A stretch of DNA of 63,781 nt, counting the filler, from Octopus bimaculoides (Eukaryota): NCBI RefSeq assembly GCF_001194135.2. It is 5 parts of 5 records of this genome, joined end to end, with 100 filler letters (N's around TTAATTAATTAA, not from the genome) between each part and the next. Parts side by side here need not be neighbours in the genome. Positions count along the whole stretch, not along the records: positions 41,542 to 55,817 come from NC_068996.1; 4 more parts are not named here. The stretch is one strand, 5' to 3'. Of this stretch, positions 1 through 63,781 are shown piece after piece (positions within the stretch are counted from its first letter, which is position 1; each line of letters begins with the position of its first letter). The position numbers and the translations under genes are program-made. The notes beneath the pieces were generated by a model. It did not search any database, was not told the origin of the DNA, and was given only the letters and a program-made list of their open reading frames with translations.

Positions 1-1330
1 ACCTTAGTAGATAAAGCAATTAAGAGTATGAAGACGGGGAAAGCCCCCGGCCCATCAAGAATCACCGCAGAGATGCTCAAAATATCTGGCAGTGTCAGCT
101 GTAGCCTAATCACCCATAAGTTAACCAGGTGACACATGAAGGAGTCATACCCAATGACTGGCACCATAGTCAACTGCTACAAAGGTAAAGGTGACGCTTT
201 AGATACAAATAATTACAGACGTATCAAGTTGTTGGATCAGGTAATGAAGGTCATGGAGAGGGTCATAGCCCAACTAATTAGGGAGAGAGTCAGTCTAGAT
301 GAAATGCAGTTTGGTTTCATGCCAGGAAAAAGCACCACTGATGCTATATTTCTGGTAAGACAGCTGCAGAAGAAATACCTGGCCAAAGATAAACCTTTGT
401 ATCTGGCTTTCGTTGACATGGAGAAAGCTTTTGACAGGGTACCCCGATCCTTTATCTGGTGGTCAATGAGGAAACTAGGGATAGATGAATGCTAGAATAA
501 AAATAGCCTGGGCAAAGTTCAGAGAGCTCCTACCTCTGCTGGTGACTCTCGCTCAGAGTAAAAGGTAGACTGTATGATGCATGTGTGCGAACTGCCATGC
601 TACATGGCAGTAAAACATGGGCTGTGACTGCTGAGGACATGTGTAAGCTTGCAAGGAATGAAGCCAGTATGCTCCGTTGGATGTGTTATATCAGTGTGCA
701 TACATGACAGAGTGTGAGCACCCTGAGAGAAATTTTGGATTTAAGAAGCATCAGATGTGGTGTGCAAGAGAGACGACTGTGCTGGTATGGTCATGTGTTG
801 CAAATGAATGAGGACAGCAGTGTGAAAATGTGTCACACCCTAGCAGTAAAATGAAACTGTGGAAGAGGTAGATCCAGGAAAACCTGGGATGAAGTGGTAG
901 CAAAGGGCCTATTGTATGATGTTTGTTTATGAACAGCTGCAGTACATGGCTGAGAAACATGGACTATGACTGCTAAGAACATGCAAAGGCTTGAAAGAAA
1001 TGAAGCCATGCTTTTCTGGATAGCTAATGTCAGTGTGCATGTATGATAATGTGTATATGATTTAAGAGAATAATTGGGTATACAAAGCATCAGATGTGCA
1101 AGAGAAAAGACTACTTTGGTATGGTCATGTGATGCATATCAATGAGGACGGCTTCACCAAGAAGTACCAATCTCTAATTGTGGAGGGAACATGTAGAAGT
1201 GGGAGACCCAGGAAGATGAGGAGCAAAGTGGTGAGAAAGGATCTTCAGATGTTGGGCCTCACAGAGGAGATGACAAGGGACCAAGACTTCTGACAATTTG
1301 CTGTGCTTGAGAAGACATGTGAAGCTAATT
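1..1330 (+). mobile_element. Degenerate RTE-clade LINE fragments (RT domain and two 3' ORF segments)
   Basis: YKGKGDALDTNNYRRIKLL...QFGFMPGKSTTDAIFLVRQLQKKYLAK...LAFVDMEKAFDRVP and RLLWYGHVMH motifs; stops and frameshifts. Confidence 0.9.
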
Positions 1331-2544
1331 AAAATCGTGGCTGTCCATGCACGCTGGCATATCCTCTACATCCTTCTCTCAGCTGAGGGATCCTAGTCTT
1401 GTGGGCAAGGTGCCATGTAAAAGCACTAGTGCTGGTGCCCTGTAAAAGTGCCTGTGCTGGTGCCATGTAAAAGCACCCATTCTGGTGCCATGTAGAAGCG
1501 TTCATGCCAGTGTCACATAAAAGCACTCACTACACTCTGTAAAGTGGTTGGTCTTAGGAAGGGCATCCAGCCACAGAAACATGCCAAAACAGACAAATGG
1601 AGCCTGGGCAGCTCTCCAGCTGGCCAACTGCTGTTAAACCATCCAACCCATGCCAGCATTAATAGATGTTAAAAAAAAAAAAGATGATATATATGTATGC
1701 ATAATTATTAATTTAACCTCCACGTTTCTGTGCTTGCATGGGTTGGCTGGAATTTTGTTGAGGCAGATACCCTTCCTATCACCAACTCTCACTTGTTTCC
1801 AGGCAAGGTAACATTTCCCCAAGATCAGAATTACACAATGTCAAGGCAAAAAGACAGAAACATGCACACAAACACACAATTACATACACACACTCATATA
1901 TACACATATACACACACACACACAGTGCTTCTTTTAGTTTCCATCTGCCAAAGGCTGGGGTTATAGTAGAAGACACTTGCCCAAGGTTCCACACAGTAGG
2001 ACTGAACCGAAAACAATGTTGTTGGGAAGAAAACTTCTCACAACACAGCCACTACAGCACCTATATATACATATGTGTATGTGGTTAGGAAGTTTGCTTG
2101 GGAACTTTGGGGGTTCTGTCTCCACCACATGAACATTATTCTGTATTACAGCTGCAGGTCAACCTATACTTTCTGAGTGAAATTGATAGACAGAAACTGA
2201 AGAAACGTGTGTGTGTGTGTCTGTGAGACATGTGAGTCCAAGTGTTTGATTTCTCCTTGTTTTTACCTGCTTAAATTCTGTAAACACAGTATTGTATGCT
2301 TACAGTGAACCACAAAAGCATATCCAGGCTTCTTGACATGTTACACAATCTTTGTTTGGGCTGTTTTGTTATTAAACAGACTGGGTAAAATATAAAATTG
2401 TTTGAGAACAGGTGAAGGCTGGTGAAGAAAGTGCATCCGGCTGCAGAAAATCTTCCTGAATGAAGTCCCTCTGCCTCATGTGAGAATGGAAGAGTGGACA
2501 TTAAAACGAAGATGATGATGGTGTATGTATGTTGCGAGTGTGTT

Positions 2545-2932
2545 GTTGTTGTTGGCACTCTGTCGCTTACGACGTCGAGGGTTCCAGTTGATCCAATCAA
2601 CGGAACAGCCTGCTCGTGAAATTAACGTGCAAGTGGCTGAGCACTCCACAGACACGTGTACCTTTAACGTAGTTCTCGGGGATATTCAGCGAGACACAAT
2701 GTGACAAGGCTGACCCTTTGAATTACAGGCACAACAGAAACAGGAAGTAAGAGTGAGAGAAAGTTGTGGTGAAAAGAGTACAGCAGGGTTCGTCACCATC
2801 CCCTGCAGGAGCCTCGTGGAGCTTTTAGGTGTTTTCGCTCAATAAACACTCACAACGCCAGGTCTGAGAACCGAAACCGCGATCCTATGACCACGAGTCC
2901 GCTGCCCTAACCACTGGGCCATTGCGCCTCCA
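2545..2932 (-). mobile_element. tRNA-derived SINE
   Basis: Minus-strand head GGAGGCGCAATGGCCCAGTGGTTAGGGCAGCGGACTC...GGTTTCGGTTCT (A/B-box-like); body matches the fragment at 29980-30075; (CAA/CAT)n tail. Confidence 0.8.
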
Positions 2933-3660
2933 CTGCGAGTGTGTATACAAGTGTAAAGTCTAAATGGTATATACACCCCAAGGGGAAACAACTCATGAAA
3001 GGGAATTAACTCAATTGATGAATTCAGCCACGTAATTAAACTGAGATCACATATTAAATATTAGGGACTCAATATAATTGATACCATAACAAGAATGCAG
3101 TACAATACCTGAAAGCAGTAAAAAGCTGAAAGAATAAATGTGAGAAATACATTTTTAACTTAGAGAAAATATTTTGAATTTCTTTTTTTTATAGTCAAAA
3201 TGATTAGGTTAAAGTAAGAGACTGATCTACAGTTCATTAGTATGAATCATCTGTTACTATTTTATGTTCCTGAGCAAGCAACAACGACTAAAGAACAAGT
3301 ATTACTCATATTTCATAGTTGACTGATTAATGGTTGGAAGGGCAACCATTTATGAAGAAATCATCTCGCCAATGGAAGCATGAAAATGGATAGGAACAAT
3401 AAAATATTATTATCATCACCGTTTTAACGTCCACTTTTCCATGCTTTTGCTTTGGTCAGGCAGAGTTCAATGAAGCAGATTTTCTACAGCCAGATGCCCT
3501 CCCTGTTGCTAACCCTTACCTATTTCTAAGATATTTCCTCAAGGCAAGATGTTTTCATAGAAGATTGGTAATGAATAACATTTATATAACAATCATGCAA
3601 TGTCAAGACCATGAGACACAAACATATTCACACACACAAATATATAAACATACATACATA

Positions 3661-3982
3661 TAGGCGTAGGAGTGGCTGTGTGGTAAGTAGCTTGCTTACC
3701 AATCACATGGTTCCGGGTTCAGTCCCACTGCGTGGCACCTTGGGCAAGTGTCTTCTACTATAGCCTCGGGCCGAGCAAAGCCTTGAGTGGATTTGGTAGA
3801 CAGAAACTGAAAGAAGCCCGTCGTATATATGTATATATATATGTGTGTGTGTGTGTATGTTTGTGTGTCTGTGTTTGTCCCCTCAACATCGCTTGACAAC
3901 CGATGCTGGTGTGTTTACGTCCCCGTAACTTAGCAGTTCGGCAAAAGAGACCGATAGAATAAGTACTAGGATTACAAAGAAT
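3661..3982 (+). mobile_element. CORE-type tRNA SINE with composite tail (further copies near 21045-21735, 28710-28845, 33425-33790, 44025-44375)
   Basis: TGGCTGTGTGGTAAG A-box, GGTTCAGTCCC B-box and CORE-like CCTTGGGCAAGTG, followed by a microsatellite and a recurrent tail. Confidence 0.8.
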
Positions 3983-4496
3983 NNNNNNNNNNNNNNNNNN
4001 NNNNNNNNNNNNNNNNNNNNNNNNNNNNNNNNNNNNNNNNNNNNNNNNNNNNNNNNNNNNNNNNNNNNNNNNNNNNNNNNNNNNNNNNNNNNNNNNNNNN
4101 NNNNNNNNNNNNNNNNNNNNNNNNNNNNNNNNNNNNNNNNNNNNNNNNNNNNNNNNNNNNNNNNNNNNNNNNNNNNNNNNNNNNNNNNNNNNNNNNNNNN
4201 NNNNNNNNNNNNNNNNNNNNNNNNNNNNNNNNNNNNNNNNNNNNNNNNNNNNNNNNNNNNNNNNNNNNNNNNNNNNNNNNNNNNNNNNNNNNNNNNNNNN
4301 NNNNNNNNNNNNNNNNNNNNNNNNNNNNNNNNNNNNNNNNNNNNNNNNNNNNNNNNNNNNNNNNNNNNNNNNNNNNNNNNNGACTAAAACCATTCAAAGT
4401 AGTACTGCAGCATGACTGCAGTCAAATGACTGACACAAGTAAAAGATATATATATAGATATACTAGACTATCCATGACTCGAGTCACCAATAGTTC

Positions 4497-5170
4497 AAGG
4501 TACCCGAAAAAACGCATATCTTGCGAACCAATTAAGGTGAAACTTGTTTTACTCTGTATTCACATTTCAATGGTACCGTACTTTCAATGCATTTTTCTCA
4601 TTATGTGCCGGTTTGGCTATTTATAAAGGTACCCGTAAAAACCGCATATCTCGGGAACCTGTGGTCCAATTTATGCGAAACTTGTTTTATTCCATTTGTA
4701 TTCACATTTCAATGGTACCTTGGCTGTTTTAAATTACAGACAAGCACACAAGCAGGCAATCATAAAGGTACCCAAAAAAAGCGCATATCTTGGGAACCCG
4801 TAGTCTGATTTACGTGAAACTTGCCTTATTCCGTTTATATTCCCATTTCAGGGGCACCTTACTTTCAGAATATTTTCCCATTATGCACCAGTTTGGCTGT
4901 TTTAAATTACAGACAAGCACACATGCAAGCAAGCACGCAAACAAAACTATCCAGGTGTTCACAGTAAAGGGCAATAACTCCAGGTTTAACAGCTTAAATT
5001 TGTGGAAATAAACCCCAAAAAGAATATGTATCTCAGGAATCTGTGGTCTGATTTATGCAAAACTTGTTTTATTCCGTTTGTATTCCAATTTCAGGGGCAT
5101 CCTTACTTTCAGAGTATTTTCCCATTATGTGCCAGTTTGGCTGTATTAAATTACATACAAGCACACAAGC
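4497..5170. repeat. Degenerate tandem repeat, four units of ~130-250 bp
   Basis: Recurring GGTACCC..AAAA.CGCATATCT.G.GAACC...GAAACTTG...GTTTGGCTG..TTAAATTACAGACAAGCACAC. Confidence 0.75.
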
Positions 5171-5200
5171 AAGCAATCACAGAGATTTAGTAGTATATAG

Positions 5201-5231
<31 letters not shown>

Positions 5232-5462
5232 ACATGTTTCTTTCAGTCTATCAAATCCACTTACAAGCCTTTGGTTAACCCAGGGCTATAGTAGAAGACA
5301 CTAGGTTCCACAAGGTTCCACACAGTGGGACTGAACTTGAAACCATGTGGTTGAAAGCAAACTTCTTAACTATAGAGCCATGCCTGCAGCTAGCAAAGAA
5401 GGAAAATAAAATATGATCAACTATTCAACTGAATAAAAAAAACTTTCAAATATTTATGTTGT

Positions 5463-5468
5463 TTTATT
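5463..5468 (-). terminator. Candidate polyadenylation signal AATAAA for MOCS2
   Basis: AATAAA on the minus strand about 75 nt after the MOCS2B stop; AT-rich context makes chance occurrence possible. Confidence 0.35.
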
Positions 5469-5543
5469 CCCTTTTAAAATATTGGATATTGTTTAGAAAA
5501 ACTGTTTATCATAAAAAATAAATTGTTAGAGCATTTTGAAATG

Positions 5544-5615
5544 TCAACATCCTTCCTTCTTCCAAAAGCATTCTGCATTTTCCTTCCACTCAGGTGAACT
5601 GTTCCGATAAAGTTC
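5544..5615 (-). CDS. MOCS2: MOCS2B last coding exon (ELYRNSSPEWKENAECFWKKEGC*)
   Basis: Polypyrimidine ...TTTTTTCCAG acceptor, phase 0. Continues ...VPIWKK from the upstream exon and resembles the human MOCS2B C-terminus (EIYEESSTWKGNKECFW). TGA at 5544-5546. Confidence 0.92.
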   Translation of the reverse strand, partial: ELYRNSSPEWKENAECFWKKEGC

Positions 5616-6278
5616 CTGGAAAAAATTAAGAAATGTAAAGAATTCTATAAACATATGAAATTAATAGCAGCTAAACTAGTAGACACAATTAATTGCAATG
5701 ATTCTCCCCCTACCCACATTTTACATTTATCTATTTATTAATTTTTTATGTCATAATGACTAAAGTAAGCAGATATTAAACTTTACAATATGTCATGTCT
5801 GCATTTATCAGTCTGAAGATGACTTATTCACAATAAAATAAATTAAATCATGACTTTGTAGTTACATAGTTCACTTCACAACCATCGGTTTCAGCTTCAG
5901 TCTCACTATTCAGTAACTTGGGTAAGTGACCAGAAGCGTAGATTGGCCATCTTGACTAAGAAGTTCTTTATACAACCACTGAATTTTGGGTTCAACCCTA
6001 CTGCACTGCACCTTAGGTACAGTCATGGCTGTATGGCTAAGAAATATATGCCCAACTGATTTGGGGTTCAACCCCTTGATCAAGTATTTTCTGATACAGA
6101 TCTGGGACAGCCAATGCCTTGTGAGTGAAAAGTAAATGGAGAGAGAGAGAGAGAGAGAGAGTTTGAGAGAGTGTAAGAGAAAGAGGGAGAGATTTTGCTA
6201 TTTTTTAGAACTGCATTTCTCTGAAAATTTGCTGAGCTACAAGACATGGCTGTCGTGTTTTTAAACCTGTCAAAAAAC

Positions 6279-6383
6279 TGTCCACTGCCTCAACACTTCA
6301 AAGACCCTTATTTTGTCTACTGCCTCAACACTTCAAAGACCCTTATTTTGTCCACTGCCTCAACACTTCAAAGACCCTTATTT
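6279..6383. repeat. 35-bp minisatellite x3
   Basis: TGTCCACTGCCTCAACACTTCAAAGACCCTTATTT three times with one substitution. Confidence 0.95.
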
Positions 6384-8164
6384 AGAAAACAGGTTAGGAT
6401 TAGAGACACAAAGGGTATCCTGCTGTTAGACAATACTTCAATAATATGTCATCTAGCCCCATATTGGCATGGAAAATGGATGTAAAAACAAATGAATGAA
6501 TATGCATTTAAACCTGTTGTAGTCATTTCAGCATTCAAGAATTCCTCAGCCCTTCCTCTTTGTATGACACCTATTCAATCCATCAGGGTCACCAATTGAG
6601 ACCCGAGCCAGTCTTAATAATCTTCCCTCTGACTGAGGAAATGACATACAGTTTACTCATCTTGTTATTTTCTCTGTTTCCCTCCACTCCAATTACAAAC
6701 CAACAAGAATTGAAAAGCATCTTCAGTCACTGAGAATGAGACCCATCTAGAAATTTAGCTTTCCTCTCCAGCTCAGAAACTCTTATCGGTCTAAAAGGGA
6801 TTTGACCCTAAAACACAGAAGAGACATTTATTAGATCCATAAACTACAGTAGAGGAACCCATATCAGAAAGCAGCCACCCTAAAGTAAAATTGATACATA
6901 TCAAGAAGTCTCTTAATCCTGCAAGTCAATCTAGTATCAGTGGCAATATGGATATACCTAGGTAGCTTTCAGAGTGGATGAGGAAAGGAAAGGTATCATC
7001 ATCATCATTGAACGTCTATGTTCCGTGCTAGCATGGGTGGGACGGTACCACAAGAGCCAGCCAGGCCAAAGCCTGCACCGGACTTCTGTGACCGTTTTGG
7101 CAGGGTTTTTACAGCTAGATGCCCTTCCTAACACTAACCACTCAGCAGAGTGGACTTAGTGCTTTTTACGTGGCACAAGCACAGGCGAGGTCAGTTTTAG
7201 AAAGGTTTTTACAGCTGGTATCTAACTGTAAAACTTTTGGTAATTAACAGTGTAGCGTAGCACATTAAATTAGTATTGCAAACATAGTATTTGTGGGGTG
7301 TTAGGTATGTTCAATCATAACTTTCAACAAATGTTTTCTTTTTCAGGCTCTTAATTTCAGGTTCAACACTACATGATGACAAGAAGATTTGGTGTAATAG
7401 AAAAGGAGATATTAGAACAAAGGTGAGTGCAAGAATGTCATGCATAAGAAATATAATGCAGAGGTGAGTATTATTTTGTGTATAAGAAGTCAAATACAAA
7501 TGTACTTCAACCACATTCCTCAAAGACAAAATACACATCTTCTGGATGAGTAAACTGAAGATACCAGAATAGGTGGCAGAATTATTAAACTGAGTAATAG
7601 GCAATATGATATAATGTCTTTGTTGTCTTATGATATCCTACTAATAGGATTATCTATATGAAGTAAAGAACTGGTTTTAATAGGCCTTTAATGCAAGCTC
7701 CTTTCGGAATTGACAACAGCAAAAATAGCCAGCAATTAAATAGTCTTGTTGGTGTCAAGAGATCAGTCTTTGCAATTGGTAACAGTCTACATTATGAGAG
7801 ACATGTAGTGGAGTAGGAGGATGTGTATGTGAGATAGGGGGGAGGAGAGAGAGAGAGAGGGTCAAGGTGTGCACAGGGTAGAATTGGAAACAAAATAGCC
7901 TGTAAAAAATTTCATAGATTTATGAAAATTAAAAAAAAGCGTTTTACCAATATAATTTTCTCCCATCTACAAATGGTTTATAAACCTCAGCCTAGTGATG
8001 CCCAATTCATAGCCTTAATAAATTCCTTGACCAACCTTGAAAACCCATAAAAATATATAATTACTAGTATAGTAACCAGTATGTTGCTTTAAGATAGCTA
8101 TAGGAATCTTCAACATAAGTGATATTTAGGAAATAAAAGCCTTCACAGATTCACTGATAACTCA

Positions 8165-8450
8165 ATGGAATTTCAGTTCTTAGTCCTCTCCTTTTCATCA
8201 TCCTTCAGGCTATAACAGAGAAATTCAAGACTGGCTGTCCATGAAAACTGCTAATGACCTTGCTATCATAGCAGATTCTGTTTCAGAGCAAGAAAAGAAA
8301 TTCCAAGTGTGGAAACAAAACCTGGAATTGAAGGGGCTTAACACTAACTTAGCAAAGACTAAGGTCTTGATAAGCAGGAAAACAGACAGGATCCTACTCA
8401 CTTCAGGTAAATGGTCCTGCTTGTTATGTAAGAAAAGAGTAGGCAGGTTG
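8165..8450 (+). mobile_element. RTE LINE RT fragment
   Basis: ANDLAIIADSVSEQEKKFQVWKQNLELKGLNTNLAKTKVL, homologous to the other RTE copies. Confidence 0.8.
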
Positions 8451-8561
8451 TGAAACATGAACAGAGTACTGAACATTAGGTTGATCAAAACTTTACCAAT
8501 ATCTGTGTGTATGCATTTGTGTGTGCATGCATGTGTGTGTGTGCATATGTGTATGTGTTAC

Positions 8562-8685
8562 CTTTTTCCAAATAGGCACTACAGCCTTCAGTGTATTAAT
8601 GGCATATTGAACTGCTTCAAGAGATTCCTTGCGGTGTTCTGAAGAGATGGCTATGACAACACTTGCTTCAGCAACAGGGACTTCA
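8562..8685 (-). CDS. MOCS2: MOCS2B internal exon ([41 protein letters not shown])
   Basis: TTGCAG acceptor and GTAAC donor; 124 nt (phase 2 to 0). MoaE-family motifs ASV.IA.SS.HR and LK..VPIWKK. Confidence 0.96.
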
Positions 8686-10229
8686 CTGCAACAGGTGAGA
8701 AAGAATAAATATATTCATTAAATGGAAAAGTTTAGTAGATTAATTCACCAGTCTTAGTTGCAGCAAAGCTCAAGGAAAATAAAAATTATGTATTTAACTA
8801 TTTTGAAATATTTAAAAATATTACCTAGACAGTATTTTATAACAATATTTTTCTTTGAGTGTGTGTGTGTGTGTGTGTATGTGTGGACAGACAGCCAGAC
8901 AGACAGAAAATCTTCATCATCATCACCATTAAAATTTCATGTTCCACGCTCACATATATACATATGACAGGCTTCTTTTAGTTTCCAGATTAGAATTTGC
9001 TGTCACCAATTATCATCAACACTATTGCTTACATTCTTAGACAATTAAACTAAGGGAGATGAAATGGCAGGAAAACATAATGTCTTGTCATAAAGGAGAA
9101 GTAGATATTGTTAAACAACATACATGCAAAGTAGTATCAAACAGTTCCTGGAATAGTTATCCGACTATATATAAGGCAGGATGTGTGTGTGTGTGTGTAC
9201 GTAAATGTAGTTTATGCATGTCCACAAATTAGCACGCATGTCGCTCCAATTTTAGGAGGAGATTTGGAATGACTCTATGTGCATTTTCGTCAACTTTCTC
9301 TCTCAGAGGTACCCGCATATACCTGTAAAAATCAATTTTCAACCATAGCTTTTACCAATTTCGAAGTTTGCGCCTGAAGGAGAGAGAGAGAAATTGTATG
9401 TTTGTGAGAGGGAGGATGAAGGAGAGATACATTTTGTTTGCCAGCGTCTAACAGCATCTTAACAGTTGTGTGGTAAGCAGCAAACAAAAGGCAAAAAGAA
9501 AAAAATACCTTCTCTCTCTCTCTCTATCTCTCTCTCCCTCCCTTACACACACATGCCAGTTATCTCTCTTTCTTTCTCTCACACATGCAGCAACATTACA
9601 CACAAAACACATGTTGCCAAAAAGAAATAGACGCTATCTTTTTATAGTGAGTATGCAAGACAGAAAGTGTGGTGTGTATGTGAATTTCTTTTGTTAGTGT
9701 GAGAGAGCAGCATGTGTGTGTGTGTGTAAGACAGGGAGAGAGAGAAAGAAAGAAAGTAAGAGAGATAACTGGCATGTGTGTAAGAGAGGGAGAGAGATAG
9801 AGAGGGAGAGCACGCTCTCTCTATCTCTTTCGCATTCTTTCCCAACACTTTTTATGGAAACTGCCGAATTGATGTAAACAAACCCATGTGGTCTGATTTT
9901 CACGTTTCTAGGTATTGTACCGTAAATCGCCATTTTCAAAATATATTTATTTTAAATCATTTATCCGTATATATATGTAAGGCAAGATGTGTGTGTTTTG
10001 TTGATATACGGGCAACACACACACACACATATGAACATGTATGCGTACAAAAAATATGTATGCAACTGGTGTACATACGTGCGTGTGTGTATGTGTGTGT
10101 GTTGCTCATATATAAATATATATATATATATATAGATAGATAGATAGACATTAGAACACAACACAGTCCTTGAACATGTCAGATCCTGCCACACTGCTCA
10201 AACCATGCCAGCTTGGAAGAGGGACATTA

Positions 10230-13200
10230 GATGATGATGATGATCATCATCATTGTTTAACATTCACTTTCCATGCTAGCATGAGTTGGACGGTTTGACT
10301 GAGGACTGGCAAGTCAGGAGGCTGCAACAGGCTCCAATCTGATCTGGCAAGGTTTCTACAACTGGATGCCCTTACTAATGCTAACCACTTTGAGAGTGTA
10401 GTGGATGCTTTTTACGAGCAACCAGCAGGGGGGTCCAATGAAGCACCACTGGCATCAACCACAATCAAATGGTACTTATTACATGCCACTGGCACAGGAG
10501 CCAGTCAGGTGGCACTGGCATCAACTTCACTCGAATGGTGCTTTTTCCATGCCACCAGCAGGGGTGCCAGTCAGGCAGTACTGGCATCAGCCACGACAGC
10601 AATTTTACTTGACTCAATAGGTCTTCTCAAGTACAGCACATTGTCCGACGATTGAAGGGAACTCTTAAATGGGCTGGTTATGCAACACTGGCATAGGCCG
10701 TAGCTACGATCTCACTTAGCTTGTTGGGTCTTCTCAAACACAGCATATCTCCAAAGGTCTCGATTGTTTGTCATTGCCTCAGTGTGGCCCAAAGTTCAAA
10801 GGTTGCGCTTCACCACCTTATCTCAGGTCTTCCTGGGTCTACCTCTTCCACAGTTAGAGATCAGCACTTCTTTACACAGCTGTCCTCATCCACATGTAAC
10901 ACATGACCATACCAGCACAGTCATCTTTCTTGCACACCACATCTGATGCTTCTTGTATCCAACTTTTCTCTCAGGGTGCTTACACTCTGCCGTGTATGCA
11001 CACTGACATTACACATCCAGTGGAGCATACTAACTTCATTTCTTTCAAGCCTACACATGTCCTCAGCAGTCACAGCCCATGTTTCACTGCCATGTAGCAT
11101 GGCTGTTCACACACATGCATCATACAGTCTACTTTTCACTCTGAGTGAGAGGCCCTTTGTTACCAGCAGAGGTAAGACCTGTCTGAACTTTGCCTAGGCT
11201 ATTGTTATTCTAGCAGCTATGCTCTCAGAGCATCCACCCCTACTGCCGACTTGGTCACCTAGATAATGGAAGCTATCAACTACTTCTCGTTTTTCCCCTT
11301 GACATGTGATGGAAGCTGTTCTCTGCACAGTTTCAGTGTTTATTGCCCCTGTACATCTGCCACACACAAAAACTATCTTCCCAGTTAACCTTCCTTTGAT
11401 ATTGCTGCACCTCTTATGTGTCCATAGCTTTCACCAGGTACATCTTATGACGTTTCTACCTACACCTTTCCTACAGATCGAGCAGGGCCATCTACCTGAA
11501 GGGATTTATGGATTGTCTGCCTTCCTACTTACTACTTACAACTTAGGTTTTTGCTAGATTGACTCTAAGGCCCTTTGATTCTAGACCTTGCTTCCACACT
11601 TGAAACTTCTCTAGATCTGGTAGTGACTCAGTTATTAGAGCAAGGTCATCAGCATAAAGGAGTTCCCAGGGGTAGCCTGTTTTCAATTCCTCTGTTATTG
11701 CCTGGAAGACTATGATAAATAAGAGGAGGCTGAGGACTGATCCTTGATGGATCTGTATTCATACTTGGAATTCTTCACTATAATCTTTGCCAACCCTCAC
11801 CTTACTGACAGTGTGTCTATACATAGCTTGTACAGCCCTCACTAACCACTCGTCTATCCTTATTTTTTACATTGACCACCAGATAAGGGATCAAGAGACC
11901 CTGTCAAAGGCTTTCTCCATGTCAACGGAAGCCAAGTACAGAGGTTTATCTTTGGCTAGGGATTTCTCCTGCAGCTGTCTTACCAGAAATATAGCATCAG
12001 TGGGGCTTCTCCCTGGCACAAGCCCAAACTGCATCTCATCTAAACTAACTCTCCCTGATTAGTTGGGCTATGACCCTCTCCGTGACTTTCATCACCTGAT
12101 CCAACAATTTGATACTTCTGTAATTATTCCTATCTAATGCGTCACCTTTCCCTTTGTAGCAGTTGACTATGGTGCTGCTATACCAGTCATTGGATACAAC
12201 TCCTTCATGTATCACCTGGTTGACTATACAGGTGACTAGACTATAGCATACACTACCAGATATTTTAAGCATCTCTGCAGTGATTTCTGACAGGCCGGGG
12301 CTTTCCCGGTCTTCATACCCTTAATTGCTTTATCTACCATGGTATTGTCAACTCAGATAGCTGGTCCCTCTGTTGGGTTGACATTCTCTCATTCATTCTC
12401 TTCATTTAGCAACCTTTCATAATGCGTCACTCTCTTTGCAGAATCATTAAATGCAAGTGAGCTATCATTCATGCGGACATATTTCTCTCCTATGATATCA
12501 CGATTCTCTCTCACACAGTCTTGCAATACGAAATACTTCAAGTCTTTGGTCCTTACAATGCAGAACATTGGCAAACATTTTCTTATCTGCTTCCCCTCTG
12601 GCTAAGTAAACCTTAAACCTCTCTCCTAGCTTCCCTACTGATAATCTGTACAGTTCCCTGCTATCTTCACACTTCCAGTCCTTCCATGCCTGTTTCTTTT
12701 CCCTAATAGCCCTGTCAACTACATTGTTCCACCACCATGTTACTTTAGTACAAGAGGGGACTTTGTACCATCCACAGATCTGATCAGTAACCTTCAACAG
12801 GTTATCCCATAGGAACCTCCAGATGCTCTATCCTCCTCATTTGCATCAAAAGCTTCAAGTAATACGTCTCTAAATCTCTGTCCATTTACAGGATCTTTAA
12901 GCTTTCAGACCCTTCTTTTCCATGCTGGTCGTCTTCTGAGCAGCCATTTATCCCTGATCCTGAAGTCGCTAACTTCTAACCTATGTTGTGGGGGTACATT
13001 CTTCCTCAGGAAGGTTTTGAAATGTATAAGTAGCCATCTTTCCTGTTTCCTGGCTAGTGTGTCCACCAGACTAGTAAGTGAACAGGTGACTGGCAGGTTT
13101 CCTGAAGTTAACATTACAGATCATAAGATCATTTGCATCACAGAACTCCAGCAGCCTGGTTCCCTCCTCCTCCTCCTCATCATCATCATCGTTTAACGTC

Positions 13201-13830
13201 CGCTTTCCATGCTAGCATGGGTTGGACGATTTGACTGAGGACTGGTGAAACCGGATGGCAACACCAGGCTCCAGTCTAATTTGGCAGAGTTTCTACAGCT
13301 GGATGCCCTTCCTAACGCCAACCACTCAGAGAGTGTAGTGGGTGCTTTTACGTGTCACCCGCACGAAAACGGCCACGCTCGAAATGGTGTCTTTTATGTG
13401 CCACCCGCACAAGCCAGTCCAGGGGCACTGGCAACGATCTCGCTCGAAAATCCTACGGGAGCCAGTCAGGCAGTACTGGCAACGGCCACACTCAAAATGG
13501 TGCATCTCATGTGCCACCCGCACAAGAACCAGTCCAGGGGCACTGGCAACGATCTTACTTGGCTTGCCGGGTCTTCTCACGCACAGCACATTTCCATTAT
13601 GGGAGCCAAATCTGTAGCCACCATGTATGCCATGGAAGTTTGCTGAATGTTGTCACCAACCACAAAGAGAAGGTCCCTGTCATCTGTTGATGAGGTAGTC
13701 TGCAAGAGGGTGTTGTAAAAATGGTCTTTCTGTTCATCAAGTAGCTCTGGTTGAGGGGCAGAAGCTGAGATAATTGTTGCTAAACCATATTGCAGCACTA
13801 GTCTAAGCTTAAGTATTCTATCACAGATTC
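10230..13830 (-). mobile_element. Degenerate RTE LINE (endonuclease part to 3' UTR with (GAT)n tail)
   Basis: APE fragment (IISASAPQ...QKDHFYNTLL), RT fragments (YKGKGDALDRNNYRSIKLL), 3' UTR repeats and (CAT)n at ~10230. Confidence 0.9.
13175..13595 (-). mobile_element. Young 5'-truncated RTE 3' end nested in the older RTE
   Basis: Near-identical to copies at 45222-45943 and 61025-61303; interrupts the host G..N|EEGTRLLEFCD motif. Confidence 0.85.
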
Positions 13831-13888
13831 TGACAATTTACAAAACCCAGAAAAACAAACTTTAAGTAATCAAGAAAATCATGCTTAC

Positions 13889-14039
13889 CCTAATCTATGT
13901 ACAAGAGCGATTTTTCCAACATTCCATTTGCTGCGTATATCTTGACAAATTTCAAACATTTTCTTTTTAGCCATTGGACAGTATGCTTCATATTGCAAGC
14001 TTAACACTTCTTTGCCATCAAAATGATCACGAGTGGTAC
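13889..14039 (-). CDS. MOCS2: MOCS2B internal exon ([51 protein letters not shown])
   Basis: TTTCAG acceptor and GTAAGC donor; 151 nt (phase 1 to 2). MoaE motifs GTTR, L.YEAY..MA and HRLG. Confidence 0.96.
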
Positions 14040-14547
14040 CTGAAATGCAATGAAGTGAACTCTTTATTGGTACAATAGGGTGTTAACTAATGGACTTAAA
14101 ATATTGGATCATTAGTCAGATGTTAGGGAAAAGATCTCTTTTATATATATATAAATATATAATAGCTGATATAAAGGTTATTGATTGTTTGATTTCTTCA
14201 GTCATGATTTAACTAATATGGAGAGAGAGAGGGGGGAAAAGGAAGTGAAGGAGAACTAGAGAATAAATATAAGAGGTACAGGATGAGTGAGAGAAAGAAT
14301 CAGAGAGAGAGGAAAGGATGAGAGAGAGTAAATGACAGAGTAGTTGAAGGTAGGGTTATAAAAACGAGAACTTTATTTTAATTTTATTTTAAGGTAATAA
14401 ATACTTTTTTTTTTTAATTAGTATTCTTTTCATCATTTTATATAATTTGATAAAAGTTACATTATATTTGAGTGTATATGCCATATTTCCTGATATTTCC
14501 CATGGTTGCAAAAGTATTCTTCCAAAGTTACCTGCAATATGACAGGC

Positions 14548-14587
<40 letters not shown>

Positions 14588-15509
14588 ATCATGATGATGA
14601 TGATGACACACACACACTGTTAACTCTTTTACTTGTTTCAATGATTGGGCACCACTATGAAGGGTTTAGTCAATCAAATTGATTCCAGTACTTATTTTTA
14701 AAGTGTGATACTTATTCTATTGATCTCTTCTTGCAGAACTGCTAAGTTATGGGGATGTAAAGAAACCAATACTAGTTGTCAGGTGGTGAGAGACAAACAC
14801 AAAGACATACAAACTACACATGCATATCATCATCATCCTCATCATCATCATTTTAATGTCCACTTTCCTATGCTTGTGTGGGTTAGACAAGGCCATGTTC
14901 CTGAAGCCAACTCCCATCTATTTTCAAGTGAGGTAATAACCATCTCAGTTAAGTTTATGAAAGAAAGAGGAGTGACAGATGGCTAAAAGTAAAGATATAA
15001 GTGAATGCAGTGACTGGCTTACAAGTATGGAGGCATGGTGGTCAATACTGAATGTCAGTTGAAGTAAGGGAATGTGAAGGAACTAGGAATAGGTCAGGGA
15101 GGAAGAAGTAGCAGTACAAAAAAGGGGGAGGGGAGAGCAGCATTGTAATAGAAGTGTAAAAATGAGAAAGAGGGAGATGATGTGAAGTGTGGGGTGGAGA
15201 GGGAGGGAGCACAATGATAGGGATGGAGATTAGAGGTATAATGGGTGAATACAGTGGGTGATAAACAAAAAGCTAGGGGTCATTAATAATTGAGATGAGA
15301 AGCACCATGTAAATGCACACATGCCAGAGACACGTAAAAAGCACCCAGCACACTCTGTTAAGTGGTTGGCATTAGGAAAGACATCCACCTGTAGAAACCA
15401 TGCCACAACAGACAATTGGAGTCTGCCCAGCTCTATGTGAAACTGTCCAACTCATGCCAACATGGAAAGCGGACATTAACCCTTTAGCATTCAGACTACT
15501 CTGCCAAAT

Positions 15510-16625
15510 GTGATGATTATTAGCAATATCAGAGGAAGGTTAACATGGAAAATAGCTTTTGTATGTGGAAGATGCACAGGTACAATAAACACCAAAAATT
15601 GTCAATGGAGTAAGCTAGAGATAGTAGATAGTTTCTGTTACCTAGGTGATCAAGTTAGTAACAGAGATGGATGCTCCAAGAGCATAGCTGTAAGAATAAG
15701 ATTAGGCTGGGCAAAGTTCAGAGAGCTCCTACTTCTGCTAGCAACAAAGGGCTTCTCTCTCTCAGAGTGAAAGGCAGATTGTATGATGCCTATATGTGAA
15801 CAGCCATGCTACATGGCAGTGAAACATGGGCTGTGACAGCTGAGGACATGTGTAGGCTTGAAAGAAATGAAGCCAATGTGCTTCGCTGGATGTGCAATGT
15901 CAGTGTGCATGTTCAACAGAGTGTAAGCATCTTCAGAGAAAAGTTGGGCATAAGAGGCATCAAATGTAGTATGCAAAAGAGACGACTGCGCTGGTATGGT
16001 CATGTCATGCATATGGATGAAGATAGCTGTGTAAAGAAGTGCCAATCTCTAACAGTGGAGGGAACCTGGGGTAGAGGTAGATCCAGGAAGACATGGGACA
16101 AGGTGAAGAAGCATGATCTTTGAACTTTGGTCCTCACAGAGACAATGACTATGACCAAGACTTTTGGCGATATGCTGTGCTTGAGAAGACCCATCAAGCC
16201 ACGTGAAATTGTAGTTGTGGCTAATGCTGGTGTCATGTAACTGGCACCCAAGCAGGTGGCATGTAGAGAGCACTTTTCGTGCATTGGGCCTCATGGAGGC
16301 AAAGTGGCTGAGTTCCTTTTGAGTGTTGAGCCTCATGGAGGCAATGACCAAGACCTTTGGCATTATGTCATGCTTGAGAAAAAGAGCCATCAAGCTGAGC
16401 AAAATTGCAGTCATGGCAGATAACCATGTCACACAAATGGCACCTATGCTGGTGGCATGTAAAAACACCCATTACACTCTCAGAGTGGTTGGCGTTAGGA
16501 TGGGCATCCAGCCATAGAAACCATGCAAAATCAGACTGGAGTCTGGTGCAGCCTTCCAGCTTGCCAGCCCTGGTCAAGCCGTCCAACCCATGCCAGCAAG
16601 GACATTAAATGATGATGATGATGAT
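15510..16625 (+). mobile_element. RTE LINE 3' portion
   Basis: MLHGSETWAVTAEDMCRLERNEANVLRWMCNV...RRLRWYGHVMHMDEDSCVKKC; 3' UTR ending in (GAT)n. Confidence 0.9.
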
Positions 16626-16869
16626 TACTGAATAAGCATGTCAGGTGCCCTTCCTATCATCAACCATTACCTGTTTCCAAGTAAGGTAATAATTCCTTAT
16701 AACCAGACATGTTTTCACAGAAGACCAGAAACAAAGGACACCACTTTCATGATAGTGACATTCATTTAAAACAAACATGCAATGTCAAGGTAAAGTGACA
16801 ATCTCTCTCTCTGTCACACACACACACACACATACATATTCACATATATAATTTGCTTTACAAAGAACT

Positions 16870-16901
<32 letters not shown>

Positions 16902-19900
16902 TATATGTATTCCTATGCAACCACATATATGCACACACACGCACACCTCAACCTCTCTTGAAATAGCAGGTAACAGCTACTACTAAATATTCATATACAA
17001 CATTTATTTATTCCATGCTTTCCATATTCCTTAGAAGATCATTCTACTTCATCTCATTAGTATTCTAGGAAACTTCTGGTAAGTTACAATTCTGCTGCCT
17101 TTCATTGTTTCTTAGAAAATCAGTACCATACTCGACATCCTAAGTACACATCTCTCATTTCCTCCTCTTGTCTTCTAGCACAGTCTGTCATGTTGCATTG
17201 CACAAAATATTATTCTATGTGATATCACACAAGTGTTCTGCTCTTTAAACTGTCATCTGTCTTTTGTGAGCAATGCAAAAAAAAAATAATAAAAATTTGC
17301 AGAACTTGTACTATTTCTTTGTTGTTGTAATGTTTGTTCATTTCTTATCATTCCTATTAAGCATTACAAAATTATTTAGCAAGCTGTAATGGATGGGTTT
17401 TTTTTTTCCTCTTGTATGTTCTAATATTCAATGAAGATTCTTTAATATTAGCAGACATATTTTATCATGGTCATTTGTTGCAGATTTGAAGGAGGAGATT
17501 ATAAATTACTTGTCTGTAAAAATGACAAAGCAGATCTTCTTCTACTTTACTGTGTTCTTTGTTTAGCAGAAAATTCCAGATGGACCAATATTTTGAGTGA
17601 ATCAAGTTATGATCATAATTATTCTCATCATGTCAACACAAACAACAACAACACACCTCTCACCAACACTATCATCTTCCTATATACAACCACCACCATC
17701 ACCATCTCAATAGATTCTTGACCATTTCCACCAAGTAGTACCACCTCCTGGGGGCAGTGGAAAATTTTATACAAGTACTAGGGGACAAACAGGATGGTAG
17801 GGGAGTGGGACATAGATGCAACTGTACAGTTTTTTAAGTCTTTCTTATTTAAATGTAAACTCTAAGCCTATCGCCATACAACCATCATCGTCACCACCAT
17901 TTAACATCCGTTTTCCAGGGTGGCATGGGTTGGATGGTTTAACAGGAGCTGACAGGTCAGAAGACTGCACCAGGATTCATAGTCTATTTTGGCATGGTTT
18001 TTACTGCTGGATGCCCTTCCTAATGTCATTCACCTTACAGAGGTGACTAAGTACTTTTTACATGATACCAGGACCAGCAAGATCTGCTTTGGCATGGGTT
18101 TTTTTTCTTCAGTTGGATGCCCTTCATAATGCCAACCACTTTTCAAAGTGGCCTGGGTGCTTTTTATTTGGCACCAGCACTGGTAAGGTCTGCTTTGACA
18201 TGGTTTTTTACAGCTGGATACCCTTCCAAATGCCAACTACTTTACAGTGTGGACCAATACTGGTGGGGTCACCAAGTAACTTGCAAGACAAAGAATCTTT
18301 AAGAGTGGAAGGAGTATTGGAAGAGGTGGCCTTGTGCCAAGTGATGAGAGGTTAGAGTATGTCAGAGGAACAGAAACAGATGTCTTGATGTAGAGGAGAT
18401 ACCAAGTCAAAGGAAGAGAAAAAGTGAGAGTGTGATCAAGAATGAAAGTGTGAGCGTGCAAGAGAGAAAAAGGGTGAGAGCGCAAGAGAGATGGTGGCGG
18501 TGTGCCAGGGCATACCCTCAAAGTACAGAGATCAAAATATAAATGCTTGCATGGATCAGATGGAATTTACTGCAGCAGATTTTCTATGGCCAGACACCCT
18601 TCTTGTCATCAGCCCTCACCTGTTTCCAAGCAAACGATATTTGTTTACAGCCAGCCATCAGGTGTGGCTGCATTGTTAAGAGGTTTGCTTTCCAGCCACA
18701 TGGTTTCAGGTTCAGCCCCACTGCATGGCACTTTTGCAGATGCCTTGAGTCAACCAAAGCCTTGTGAGCTGATTTAGTAGATGGAAACTAAAAGAATCCT
18801 GTCATGTGTGTGTGAGTTAGAGAGAGAGAGAGAGAGCGAGTGAATGTGTATGTTTGTGTCTCAATCTCATGATATCACATGACAGTTTAAACAATTATCA
18901 CTGTCATACAAGCAGTGTCATTCATATCCAATATTCTGCAGGAACATGTCTGGCCATGAAAAAAATATTTCCTTGCTTGGAAATAAGTGAGGGTTGGTGA
19001 GGGAAAGGGTATCTAGCCATAAAAGATCATCATTTAATGTCCGATGATGATCTTTTATGGCCAGATACCCTTTCTCTCACCAACCCTCACCTATTTCCAA
19101 CTGCCTCAATTAACTCTGTCCAACCCATGGAAACATCGACATTAAAATGATAATTATACATATATATAAACACATACATATATATATAAACACACATAAA
19201 TTATGACATTTTTTCAGTTTCTATCCACCAGATCCATTCACATGTGTTTTCTGTTATAGCCTGAGGCTATAACAGAAAACATTTGCCCAAGTTGGGACAG
19301 AACCCAAAACCAGAATTGAGAAGCAAGCATCTTAAACACACAGCCATGCCAAGACCTTGTTAGTATTAATAAAGATAATGAATCATTAGCATGCCAGGCA
19401 AAATGCTTAGCGGCATTTTGTCTGTCTTTACATTCTGAGTTCAAATGCTGTTTGGGGTCACCTTTGCCTTTCATCTTTTAGGGGTTAATAAAATAAGTAT
19501 CAGTTGAACACTGAGGTCAATGTAATCAACTCACCCCCTTCCCAAAATTGCTGGCCTTGGACCAAAGTTTAAAATCAATTAAAATAATGAATAAAATAAA
19601 TCTTGAAAAAATAAAGGAAAAAAGTCAAATTTCATGTTATCAGCATATTAATGAATTTTTATTTAACACTGTAGTATTCATATTACTCTGTCAAATGTAC
19701 TGTTTATTTATTCACTTTGTTTTGAATTAATTATGCATTATCTTGTAGCTTTGAGATTTCGAAGATGTGATTATTTCTTTTTAAAATTATAATGTGAGAA
19801 GCTGGATCTGGCCAGTTTTAACATAAAACAGGTATGATATTTTAGCTCAATATGGCTGGTTTAAATGCTAAAGGTTTAAACATGAATGACTTATTAATGT

Positions 19901-19920
19901 AATACACTAAAAACTCTTAC

Positions 19921-20020
19921 CAATAAATAGTGATACAGCACCACAATTTGGTAAAGTGACAGATTTTGAAATGCCCTCAATATTCAATTTCTCATTAGAT
20001 AACTCCACGATGTCAGTCAT
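19921..20020 (-). CDS. MOCS2: MOCS2B first coding segment (MTDIVELSNEKLNIEGISKSVTLPNCGAVSLFIG)
   Basis: Exon spans 19921-20028 (acceptor TTCTTTATTAG, donor GTAAGA). ATG at 20020 lies 8 nt into the exon with G at -3. CGAVSLFIG matches human CGAISLFVG. The four segments total 447 nt = 148 aa + stop. Confidence 0.94.
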
Positions 20021-20226
20021 TGCAGAAACTAATAAAGAAAATATAACAAAAACCAGATAAAGTTAACAAAAAATAAAACCTATCAAAATGTTTAAATAAT
20101 CATCATTTCTTTTGTCTATGCAATCAGTTTAAACATTTCTGGTCATCTTCCTTTTTCTGAAATTTCATCAAATTTTCACCATCTTTCAACAGAAACCGAA
20201 AGAAGCCTGTTGTATATATCTATTTA

Positions 20227-20274
<48 letters not shown>

Positions 20275-22560
20275 TGAGCGTGGTGAGAGATAATGTGTAT
20301 GGTTATATCTCCTTGTCTTGACATCACATGATAGTTGTAAATGAGTCTCACAGTCAAACACACACATCATTGATTTCTGATATTCTGCAAGAACATGTCT
20401 GACTAAGGGCAATATTACCTAACTTGGAAATTGGTGAAGGTTGGTGGCAGGAAGGACATCCAGCCAGAGAAAAAATGCCTCAATCTACTGCATCCAACCC
20501 ATGCAAACATGGAGAAGTGGACGTTAAAATGATGATGATGAAATCATCAAGTGAGTCTCTGTGTAGTAGTGTGATCTACTAGAAGTAAAAGCCAAATTCC
20601 CTTCCTATAACAGCCTACCACTTTAAAAAGAGAAAAGACACATTTGACAGTGTAGTCTTAAATATACCAACAGAACTGATTTGGAACTAAACAACCAACA
20701 CCTTTTAAAACATTTATTAACAGATCTCTGCAGAAACATAGCTAGTGAGGTTAGGGTTCTGCCCCAGGTAACACTTTTATGGGGGTGGTATTTTGGGGTC
20801 TGCTGTATAAGACTGTATAGGGGGCAGGACAAGAGTTGCGGGGCACAGCATATCCAAGGCATTGCTGGACAAGACAAGGCCATCAATGAACTGTTTCTCA
20901 GTGTCAGATTTGCATGCTGTAATTCTGCTTCTCCTGAGCAGCTTGTGACAGACAAAATTCATTCAAGATGTCAAAATATTTCCATTAATTACAACAGGCT
21001 CCATCAACATAAAGATGTTCTCTTTGTTTTATTGAAACTTATAGGTGCAGGCATGGCTGTGTGGTAAGAAGTTTGCTTCTCAACTACATCGTTTCAAGTT
21101 CAGACACACAGTGTAACACCTTGGGCAAGTGTTTCCAACTATAGCCCCAGGCCAACCAAAGCCTAGTGAGTGGATTTGATAGACAGAAACTGAAAGAAGC
21201 CTTTCGTATGGCTTAGCTGTTAGGGTGTTGCACTTGCAATCTAGCAATCGTGAGTTCAATTTCTAGACCGGGTGGTGCGTTGTGTTCTTGACCAAAACAC
21301 TTCATCTTGCATTGCTCTGCAATCACTTCGCACTTGACGTGTGGTACACAGTGCATCTGTTCAGACAACATTGATTTGGTAAAGAGAGTGAGCTAATGTG
21401 CAGCACAAACATTTGATCACTATAAACACATCATTTGTGCATGTCGTTCAGCAGAAACTGAATGCTCATACATTGTCTTCAATGAGAGAGTCCATCATAT
21501 ATACATATGGGGGGGGGGGGTCTTTGTGTCTGGGTTTGTTTCCCACTACTGCTTGACAACTGGTGTTGTTGTGTTAACATCCCTGTAACTTAGCAGTTCA
21601 GCAAAAGAGACTAATAAAATAAGTATCAGACTTAAAAAAGTATTGGAGTTGATTCATTTGATTAGAAATTCTTCAAGGCAGTGCCCCAGTATGGCCGCAG
21701 TCTAATGACTGAAACAAGCAAAAGATAAAAGATGATACTGGTTAATGCAATGATCTTGTTCCTTTAAGAGATATCATTTAATGTCCATATTCCATTATCT
21801 ATTTTGGTATGGTTTCTATGACTGGATACACTTCCTAATTCCAACCGCTTTGCAACGTACTGGCTGCCTTTTTCATACCACTGGCACCAGTGATGTCTTC
21901 ATGCAGTCTGCATGACTATGAACCTTGAGGGGGCTGCTTTATACTATGAGGTGAGGAATTAAGGGAAGGAACCTGAGCAGAACAGGTTTACTTGTTGTAG
22001 AGGAGCAACAAGTCAACTCACATTTTAGAAGTGAAGAAAGGAATGATTGAGGTGGAGCTAGGACTTTTAATGGTGAGACATATAACTAATTTAGAGTGAT
22101 GACACAGAACATGGGTTTTACATAATGGGAATTGATGTCGAAATCATTTGGATGATGATGATGATACTGATAAAAAGTTAAAACAAAAATGAAGTTACAA
22201 TTGTTTTATGAGAAAAACAAACAGTTCTTTTTAACCGTTTGCCCATCTTTTGTGTATCACCTATGATACAGAGGGCATATTTCTCTGACATCCATGCATC
22301 ATACATGATTATAAATTTCCAATTTTTTAAACCACTTGATTAAATTGTTTTTTTTATGAAAGGAAAGTTTTATATTACCCAGAACATATGAAACAAGGAC
22401 TAACTAAAAATCTGCAAAGTATGAACTTTTAAGACAAATGCTTTGGACAGGCAAAGTGTTAAAGGGAGTCTCAAATACTGAATATATTAAAGTACTCATT
22501 CGATTATCAAACATATTAAACTACTCATAGGATTATCCAATAGATTAAGTACTCACTGGA

Positions 22561-22684
22561 TTATCCACCACTGATTGGAGGAATTACTGCAATTTCATCT
22601 CCATTTGATAAATATATGGTTTCATCTCCAGACAAATATTCCTTATTCAAAGCAATTATCATGGATTGTTTCAGAGGCTTTAAC
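22561..22684 (-). CDS. MOCS2: MOCS2A last coding exon (LKPLKQSMIIALNKEYLSGDETIYLSNGDEIAVIPPISGG*)
   Basis: TTCTCTAG acceptor. Ends in the MoaD/ThiS-family GDEIAVIPPISGG double-glycine motif; TAA at 22561-22563. The exon continues 4 nt (TCCA) to a GTGAGT donor at 22556. Confidence 0.96.
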
Positions 22685-23245
22685 CTAGAGAAGAAGAAAT
22701 ATACAATATCAACACTTTAATGACGGTAAACTAGTTTTGAAGTAGATTTTAAACAGCTGTGTAATCATCATTATCAGTATTTCTCAGTATGGTGGAAAAT
22801 TGACAGTTATTAAAGTGTTGGCTAGAAAGCCTTGCAGAACTGATTCACTGTACCCGGAGTTCAAATCCGACTGAGGTCAACTTTGCCTTTTCATCCTTGA
22901 TATAACTGCAATTATTTTCCATCTATAAGTCATGCCTTGCTTTGTAAAATGTTTAATTTAGTTAATTTATATACCTCAGGTTATGTCATGCTGATGATTT
23001 TTAAAAAGAATGAAATAGTGTTTGCAGGAGTACTCATAAGAAGAAATCTTAAGATCTTCATAAGAGAAAAACAAATATTAAATATACTCTTTTACTTGTT
23101 TCAGTCATTTAACTGCGGCCATGCTGGAGCATCGCCTTTAGTCAAGCAAATCAACTCCAGGACTTATTCTTTGTAAGCCTAGTACTTATTCTATCGGTCT
23201 CTTTTGCCGAAATGCTAAGTTACGGGGACATAAAAAAACACACCA

Positions 23246-23558
23246 GCGATGAAATTCTGACGACTGTTGCTTCACCACCATAAGCTTGCTCAATGTCTCT
23301 GAAGCAGACTTCCCAAGTTTAACACAAAATTTCATGTTGGCTCTTTGTTCCAACTTGTCCATAACAAAATAGCAGACTACAGCATACACATGATTACAAA
23401 AGCACAAATTTCACAAGTTGTGAAGTAAACACAGTGATGTCACTCAGCGCACTACCTTATGACGGTCACTGCTGGCTCTCACTTCACGCACAACAATGCA
23501 CTGCCATTTGTTGCCATGTTACAGAACTAGTCCAGGAACTTTTTGATACCATTTCATA
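23246..23558 (-). mobile_element. Mariner 5' half (TIR plus transposase N-terminus)
   Basis: MDKLEQRANMKFCVKLGKSASETL; TIR at 23526-23558. Confidence 0.8.
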
Positions 23559-24835
23559 GAGGGAGTTGAACAGCTTTGAGGTTATCCAAATGACTGTTGC
23601 ATGAATAAGACATTTTCAACTAATTAGAAATAATAGTGATGAGAAAAGACTAATTTCTGTTTAACAAGTATTTCATTTGAGTACTTCATTGCATGCGTAC
23701 ATAGTCAATTGATTTGTTCAATATAGCAGTCAGATCTACTCTCTGTAAACTGTCTAAAACGAATACGACAACATTTTAGGGCAGCATGCTGACAGTAAAG
23801 ATGAAATAGATGCAGTTTTGTTTGACAAGCTAAGCTATGTACAGCTGGTCTGTTCAAAGCTGAAAGGGCTTTTCTACAAAAATAGCAACATTACCATCTC
23901 AATATTGGTTGGGGAATCCAGTAGTAAAAAAAAGCAAAAAAAAAAAAAAAAAAANNNNNNNNNNAAAAAAAAAAAAAAAAAAAAACCTGTTGTAATTATT
24001 GTTCAAATACTAGAGTTTTACATGGGATGTGTCCTGTTACTTGTATGATTCAGGGTTGTCAGCACTGACTGTTTGGTCATGTTGCTTGATTTTCTGAGAT
24101 GGATCCTGTGTATTGTGTTCTATTCTCTGAGAATCTGGCTGGGGTGACAGCTCATGTTGGTCAGTCACATTCCATATGGTCGCAACAGGTGAGGAAGAAT
24201 TTCACAGAGATGGGGACTGACTGGGACACTGCTTGAAGGGTTGCCTAGGATGATCCAAGCAAATACCAACAAATGGTAGATGCAGTGATGCACTGCAACA
24301 GCACATGCTCCCATACCTGACCTGACCTCCTCTTCCTCCTCTGTCTCTATGATTCTTTCTCTTTCACTGTATGTCACATTCCTTAACTCATTGCCTGCCA
24401 CCAAGCTTAGTTGTGCACGCATTGTGCCCATCTTATGTAAATTATCTCTCTGTATCTCTTACTCTTTCTCTCTGCCTAACTTTATATGACTGGAGAGACC
24501 AACCAACCGACATTTACATCAGCTACTATTGTAGAGATAGCACAAGGGATAAAATGTGAAATAAATATACAAATGAAATAAAAAAATTTTTTTTTTTTAT
24601 AATCAAGAGAGAAAACAGTGCCCATGACCCTTTATAAGGCCTCAGAGATCAATGGGAGGGAGAGAGTATCCTCAGAAACCTGGTCCAAATGCTTACAACA
24701 GGGTGAACTCTACTGAGATAATAAGGTCTCAGGTGGTGATGTTGTCAAGCTGGGAAACTGTTTAAATCTATCACCTTAGTAAGTTATGGTGGGATTTGAA
24801 CTCAGAATGCAAAGAGCTGGAATGACTACTACAAG

Positions 24836-25441
24836 GCTTATGGTGGTGAAGCAACAGTCGTCAGAATTTCATCTCCGCAACTGAAGAAGGCATTCCAGAG
24901 CCACAACTCAATCAAGAGCATGCTCATCATTTTTTTCAATATCATTTTTTTCTGCATCAAGGGCCAGACCATCAATTGAAAGTCCTACTGTGACGTTTTG
25001 ATGCATGTGAGGGAGGACATTCAGCAAAGCGATTGTATATCTGGAGCACGAAGATCTGGATTCTTCATAACAATGCACCCTGTCACCAAGCTCTCCTCAT
25101 TTGTCAGTTTCTCACCAAAAACAACATGGAATTACTTCCACACCCACCCTATTTGCCAGATTTAGCAGCTGCAGACTTCCATCTCTTCCCCAAGATGGAA
25201 GTCCGCAGCTCAAAGGTCACCATTTTAATACTGTTGTCAAGCTCCAGAGTGAATCATAGAAGGTACTCAACTCACTTTCAGAAAACGACGTCCAGGCCAG
25301 ATTCCAAATGTGACAGGAACTCTGGGACTGGTATATTGCTGTGAAAGGTGACTATTTCAAAAGAGATGATGTTAAAACTTAGGTAAATAAGTTACTTTTT
25401 ATTAAACATAACTAGTTCAGGAACTTTTCTCACATTACATA
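24836..25441 (+). mobile_element. Mariner 3' half (degenerate catalytic domain plus TIR)
   Basis: WILHNNAPCH...LPHPPYLPDLAAADFHLFPKM; TIR at 25411-25441. Confidence 0.85.
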
Positions 25442-25559
25442 AACTTGATCTTATTGCATTTGGAATTTGAGTAGCTTGGTTCTTTACAGTGGTTAAATGT
25501 ATTTCTATATCAATCTAACATCTTATATAAATATGTACAGACTACTCCATAACAAAATG

Positions 25560-26460
25560 GTTCATCAGGATTGTGAATCATGCCATTCATGTAATGATAC
25601 AACAAAGAACCCACAGAATGAAGCTTCCTTATTACCTTTTTAGAGAACTATAAGACAATTTGAATCTAACACTGCATGCTAAAGATAACTATCAACTATA
25701 TAATTTCTTCTTTTATGGTTTGGTCTGGAGGAGGTGGTTGTGCCTATGGCCTATGTCAGCTCTGAAGCTGGAATGATTAACATGGTTGATGCCTCCCTTG
25801 AACAGCTGCAGGAGAAAATATAACAAGGAGGGTACTCCTGAAGGTGACTTTCTGAGAGTCATGTTTAGTGCAGCAACTAAGAATAGGGCATAAAATTAAT
25901 GACAGTTGAGCCTCAGTGAAGACAATATGAGCCCAACTAACTCTGAGGAGTAGTAACCAATGTAATAGTAGCAGAAGAGAGAGAGAGATGATACAGCAGG
26001 TTTATGATCAAGAGGATGGATTGTGATGGTGGATAACTTCATATAAGTTAATCAAGAGGGTAGGCTTATTGTGGATGAAGTTCTAGGATGTCTGAATGTA
26101 AAGTAGCAGCACTGTCCAAGCAGTGAGAAAAGTCCTTCATTGTGGATCTCATTTGAACTTTGTATAGGGTTACCATTTGTTACTGGAGTATTTTCTGACA
26201 CTGAAAAGGCTGGTTAGTTTTTGTGAAATAATCTAAAAGATGAGAGACAACTAGAATCTAGTGTACAGCAATGAACTGTATCTTTCATGATACTTGTTTC
26301 CAGCTAGATGAACTGAGATGTTGCGAATTGTGTTTTAGCTTGAAATAAAGTATAGCACTGCCTGTAACAGTTATGAACCGTAGATTCTTCAATATGAACT
26401 TAAGCTGCCAGTCCATTTGACCATATTTAAGGTTACAAAACAGAGTGACAAATTAACGCT
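25560..26460 (-). mobile_element. Old CR1/Jockey-group LINE fragment
   Basis: TLYKVQMRSTMKDFSHCLDSA resembles the LYK.QIRP.MEYCSH.W RT C-terminus; highly decayed. Confidence 0.4.
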
Positions 26461-26523
26461 GATTATGAGAAAGTAAAAGTGACATTTGATATTGTAGTTA
26501 AGTACCTCACTTGTTCACTTTAC

Positions 26524-26648
26524 CTTGGAAAAGTCTCCAATAAAAAGGAAGTTAGTTGGGCAGTAGTGATAGATCTCGATGTGATACTGACTTCACTTCT
26601 ATTTTGTCCAACTAATTCACGGCTTTTGGCAAAGAACAGCACATTTAC
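26524..26648 (-). CDS. MOCS2: MOCS2A internal exon (VNVLFFAKSRELVGQNRSEVSITSRSITTAQLTSFLLETFPR)
   Basis: TTCCAG acceptor and GTAAAG donor; 125 nt (phase 0 to 2). V.VL.FAKS.E..G matches human VEVLYFAKSAEITG. Confidence 0.95.
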
Positions 26649-27654
26649 CTGGAATTGGAAAAAGGATAAAAAAGGAACTGTAGTACAAATGGGAGGTAAG
26701 TGAGATTTCAGCAACATAATGCTGTCACCTCGACTGAAATCAGTTATTTAAACAAGTGATTCTCAACCGAGGTCCATATAAGATTACGTGCAATAAATTG
26801 GGTATATTTTAACAATACACAAAATAATTTAACATTTTTAAAATGCAATAACCAATAATATTTAATTATAAAAATAAAATAGAATTTAAGTGGGGTGGGG
26901 ATCCAGTTGAGTAAAATAGGAATCACTGATTTAAAACCTTATTTAAAAAGAGGCGTGTTATAAGTTTTTTCTGTGTTATCAAGTGTGTTTATTTTTTCTA
27001 TCCTTCTACCACCTAGATTCAGTTCAAGCAAAATAAGTGCACGGTTCTATATTGAATGGAGCAGAAATGGTCAACAGATTTAGGAGATTAATTTGTGAAA
27101 CATTCGTTTGGAAAGAAATGTTTTGTGCCTAGAGGGGTGGTCATTTTTGGTAGAGCAGAATTGTGAAATCCCTGGATTTCTAATTATTTGCTTTCTCTTC
27201 CAAAACACAAAAAGGACGTGTCCTATTCTAAAACTATTTTTCATTCAATTTTCAAAAGCAAGACGTGGTTTCTACGTTAAAAAATGAACAACCGCTCAGA
27301 ATATAATGTTCGTTAATCTTACCAATGAAATGAAATTGGCGATATTATTTCCCTGACAATGATGTATTTCTTAATAATTTGTTTTTGCGTTCAGTTTTCC
27401 CAAAGGTATTAACAACAAAAGGGAAAAAGACAAAGCAGCCACTAAGTACTGCAGCTGAATAGAACAAAATCCTGGAATAACCGCAATCTGTCGGCCAATT
27501 ACAGTTCCATCCTGTGGCATTCGAGACGTTGGTGGGGTCAGACCACTAACTGCAAAAATTCCTGTTTTCACTGGCAACTCACCTAGCAGGGGTAACTGGT
27601 GAGACTCGTGAAGGCACTAGGCTGTTCCAGCACATCACTCTCGCCATCACCCAC

Positions 27655-27702
27655 GGTAACGCTGCAAGCGTTCTGGCATGCCTCAATAGCCATAAGAGAC
27701 AT
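27655..27702 (-). CDS. MOCS2: Candidate MOCS2A first coding exon (MSLMAIEACQNACSVT), donor GTGGGT at 27654
   Basis: Phase-0 join to VNVLFFAK, in a CpG-richer stretch consistent with a 5' end. An alternative phase-0 candidate is MPQDGT at 27503-27520 (donor GTAATT). Cannot be resolved without transcripts. Confidence 0.4.
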
Positions 27703-28114
27703 TTGCCAGCGCTCGCAACTTTTCAACCCAATTGCTTTGGTTTGTTTTTTGATTCGGTCAATATAAAGACTTTCCCGAAGGGAAGAAAAAAAAAAATACA
27801 CCAGCCTGCTGTGTGTTAATAAGTATGTAGAAAACGAATATGAAAAAACAAAATATGCGCTAACAAGCCTGATGGGTAGAGAGGGGACTTTCGAAAAATT
27901 CACATCCAATTTTTCCATCATACCTCCCGGCAAAATATATATGTATCAATTTATTTTTAAAGAATCCAAAGATTTTGGTTATGGTGGAACCAATTCTGAA
28001 CAAAAACTGTTCAAATGTCGCAATTTCGAGATTTCAATATATATCTATATATATAAAAATGAGAATGTGTNNNNNNNNNNNNNNNNNNNNNNNNNNNNNN
28101 NNNNNNNNNNNNNN

Positions 28115-28126
28115 TTAATTAATTAA
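28115..28126. other. Assembly spacer TTAATTAATTAA inside N-runs (also 41486-41497, 55862-55873, 58886-58897)
   Basis: Identical 12-mer with stops in all six frames, always flanked by N blocks; an artefact. Confidence 0.9.
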
Positions 28127-28170
28127 NNNNNNNNNNNNNNNNNNNNNNNNNNNNNNNNNNNNNNNNNNNN

Positions 28171-28368
28171 GTAGTAGTAGTAGATCTAGTTGTTGTTTTG
28201 GTGGTAGTTGTAAGTGGTATTCTGACTGTAGTAGTAGTAGTAGTAGTAGTAGTAGATCTAGTTGTTGTTTTGGTGGTAGTTGTAAGTGGTATTCTGACTG
28301 TAGTAGTAGTAGTAGTAGTAGTAGATCTAGTTGTTGTTTTGGTGGTAGTTGTAAGTGGTATTCTGACT

Positions 28369-28415
<47 letters not shown>

Positions 28416-28510
28416 TTTTCTTGTAGTGGTAGTAGTAGTTTTTCTTGTAGTGGTAGTAGTTGTAAGTGGTATCGTCGTTGTTGTTGCTGTTGTGCTGGTT
28501 GTAGTAGTGA
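28171..28510. repeat. Compound (GTA)n/(GTT)n minisatellite, ~60-66-bp unit x3
   Basis: AGATCTAGTTGTTGTTTTGGTGGTAGTTGTAAGTGGTATTCTGACT(GTA)n repeated. Confidence 0.9.
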
Positions 28511-30794
28511 TAGATATATATATAAGTGGTCTTCTTGTGCGAATTTGTTGCCTGTTTCTTAAGTCCCGAGAAGCCATAACCAGTAACAGCGTTTAATCAA
28601 AGGCGTCCTAGCCGTGACCATCCCTTCAATTCAGGCAAATCAAATTCACATCATCGAATAAGTCCATTTCTAATATGGAAAAGGAGCGATTTGAGGCCGA
28701 TTTGACAGGCGCAGGCATGGCTGTGTGGTAAGAAGTTTGCTTCCCAACAAAATAGGTCGGGTTTCACTGCAAGCTACCTTCGGCAAGTGTCTTCTACATC
28801 CTCGGGCCACCGAATCCTTATGAGTGGATTTGATAGACAGAAACTGAGAGAAACCGGTGAGCTGGGGGGAAACGTTAGCGCGCCGGGCGAAATGCTTAGC
28901 GGTATTTCGTCTGCGGTTACGTTCTGAGTTCAAATTCAGCCGAGGTCGACTTTGCCTTTCATTTCTTTCGGGGTCGATTAAATAAGTACCAGTTATGCAC
29001 AGGGGTTGATAATCGACTTTATCTGTCCTTGTTTGTACCCTCTGTGTGTAGCCCCTTGAGGGCAATAAAGAAATAAGAAACTGAGAGAAACCGGTGAGCT
29101 GGGGGGAAACGTTAGCGCGCCNNNNNNNNNNNNNNNNNNNNNNNNNNNNNNNNNNNNNNNNNNNNNNNNNNNNNNNNNNNNNNNNNNNNNNNNNNNNNNN
29201 NNNNNNNNNNNNNNNNNNNNNNNNNNNNNNNNNNNNNNNNNNNNNNNNNNNNNNNNNNNNNNNNNNNNNNNNNNNNNNNNNNNNNNNNNNNNNNNNNNNN
29301 NNNNNNNNNNNNNNNNNNNNNNNNNNNNNNNNNNNNNNNNNNNNNNNNNNNNNNNNNNNNNNNNNNNNNNNNNNNNNNNNNNNNNNNNNNNNNNNNNNNN
29401 NNNNNNNNNNNNNNNNNNNNNNNNNNNNNNNNNNNNNNNNNNNNNNNNNNNNNNNNNNNNNNNNNNNNNNNNNNNNNNNNNNNNNNNNNNNNNNNNNNNN
29501 NNNNNNNNNNNNNNNNNNNNNNNNNNNNNNNNNNNNNNNNNNNNNNNNNNNNNNNNNNNNNNNNNNNNNNNNNNNNNNNNNNNNNNNNNNNNNNNNNNNN
29601 NNNNNNNNNNNNNNNNNNNNNNNNNNNNNNNNNNNNNNNNNNNNNNNNNNNNNNNNNNNNNNNNNNNNNNNNNNNNNNNNNNNNNNNNNNNNNNNNNNNN
29701 NNNNNNNNNNNNNNNNNNNNNNNNNNNNNNNNNNNNNNNNNNNNNNNNNNNNNNNNNNNNNNNNNNNNNNNNNNNNNNNNNNNNNNNNNNNNNNNNNNNN
29801 NNNNNNNNNNNNNNNNNNNNNNNNNNNNNNNNNNNNNNNNNNNNNNNNNNNNNNNNNNNNNNNNNNNNNNNNNNNNNNNNNNNNNNNNNNNNNNNNNNNN
29901 NNNNNNNNNNNNNNNNNNNNNNNNNNNNNNNNNNNNNNNNNNNNNNNNNNNNNNNNNNNNNNNNNNNNNNNNNNNNNNNTGGCTGAGCACTCCACAGACA
30001 CGCGCACCCTTGACGTAGTTCTTAGGAAGATTCAGCGCGACACAGAATCTGACAAGGCTGGCCGTTTGAATTACAGGTACGAATCATTTTTGCCAGCTGA
30101 GTGAACTAGAATATTTATTAAAAAAATAAAAAAAAAATATATATGTGTGCGTATGTCTTGAGTCTGTTTGTCCTCCACCACCGCTTGGCAACCGGTATTG
30201 GTGTGCTTACGTCCCTGTAACTTAGCAGTTCGGCATAAGTGAACGATAGAATAAGTATCAAGCTTGAAAACGTAATTAATGCAGTTGATTCATTCGACTA
30301 AAAGCTGCTCCAAGGCGGTGCCCCAGTATGACCGCAGTCTAATGACTGAAACAAGTAAAAGGTAAAAGACATCTAGCGGACTGAAAGAAACATACCCGAA
30401 AGAAACATACCCGTTTGGTTCGTTAGAATAACTGACAATGTTGCTCCCGTTGTTGTTAATGTCGATGTTGTTGTAGTTGGTGTTGATGATGATGTTGATG
30501 CTGCTGCTGAATTTGTTGTCGCTTTTTTGTTGTTGTTGCTTTCTATGTTGAAATAATCGTTATCGCGCCTTCGTAACGTTGTTTTGCTTACGTGTTCTCC
30601 GCTTTTGTTGTTGGTGGTGGTGTTGCTTTTGTTTTTGTTATAGTTGATGTCATTACCATTCTTCTTCTTCTTGTTGTTGCTGTTGTTGTTGTTGGTGCTG
30701 TTCTTCTTTGTATGGATGCTGTTGATAATGTTGTGGAGCAGTTTTAATAATTTTTTTTTTTTGGATTTTATTTTTGGTAATTAATATTATTGTT

Positions 30795-30849
<55 letters not shown>

Positions 30850-30850
30850 C

Positions 30851-30897
<47 letters not shown>

Positions 30898-31844
30898 CAC
30901 CACCACCNNNNNNNNNNNNNNNNNNNNNNNNNNNNNNNNNNNNNNNNNNNNNNNNNNNNNNNNNNNNNNNNNNNNNNNNNNNNNNNNNNNNNNNNNNNNN
31001 NNNNNNNNNNNNNNNNNNNNNNNNNNNNNNNNNNNNNNNNNNNNNNNNNNNNNNNNNNNNNNNNNNNNNNNNNNNNNNNNNNNNNNNNNNNNNNNNNNNN
31101 NNNNNNNNNNNNNNNNNNNNNNNNNNNNNNNNNNNNNNNNNNNNNNNNNNNNNNNNNNNNNNNNNNNNNNNNNNNNNNNNNNNNNNNNNNNNNNNNNNNN
31201 NNNNNNNNNNNNNNNNNNNNNNNNNNNNNNNNNNNNNNNNNNNNNNNNNNNNNNNNNNNNNNNNNNNNNNNNNNNNNNNNNNNNNNNNNNNNNNNNNNNN
31301 NNNNNNNNNNNNNNNNNNNNNNNNNNNNNNNNNNNNNNNNNNNNNNNNNNNNNNNNNNNNNNNNNNNNNNNNNNNNNNNNNNNNNNNNNNNNNNNNNNNN
31401 NNNNNNNNNNNNNNNNNNNNNNNNNNNNNNNNNNNNNNNNNNNNNNNNNNNNNNNNNNNNNNNNNNNNNNNNNNNNNNNNNNNNNNNNNNNNNNNNNNNN
31501 NNNNNNNNNNNNNNNNNNNNNNNNNNNNNNNNNNNNNNNNNNNNNNNNNNNNNNNNNNNNNNNNNNNNNNNNNNNNNNNNNNNNNNNNNNNNNNNNNNNN
31601 NNNNNNNNNNNNNNNNNNNNNNNNNNNNNNNNNNNNNNNNNNNNNNNNNNNNNNNNNNNNNNNNNNNNNNNNNNNNNNNNNNNNNNNNNNNNNNNNNNNN
31701 NNNNNNNNNNNNNNNNNNNNNNNNNNNNNNNNNNNNNNNNNNNNNNNNNNNNNNNNNNNNNNNNNNNNNNNNNNNNNNNNNNNNNNNNNCCACAATCCCC
31801 ACCATAATCCCCACCACCACCACTACCACCACCACCACCACCAA

Positions 31845-31901
<57 letters not shown>

Positions 31902-33789
31902 ATCATCGTCGAGATCATCGTATGCTCATCCCTGTAGTCATCGTCGTTGTTCCCATCGTCATCCCCTCCATCGCCGTCGCTGCTACTACTGCCCCCACTG
32001 CCACTGCCGATACCCCCAAACCCCATCCCCATCAACACCCTCATCCTTACCCTGATCCCCACCCCACGCCCACCACTACCATGCTTCTCTTCTCCCCTCA
32101 ACGTTTGTCGTCGTCATCATCATCATCATCATCATCATCACCACCATCATTTGTTCTTGTTGTTGTTGTTTATTATCATTGTTGTTCTTGTTGTTGCTAT
32201 GCTACTTCTTATTGGTTTCGGTATCGGCTGTCTGCTATAGAAAAGCATTTCTTTTCTTTCCCTTTTTTTTTTTCGTTGAAAAAAGTTTATGTTCCGTAAA
32301 TGAAAAATAAACATGGCGGATGCGACGGCAGAATTTTTTCTTTAATTAAATAGTTTGGTAGTCGCTGTTTGTATACTCTTAATACATTTCAGGATTTGGT
32401 GTAAATTACTATTTTCCCTTTACCCTAGCTCTCTCTTATTTTCTCTTACTCTTTCCCTCTCTCCCCCTCAATCCCATTTTACATTCGCATGCGTGTGTAT
32501 GTGTGTCTTTGTAGACACACGTATATATGCACATCTGTGTACATGTATGTATGCATACATACAAGTACATATTTCCAAATATGTATATATACTCGGAAAA
32601 TCCTATCACATATACACATATATGTCCATATAAATACACACATATACACATATATAGAGATCTGCATATAAATTTATATATATNNNNNNNNNNNNNNNNN
32701 NNNNNNNNNNNNNNNNNNNNNNNNNNNNNNNNNNNNNNNNNNNNNNNNNNNNNNNNNNNNNNNNNNNNNNNNNNNNNNNNNNNNNNNNNNNNNNNNNNNN
32801 NNNNNNNNNNNNNNNNNNNNNNNNNNNNNNNNNNNNNNNNNNNNNNNNNNNNNNNNNNNNNNNNNNNNNNNNNNNNNNNNNNNNNNNNNNNNNNNNNNNN
32901 NNNNNNNNNNNNNNNNNNNNNNNNNNNNNNNNNNNNNNNNNNNNNNNNNNNNNNNNNNNNNNNNNNNNNNNNNNNNNNNNNNNNNNNNNNNNNNNNNNNN
33001 NNNNNNNNNNNNNNNNNNNNNNNNNNNNNNNNNNNNNNNNNNNNNNNNNNNNNNNNNNNNNNNNNNNNNNNNNNNNNNNNNNNNNNNNNNNNNNTATATA
33101 TATATATATATATATATATATGCCTGTTTATAGACATATACATACAACATTAATTTACGGTATATTGTATGTGTGTGTGAATATATTTATATGTGTGCAT
33201 TTATATACGTATAGTAAGTATTAAATTCTATGGCAGCTTTTACAGTTTTGAATGAAGTGTGTCGGAATCGATGAATTTTTGTAGGAATTTCCACTGCTAT
33301 TTATTAGAGAATATCTAACAAGCAACTGCCTAAAATAGCTTATTTCTTAATTCATAGATTTAGCACATCTTATAAAATCGTCATACAAATGAAAAGTACA
33401 TTCAGTAATAAAAAAAAAACAAAACTAGTGGCTGTGTGGTAAGTAGCTTGCTTACGAACCCCATGGTTCCAGGTTCAGTCTTACTGCGTGGCACCATCAA
33501 GTGTCTTCAACTATAGCCTCGGGCCGACCAAAGCCTTGTGAGTGGATTTTGTAGACAGAAACTGAAAGAAGCCTGTCATATATATATGTATGTATATGTT
33601 TGTTTGTCCACCCAACATCGCTTGACAACCGATGCTGGTGTATTTACGGCCCCGTAACTTAGCGGTTCAGCAACGGTCACCGATAGAATAGGTACTAGGC
33701 TTACAAAGAATAAGTCCTGGGGTCGATTTGCTCGACTAAATGCAGTGCTCCAGCATGGCCGCAGTAAAATTACTAAAACAAATACAAGA

Positions 33790-33822
<33 letters not shown>

Positions 33823-33940
33823 TATATATAAATTCAGTAAATGGAGTAATACGCATATGTTAAATGAATTCTTTTATTTCCAACATATGTTCGAAAATTG
33901 CAAATGGTTCCTTCCAAAGGAATAGGTGCTGATTCCTATG

Positions 33941-34032
33941 TATTTCCCTGAAGAGAAGATTACATCTTTATCAACATCACCTATTCCTTTGGAAGGAACC
34001 ATTTGTAATCTTCGAAACATATGTTGGAAATA
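33941..34032 (+). ncRNA. Type I hammerhead ribozyme motif (family B)
   Basis: Stem I UAUUUCC/GGAAAUA (7 bp), core CUGAAGA, perfect 10-bp stem II GAAGAUUACA/UGUAAUCUUC with a ~39-nt loop, GAAA, palindromic stem III ACAUAUGU, predicted cleavage after GUU (34025). Confidence 0.85.
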
Positions 34033-34227
34033 AAAGAATTCATTTAGCATATGCGTATTACTCCATTTACTAAATTTTTATATTTATTCAATTGCCCAAA
34101 ATAACAGGGAGTTTCTACCTCATAAATAGGAGTTACACCACAATCATTTTGTGATCTTTGCTACCCTGGAATCTATTAACCAATTTATTTTGTCGGAGTT
34201 AATTATTAGCCAACAGAAAATAAATAC

Positions 34228-34265
<38 letters not shown>

Positions 34266-34939
34266 NNNNNNNNNNNNNNNNNNNNNNNNNNNNNNNNNNN
34301 NNNNNNNNNNNNNNNNNNNNNNNNNNNNNNNNNNNNNNNNNNNNNNNNNNNNNNNNNNNNNNNNNNNNNNNNNNNNNNNNNNNNNNNNNNNNNNNNNNNN
34401 NNNNNNNNNNNNNNNNNNNNNNNNNNNNNNNNNNNNNNNNNNNNNNNNNNNNNNNNNNNNNNNNNNNNNNNNNNNNNNNNNNNNNNNNNNNNNNNNNNNN
34501 NNNNNNNNNNNNNNNNNNNNNNNNNNNNNNNNNNNNNNNNNNNNNNNNNNNNNNNNNNNNNNNNNNNNNNNNNNNNNNNNNNNNNNNNNNNNNNNNNNNN
34601 NNNNNNNNNNNNNNNNNNNNNNNNNNNNNNNNNNNNNNNNNNNNNNNNNNNNNNNNNNNNNNNNNNNNNNNNNNNNNNNNNNNNNNNNNNNNNNNNNNNN
34701 NNNNNNNNNNNNNNNNNNNNNNNNNNNNNNNNNNNNNNNNNNNNNNNNNNNNNNNNNNNNNNNNNNNNNNNNNNNNNNNNNNNNNNNNNNNNNNNNNNNN
34801 NNNNNNNNNNNNNNNNNNNNNNNNNNNNNNNNNNNNNNNNNNNNNNNNNNNNNNNNNNNNNNNNNNNNNNNNNNNNNNNNNNNNNNNNNNNNNNNNNNNN
34901 NNNNNNNNNNNNNNNNNNNNNNNNNNNNNNNNNNNNNNN

Positions 34940-35004
<65 letters not shown>

Positions 35005-35225
35005 TATATATATACACACGCACACGCACATATATATATATACATATATATATGCATATATACACAGACACGCATACATACACACACACACACACACACA
35101 TACATATATATATATACACATATATATATATATATATACACACACATATGAACACGCACATATATATATATACACACATATATACACACATATATATACA
35201 CACAAATATATATGTGCATATAAAT

Positions 35226-35295
<70 letters not shown>

Positions 35296-35715
35296 GCATA
35301 TATAGACATATATATATATATACATATATTCACATACATCTATATATAAATACAAATATATATACATATACATGCATATATATACATACATATACACACA
35401 CATATATATATATATATACATATATACATATATATACATAAATATATATATATATATACAGGAATATATATATATATACATGCATATATGTATATACACA
35501 TATATATACACATATATACATACACATATATATATATGCACATAAATACATACACACATATATATGTATATACATACATGAATATATATATATATATACA
35601 TATATATACGTATATATACACACATGTACACACATACATATATGTACATACATATATATACACATATGTACATATATATATACACATGCATATATATATG
35701 CATATATGTTCATAT
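34940..35715. repeat. Long compound (TA)/(CA) microsatellite tract
   Basis: Directly visible; source of the spurious IYIY/THTH ORFs. Confidence 0.95.
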
Positions 35716-36133
35716 ATACATAGTGAAACTATTAAAAGTGAAACTATATAAATGTGAATCTATTAAAAATGAAGGTATTTATATCTTAGTTCTTTGGAGG
35801 TTTTACTTTTACTCTTCGAGTTTTGAGACATAATACTGAACCGGTGCCAATGTTGCATTGTTTTAATACCCGCAAAATTACACGTTGACACTCTTGGCGT
35901 CTCATAGTATTACCATGTAAAATTTGATTTGATTTGGTTGAGCCGTCTGAGAATGNNNNNNNNNNNNNNNNNNNNNNNNNNNNNNNNNNNNNNNNNNNNN
36001 NNNNNNNNNNNNNNNNNNNNNNNNNNNNNNNNNNNNNNNNNNNNNNNNNNNNNNNNNNNTATATATATACATATATATGTATGTATATATGTATGTAGGT
36101 GTGTGTTTGCATATATATGTGTTTGTGTTTGTG

Positions 36134-36221
<88 letters not shown>

Positions 36222-36624
36222 GTGTGGGTAGGTGTATACAGATATCAGAATATGCAGATACAAGTTTGGTTTGTACGTGTAATAGATTACCAATTCCATA
36301 CTACTTCCGTATATCATCATTGCACTTTACCGAATCTGCGTAATCTTTATATGTAGGAAACAAGGTCATACCTGCGATTAAATTACTTCTCACTTTTGAT
36401 CTCATCTCAAGAGGTGTAACAGTTTTTTTAAAACCATTTACTTACACCAACGTAGTCGTTCTTCATGATGAGGATTCTTATTTCTAGATGCACACATAAT
36501 ATCGGATTAGATTCAAGCAAAGAAGAGCATTTATCTTTAAATTATGGCGAGTAACACTCTTATCCATTATAGCACTGATGCATGTACATTTAATGAAACA
36601 TTTTCAGGCTCTATAAATACGTTC

Positions 36625-36745
36625 TTTACTAAAGGCAGCCATTTTAAACTAGTGTTACGACTATGCTTGTTGATTGGCTTGCTGTAAACTTTCTCGCTCT
36701 AGCTAACGCTGCTTTCAGTTTAATATGGCTGCCTCTAGTGGAAAA
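36625..36745. mobile_element. Short MITE
   Basis: Inverted termini CTAAAGGCAGCCATTTTAAACT / AGTTTAATATGGCTGCCTCTAG. Confidence 0.6.
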
Positions 36746-37093
36746 TAAATTTCAAGAACCTAATATAATGTTCAAGAAGCCACTGGCCTTTTCTAGTTTC
36801 CTTCACCAATTCTAACTTTCCCGCCTGTTGTCCATATGATCCTCTCGCCCCACATCTCTGTCAATCTACCTCTCACCCACTTGATTCCACGTCATTCTTC
36901 AATTCAATTCCTTCTTCACATATTTATTCGCAACCCAAACATCACCATCGCCACCTCCCTCTTCTTAATTCTTAAACGAAGTTCAATAACAGGAAGCGTT
37001 AGATTCTGCAATCGTCACGCTAATTGAACCTAAATATTTACATGAACTAATAATACCTGCCTACCACTGACTATCTACACTTTCCTCTTCGGA

Positions 37094-37145
<52 letters not shown>

Positions 37146-37309
37146 GTTGTTGTTGTTGTTGTTGTTGTTGTTATTAGTTATGGTTTCTTTTGATTATAAC
37201 TTTGTTTCAGCTGCCTTAGTACCGGGCATCCTCCGGAGGTCAAGAGTAGCAAGTGCACTTTTGTTTTACTATGCATACTAAAATTATCACCACATTTATT
37301 CCATTTTAG

Positions 37310-37490
37310 ATGGAGAGTGCTTTCCGTGGTATATGGGCTGTACTCATCAAGGTTATCTTTTGTAGTTCATGGAGACTGGAGTTACCAGGGAGTTGCTTAA
37401 TATACTTCTGAGCTCCCTTCTTTATCATTCGCAACGCACCAATCATTACTGGTATTATCGTAGTACTAAGGTTCCACAATTTTGTGATGT
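37310..37490 (-). mobile_element. R4/Dong-like (RLE-type) non-LTR retrotransposon 3' fragment
   Basis: KLWNLSTTIIPVMIGALRMIKKG...LQKITLMSTAHIPRKAL matches the typical ORF C-terminus of this clade. Confidence 0.65.
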
Positions 37491-39534
37491 GTGTGCATGT
37501 GTTTATATACATACATGGATATACAAATATATATTACACACATATGTATACATGTATATATAAAGTATGTTAGTATATGTGTGTATTTATTACAACTGAA
37601 CTGTTCTAAGAGAGATCGTTCATTTTTTGAGTCTGGTTAATAGCATGATGAGACTCAGATCTTACAAGGGGGCGTTGCGTGAAGATTTAAGTTCATCACT
37701 GTATCAATTGGACATGAAACTGGTAAGTCTCCGTCGAGCCTTTCACAATCGATAATTTCATTTAATAGAAATCGTTGTGATACACTCTACCCTCTTGTTC
37801 CTTGTAGTATGTCATACGAAAACTATGTATATGCACCTGATCAGTCATACAATAGTAGGGATAATGGTGTAAGATGTTTTATCTGAGGACATATATAAAG
37901 GCAATTTTCACAGATTTAAAATAGTCACGGGATTCTATCTGTTATATAGTTATAGTGGCATGGTAGCTGTTTTCACTCTGAAAAGTAATTATCCTGCAAA
38001 GCTGAATGAAACTGGCTAATGTTTATTTTCAGTGGATGCACGCTTTAGGGGAGGGGACTTTACAGGAGTAACTTACTCCTGTGTCGGCAATTAAACATCA
38101 TATCTGTCCTCGTGTTAAGAGATTTCAGAGGCTGCTTCACGTTCAGGAATACTTTGATTAGGCAAACCTGCAAGTCTGTGACGCGACTCTGTCCATAGTA
38201 TTTATTCCATGATATTAGAGGCCATCCCAGGCCTTAGTTTAGGCGTTTGTGACAGTTTTGTTTTGGCGTCCTCTAAGTCAGCAGTTCGGTCAAAGGGTGT
38301 CGATAAAACATGTGCCACTCTTTATTTAGATATAAATACTAGAGTCGATTTGTTCGACTATACTCTTCAAGGCGGTGTCCCAGCATGGCTGTAGTCCAAT
38401 GACTGAAGCGAATAGAAGATAACAGAATACATACACAAAAACAAACACACGAACACACACACATACACACACAAACACACACACATATGTATATTTATAT
38501 TATCCCTTTACAAGAAGAGTAGACGCACATATATATGTGTGGCTGTGTTTTTGTGAATATGTATACGTATTTGTACATATATGCATTTGTATATATATAC
38601 GTGCATATATATACACATGTATCTATGTATTCATACTTACATACATACATAAGTACATACGTAGATGTGTATATAAATATAAGAATGTAGGAAAGTCAAT
38701 AAAAATAGCTAGCTATCAAAAGCAACCTATTTACCAAACCATAAAAGTATTTCTTCCATCTTTGGCTTAGTGCCAGGCTATACAAGTAATTTCCTGGTAC
38801 GCTATGTTTAGTCAGCCACCCGGTTTTGATACCCGGTGGTAGGAACTTGACATTTATCACGTTGTTGATGGTTTATAGTAATTGCACTCCTGCCTCGCTG
38901 AAAACTGGGGCTTTTGAATCTCAACTTCGACATTTCTGACCAAGATACCTATCTATTTAGAATCAACATTGTTGTTGTTGTTGTGATGAAGGTGGCGAGC
39001 TGGAAAAATTGTTAGGACACTAGTCAAAGTGTTTAGCAGATCTCAAATTCTGAGTTCAAATTCTGCTGAAATCGAATTTAGTTTTCATCCTTTCAGGGTC
39101 GACAAAATGATTACCAATTGAGCATTAGTGTCGATGTGCTTGACAAGCTCCCCGCCGCCAAATGTTAGGCTTTGTGCCGATAATAGACAAAATCCTCCTA
39201 TTTAATAATGCTCGGTTGTCAACTAATGTCTATACATGTATCAGTATAAACATTCTTTTATTCTTTTATTCTTTTACTTGTTTCAGTCATTTGACTGCGG
39301 CCATGCTGGATCACCGCCTTTAGTCGAACAAATCGACCGCAGGACTTATTCTTTGTTAGCCTAGTACATTCTATCGGTAACTTTTGCCGAACCGCTTAGT
39401 ATTTACTATTTCTATGAATCCTGTTAACTTACAAGACTTCACCAGATTGAAAACAAGGAAATCGATGCCAGATACGATGCCTGATCAGACTTTAATGAGG
39501 TACGAAACTTGACAGATTTTTTTTTATCTTACTG

Positions 39535-40388
39535 CTGGGTCATTCCATATGAATTCAACCAAAGTTAAAAATATTTTGCACGTGACCAACTCAGATTTGG
39601 TTCATAACTTTTTTTGTAATATCTCTATATGCATAAAGTACACATGCATAATTTTAGGGTTCAATTCCTAAGGGTATATACATTTCTGAATAAATAAAAT
39701 TTGGATATATACATTTCTGAATAAATAAAATTTGGATATATACATTTGATATATACATTTGAATAAATAAAAATTTGGCTATATACATTCCTTTGTTTGA
39801 TTGCTCACATGGTGAACTTGCAAGGTGAAAATTGTCAAAACTGTTTTTTTTTCATGCGGAACCATTTTCAGAGGCCTGTAAATATTATATATTATTATGC
39901 CTTGTACATTGTCAATATTCTTATCATGAACGGATCAGTCCTCAAATTGAAGAAACTCAGCAGAAATTTGCTTCTGTTAGACATCTTGGACTCATGGGGA
40001 ACGCTTGAATATTGATTTTCTATTTCCTCCCATGAAAAGGTTCATATTCGAAAGGCCAATTGCTCGAAAATGAAGGGTGACAGAGCAATTTTATTAGTAG
40101 ATTCTGACAGTGTTCAGATTACCTGGAGTTGTCAATTTCAGTCAAATGCCAGGATTAGTTTTAAAGATATTCAGCACTAAAATCTGTATGAATTGACACT
40201 CGCGCTCCACGATGAGCATGGCCCTCAAATTTTGGCGGGACATATCTTTGAAACCCTCAAGAGTTGGATCTTAAAATCATACCTGTGTTCCTTATGCATA
40301 TAGAGGTATAACCAAACGAAAACAAATTTGAGCCAAATCTGATTTGTCACGTGTATAGCTCTAGTTGAGTTCATATGGAATGACTCTG
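39535..40388. mobile_element. Non-autonomous DNA transposon (MITE) with ~65-bp TIRs
   Basis: GGGTCATTCCATATGAATTCAAC...CACGTGACCAACTCAGATTTGG mirrored at 40330-40388; internal ~30-bp tandem repeats at 39676-39785. Confidence 0.75.
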
Positions 40389-40439
40389 CAGAAATTGTTC
40401 TGGCTTATAGGAGAGGTCTATATTCACAAAGTGTCTAAC

Positions 40440-40674
40440 TGTATATACTAACGTTTTATTAGACATCAGGAACAGGACTGTGCTATGTCTCAAGCTACTG
40501 CTATCTAGCACCTTCGGATAATCTCTACTCAACCGCTACACGACGGCTACTCAACTCTACTCAACTTCTCTACCANNNNNNNNNNAACTCTACTCAACTT
40601 CTCTACCACGGCTAGACTACCTCTATTTATATGTCTTGGGCGATCCTACTTCTTCGCTTGTGGGCGTCGACACA
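40440..40674 (-). mobile_element. Possible solo LTR
   Basis: TG...CA ends with TATAAA then AATAAA in order on the minus strand; no target-site duplication seen. Confidence 0.3.
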
Positions 40675-41236
40675 ACCGACTGTAATACATGTATTTATTC
40701 ATAACCATTCTACTGGTAGTACTGTATTGATTAATATGTATACATCGACACAGTTACATAATGTCCTTTGTTGTTAGTCTCTGTCTCCCATTTAATGTGG
40801 GTGTATCATGTGATCACATATAATACAGAAAACATCTCTCATATAGACGTCCAATGCATAGAAGCACACAGATATCGGTAGTAGACGAGAAATGTCCAAC
40901 ATAGGTAGTGGAAGTACTGTATCACGTGATTTTGGTCTGGTTTAAATATACATGTGTGTGTGTGTGTGTGTGTATGTGTGTTTGTGTGTAAATCTTGATT
41001 CTTGAGATCGTTTCCTTCTCTCATATGGAGCTGGTATCTTTATTGCTGTTTGGTAATTATGACACATTCTTCATAGATGGAGATGATCTTTAAATAAATC
41101 AAGACTTTATTTTGCATAGTATTTGACATACTTATGTGTATGAGTGTATGTATATACATCTACACACACACACACACACACATATACATAAACGTATAAC
41201 TGTACATGTCTCTCTCTCTTTCCCTCTCTTTCACTT

Positions 41237-41292
<56 letters not shown>

Positions 41293-41559
41293 GCTGTATT
41301 CATATATACCTCTATATATATATACCTCTATATGCAAATAATAGGTGTGTATCTGAAAGCAAAATTGCTTATTCTGCTCTTTTAAGCAATCAAACAAACA
41401 AGACCAAAACAAAATAGAATCAATCCACCCACCCATCCACCNNNNNNNNNNNNNNNNNNNNNNNNNNNNNNNNNNNNNNNNNNNNTTAATTAATTAANNN
41501 NNNNNNNNNNNNNNNNNNNNNNNNNNNNNNNNNNNNNNNNNAAGACAACAAAAAAAGAG

Positions 41560-42340
41560 AACACCTACAAACAAAGTTGACCATATTGAGACCAATGAAG
41601 TAAAAAGAATATTGGTGGAACTTAAAAGATATAACAGACACCAAGTTAAAACACAACTGGTCAGATATCCCGTTGTGTGGGAACACAAAGAAAAGATATG
41701 CCCTGTTGTGGAAATCGGCTGGTTTCAGGGCAGTTTGGAAAATACAAGAGAAAGAGGACATCTATGGACCATTGATAAGGGGTTTGCAGATACAATACGC
41801 AAGAAACACTTTCAGTTTCATACCTATTATAATGGGTGCAACAGGATATGTACCAACCAGTCTGGAGCAAAGTATGATTGAATGATTGAACATGGAATCT
41901 TGGGGAGAGAATGCAACTCTTTAAAATTCATATTCTACTAATTGGTCACAATAAGAGGAACTATAAAAAATCTGCAAGATCTTCTTAATATTTAAAGGAT
42001 AACAATTAAATCAAGATACTCTCCTTCACAACCTTGCTACCAAGAAGTTTGGTCAGTCAAAAATTTACTCTAAATTAACAAGAGAAAATGAATACATCCA
42101 TGATAAGGAGTTTGTAAATCCAGGAGCCAAGAAACACTTTCCGTTTCATACCTATTATTATGGGAGAAACAGGATATGTACCAACCCATCTGGAGAAAAG
42201 TATGGCTCGACTTGGGTTCTTGCAGAGAGAATGCAACTCTTTAAAGTCATACTCAACAAATAATCATGATATCAGTGACTATGAAAGTCTGCAAGATTTA
42301 AAGAGTAATGAACACAATAAGATGTCCTTCCCAAACTTGC
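41560..42340 (+). mobile_element. R4/Dong-like RLE-domain fragment with tandemly duplicated 3' part
   Basis: ITDTKLKHNW.DI (HNRPD-like) and FSFIPIIMGATGYVPTSL motifs; the latter recurs at ~42125-42330. Confidence 0.6.
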
Positions 42341-43558
42341 TACCAAATAGGTGGCTGATCACAATTTACTCTCAATTAAAAGGAGAAAAACATATATACA
42401 TACATACATTCATCTTAGCTGCCCTCTTGTATATGGGCAAAGCCATCAGCAGAAAGAACCAATGAAATGAGTCTCTGTTGACACAATGCGAGGCCCCTGT
42501 ATGATTCCCTGGCGAAAGACCCACACATTCCACTGCACAATGCACAGTTGTTCCAGCTGGCAGAAAGAGCAGATACCATAGTATGAACACCCCCGACGTG
42601 ACCCTTCAATCCTCCAATCGAGCGGCACACCCCTCCACAGTCTGCACATGCTCCATTGTGAACAACATACATACATACATATATAAATATATATACATAC
42701 ACACATACATGCATATATAATTGTCTATAATTTATTTTTCAGAAAAAAAGCCCCCACCTCACCGAAAAGAAATTCCAAATCAAGACTAAAGTAATCAACT
42801 ATACATATAGGTGTATGTATACATTGTATCATCATTGTCATTTAATGTCTGTTTTCCATGCTGGCATAAACTGGGTAGATAGACACGTTGATGCATACAT
42901 ACATACATACATACATACATACATACATACATACATACGTACATACATACATATTTACAGGGGTAACTGGCTTGTGGCAGCCAAGCGTTCACAGTAATGT
43001 TGCTTTTTGATCTTTCGAAATCGGCCCTTCTTATAATTGGGAAACATGCTGGTAGCGTGCAAAAAGCACCCAGAAAACACCATTGAGTGGTTGGCATTAG
43101 GAAGGGAATTCAGCTATAGAAACCAAGCTCAAACAGACAATTGGAGTCTGACTAGCTCCATGTCAAACTGTCCAACCCATGCCAACTTGGAAAGTGGACA
43201 TTAAACGATGATGATGATGATGATGATAATAATGTGTGTGTGTGTGTGTGTGTTTATATATATATCTATAATATATATATGCATATATATATTATATATA
43301 ATATACTATATATATATGCATATAAACACACATACACATACATATACATATAAATATGTATGTGCATATATATATATACATGCATATGCATACATATATA
43401 TGTGCCTATATCATGAATGTATTATATATATATATATTATATGCACACAGACACACACACGCACACACACACACACATATAAATATAAATATATATATAT
43501 GAATGTATATGACTATAGTATATATATATCTATAATATATATATGCATNNNNNNNNNN

Positions 43559-43596
<38 letters not shown>

Positions 43597-45221
43597 GTTA
43601 TATTTTATGCATATATTCATATATGTATGTATATCTTATATATTACATAAAATTTTGATGAAGAAAATATGTACTGTATGACTTGATGTGAAATGAATGA
43701 ACTAACTGAAGCAAGACATATAGTAAGCAGTTTGAATGAAATGTAAACGAATGAGTTTTAAAAATCATCCAATGAATGTCTCTGGCAAAATATAGCAAAT
43801 CTCATACTTAAAAGAGATTTTGCTTTTTATTTTTATTTTTTTTTTGTTTTTTGAATGAGTGGAATTTGAATATGAACTGAGAAAAATCCATTAAAATTTC
43901 TTTAATTATTTAAAAAATTATATTGTAAGTATGTATATTTGTATGTCTTTGAGGTCTCCTGGAACTGATGAGGTTGATGTGCTTAAATGAAGTAATTACA
44001 TTTTTAAAAGGAAAAAGACTTGTGGCTGAGTCGTAAGTTGTTTGCTTCCCAACCAGATGCTTCTGTGTTCTGTCCCACTGCATGGCATCTTGGGCAGGTA
44101 TCTTCTACTATAGCCTTAGACTGATAAAAGCCTTGTGAGTGGATTAAGTAGATGGAAACTGAAAGAAGCCTGTCATTTTATATATGTATATATGTTGTAC
44201 ACATATGTGTATATCTATCTTTGTCCCCACCACTTGACAACTGGTGTTGATGTGTTTACATCACTACAACTTAGCAATTTGGCAAAAGAGACCAATAGAA
44301 TAAGTATCAGGCTTAAAACCAAATTCTTTAAGACGATGCCCCAGCATGGTCGCAGTCTAATGACTGAAACAAGTGAAAAGGAGGAGATAAAAGGTAAATT
44401 GGAGAGAGTGGATGAGAGAATAAAAGATGAGTGAAATGTTGTGAAAATGGGCTGAGTTGGAGGGAGGGGTCGGAAGCAGAGCTGTTGGGCCAAATTTAGA
44501 GAAATGAGTTCAGAAATGTACAAGTGTCATGAACATGGAGTTTAAAGGAAATTTTAAAAAAATGAATTTAGTTAAGGAGAGCAAACAAGCTGAAAAAAAA
44601 AGAAAAACAAATATACAAATAAATTTACTGGTGAGATTGAAGAATTATAAATGAATTAATAGAATAAGAAAATAAAGTGAGAAATGCTATGAAAGACTTG
44701 TTTTTTTTTTTTTTTTGGTAACATCAATAGAAATATAGCAACTGATAGAAGACATAAAAAACAGAAAATGTAAGTCTTGTTGAACAATTCAGAAAAACAA
44801 TGAATTATGTGAGTGTATATATATAAATTATATGTATATATTATCGACTGCACATACTCAATGTATGTGTATTGTTTATTTGTTGGTTTGGTGTGATATA
44901 GCACCTGGGGGGGGGGGATTTCCTCATTATGCTGGGTGTTGTTAAAACACCCGAATATCATAGACAGATGAAACAACTCATCTCTGATTCCATTCATGGC
45001 TGATGGATTCCTATATTTCACCATTTTTGTGCCTTATCACCATCACTTGCTGGAATCAAGCCAGTAATGAATTGAATCACCTGTCCATGAGTATATATAA
45101 ATATATATATAGTGTAAAAAATCATTTGCTAATAAGTCGTGGGAGTGTTTACATAGGATTAAATTCAATAACTATTTATATATTTGATTTGTCTTTGATT
45201 ATATATATATCATCTTCATCA

Positions 45222-45943
45222 TCATCATCATCGTTTAACGTCCGCTTTCCATGCTAGCATGGGTTGGACGATTTGACTGAGGACTGGTGAAACCGGATGG
45301 CAACACCAGGCTCCAATCTAAATTTGGCAGTGTTTCTACAGCTGGATGCCCTTCCTAACGCCAACCACTCAGAGAGTGTAGTAGGTGCTTTTACGTGTCA
45401 CCTGCACGAAGGCCAGTCAGGCGATACTGGCAACGGCCACGCTCAAAATGGTGTCTTTTATGTGCCACCCGCACAAGAGCCAGTCCAGGGGCACTGGCAA
45501 CGATCTTACTTGGCTTGCCGGGTCTTCTCACGCATAGCACACTTCCAAAGGTCTCGGTCAGTAGTCATCGCCTCGGTGAGGCCCAATGTACGAAGGTCTT
45601 GCCTCACCACCTCAGCCCAGGTCTTCCTGGGCCNNNNNNNNNNCCCGCACAAGCCAGTCCAGGGGCACTGGCAACGATCTCGCTCGAAAATCCTACGGGA
45701 GCCAGTCAGGCGGTACTGGCAACGGCCACGCTCAAAATGGTGCATCTTATGTGCCACCCGCACAAGAGCCAGTCCAGGGGCACTGGCAACGATCTTACTT
45801 GGCTTGCCGGGTCTTCTCACGCATAGCACACTTCCAAAGGTCTCGGTCAGTAGTCATCGCCTCGGTGAGGCCCAATGTACGAAGGTCTTGCCTCACCACC
45901 TCAGCCCAGGTCTTCCTGGGCCTACCTCTTCCACGGGTTCCCT
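45222..45943 (-). mobile_element. Young RTE 3' end (internal duplication across a short gap)
   Basis: PRKTWAEVVRQDLRTLGLTEAMTTDRDLWKCAMREKTRQAK, 3' UTR repeats and (CAT)n tail. Confidence 0.85.
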
Positions 45944-46018
45944 CGAAAGTGAGTTTGAGTGCTCAACACTGCATTGGTGGATAGAAATTCATTATTTATG
46001 GGTAAACAAGTCTACCAA

Positions 46019-46127
46019 TGGTTTCATGTATAGAGATCTCTTTACAATTTTCAAGCCTGCCACATAGTTCTTGTCCCATGTAGCAGGCTTGAAAAATTAA
46101 ATAGAGACTCTTCTATACATGAAACCA
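46019..46127. repeat. Imperfect palindrome, ~47-50-bp arms
   Basis: TGGTTTCATGTATAGA...TTTTCAAGCCTGCCACAT / ATGTAGCAGGCTTGAAAA...TCTATACATGAAACCA. Confidence 0.8.
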
Positions 46128-46689
46128 CAACACCAGGATTTTCGTCTCAAGTCAAATATAGTATCTGTTGTTAGGATGTCTGCATACAAGCACTGCATCA
46201 TTTAAGTTGTAATAATGAAGTCAAACCAGATAGTAATATTTTGAAATCATTTTTTATACTACTTTAAAAGTTTACAAAATATATAATAGGAAATTCATCC
46301 TTTCTGTTGGAACTTCTTCAGTTAAAATATTTCAAAATGTATTTGATATGTTTTAACTGAGGACAGTCTTACATAATAGATGCCTTTCCTATTACATATT
46401 ATGCAAACCTGAAATGTGCATCTTAAATTATTTCAAAATATCACTGTCTGGTTTGATTTTATGATTACAAACATATTTTAAGCAAACTCATACTAAGAAT
46501 AATCAATGAGGATATTAGAGGGCTTCCAATCTCTCCTTATGACATAGTACAAATGAAGTGATTTCATACTTTAGAACCAACCATTGTAGAAGCAGGGCAA
46601 GGTTCACTCAATTCAATATAGTTGATTTCTATCCATCTATATCTAGAAGGTTAAGACATTTGCATTTGATAGAGGCTTCACTGATATTA

Positions 46690-47400
46690 GCAACAGAGAT
46701 ATTGATGTAATTATGCATGCTAGGAAAATGCTGCTGTTTAATAAAGGTTCAATCTGGATCAAACAAACTGAGCTAGTGGGCTCCTTTGATGTGACAATGG
46801 GAGCTTATGACAGCACAGATATCTGTGACCTTTTAGGACTGTATATAGTAGACACCTTAAAGAAGAGGTTCCCATCAGTCTTCTTTGGTCTATACAGAGA
46901 TGACGCTTTGGCTATCTCCAGGGGAACTAATGGAATACCCAAGATAGGCTTAAGAAGGACCTCATTAGCACCCTTAGCTCCATAGGACTCAAGATTACAA
47001 TCAAAACCAACAAACATTTAAATGCCATGTTGGACCTGTGCTCCTGTTCATACAGAACCTGCAGCAAACAAAACAAAAGACTGTCCTATATCAATATAAT
47101 CTCCTGCCGCCCACCTATTGTGTTCAGCCAGAGAATTTCGAATCTTTCTTCTAATCAAGAAATTTTCGATGCCTCAGTCCCCTATTACAATAAGGCTCTG
47201 GTATCCAGTAGGTTTAAGGACCACATCTCCTTTGTGCCATGCCCTAGCATCAGCAAAAGCAAGTTCCACTGTAAAGTCGTTTGGTTTGCCCCACCCTTCT
47301 CACTCAATGTCAAGACTTACATGGGAAAAATATTCCTTAGATTGGCGGACAAAGACTCCACATAGTCACACATGCCATACTTGATTAAATGGAAGCTCCT
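46690..47400 (+). mobile_element. Penelope-like element RT fragment (degenerate)
   Basis: FDVTMGAYDSTDICDLLGLYI...FGLYRDDAL and LSYINI..PP..RISNLSSNQEIFDASVPYYNKAL motifs typical of PLE reverse transcriptases; frameshifted. Confidence 0.75.
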
Positions 47401-47759
47401 CAAACAACTGGGGTCAATATAGCAAACAATGTAAGCTTTGCCTGGCAGAGTGAGAAAGAATCCTGAAAAACTCACTTGACCTGAGGGCTTTTTTTAAACT
47501 TCAGAAAAGAAGGGTCTAGTCGATGTTCCCATTAGAAATGTTTCATGTTGCAAGTTTAGAATTTCCCATTTGCCGAAAAGGGACATGCCAGAAACTTAGT
47601 AAAGCGTCATTCTGGATATATTTATTGTTTACAAAACCAACTGACCTTTGGTAACTCTTTGACTGGTTATAACAATCAACCTTCTATAAATATATCACTA
47701 CTCTAATGTTTAGAGTGTGCTTCTTTTTCAGATTTTTTAACTACTGACTATATATATAC

Positions 47760-47789
<30 letters not shown>

Positions 47790-47826
<37 letters not shown>

Positions 47827-50800
47827 TTAACGTCTGTTGTCCATGCTGGCATGGGTAGGACAGTTTGACCAGGGCTGGCAAGCTGGAAGGCTGCACCAGA
47901 CCCCAGTCTGATTTAGCATGGTTTTCTATGGCTGGATGCCCTTCTTAACACCAATCGCTCTGAGAGTGTAACGGGTGCTTTTACTTGCCACTGGCATTGA
48001 TGCCATTGGTGTGACACCAATATTTTCCACAACTGCAATTTTGCTTGGCTAGATGAGTCTTCTCAAGCATGACATAATGCCAAAGGTCTCGGTCATTGTC
48101 TCTGTGAGGCTCAAAGTTCAAAGATCATGTTTCACCATTTTGACCCATGTCTTCCTGGCTCTACTTCTACCACAGGTTCCCTCCACAGTTGGAGATCAGC
48201 ACTTCTTTACACAATTATCCTCGTCCATATGCATCACATGACCAGACCAGCACAATTGTCTCTTGTACATCACACACAACGCCTTTAATGCCCAACTTTT
48301 CTCTCAAGATGCTTTCACTGTCAAACATGCACATTGATGCAGCACATCCAGCGAAGCATACTGGCTTCATTTCTTTCAAGCCTACGCATGTCCTCGGCTG
48401 TCACAGCCCTTGTTCCACTTCCATGCAGCATAGCTTTTTGCACAAAGGCATCATACAATCTGCTTTCACTCTGAGAGAGAGAGGCCCTTTGTTGCCAGTA
48501 GAGGTAGGAGCTCTCTGAACTTTGCCCAGCCTAATCTTATTCTCACAGCTATACTCTTGGAGCATCCACCTCCACTACTAACTTGGTCACCTAGATAACA
48601 AAAGCTATCTTCTACCTCTAGCTTGTTCCCCCCCACCTCCATGGCAGTTGATGGAGTCTATTTTCTGCACATTTTCAGCATTTATTTATTATACCTGTGC
48701 ATCTTCCACATACAAAAACTATTTTCCCAGTTAACCTTCCTCCGATATTGCTGCACCTTTTATGTGTCCAAATCTTACTCTGGCTGCATCTTACAGAGCA
48801 CCTTTTCTACAGACTGAGCAGGGCTATGTATCTGAAGGGATTTGTGATTTGTATGCCATCCTACTTACAAAGACTTTGGTTTTTACTAGATTGACTCTAA
48901 GGCCCTTTGATTCTAGACCTTGCTTCCATACCTGGAACTTCTCTTCTCTAGTTCTGGTAGTGATTCAGCTATAAAAGCAAGGTCATCAGTGTAGAGAAGC
49001 CCCCAAGAGCAGCCTGTCTTGAATTCCTCTATTATTGCCTGGAGGATTATGATGAAAAGAGGGGGCTGAGCACCAATCCTTGGTGAACCCCTACTCATAT
49101 CCTGAATTCTTCGCTGTACTTATTACCAACCCTCACCTTACTGGTAGCATCCCTGTACATAGATTGTACAGCTCTCTCCAACCACTCATCTATCCCTAGT
49201 TTCTGCATTGACCACCAGATAAGGGATCAGGGGACCCTGTCAAAGGCTTTCCCCATTCCAACAAAGGCCAAGCACAGAGGTTTGTTTTTGGCCAGGAATT
49301 TCTCCTGCAGCTGTCTTACAAGAAATATAGCATCAGTGGTTATTCTCCCTGGCACAAAACCAAACTGCATCTCATCTAAACTAACTCTCTCCCTAATTAG
49401 TTGGGCTATGAGTCTCTGCAACTTTTATCACCTGATCCCAAAATTTGATACCTCTGTACTTATTTTCAAGACATCATCTTTACCTTCGTAGCAGTTCACT
49501 ATAGTGTTGTTACACCAGTCACTGGGTATGACTCCTTCATGAACCACCTGATTTACAATACAGGTGACTAAACCCAAACCCACACCATCAAATATTTTAA
49601 GCATCTCAGCAGTGATTCTTGATGGGTTAGGGACTTTCCCAGTCTTTATATCGTTAATTGCTTTATTTACCAAGGTGATGTTGATTCAGTTGGGTCAACA
49701 TTTGGTAGACTCTCTTTCTCCCATTCATTCTCCATGTTCAGTAGTTTTTCATTATGGCATTTCCAATCCTTTTTCTTGGCAGAATCATTAAATGCAAGGG
49801 CACCATCATCCATGCAGACACATTTCTCTCCCATGACATCACAATTTTCTCCCACTGTCTTGTTATCCAAAACATTTCAGTTCTTTGGTCCTCACATTGC
49901 TGAATATTGGCAAACTTCTTCTTTTCTGCTTCTCCTTTAGCTATATATACCTATCTCCTAGCTTCCCTTCTGGCAGTCTGATACAGATCCCTAATACCCC
50001 CACTCTTCCAGGCCTTCCAGGCTGGTTTCTTGGCTCTAATAGCCCAGTCTACAGCATCATTCCACCTAGGCCTGGATGGGTCTATGCATCAGCTGCACTT
50101 TTGGTCTGTGGCACTCAGCAGGCTGTCCTGCAGGAATTCTTAGTTTCCCTCTATGTCACAAGTCAGTAGATCCTCCTCCCTCCCTATCATCAAATTTCTC
50201 AATTAGGATATCTCAAAATCTCTGACCACATGAAGAGTCTTTAAACTTCTAAATCCTTCTTTTCCAGATTGGTCTGTTTCTTGGCAACCTTCTGGCTTGG
50301 AGTCTAAAGTCACTAATGATTAGTCTATGCTGGAGGTGGAGTACATTCTTTACCAGGGAGGGTCTTTGTATTTAAGAGCAACCATGCATCCCACTGTCTT
50401 GTGGGAATGAAATCGATCTGGCTAGCAGAGACCCCTGATTGATAGGTTATCAGGTGACTAACTGGCTTCCTGAAGTTGGTGTTGCAGATCAATAAGTTAT
50501 TTTCATCACAGAACTTCAGTAGCCTTGTTCCCTCTTTGTTTTGAGGACCAATTCCATAGCTCCATGGACACCATGGAAGATACCAGACTGCCGTCCGACA
50601 TGCTTATTGAAATCCTCAGCCATGAAGATGAGATCATTGTCAATCGTCTTTGAGGTTGCCTGCAGAAAAATATCATAAAAGTGGTCCTTCTGTTCATTTG
50701 GTAGGCCCACTTGTGGAGCATAAGCAGATATAATTGTTGCTAAACTATTCTGCAAGACTAGCCTGACCTTAAGCACTTTATCGCACACCATCACTACCTC

Positions 50801-51110
50801 TATGACCTTATCAACCCATTTCTCTGCAAGAAGTAGGCCCAGATCACCCACATTGTCACTGTTACCTTCCCAGAAAAATTTATACCTATGTGTCTTGTTT
50901 GTGAGGAACCTGGCTGAAGCTCCTGTCCACCTTACCTCTTGGATGCTGCATACATCGACATGCCTCCGTTCAAGCATCTTAACAATCTCACTAGACCTAC
51001 CTTTGAATGCGCCTACATTGACAGTGTCAACTCTGAAAACTGGGAAAGGGACATGGGAGGAAACACGGGAAGGAGTGATGGAATTTGGCACCTGAAAAGA
51101 AGGTTTCAGT
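47790..51110 (-). mobile_element. Near full-length but dead RTE LINE
   Basis: APE endonuclease (TVNVGAF...DVCSIQEVRW...IISAYAPQ...EDFNKHVG), RT (QFGFVPGRITTDAIFLVRQLQEK; LLYTDDL), 3' UTR with (GAT)n; multiple frameshifts. Confidence 0.92.
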
Positions 51111-51395
51111 GATTGCTTGATAACAGACATGCCACATCAGTTGTTCTCCTACAACCTACCATCATTCAAACATAGTAAAATTGATGCCCCTACTGGGGCA
51201 TACATACATACATATATATATGTATGTGTGTGTGTGTGTATGTGTATTTATATGCACATACATATATACATACATACATACATACATACATACGTATATA
51301 AAATGTAATTTTTGTATAATTATGTATTGTTAATATAACAATACATAAAGACGGGCTAGAGTTGAAGTGCTCAGCATGAGCTAAAATTCATCTTA

Positions 51396-51544
51396 TAGTA
51401 AAAATGGATACATAAGGGTGGAAAACCACAGGAATAATACCATATGTCCAACGCAAGATATAATTGAACACACATATTATATCTTGCGTTGGACATATGG
51501 TATTATTCCTGTGGTTTTCCACCCTTATGTATCCATTTTTACTA
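51396..51544. repeat. Perfect palindrome, 69-bp arms, 11-nt spacer
   Basis: Arms 51396-51464 and 51476-51544 are reverse complements; TA at both ends. Confidence 0.9.
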
Positions 51545-51559
51545 CATACGTATATATGT

Positions 51560-52600
51560 ATAAATCATCATCATCATTTAACATCCACTTTCCATGCTGG
51601 CATGGGTTGAACGATTTGATTGAGGACTGGTGAGCCAGATGGCTGCACCAGGCTCCAGTCTGATCTGGCAGAGTCTCTACAGATTGGATGCCCTTCCTAA
51701 CACAAACCACTCCAAGAGTGTAATGGGTGCTTTTACTGGTACAAGGGCCAGTCAGGCAGTACTGGCAATGGCCACACTCAGATGGTGTTTTTTATGTGCC
51801 ACCTGCTCAGGAGCCAGTCCAGCGGCACTGACAACGACCTCGCACGAATGATTTTTCACATGCCACCGGCACAAGTACCAGTGAGGCGACGCTAGTAACG
51901 ATCATACTCAAATGGTGCTTTTTACGTACCGCCGGCACGGAAGCCAGACAGCTGCTCTGGCAATGATCACACTAGGATGGTGCTGTTAGTGCTCCACTGG
52001 CACTGGTGCCAGTCATTGAATTTGGTTCGATTTCAATTTCACTTGCCCCAACAGGTCTTCGCAAGCAGAGTTTAGTGTCCAATGAAATAAAGATCCAGAT
52101 AAGTGAGCTGGCTACACTTCTGGCAGAGGCCACAGATTATGCTCTCACTTGGCTTGCCGGGTCTTCTCACGTACTGCATATTTCCAAAGGTCCCGGTCAC
52201 TAGTCATTGCCTTGGTGAGGCCTAAAGTTTGAAGGTCGTGCTTCACCACCTCGTCCCATGTCTTCCTGGGTCTACCTCTTCCACAGGTTCCCTCAACTTC
52301 TAGGGTGTGGCACTTTTTCACACAGCTATCCTCGTCCATTCTCACCACATGACCATACCAGCACAATCATCTCTCTTGCACACCACAACTGATGCTTCTT
52401 ATGTCTAATTTTTCTCTCAAGGCACTTACACTCTGTCGAGTATGCACACTGACATTACACATCCATCAGAGCATACTGGCTTCGTTTCTTGCGAGCTTAC
52501 ACATGTCCTCAGCAATCATGGCCCATGTTTCACTGCCATGTAGCATGGCTGTTCGTACACATGTGTCATACAGTCTACCTTGGTATGTTGAACCACTGAA
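51560..52600 (-). mobile_element. RTE LINE 3' fragment
   Basis: WYGHVVRMDEDSCVKKCHTLEVEGTCGRGRPRKTWDEVV plus 3' UTR. Confidence 0.85.
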
Positions 52601-52938
52601 CTCTACAAGCTTTTTTAATTCTCTCTCTTATTTTCTCTTTATTTTCTTTCTGTTGAAGAGCATAGGCTCAAAACATAAAAGACTTATTCATTTTTCCTAA
52701 ACGTCAAACTAATACAATTGTTTGTTGTTCATACACCTACCTTCGTCTTTTGTTTTTCTATAAATTTCAACTATATACATATATATAATGCGAGAGAGTT
52801 AGGGGTTGAGGATTCAACCCACTAAGGGATAGTATCTATCCAATATACTGCTGGGAGGGTACCCAATTATTGTTACACTAGTGTTATACAAAGCGCAATA
52901 AATGGGAGCGGGTAAAAGGTTTTTTTTACCCTAAATTT

Positions 52939-53310
52939 ATATATCAATTAGAAAATGGAGGATAATATGCTGAACCCAACGACTTGCAGACAGTGTATCC
53001 CATTGAATTTATTAACTTAATTCATAACTAAAGTGACAAAAAAACCCCACAAAGTACAGGTGTTTATGACAAACCATGTTATATTGACAACCGGGTTTAT
53101 AAATAAAAGTACATAAGGAATTAGAGAATGAACATATTCTTATGTACTTTTATTTGTAAACCCAGTTGTCAATATAACATGGTTTGTCATAAACACCTGT
53201 ACTTTGTGGTTTTTTTTGTCACTTTAGTTATGAATTAAGTTAATGAATTCAACGGGATACACTGACTGGAAGTCGTTGGGTTCAGCATATTATCCTCCAT
53301 TTTCTAATTG

Positions 53311-53315
<5 letters not shown>
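52939..53315. repeat. Foldback inverted repeat, ~180-bp arms
   Basis: Arms ~52939-53119 and ~53137-53315 with scattered mismatches; the right arm runs into (TA)n. Confidence 0.9.
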
Positions 53316-53348
<33 letters not shown>

Positions 53349-53493
53349 ATTTATGTATGCATATATATCTATATATATTTATGTATGTGTGTATATATAT
53401 GTATATANNNNNNNNNNATATATTCATATATATGTATTGTATATTTGTGTGTGTGTGTATATGTATGTATATATACATGTATATGTGTGTGTA

Positions 53494-53541
<48 letters not shown>

Positions 53542-55194
53542 TGGATGTATATGTATATATATTGTAGCAATTAATATATATTTTACACATATAATTAAAT
53601 GGAAAAAGGGATAAAAAAGATATCCTGGCAGATATAAATAAAGCATTCAGTATTAAAAGAATTTGGTTAAATGTTCAGCAATCAGATACCAATAAATGTA
53701 ATTAGAATACATAACCCAGGTAAATCCTCATGCATGACAGGTAAATCCAAATATCCTTTGGCAAGATTTTGAGAAATTTAGAGTATTTAATTTAAAAAAA
53801 ATGCGTATAGAGAAAATTATATCTTTATTATAGATTTCACCTTATAAAGCCCACAATTGTTTCTACTGAATATATATATAAAATATCATTAACTTTAATA
53901 TCATTAAGATTAATATTTCTGAAGATGTATACTAACACAATGTTATCAAGGTGATCCAAAATTAGTGAAATTCAAATTGAACATATGGAATATTGCCAGT
54001 ACACAAGTGTCTACAAAAAGAACACATAGAGGGATTTTAATCTACGACATTGCTGTACTCATCTAATTAGTGGGTAATGAAATGATAAAAAACAACTGTA
54101 AAAAATTCTACATTACAACAATTAGAAACAGAAAAATATAATCTAAAAAAGGCTATTTTTGTATTCAATTATTGGTGACGTCACTGGATAACTATAGAAT
54201 AAAAAATAAACATAAGAATTCTACACTATGGTTATTAGAAACAGAGATATTATGTCACAGCAATTAGTTATCAATTTATTAAATGTAGTAAAAATTTTAG
54301 AAGAATTAACCTTATTATATAATATATGAAAAGCTATTATAATTAAGAATTTCTACTAGTTCTCCTCTTAGAACTAGGCATTACAGTGGGATTATTATTA
54401 TTACAATTAATGTTAAAGCTAAGTGATAACCTAAGTGTAATTACTTAGAAAATCAAAACCTTCAGAAAGATTATCATTAGAGTTAATTTCACAGTATTTC
54501 ACTATTCTATTCCTGTTTATAGAGTGAGATATTCCCTAATTCTCTGTTTATTGTATGCTACTATAATCCCAGCTAAATTTCTGGCTGAGATTATAGCAGG
54601 GGTTTATTCTAGTGTTTTCTAGTGGTTGAATATGAAAACTTTATACTATGGCGATAAAACAATTTCCCATATTTACTTGAAGGTGCACTAGATAAGTATT
54701 TTCCATATTCAAGTAAATATGGGAAATTATTTAATCACCATACATACATACATACACACATACATACATACATACATGCATACATACATACACGTATATA
54801 TACCAACAATTGAGAGCAGTTGCCATATTTCATTCCATAATGACTATCTCTGAAGAGCACAGGGTTAGATAATTGGACTGTTATCTAACACTCTGTTGAA
54901 CCCCCACTGCAAAACTGATTGATAAGATCAGCTGGAATGGATTAATAACACTGTACATTTCAATTAATATATATTAGAAATAATACATTTCTAAATCTCT
55001 CAGAGAGACTTAAGCAGTAGTGGTGCGATAAAGTAGTTGTATACTGCCAACTTAACGTGACAGTCCCAATAAGGGAATATACTACTGCTATTTAGCCCTA
55101 GGAAGCTGGACCGCTTCCTGTCGGCCTTGACACATTTCCTGTACCCTTATCCTTACAAGGGGGAGACAAACTCCTGCACCCAGCCCAGCCTGCA

Positions 55195-55237
55195 TTCAGG
55201 GACATGTTTCTGAGTCTTTGCTCGTCATCAGCCTGAA
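55195..55237 (-). ncRNA. Minimal type I hammerhead ribozyme (family A, copy 1)
   Basis: UUCAGG-CUGAUGA-CGAGCAAAGACUCA-GAAA-CAUGUC^CCUGAA: 6-bp stem I, GAG/CUC stem II with a C.A mismatch at the base, palindromic ACAUGU stem III, GUC cleavage triplet. Confidence 0.78.
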
Positions 55238-55546
55238 GTAGCATGGCGGGCTAGCTGAAGAAATCTGTCTCAGCTTCGTAAGGATATACTATTTCAGTGA
55301 GATACTATCCACTGGTAACAAAAATTAGAAATAATGAATTTCTAAATCTCTCAGAGAGACTTAAACAGTAGTGATGCGATAAAGTTGTTGTATACTGCCA
55401 ACTTAACGTGACAGTCCCAATAAGGGAATATACTACTGCTGTTTAGCCCTAGGAAGCCAGACGGCTTCCTATTAGGTCTTGACACACTTTCTGTGCCCTT
55501 ATCCATACAAAGGGGAGACAAACTCCTCCAGCCAGCCCAGCCTGCA

Positions 55547-55587
55547 TTCAGGGACATGTTTCTGAGTCTTTGCTCGTCATCAGCTTG
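55547..55587 (-). ncRNA. Minimal type I hammerhead ribozyme (family A, copy 2)
   Basis: Same core as copy 1, 352 nt away. The 5' strand of stem I reads CAAG (one A.C mismatch) and is truncated at the inversion junction. Confidence 0.62.
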
Positions 55588-55597
55588 GTTGTGCTAC

Positions 55598-55640
55598 ATC
55601 AAGCTGATGACGAGCAAAGACTCAGAAACATGTCCCTGAA
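55598..55640 (+). ncRNA. Minimal type I hammerhead ribozyme (family A, copy 3, inverted)
   Basis: UCAAG-CUGAUGA-CGAGCAAAGACUCA-GAAA-CAUGUC^CCUGAA on the plus strand; mirror image of copy 2. Confidence 0.62.
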
Positions 55641-56038
55641 TGCAGGCTAGGCTGGGTGGAGGAGTTTGTCTCCCCCTCGTAAGGATAAGGGCACAGGAAA
55701 TGTATCAAGGCCTAATAGGAAGCGGTCTGGCTTCCTAGGGCTAAATAGCAGTAGTATATTCCCTTATTGGGACTGTCACGTTAAGTTGGCAGTATACAAC
55801 TACTTTATATATATATANNNNNNNNNNNNNNNNNNNNNNNNNNNNNNNNNNNNNNNNNNNNTTAATTAATTAANNNNNNNNNNNNNNNNNNNNNNNNNNN
55901 NNNNNNNNNNNNNNNNNGTACATACATAATTACATAATACATATATATATATATGTATGTATACATGCATGTTGATATGTATATATATACGTGTGTGTGC
56001 AGGTGTCTAGTTTAAGCATGTGATATGTGTGTGTGCGC

Positions 56039-56085
<47 letters not shown>

Positions 56086-56884
56086 CGTGCCTGTGTGTGT
56101 GTGTGCGTCTGTGTGTGTGTGTTTGTACAGTCATACTGCTGTTGTTTAAAATGCCTATCTATAATTACCGTTTTGCAGACGCTTGTTGTGTTCACCGATT
56201 ATAAACTACATTCCATCCACAAGCTAGACCAGCTTGCTCTCTTCACCTGATCATAATGCCACGTGACAGCGACTGCTTTATGGCTATTTGGTTTAAAAGA
56301 ATGAAGGAACCAATAACGCTGTATGTTACCTTGAGGCGTTCTGCCTTTAATCATATTACTAATATGCATAATCAGTTTCACCACTTACCCTATATATAAG
56401 TCTGTACATACATACATACATANNNNNNNNNNNNNNNNNNNNNNNNNNNNNNNNNNNNNNNNNNNNNNNNNNNNNNNNNNNNNNNNNNNNNNNNNNNNNN
56501 NNNNNNNNNNNNNNNNNNNNNNNNNNNNNNNNNNNNNNNNNNNNNNNNNNNNNNNNNNNNNNNNNNNNNNNNNNNNNNNNNNNNNNNNNNNNNNNNNNNN
56601 NNNNNNNNNNNNNNNNNNNNNNNNNNNNNNNNNNNNNNNNNNNNNNNNNNNNNNNNNNNNNNNNNNNNNNNNNNNNNNNNNNNNNNNNNNNNNNNNNNNN
56701 NNNNNNNNNNNNNNNNNNNNNNNNNNNNNNNNNNNNNNNNNNNNNAACGTGGACAATTAATGCGCTAGAAATAGATCACATTTTGTGTCTATTAAGACCT
56801 AAAAAGTTCTCAACATGAAATATAGCAGCATACCAAAAACGTGAGCGGGCAAGACATTTAAAATCACCTAAAAAAATCATTATT

Positions 56885-56950
56885 AAACAGGAACCAGGTT
56901 TCGGATTTAACAAATTCTTACCATTTGTCTATTCCTCATCAGCCTGATTT
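56885..56950 (-). ncRNA. Type I hammerhead ribozyme motif (family C)
   Basis: CAGG-CUGAUGA-GGAAUAGACAAAU(GGUAAGA)AUUUGUUAAAUCC-GAAA-CCUGGUU^CCUG: 4-bp stem I, extendable by AAA/UUU; long stem II with two mismatches; near-palindromic stem III ACCUGGU; GUU triplet. Confidence 0.75.
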
Positions 56951-58386
56951 GTAATGTAGCAGTAATTTTCAGAATCCTATACATAGTTGCCCACCGCCAT
57001 GTGTGCGCGTGCATATGGTTCTGCTAATTACAGCTTAATGGTAAAGTTCAAAAGACAAATGGTAAGAATTTGTTAAATGTATGTTTGTATGTATGTATAT
57101 ATGTATGTATATATGTATGTATGTACGCATGTTTGTATGTGTGTACATGTATTTGCGCTTATTATGTCTACGTCTAAATAGAATACTTCCCGCTGAGGTG
57201 GTTTAATAATACCATTTAAGTGTCTGTTGTCTTGCTCAGCAGGTTTCAAAGACAGGATGACCATGTTTGGAAATGTCTTTGTTTATAAGCATTCTCGATG
57301 GCCATGTCTTACCTAAGTTAAAATAAAACACTAACAGTAAATAGTTCGTATGCCATCGAGCCTAGGAAGGTAAAATGTAAATTTAGTGCCGGTGGAATGT
57401 GATCTCAAAACTTTAACGTGCATGGCTACATAGCTTAAAATATTCTGCCTTCAACCTTTACTGATTCTCACATTCACCGATTTTTTTTTTTGTTACTTAT
57501 GCGTTAATTATCGCTCCTAATTAAATGAGAATAAAGAATTCTACCTAAGTGCTCATGGCATAAATACCACCCAACCTGTTATTTTACATTAATAGAAGCG
57601 TGTAGTACAAAAAGGAAGTGGCGAGGAATGAGAACACGCAACACAACAAGGAAATAGTTGTGAGAAATGACAACATTAGATTCCTGAATGTCTGCAAGCT
57701 GTTCATGGTTAATTAATTTCTTCGCGTTTGTTTTATCGGGGCAGATTCTTGAAAATACAAAAGATTCCTTTGTTTCTAACGAATCTAAGGAATACTTTGC
57801 AGTTTCCATGTTCTGGCATCTTTTTCTTTAAGACTTTCTGATGCCAGACTGCCATAACAGAATTATATACCTGATGCAATATAATCTACGAGGCTGGTAG
57901 TCTATATTGTCTCTCCACCCTGAAGACGGAGGCTGGATCTATCCAATGCTTATTTGTTTCCATTATTGATTGCATATTTCGGTGAACTACATCTGCCAAC
58001 ACTGTACCTCAATACACAGCTATCGGACTCGTAGCACCATATTTTCTTCCCTTTAATTTGTTGTGCTTTTGTAGTCTGTAAGTTTGCGCTGTTGATATAT
58101 AAATATCTATATATATTTAAACTTGAATATTCATCGCCTAGAAATGTTCAATCTTTGCTTTCTCTCTATTTATAGGTATACATGTATATCAAACCCAAGT
58201 AGTTTTCTTTGTTTATTTGTATCATTGTCTCCATATGTATTCACCTGGATGCCTCTTATAGTCACTCTTTATCCTGCAGAGCTGATCCTCGGTAAAGGTT
58301 TCGGAGTGAAAGTTCAAATAATTTGAATAGTATAAAGTGTCTGGATTCCATTTGTTAATTTTGTCTTTTTTTTCTCTCTCTTTGTG

Positions 58387-58426
<40 letters not shown>

Positions 58427-58941
58427 AGTGTGTGCGTATGTATGTATGTATATTACGTCATATGTAAACAAACATAAGTTTGTGCTTTAAGCGCTGAAAT
58501 GTATTGTAGTACAAGTAGAAAGATATATTTTTCAATGCGTAAATACTAATAGAAGAGCATATATAGGATAAAATCCTTTTAGAGCAGAAAAGTTTGTAGG
58601 CAACCAGCCATGAGGACCGATCCCATACCACTCTAATATCCGGTCATAGTGCTCTACCTTTAAGCTAAATTGCCGACCGACAAATTCTTCTGCAGTTTTA
58701 GAAGTTATAAAGTCATCCAGAAACGCTAAATGTCATATAGACTACGTCATATGTAAACAAACATAAGTTTGTTTTTGAAGCGTTGAAATGTATTGTACAG
58801 CACTCTGACCGGATATTACGGGGGTGGTGGGGAGTTCGATCNNNNNNNNNNNNNNNNNNNNNNNNNNNNNNNNNNNNNNNNNNNNTTAATTAATTAANNN
58901 NNNNNNNNNNNNNNNNNNNNNNNNNNNNNNNNNNNNNNNNN

Positions 58942-59024
<83 letters not shown>

Positions 59025-61024
59025 GTTGTGTATATACGTGTGTGTGTGTGTTTGTAATACATAAGTATTGAGAAATGTCTATATCTTACGAGTGCTTCTT
59101 ATTGATTCGAATTTGGGCGACATTAATACGATTGCAATAGAGTTCAACATTTTCTCAGTATGAATGTAAGACCTAGACATGAACACAGCAACCCTAAAAA
59201 AGAGATGGATAGAAGATGCACTAGGCAGGAAAGGAATATATAAATGAACAATGATACACATCATTTATCACGAATAGGAATAATTTGTTTTGATACTTCT
59301 GATTTCTTTTCTGTGTTTCTTCGTTGTGTCTGCTTCCTTATTTCTAAATCGGTTTGTTTGACGTTTGTTGTTGTTGTTATTTCCCTGTAGATCAAACCTA
59401 AAATTGTACATCCGGAGGAATCATGTCTTTTCCTTCGACGTGTAGGACCTCAATAAATATGAGCCTCTTCATATACTTTGATGGAAAAAAAAATACGTCC
59501 AAAAGATGTTTCACATGTGATTGACTGTGATGCCTTTCCATGTAATGTATATTTGGAACACACATTTCCTAGTAGTTTTCCTTCTTTAAGAAGCTAGGAT
59601 GACAGTCGAAAGATATTTTGTTACACTTTGTTGCATAAAAAATTATTATTTAAGGCAAAGGTATCGGTTTGTGCAATCGTATTCACAATCGTCGCTGACT
59701 CAGATATATAGGTAGAAATGGAGACATATTGTAGCTTTAGGAATACAATATTTTGTATTTATGCAACTAGACACTTTTCTGCCTACATGTATGTTAATGC
59801 GAGTGACAATTACTCTATATTTGTCTGCAGTGCATATAGTTACACAATTGCAACGGTTAACGCTGAAAGCTAGCATTTATGATGCTGAGGTTGAACACCA
59901 AATAGACTTATCAGGGATATATACATATCAAAGACACATTCATATTTTATCTAGCTCTATGCATAATAGAACAGGTTCTCATGTCTGTTACTGCAACTAT
60001 ATAAACTAATATAGTTAGCAGCAGCTAAATCAGTTATACTAATATCATTTGAGAAAGAAAATCAAGACTGTTATATGACATCATAGATAAATAAATCATC
60101 TACATATACGTGTTGCGAATGCGGCTATAATTTAAAACCGACTGAGCAGTTTTTAAAAATTTATTTAAACTCTTCCTAGTCAAAATATACACGACTTATA
60201 CTACTCAATGTGTTCATTCTTTTATAAAAGGTGTGATCATAATCAGTGGAAGATTTTGCTGCAATTTCTAACCATTGAGTGACACACTCCCCCCATTTAG
60301 TAACACTCCAAAGTTGGTCAGCCAAGTGATACCTGACCACATAGCCGCTGCTACTGTAGCAGTTAGAGTTTCTAGCGTTCGGAATATAACATAATATGTC
60401 AGATATGTTTCTGCATCTAGTAATATCCATCACTCAACATAAAGTAAGCACGTTCATTAATACAATACTTCACAACCAATGGAAGCAAGATAGTATGGTC
60501 TATAGAAATATTTTCTTTGACGTGGATGCACAAGTATGTATGCAAATATAACATAATATACTATATGGTTCTACATATCATATTCGTAATAACCAGAGCT
60601 ATAAATTCTGATATAATCGTTAACGATAAATCTATTACAGCTTTAAAACTTATTGTATGCAAATAGTGTTCTATCAAGTTTTCCTCGTCAGAGATTATTT
60701 ATAATCCCTACTTCTATTTTAATTTGCTGCTGAATAAGTAGGCAGCGTCTGGTCGATTTAAACTCAAATTTTGAAAAGCGGCAAGAAATCCGACAAAGCA
60801 TTTTTGATAGTCTAAATATGCATTATGTAACCCTAACCCTAACCTAAACCTCAACATTGTGCAGCTTATGTATAAATGACAACATATTATTCGAATCATT
60901 TCCTCCAACTGTACAACACAAAATTATAAACTTCATATATATTTTAAATAACATAAATGGTATACATAGTCAAACACATCCCCACACTTACACGTACATA
61001 CATACACACACACACACATACAAA

Positions 61025-61303
61025 CAGTACCGCCGCCTCACCGAGGCGATGACTACTGACCGAGACCTTTGGAAATGTGCTGTGCATGAGAAGACCCGGC
61101 AAGCCAAGTGAGATCGTTGCCAGGGCCCCTGGACTGGCTCTTGTGCGGGTGGCACATAAGATGTACCAACCTGAGCGTGACCGTTGCCAGTACCGCCTGA
61201 CTGGCCTTGTAGGGTTTTCGAGCGAGATCGTTGCCAGTGCCCCTGGACTGGCTCTTGTGCGGGTGGCACATAAAAGACACCATTTCGAGCGTGGCTGTTT
61301 TCG
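61025..61303 (+). mobile_element. Young RTE 3' end fragment
   Basis: RLTEAMTTDRDLWKCAVHEKTRQAK plus the same 3' UTR repeats; truncated by a gap. Confidence 0.85.
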
Positions 61304-61639
61304 NNNNNNNNNNNNNNNNNNNNNNNNNNNNNNNNNNNNNNNNNNNNNNNNNNNNNNNNNNNNNNNNNNNNNNNNNNNNNNNNNNNNNNNNNNNNNNNNN
61401 NNNNNNNNNNNNNNNNNNNNNNNNNNNNNNNNNNNNNNNNNNNNNNNNNNNNNNNNNNNNNNNNNNNNNNNNNNNNNNNNNNNNNNNNNNNNNNNNNNNN
61501 NNNNNNNNNNNNNNNNNNNNNNNNNNNNNNNNNNNNNNNNNNNNNNNNNNNNNNNNNNNNNNNNNNNNNNNNNNNNNNNNNNNNNNNNNNNNNNNNNNNN
61601 NNNNNNNNNNNNNNNNTATATATATATATATATATATAT

Positions 61640-62230
61640 ATGTACTGTTGCCCACAGTCGTTCCCCGTACGAAACAACAAATTATGAAAGTAGAAGCACT
61701 TCAAAGGTCCATAAGAAGACAGATAGACGGCATGAGAAGCATTGATTATATGTTTGACTAAAAAACTCAACCTCTACTCTTTCGAACGCCGCCGCAAGCG
61801 CTACATCATTTGTGTTATGCGGAAAATATTCCATCAATAGTGCACAAATGATGGTGGCAATCAATTTTAAAATCCATCCAAGACTTGGCCCCTGTGCGAT
61901 CTGCCCAGTTCAAAAATCAAACTCGGTACACATTCCAACATTAATTCACAATTACTTTAGCTCAACCTGTCCATCTCTCTTTAATACCATACTAAAATAC
62001 ATCAAAACGGAAACGGATCCCATAAAGTTCAAATGTTTACTGGACAAATATCTTCAGAAAATCTCGGACCAACCTCCCACACCCGGATATTCCTACAACA
62101 ATAATAACTTTTCGTTAGAGTGGGCTGTTTCCCCATGTTTGACTAAAAACCTTCATCAGGTGGTACTACTGAGTTAGACATGGCCTGGGCCTTTATTGGC
62201 CGAGACATATCAAAATTATCAAAGTGATAT
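61640..62230 (+). mobile_element. CR1-like LINE 3' fragment
   Basis: LNLYSFERRRKRYII...FKCLLDKYLQKISDQPPTPGY motifs; begins at a (TA)n run. Confidence 0.7.
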
Positions 62231-63442
62231 ATTTATAAATATATATATATATATATACAATTTAATTTATATAAGGTAATTACTATACAATAATGACTCA
62301 CGCTTAGAGGGACTCCATAAGTCAAAACTACCAAAATAAGCACCTTTTTACAGATCGCGAGTGAATGCAACTTTCAGAGCTAACCTCCTAAAAACTTTTA
62401 ACGTAACGGTAAACCAACGGTTTCATAATTAATGCAGCAAACTATGCAGTAAACTGCATCTTTTATTCATCAGTACACGTATGGTCAAGACACATAAAAA
62501 TAAACAAATAAAAAAAATAAATGTACACGCATAGATACACATATAGATATTTGCTTGAATAAATTTAAAAAACAACGGAAACAATCACAAAAAATAACAA
62601 AATCATATTTCTAGAGAAAAGAATATTGACACATATAAACTCGCAGGTTCGTGGTTATCTTGTCCACAATCTGTCAACGGCGAAATTCCATGGTAAACAA
62701 ATGTTTCTACTCACAAAAATATTCTCCACAATCGGTTGGTCGAGAAAAACATCTTACGCAACCGATATTGCTACTCAGGACAATAAAGTTGTCCAGAAAT
62801 ACTTTCACAAAAGACAGATACATAAATATATTTTCTGACCCACAGCATTAATTTACAACTGTATGTACACATACACAAAGACACACGTGAATACACACAC
62901 ACACACACACACACACACGCGCGCGCGCGCGGGCGCACGCACTCGCACACACACACAAACTGAAGGGACATAAATATTCCAACAATAATGATATGTAAAT
63001 GTTATTGCAAGAAGATCGCAGTACATAGAAATCCTATGGAGAGACAAATTCTTAGTTTCCGTTGCAGTAAGACTATTCAGAATAAATACTAGACATTAGA
63101 ACTACAAGATATATGATCCTGAATAGCATTCCTTAATGATTAAACATTTAACGTTGTCGTATCAATTCTCAGTCGGTTAAAATTGTAACGATATTGTAAC
63201 AAAACCATTTTCTGTTGAATAATTTCGGATTGGATTGCACGAGAAAATGGTATCAGCCAAAGACTTATGATTAAATACCAAACAAAATGTTGCGTGGTGC
63301 TGGGACTCTGAAGTAGAATGATATGTACGCAACTTTTAATGATTATATGTCAGTGTGCATAACAAACGCACGAATATGTCCACTAATATACGTGTATGTA
63401 TGTATGTATGTATTCATATTTGGATGTATGTAAGTATCTACG

Positions 63443-63469
<27 letters not shown>

Positions 63470-63474
<5 letters not shown>

Positions 63475-63720
63475 GTAGTATATTGCCACTTAAGTGTGGC
63501 TGACCCCTAGGGGTGGATGTTACTGTTGCTTTTAGCCCCAGGAGGACATCTCCTCCAGCTGGCTTATCGACACACGACTGTATCCTGTTTGCCAAGGGAG
63601 TTATCCCTCTCACCTCGGCCAGCAGCACGAACGTATCCGGATTTCAGGGTTATTTCCCTTCGTCGGCGCTCGACAGCTGATGACCTTGGTGAGAGAGACA
63701 AATCTGGCAAATCTTATATC
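63470..63720 (-). mobile_element. Divergent relative of the family A hammerhead element
   Basis: Shares motifs TATAYTGCCA(A)CTTAA and TTTAGCCCYAGGARG. Similar distance (~165-170 nt) from the AAAGT end to the cleavage site; abuts (TA)n. Confidence 0.6.
63628..63672 (-). ncRNA. Type I hammerhead-like motif with variant core CCGACGA (family A-related)
   Basis: CGAGCG-CCGACGA-AGGG(AAAUAA)CCCU-GAAA-UCCGGAUA^CGUUCG: 6-bp stem I with one G.U, 4-bp stem II, palindromic stem III AUCCGGAU, AUA triplet. U4 is replaced by C. Confidence 0.65.
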
Positions 63721-63781
63721 TTCTTTTCCAGTGGCATTCTTCACTGATATTGAAAAGGTGAAAACAAGCAATGTTAATTCT

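What the first reader, a model, noticed from the sequence alone, without database searches (positions are those of the whole stretch)
54973..55640. Retrozyme-like array: 352-nt tandem unit delimited by minimal hammerhead ribozymes
Seen: two direct repeats with period 351-352 nt, each with a type I hammerhead on the minus strand (CUGAUGA...GAAA, palindromic ACAUGU stem III, GUC cleavage site). Known: metazoan non-LTR retrozymes are tandem monomers of a few hundred nt whose minimal type I hammerheads self-cleave, often as dimers through the palindromic stem III, to give circular RNAs. Penelope pseudo-LTRs carry the same ribozyme type. Inferred: a minus-strand transcript would be cut after 55553 and 55201, releasing a 352-nt non-coding monomer (55201-55552) able to circularise. 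I know of no description of this family, but could not search. Caveats: C.A mismatch at the base of stem II in all copies, and an A.C mismatch in stem I of copy 2.
Basis: partly seen in the sequence, partly recalled or inferred. Interest (0 to 1): 0.9.

Follow-up and report, generated by a model that had tools for sequence, protein, structure and literature searches.

The report
Hammerhead-ribozyme retroelement remnant in octopus DNA
This is a real but partly broken copy of a small non-coding mobile element carrying self-cutting hammerhead RNA motifs, of a kind already known from many animals, here in an octopus-like genome; it is a new example, not a new kind of thing.

Summary
A 351/352-nt direct repeat (92% identity) carries the same hammerhead-like motif on the minus strand, with C17 at 55201 and 55553.

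All core nucleotides are present. The architecture matches the axolotl retrozyme ribozyme HHR_Amex1: 6-bp helix I, 4-position helix II with a 6-nt loop, and helix III of A-U plus a palindromic CAUG.

The 352-nt monomer is non-coding, 43% GC, and folds far better than shuffles (z = -10).

The layout (tandem, inverted 5'-truncated copy, TA-rich ends) matches published Penelope-like element (PLE) insertions. The host is an octopod, and octopus genomes carry PLEs.

Best reading: an integrated cDNA of a PLE-mobilised non-LTR retrozyme.

Limits:
- Only copy 1 has an intact helix I.
- All copies have C.A in place of G10.1-C11.1.
- No Rfam hammerhead model matches.
- Copy 2's ribozyme is cut by the inversion junction.
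- A read-through transcript would bury one ribozyme in a >200-bp duplex.
- No other family copy was found in the little octopus sequence I could reach.

This locus is probably dead. It is a new member of a known kind, of modest interest.

The parts
54965..55200 (-). 3'-terminal partial unit of the array. It runs from the cleavage site of ribozyme 1 to the left end of the insertion, 236 nt. The end abuts TAATATATAT.
   Evidence: Homology with copy 2 starts at 54965 (D1). The boundary is uncertain within 54965-54974.
55195..55237 (-). Hammerhead 1, the only structurally complete one. Helix I 55232-55237/55195-55200 (6 bp); core CUGAUGA 55225-55231; helix II plus loop 55211-55224 (C.A, then GAG/CUC, loop CAAAGA); GAAA 55207-55210; palindromic CAUG 55203-55206; U16.1 55202; C17 55201.
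   Evidence: Full-length match to model R1, built from four cleaving retrozyme hammerheads: 20.9 bits, E=2.5e-4, one non-standard pair. It is the only hit of my relaxed descriptor.
55201..55552 (-). The 352-nt unit between the two predicted cleavage sites. It is non-coding, 43% GC, and predicted to form a rod-like, highly paired circle.
   Evidence: Circular MFE -137.2 kcal/mol against -88.2 +/- 4.9 for dinucleotide shuffles, z = -10. GC 0.432. The longest ORF is 68 aa with no relatives.
55238..55324 (-). Single-copy segment upstream of hammerhead 1. It pairs with the first ~45-55 nt after a cleavage site and so extends helix I into a long helix.
   Evidence: Inverted repeat I4. Duplex energies of -60 to -67 kcal/mol with each of the three arms. 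Circular fold.
55553..55587 (-). Hammerhead 2. Core, helix II and helix III are identical to hammerhead 1 (C17 = 55553). The 5' strand of helix I is reduced to CAAG and then runs into the inversion junction.
   Evidence: R1 gives only a local match without helix I: 13.6 bits, E=0.034.
55588..55599 (.). Centre of the palindrome: the head-to-head junction between copy 2 and the inverted copy 3.
   Evidence: I1: arms 55379-55587 and 55600-55808, 12 nt between them.
55598..55640 (+). Hammerhead 3, on the + strand (C3 55604, C17 55634). Helix I has 4 of 6 pairs, with A.C and A.A mismatches.
   Evidence: R1: 14.1 bits, E=0.024.
55600..55808 (+). Inverted, 5'-truncated third copy of the unit. It is 94-95% identical to copies 1 and 2. 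It ends at CTTTAT and is followed by TATATATA and the edge of the piece.
   Evidence: I1, I2, I3.
55809..55817 (.). (TA)n flank at the right end. It is cut by the edge of the piece, so no target-site duplication can be judged.

Best explanation
This is the integrated DNA copy of a small, non-coding, hammerhead-bearing retroelement of the metazoan non-LTR retrozyme type. Such elements are non-autonomous derivatives of Penelope-like elements (PLEs). The host is an octopod genome.

Inferred life cycle, following the published model. A multimeric transcript of a master array is cut by its type I hammerheads. Their helix III is only A-U plus a palindromic CAUG, so they should act in pairs through a 6-bp ACAUGU/ACAUGU helix, as in newt and axolotl. 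The 352-nt monomer, with 5'-OH and 2',3'-cyclic phosphate ends, is closed by a tRNA ligase of the RtcB type into a rod-like circle. A PLE reverse transcriptase / GIY-YIG endonuclease copies the circular or multimeric RNA into an AT-rich (TA)n target.

Shown at this locus. One cDNA arm of 1.77 units reads through two cleavage sites, so the template was uncleaved, circular or multimeric. A second, inverted, 5'-truncated arm meets it head-to-head. This is the published PLE insertion signature.

Inferred about this copy. It is probably inactive. The units differ by 5-8%. Hammerhead 2 has lost half of helix I. A read-through transcript would fold into a long hairpin that hides one ribozyme.
For: - All hammerhead core positions are present in three copies.
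- A covariance model built from four experimentally cleaving retrozyme hammerheads ranks the three motifs as the top three hits of the piece. Copy 1 matches full-length at 20.9 bits, E=2.5e-4.
- The architecture matches the axolotl Ax330 ribozyme position by position.
- My descriptor gives a chance rate of 3e-4 per piece.
- The unit has 351/352-nt periodicity, no coding capacity and 43% GC.
- The circle folds at -137 kcal/mol, z = -10. This matches the 'stable and highly self-paired' retrozyme circles of PMC7229834.
- The partial tandem plus an adjacent inverted 5'-truncated copy and a (TA)n bias is the PLE insertion pattern described in PMC8557442.
- The host is an octopod. Octopus genomes carry Penelope-like elements (PMC13282606), and a PLE-like RT pseudogene lies 8 kb away.
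- The 40-column hammerhead block is invariant among copies, while 20 of 208 columns vary (P = 0.011).
- There is a precedent for a mismatch at the base of helix II in an active retrozyme ribozyme: U.U in HHR_Amex2.
Against: - No Rfam hammerhead model matches at E<=10.
- The G10.1-C11.1 pair, called highly conserved even in PLE minimal hammerheads (PMC4209133), is replaced by C.A in all copies.
- Only one of the three ribozymes has a usable helix I.
- A ~20-bit score with my model is not decisive on its own. A 20-bit false positive lacking GAAA turned up in 192 kb of octopus DNA.
- The three copies are local relatives, so their agreement is not independent evidence.
- The right flank is cut by the edge of the piece, so no target-site duplication can be seen.
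Confidence: 0.7

Rival explanations
1. Ordinary PLE debris. On this reading the 352-nt unit is just the pseudo-LTR or 3' end of an autonomous Penelope-like element. The local tandem-plus-inverted structure would be the usual by-product of a heavily 5'-truncated PLE insertion, and no independent non-autonomous family would exist.
For: PLE insertions are typically 5'-truncated, partly tandem, and preceded by an inverted 5'-truncated copy (PMC8557442). Hammerheads sit in pseudo-LTRs (PMC4209133). In Xenopus, retrozyme consensus sequences are sister to pseudo-LTRs.
Against: The sequence is continuous through both cleavage sites with a 352-nt period. That requires a 352-nt repeating template, not a ~3-kb one. 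No RT/GIY-YIG ORF adjoins the array: the nearest PLE-like pseudogene is 8 kb away, and the array's minus-strand downstream side is microsatellite. The ribozyme has canonical retrozyme-like helix sizes, not the long helix II and short helix I of PLE minimal hammerheads.
Confidence: 0.15
2. On this reading the locus is an active retrozyme dimer whose minus-strand transcript is cut at 55553 and 55201, releasing a 352-nt RNA that circularises.
For: There are two ribozyme cores exactly 352 nt apart on one strand, with a palindromic helix III suited to dimeric action. The excised unit folds very stably.
Against: Hammerhead 2 lacks the 5' strand of helix I. The published working criterion of two consecutive complete hammerheads is not met. 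The upstream antisense copy makes a >200-bp duplex with one ribozyme-bearing copy. The C.A pair is at 10.1/11.1. The units have diverged by 5-8%.
Confidence: 0.1
3. Coincidence. On this reading an ordinary satellite or foldback repeat happens to contain a hammerhead-like string, and the locus matters, if at all, only as a hairpin-RNA source.
For: No Rfam hammerhead hit; the only Rfam matches are sub-threshold hairpin-microRNA models on the palindrome. There is a non-standard pair in helix II. The three copies are not independent.
Against: All 13 core positions plus three helices in the right order occur about 3e-4 times per piece by chance. The motif matches an experimentally active axolotl ribozyme helix by helix. 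The unit size, composition, fold and insertion architecture all independently fit the retrozyme/PLE picture.
Confidence: 0.05

Closest known systems
Metazoan non-LTR retrozymes (Cervera & de la Pena 2020, PMC7229834), especially the axolotl/newt ~330-nt repeat with HHR_Amex1
   Same: Tandem non-coding unit within the 170-400-nt size range, GC below 50%, and a highly self-paired predicted circle. The type I hammerhead has a 6-bp helix I, a 4-position helix II, a 6-nt loop 2 (CAAAGA here, CAAAAA in Ax330) and an identical helix III (GAAACAUGUC). It is therefore expected to work as a dimer.
   Different: C.A replaces G10.1-C11.1. Helix I runs on into a ~45-bp helix with only a 1x1 mismatch where loop 1 would be. 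The host is a cephalopod. Only 1.77 units plus an inverted copy are present. No expression or cleavage data exist, and no sequence similarity of the unit body to the published constructs was seen.
Axolotl HHR_Amex2 (Rtz_353)
   Same: The unit is ~350 nt, and there is a non-standard pair at the base of helix II (U.U). It still cleaves: 22% per hour as a monomer and efficiently as a dimer.
   Different: The mismatch is a different type (C.A), and helix III is weaker here (one pair plus a tetraloop, against two pairs).
Minimal hammerheads in pseudo-LTRs of Penelope-like elements (Cervera & de la Pena 2014, PMC4209133)
   Same: A palindromic helix III suited to dimers, likely low intrinsic activity, and the tandem/inverted genomic context.
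   Different: [quoted passage not shown] They flank a ~3-kb RT/GIY-YIG ORF. Here helix sizes are canonical and there is no ORF.
Plant LTR retrozymes (PMC4918200)
   Same: Non-autonomous, hammerhead-processed elements that form circular RNA.
   Different: Plant elements carry type III hammerheads in true LTRs, have a primer binding site and polypurine tract, are 600-1000 nt long, and are mobilised by Ty3/Gypsy machinery.

Membership tests
Hammerhead ribozyme, type I | Conserved core: C3 U4 G5 A6 N7 G8 A9, G12 A13 A14, A15.1-U16.1, H17 | tested here: met
   CUGAUGA ... GAAA ... U C is present in all three copies.
Hammerhead ribozyme, type I | Three helices around the core, with helix I open-ended | tested here: inconclusive
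   Copy 1 has a 6-bp helix I, a 3-bp plus C.A helix II, and a helix III of A-U plus palindromic CAUG. Copy 3 has 4 of 6 helix I pairs. Copy 2 has no usable helix I.
Hammerhead ribozyme, type I | G10.1-C11.1 pair closing helix II next to the core | tested here: not met
   C.A in all copies. There is a partial precedent: U.U in the active HHR_Amex2.
Hammerhead ribozyme, type I | Match to a curated Rfam hammerhead covariance model | tested here: not met
   No hammerhead family was listed at E<=10 on the 14-kb piece or on 55140-55280.
Hammerhead ribozyme, type I | Site-specific self-cleavage after H17 | not testable with these tools
   This needs in vitro transcription of monomer and dimer constructs.
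Metazoan non-LTR retrozyme | Short (about 170-400 bp) head-to-tail repeat without LTR, primer binding site or polypurine tract | tested here: met
   Period 351/352 nt, 1.77 units.
Metazoan non-LTR retrozyme | Non-coding, GC below 50% | tested here: met
   The longest ORF is 68 aa with no relatives. GC is 43%.
Metazoan non-LTR retrozyme | The monomer is predicted to form a stable, highly self-paired circle | tested here: met
   -137.2 kcal/mol, z = -10, 66% of bases paired.
Metazoan non-LTR retrozyme | [quoted passage not shown] 2026) | tested here: not met
   Hammerhead 2 lacks the 5' strand of helix I.
Metazoan non-LTR retrozyme | Multi-copy family in the genome, co-existing with PLEs | tested here: inconclusive
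   No other copy was found in the other 13 kb of the piece or in 192 kb from three Octopus assemblies, which is far too small a sample. PLEs in octopus are documented in the literature, and a PLE-like pseudogene lies at 46519-47395.
Metazoan non-LTR retrozyme | Expressed as linear and circular RNA of unit length | not testable with these tools
   No transcriptome could be searched.
Autonomous Penelope-like element | RT plus GIY-YIG ORF between hammerhead-bearing direct repeats | tested here: not met
   Only 352 nt separate the ribozymes, and there is no RT/EN similarity in or next to the array.
PLE-type insertion architecture | Partial tandem with an adjacent inverted 5'-truncated copy, in an AT/(TA)n-rich target | tested here: met
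   compared with the description in PMC8557442. The target preference is only suggested, because the right flank is 9 nt long.

The most novel reading that the evidence does not exclude
This locus could be a relic of a cephalopod-specific retrozyme family whose hammerhead works with a C.A (possibly protonated wobble) pair in place of G10.1-C11.1. Octopus tissues would then hold abundant ~352-nt circular RNAs made this way. That would be the first retrozyme circRNAs shown in cephalopods, and a natural test of how much the 10.1/11.1 pair matters.
Probability: 0.15. Interest if true: 0.5.

Novelty: new member of a known kind. Interest (0 to 1): 0.3.

Why it matters
If the family proves to be multi-copy and expressed, it would extend ribozyme-made circular RNAs and PLE-dependent non-autonomous elements to cephalopods. 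It would also supply a natural hammerhead variant with a non-standard pair next to the catalytic core.

The locus is a compact textbook case of PLE-type integration: read-through of cleavage sites, tandem and inverted arms, and TA-rich ends. That bears on the still unresolved PLE transposition mechanism.

As it stands, it is one decayed copy of an already described kind of element. Its main practical value is for repeat annotation. The Rfam search here missed the hammerhead, and it reported the palindrome only as sub-threshold microRNA-like hits.

Tried and rejected
- **Rfam cmscan.** I ran it on the whole piece and on a 141-nt stretch. There was no hammerhead hit. The only matches were sub-threshold hairpin-microRNA models on the palindrome (MIR1882-like, 78 bits against a gathering score of 107), which I treat as spurious.
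- **Searches for other copies.**
  - The 68-aa pseudo-ORF against the 5.8-billion-protein collection found nothing.
  - Exact-pattern scans with the ribozyme (loop 2 left free) and with the invariant central block found nothing in metagenome, viral and prokaryotic genome collections. These collections are unlikely to contain octopus DNA.
  - blastn of the unit against the rest of the piece and 192 kb of Octopus sinensis, O. bimaculoides and O. vulgaris DNA found nothing.
  - I did not run the representative-protein HMMER search. The same collection had already returned no candidate.
- **Exact look-up of a window ORF** to recover the source contig: not on record.
- **Model R1 on the octopus loci.** One 20-bit hit (L002 8772-8811) lacks GAAA and is a false positive, driven by the ACCUCA/UGGGGU helix I shared by two seed sequences. 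I therefore do not rest the case on R1 scores alone.
- **Pfam.** It was silent on the RT-like pseudogene and its homologues. The PLE-like call rests on motifs read by eye.
- **Assembly-artefact reading of the palindrome.** Rejected. The arms differ by 5-6%, mostly by transitions, and the inverted copy is closer to the distal copy 1 than to the adjacent copy 2.
- **Supplement of PMC4209133**, sought for minimal-hammerhead sequences: not held.

Full report
**What is in the sequence.**
Positions 54965-55587 hold a direct repeat with 351/352-nt spacing. The blocks 54965-55119 / 55316-55470 and 55123-55235 / 55475-55587 are each 92% identical. Over 263 aligned columns identity is 92.4%. That makes 1.77 units, which Tandem Repeats Finder did not list.

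The string CTGATGA-CGAG-CAAAGA-CTCA-GAAA-CATG-TC occurs twice on the minus strand, with C3 at 55231 and 55583. It occurs once more on the plus strand, with C3 at 55604. C17 is therefore 55201, 55553 and 55634.

It is 94% complementary to 55379-55587, with a 12-nt centre at 55588-55599. The piece ends at 55817, after TATATATA.

**Is it a hammerhead?**
All conserved core positions are present in all three copies: C3-A9, G12-A14, A15.1/U16.1 and C17.

Copy 1 has a 6-bp helix I (UUCAGG/CCUGAA). Its helix II is GAG/CUC closed by C.A, with loop CAAAGA. Its helix III is a single A-U pair capped by the palindromic CAUG.

This is, position by position, the architecture of the axolotl retrozyme ribozyme in construct Ax330 (CUGAGGA-GGUC-CAAAAA-GGCC-GAAA-CAUG-UC). 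That sequence comes from the supplement of PMC7229834. The paper reports that this type cleaves poorly alone (6% in 1 h) but efficiently as a dimer.

I built a covariance model from the four cleaving retrozyme hammerheads of that supplement: coral, mussel and two axolotl. It ranks the three motifs as the three best hits in the 14-kb piece:
- Copy 1: full-length, 20.9 bits, E=2.5e-4, one non-standard pair.
- Copy 3: 14.1 bits.
- Copy 2: a local match only, 13.6 bits.

A descriptor of my own, written after seeing the motif and relaxed to allow the extra C and A flanking helix II, finds only copy 1. It hits once in 3000 simulated pieces.

Against this:
- No Rfam hammerhead model matches, even at E<=10 on a 141-nt stretch.
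- The G10.1-C11.1 pair is replaced by C.A. That pair is described as highly conserved even in PLE minimal hammerheads (PMC4209133).
- My model produced a 20-bit false positive lacking GAAA in 192 kb of octopus DNA. The score alone is therefore not proof.
- One partial precedent exists: HHR_Amex2 has a U.U mismatch at the base of helix II and still cleaves.

**The unit.**
The 352-nt piece is 43% GC. Its longest ORF is 68 aa and has no relatives.

As a circle it folds at -137.2 kcal/mol, against -88.2 +/- 4.9 for dinucleotide shuffles (z = -10). Helix I continues into a ~45-bp helix. This helix forms between the first nucleotides after the cleavage site and the single-copy segment 55238-55324. 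Such 'stable and highly self-paired' circles are the published hallmark of retrozyme RNAs.

Among the three copies, 20 of 208 shared columns vary. The 40-column ribozyme block is invariant (P = 0.011), and so is a 54-column central block (P = 0.036). This is mild evidence that divergence is not uniform. The copies are local relatives, so I do not lean on it.

**Architecture and origin.**
The minus-strand arm reads without interruption through both cleavage sites. It ends at an internal position of the unit (…TTTCTAAT|ATATAT, about 54965-54974). Its template was therefore a circular or multimeric, uncleaved RNA with a 352-nt period. It was not a 3-kb PLE RNA, and it was not a ribozyme-trimmed linear monomer.

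The inverted arm ends at a different internal position (…CTTTAT|ATATATATA, 55808). It meets copy 2 head-to-head just upstream of the ribozyme cores. It keeps about 13 nt upstream of CUGAUGA, and copy 2 keeps about 4 nt.

A partial tandem, an adjacent inverted 5'-truncated copy and a (TA)n target bias together form the pattern described for PLE insertions (PMC8557442).

The palindrome is not an assembly foldback. Its arms differ by 5-6%, mostly by transitions. The inverted copy is closer to the distal copy 1 (95.2%) than to the adjacent copy 2 (94.2%).

**Host and context.**
- The LINE endonuclease ORF at 50516-51130 (minus strand) is 61-80% identical to Octopus sinensis, O. bimaculoides and O. 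vulgaris proteins.
- The LINE aligns at 74-89% nucleotide identity to loci from all three assemblies. The piece is therefore octopod.
- Octopus genomes are reported to contain Penelope-like elements (PMC13282606).
- 235 Rfam Hammerhead_1 hits were listed for the giant squid (PMC6962438).
- I found no paper in the library that describes retrozymes in cephalopods.
- A frameshifted RT-like pseudogene lies at 46519-47395 (+). Its homologues carry a C-terminal CxC…C plus a GIY-YIG-like motif. It looks PLE-like by eye, but Pfam is silent on it.

**Will this locus make a circle?**
Probably not.
- Hammerhead 2 lacks the 5' strand of helix I. The working criterion of two consecutive complete hammerheads is therefore not met.
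- A read-through minus-strand transcript begins with the antisense third copy. It folds at -563.6 kcal/mol (z = -37), with a >200-bp duplex burying one ribozyme-bearing copy.
- No promoter is known.
- The units have diverged by 5-8%.

**Verdict.**
The retrozyme-like interpretation is right as to kind but too optimistic as to activity.

I could not find other copies of the family with the collections on hand. Copy number, consensus, covariation and linkage to PLE ORFs all remain open.

I rate it a new member of a known kind, with interest 0.3.

Noticed in passing
window 46519-47395 (+): A frameshifted RT-like pseudogene in three frames, with motifs FNIVDFYPSI, GLYRDD and WFAPPFS. Its homologues in the protein collection continue into a CxC...C motif and a GIY-YIG-like VVY...YVG segment, so it may be a Penelope-like element remnant. 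Pfam finds nothing in it or in its homologues.
   Followed up: partly
window ~48400-51130 (-): A LINE (non-LTR retrotransposon). Its endonuclease ORF is at 50516-51130, with reverse-transcriptase motifs downstream in several frames. It is 74-81% identical at the DNA level to copies in three Octopus assemblies. NCBI names the related proteins 'craniofacial development protein 2-like'.
   Followed up: partly
window 51425-51515: A near-perfect 91-nt hairpin just upstream of the LINE 5' end. It gives a sub-threshold mir-3912 Rfam match (68 bits against 95). A second hairpin lies at 53057-53199 (MIR9563-like, 57 bits against 90). They are probably foldback or MITE-like repeats rather than microRNAs.
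   Followed up: no
window 45506-45829 (-), 52145-52366 (-), 45297-46067 (+), 51630-51851 (+): Repeated LINE 3'-tail segments (...GRPRKTW...LGLT.AMT.DRDLWK...REKTRQAK on the minus strand) occur at least twice in the piece. The 45.3-46.1-kb copy is internally duplicated around a 10-N gap (45634-45643).
   Followed up: no
window 43255-43643, 53311-53529, 42894-42953, 54739-54803: Long (TA)n and (ACAT)n microsatellites, two of them interrupted by 10-N gaps (43549-43558, 53408-53417). The (CATA)n run at 54739-54803 lies 160 nt from the left end of the array.
   Followed up: no
window 54647-54742: A 35-nt inverted repeat, 91% complementary with a 26-nt spacer (54647-54681 / 54708-54742), directly left of the (CATA)n run. 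Its nature is unknown.
   Followed up: no
L002 8772-8811 (-) (Octopus bimaculoides CM046602.1): A 20-bit match to my hammerhead model that has ACCUCA/UGGGGU and CUGAAGA but no GAAA box. It is a false positive and shows the limits of a four-sequence model.
   Followed up: yes
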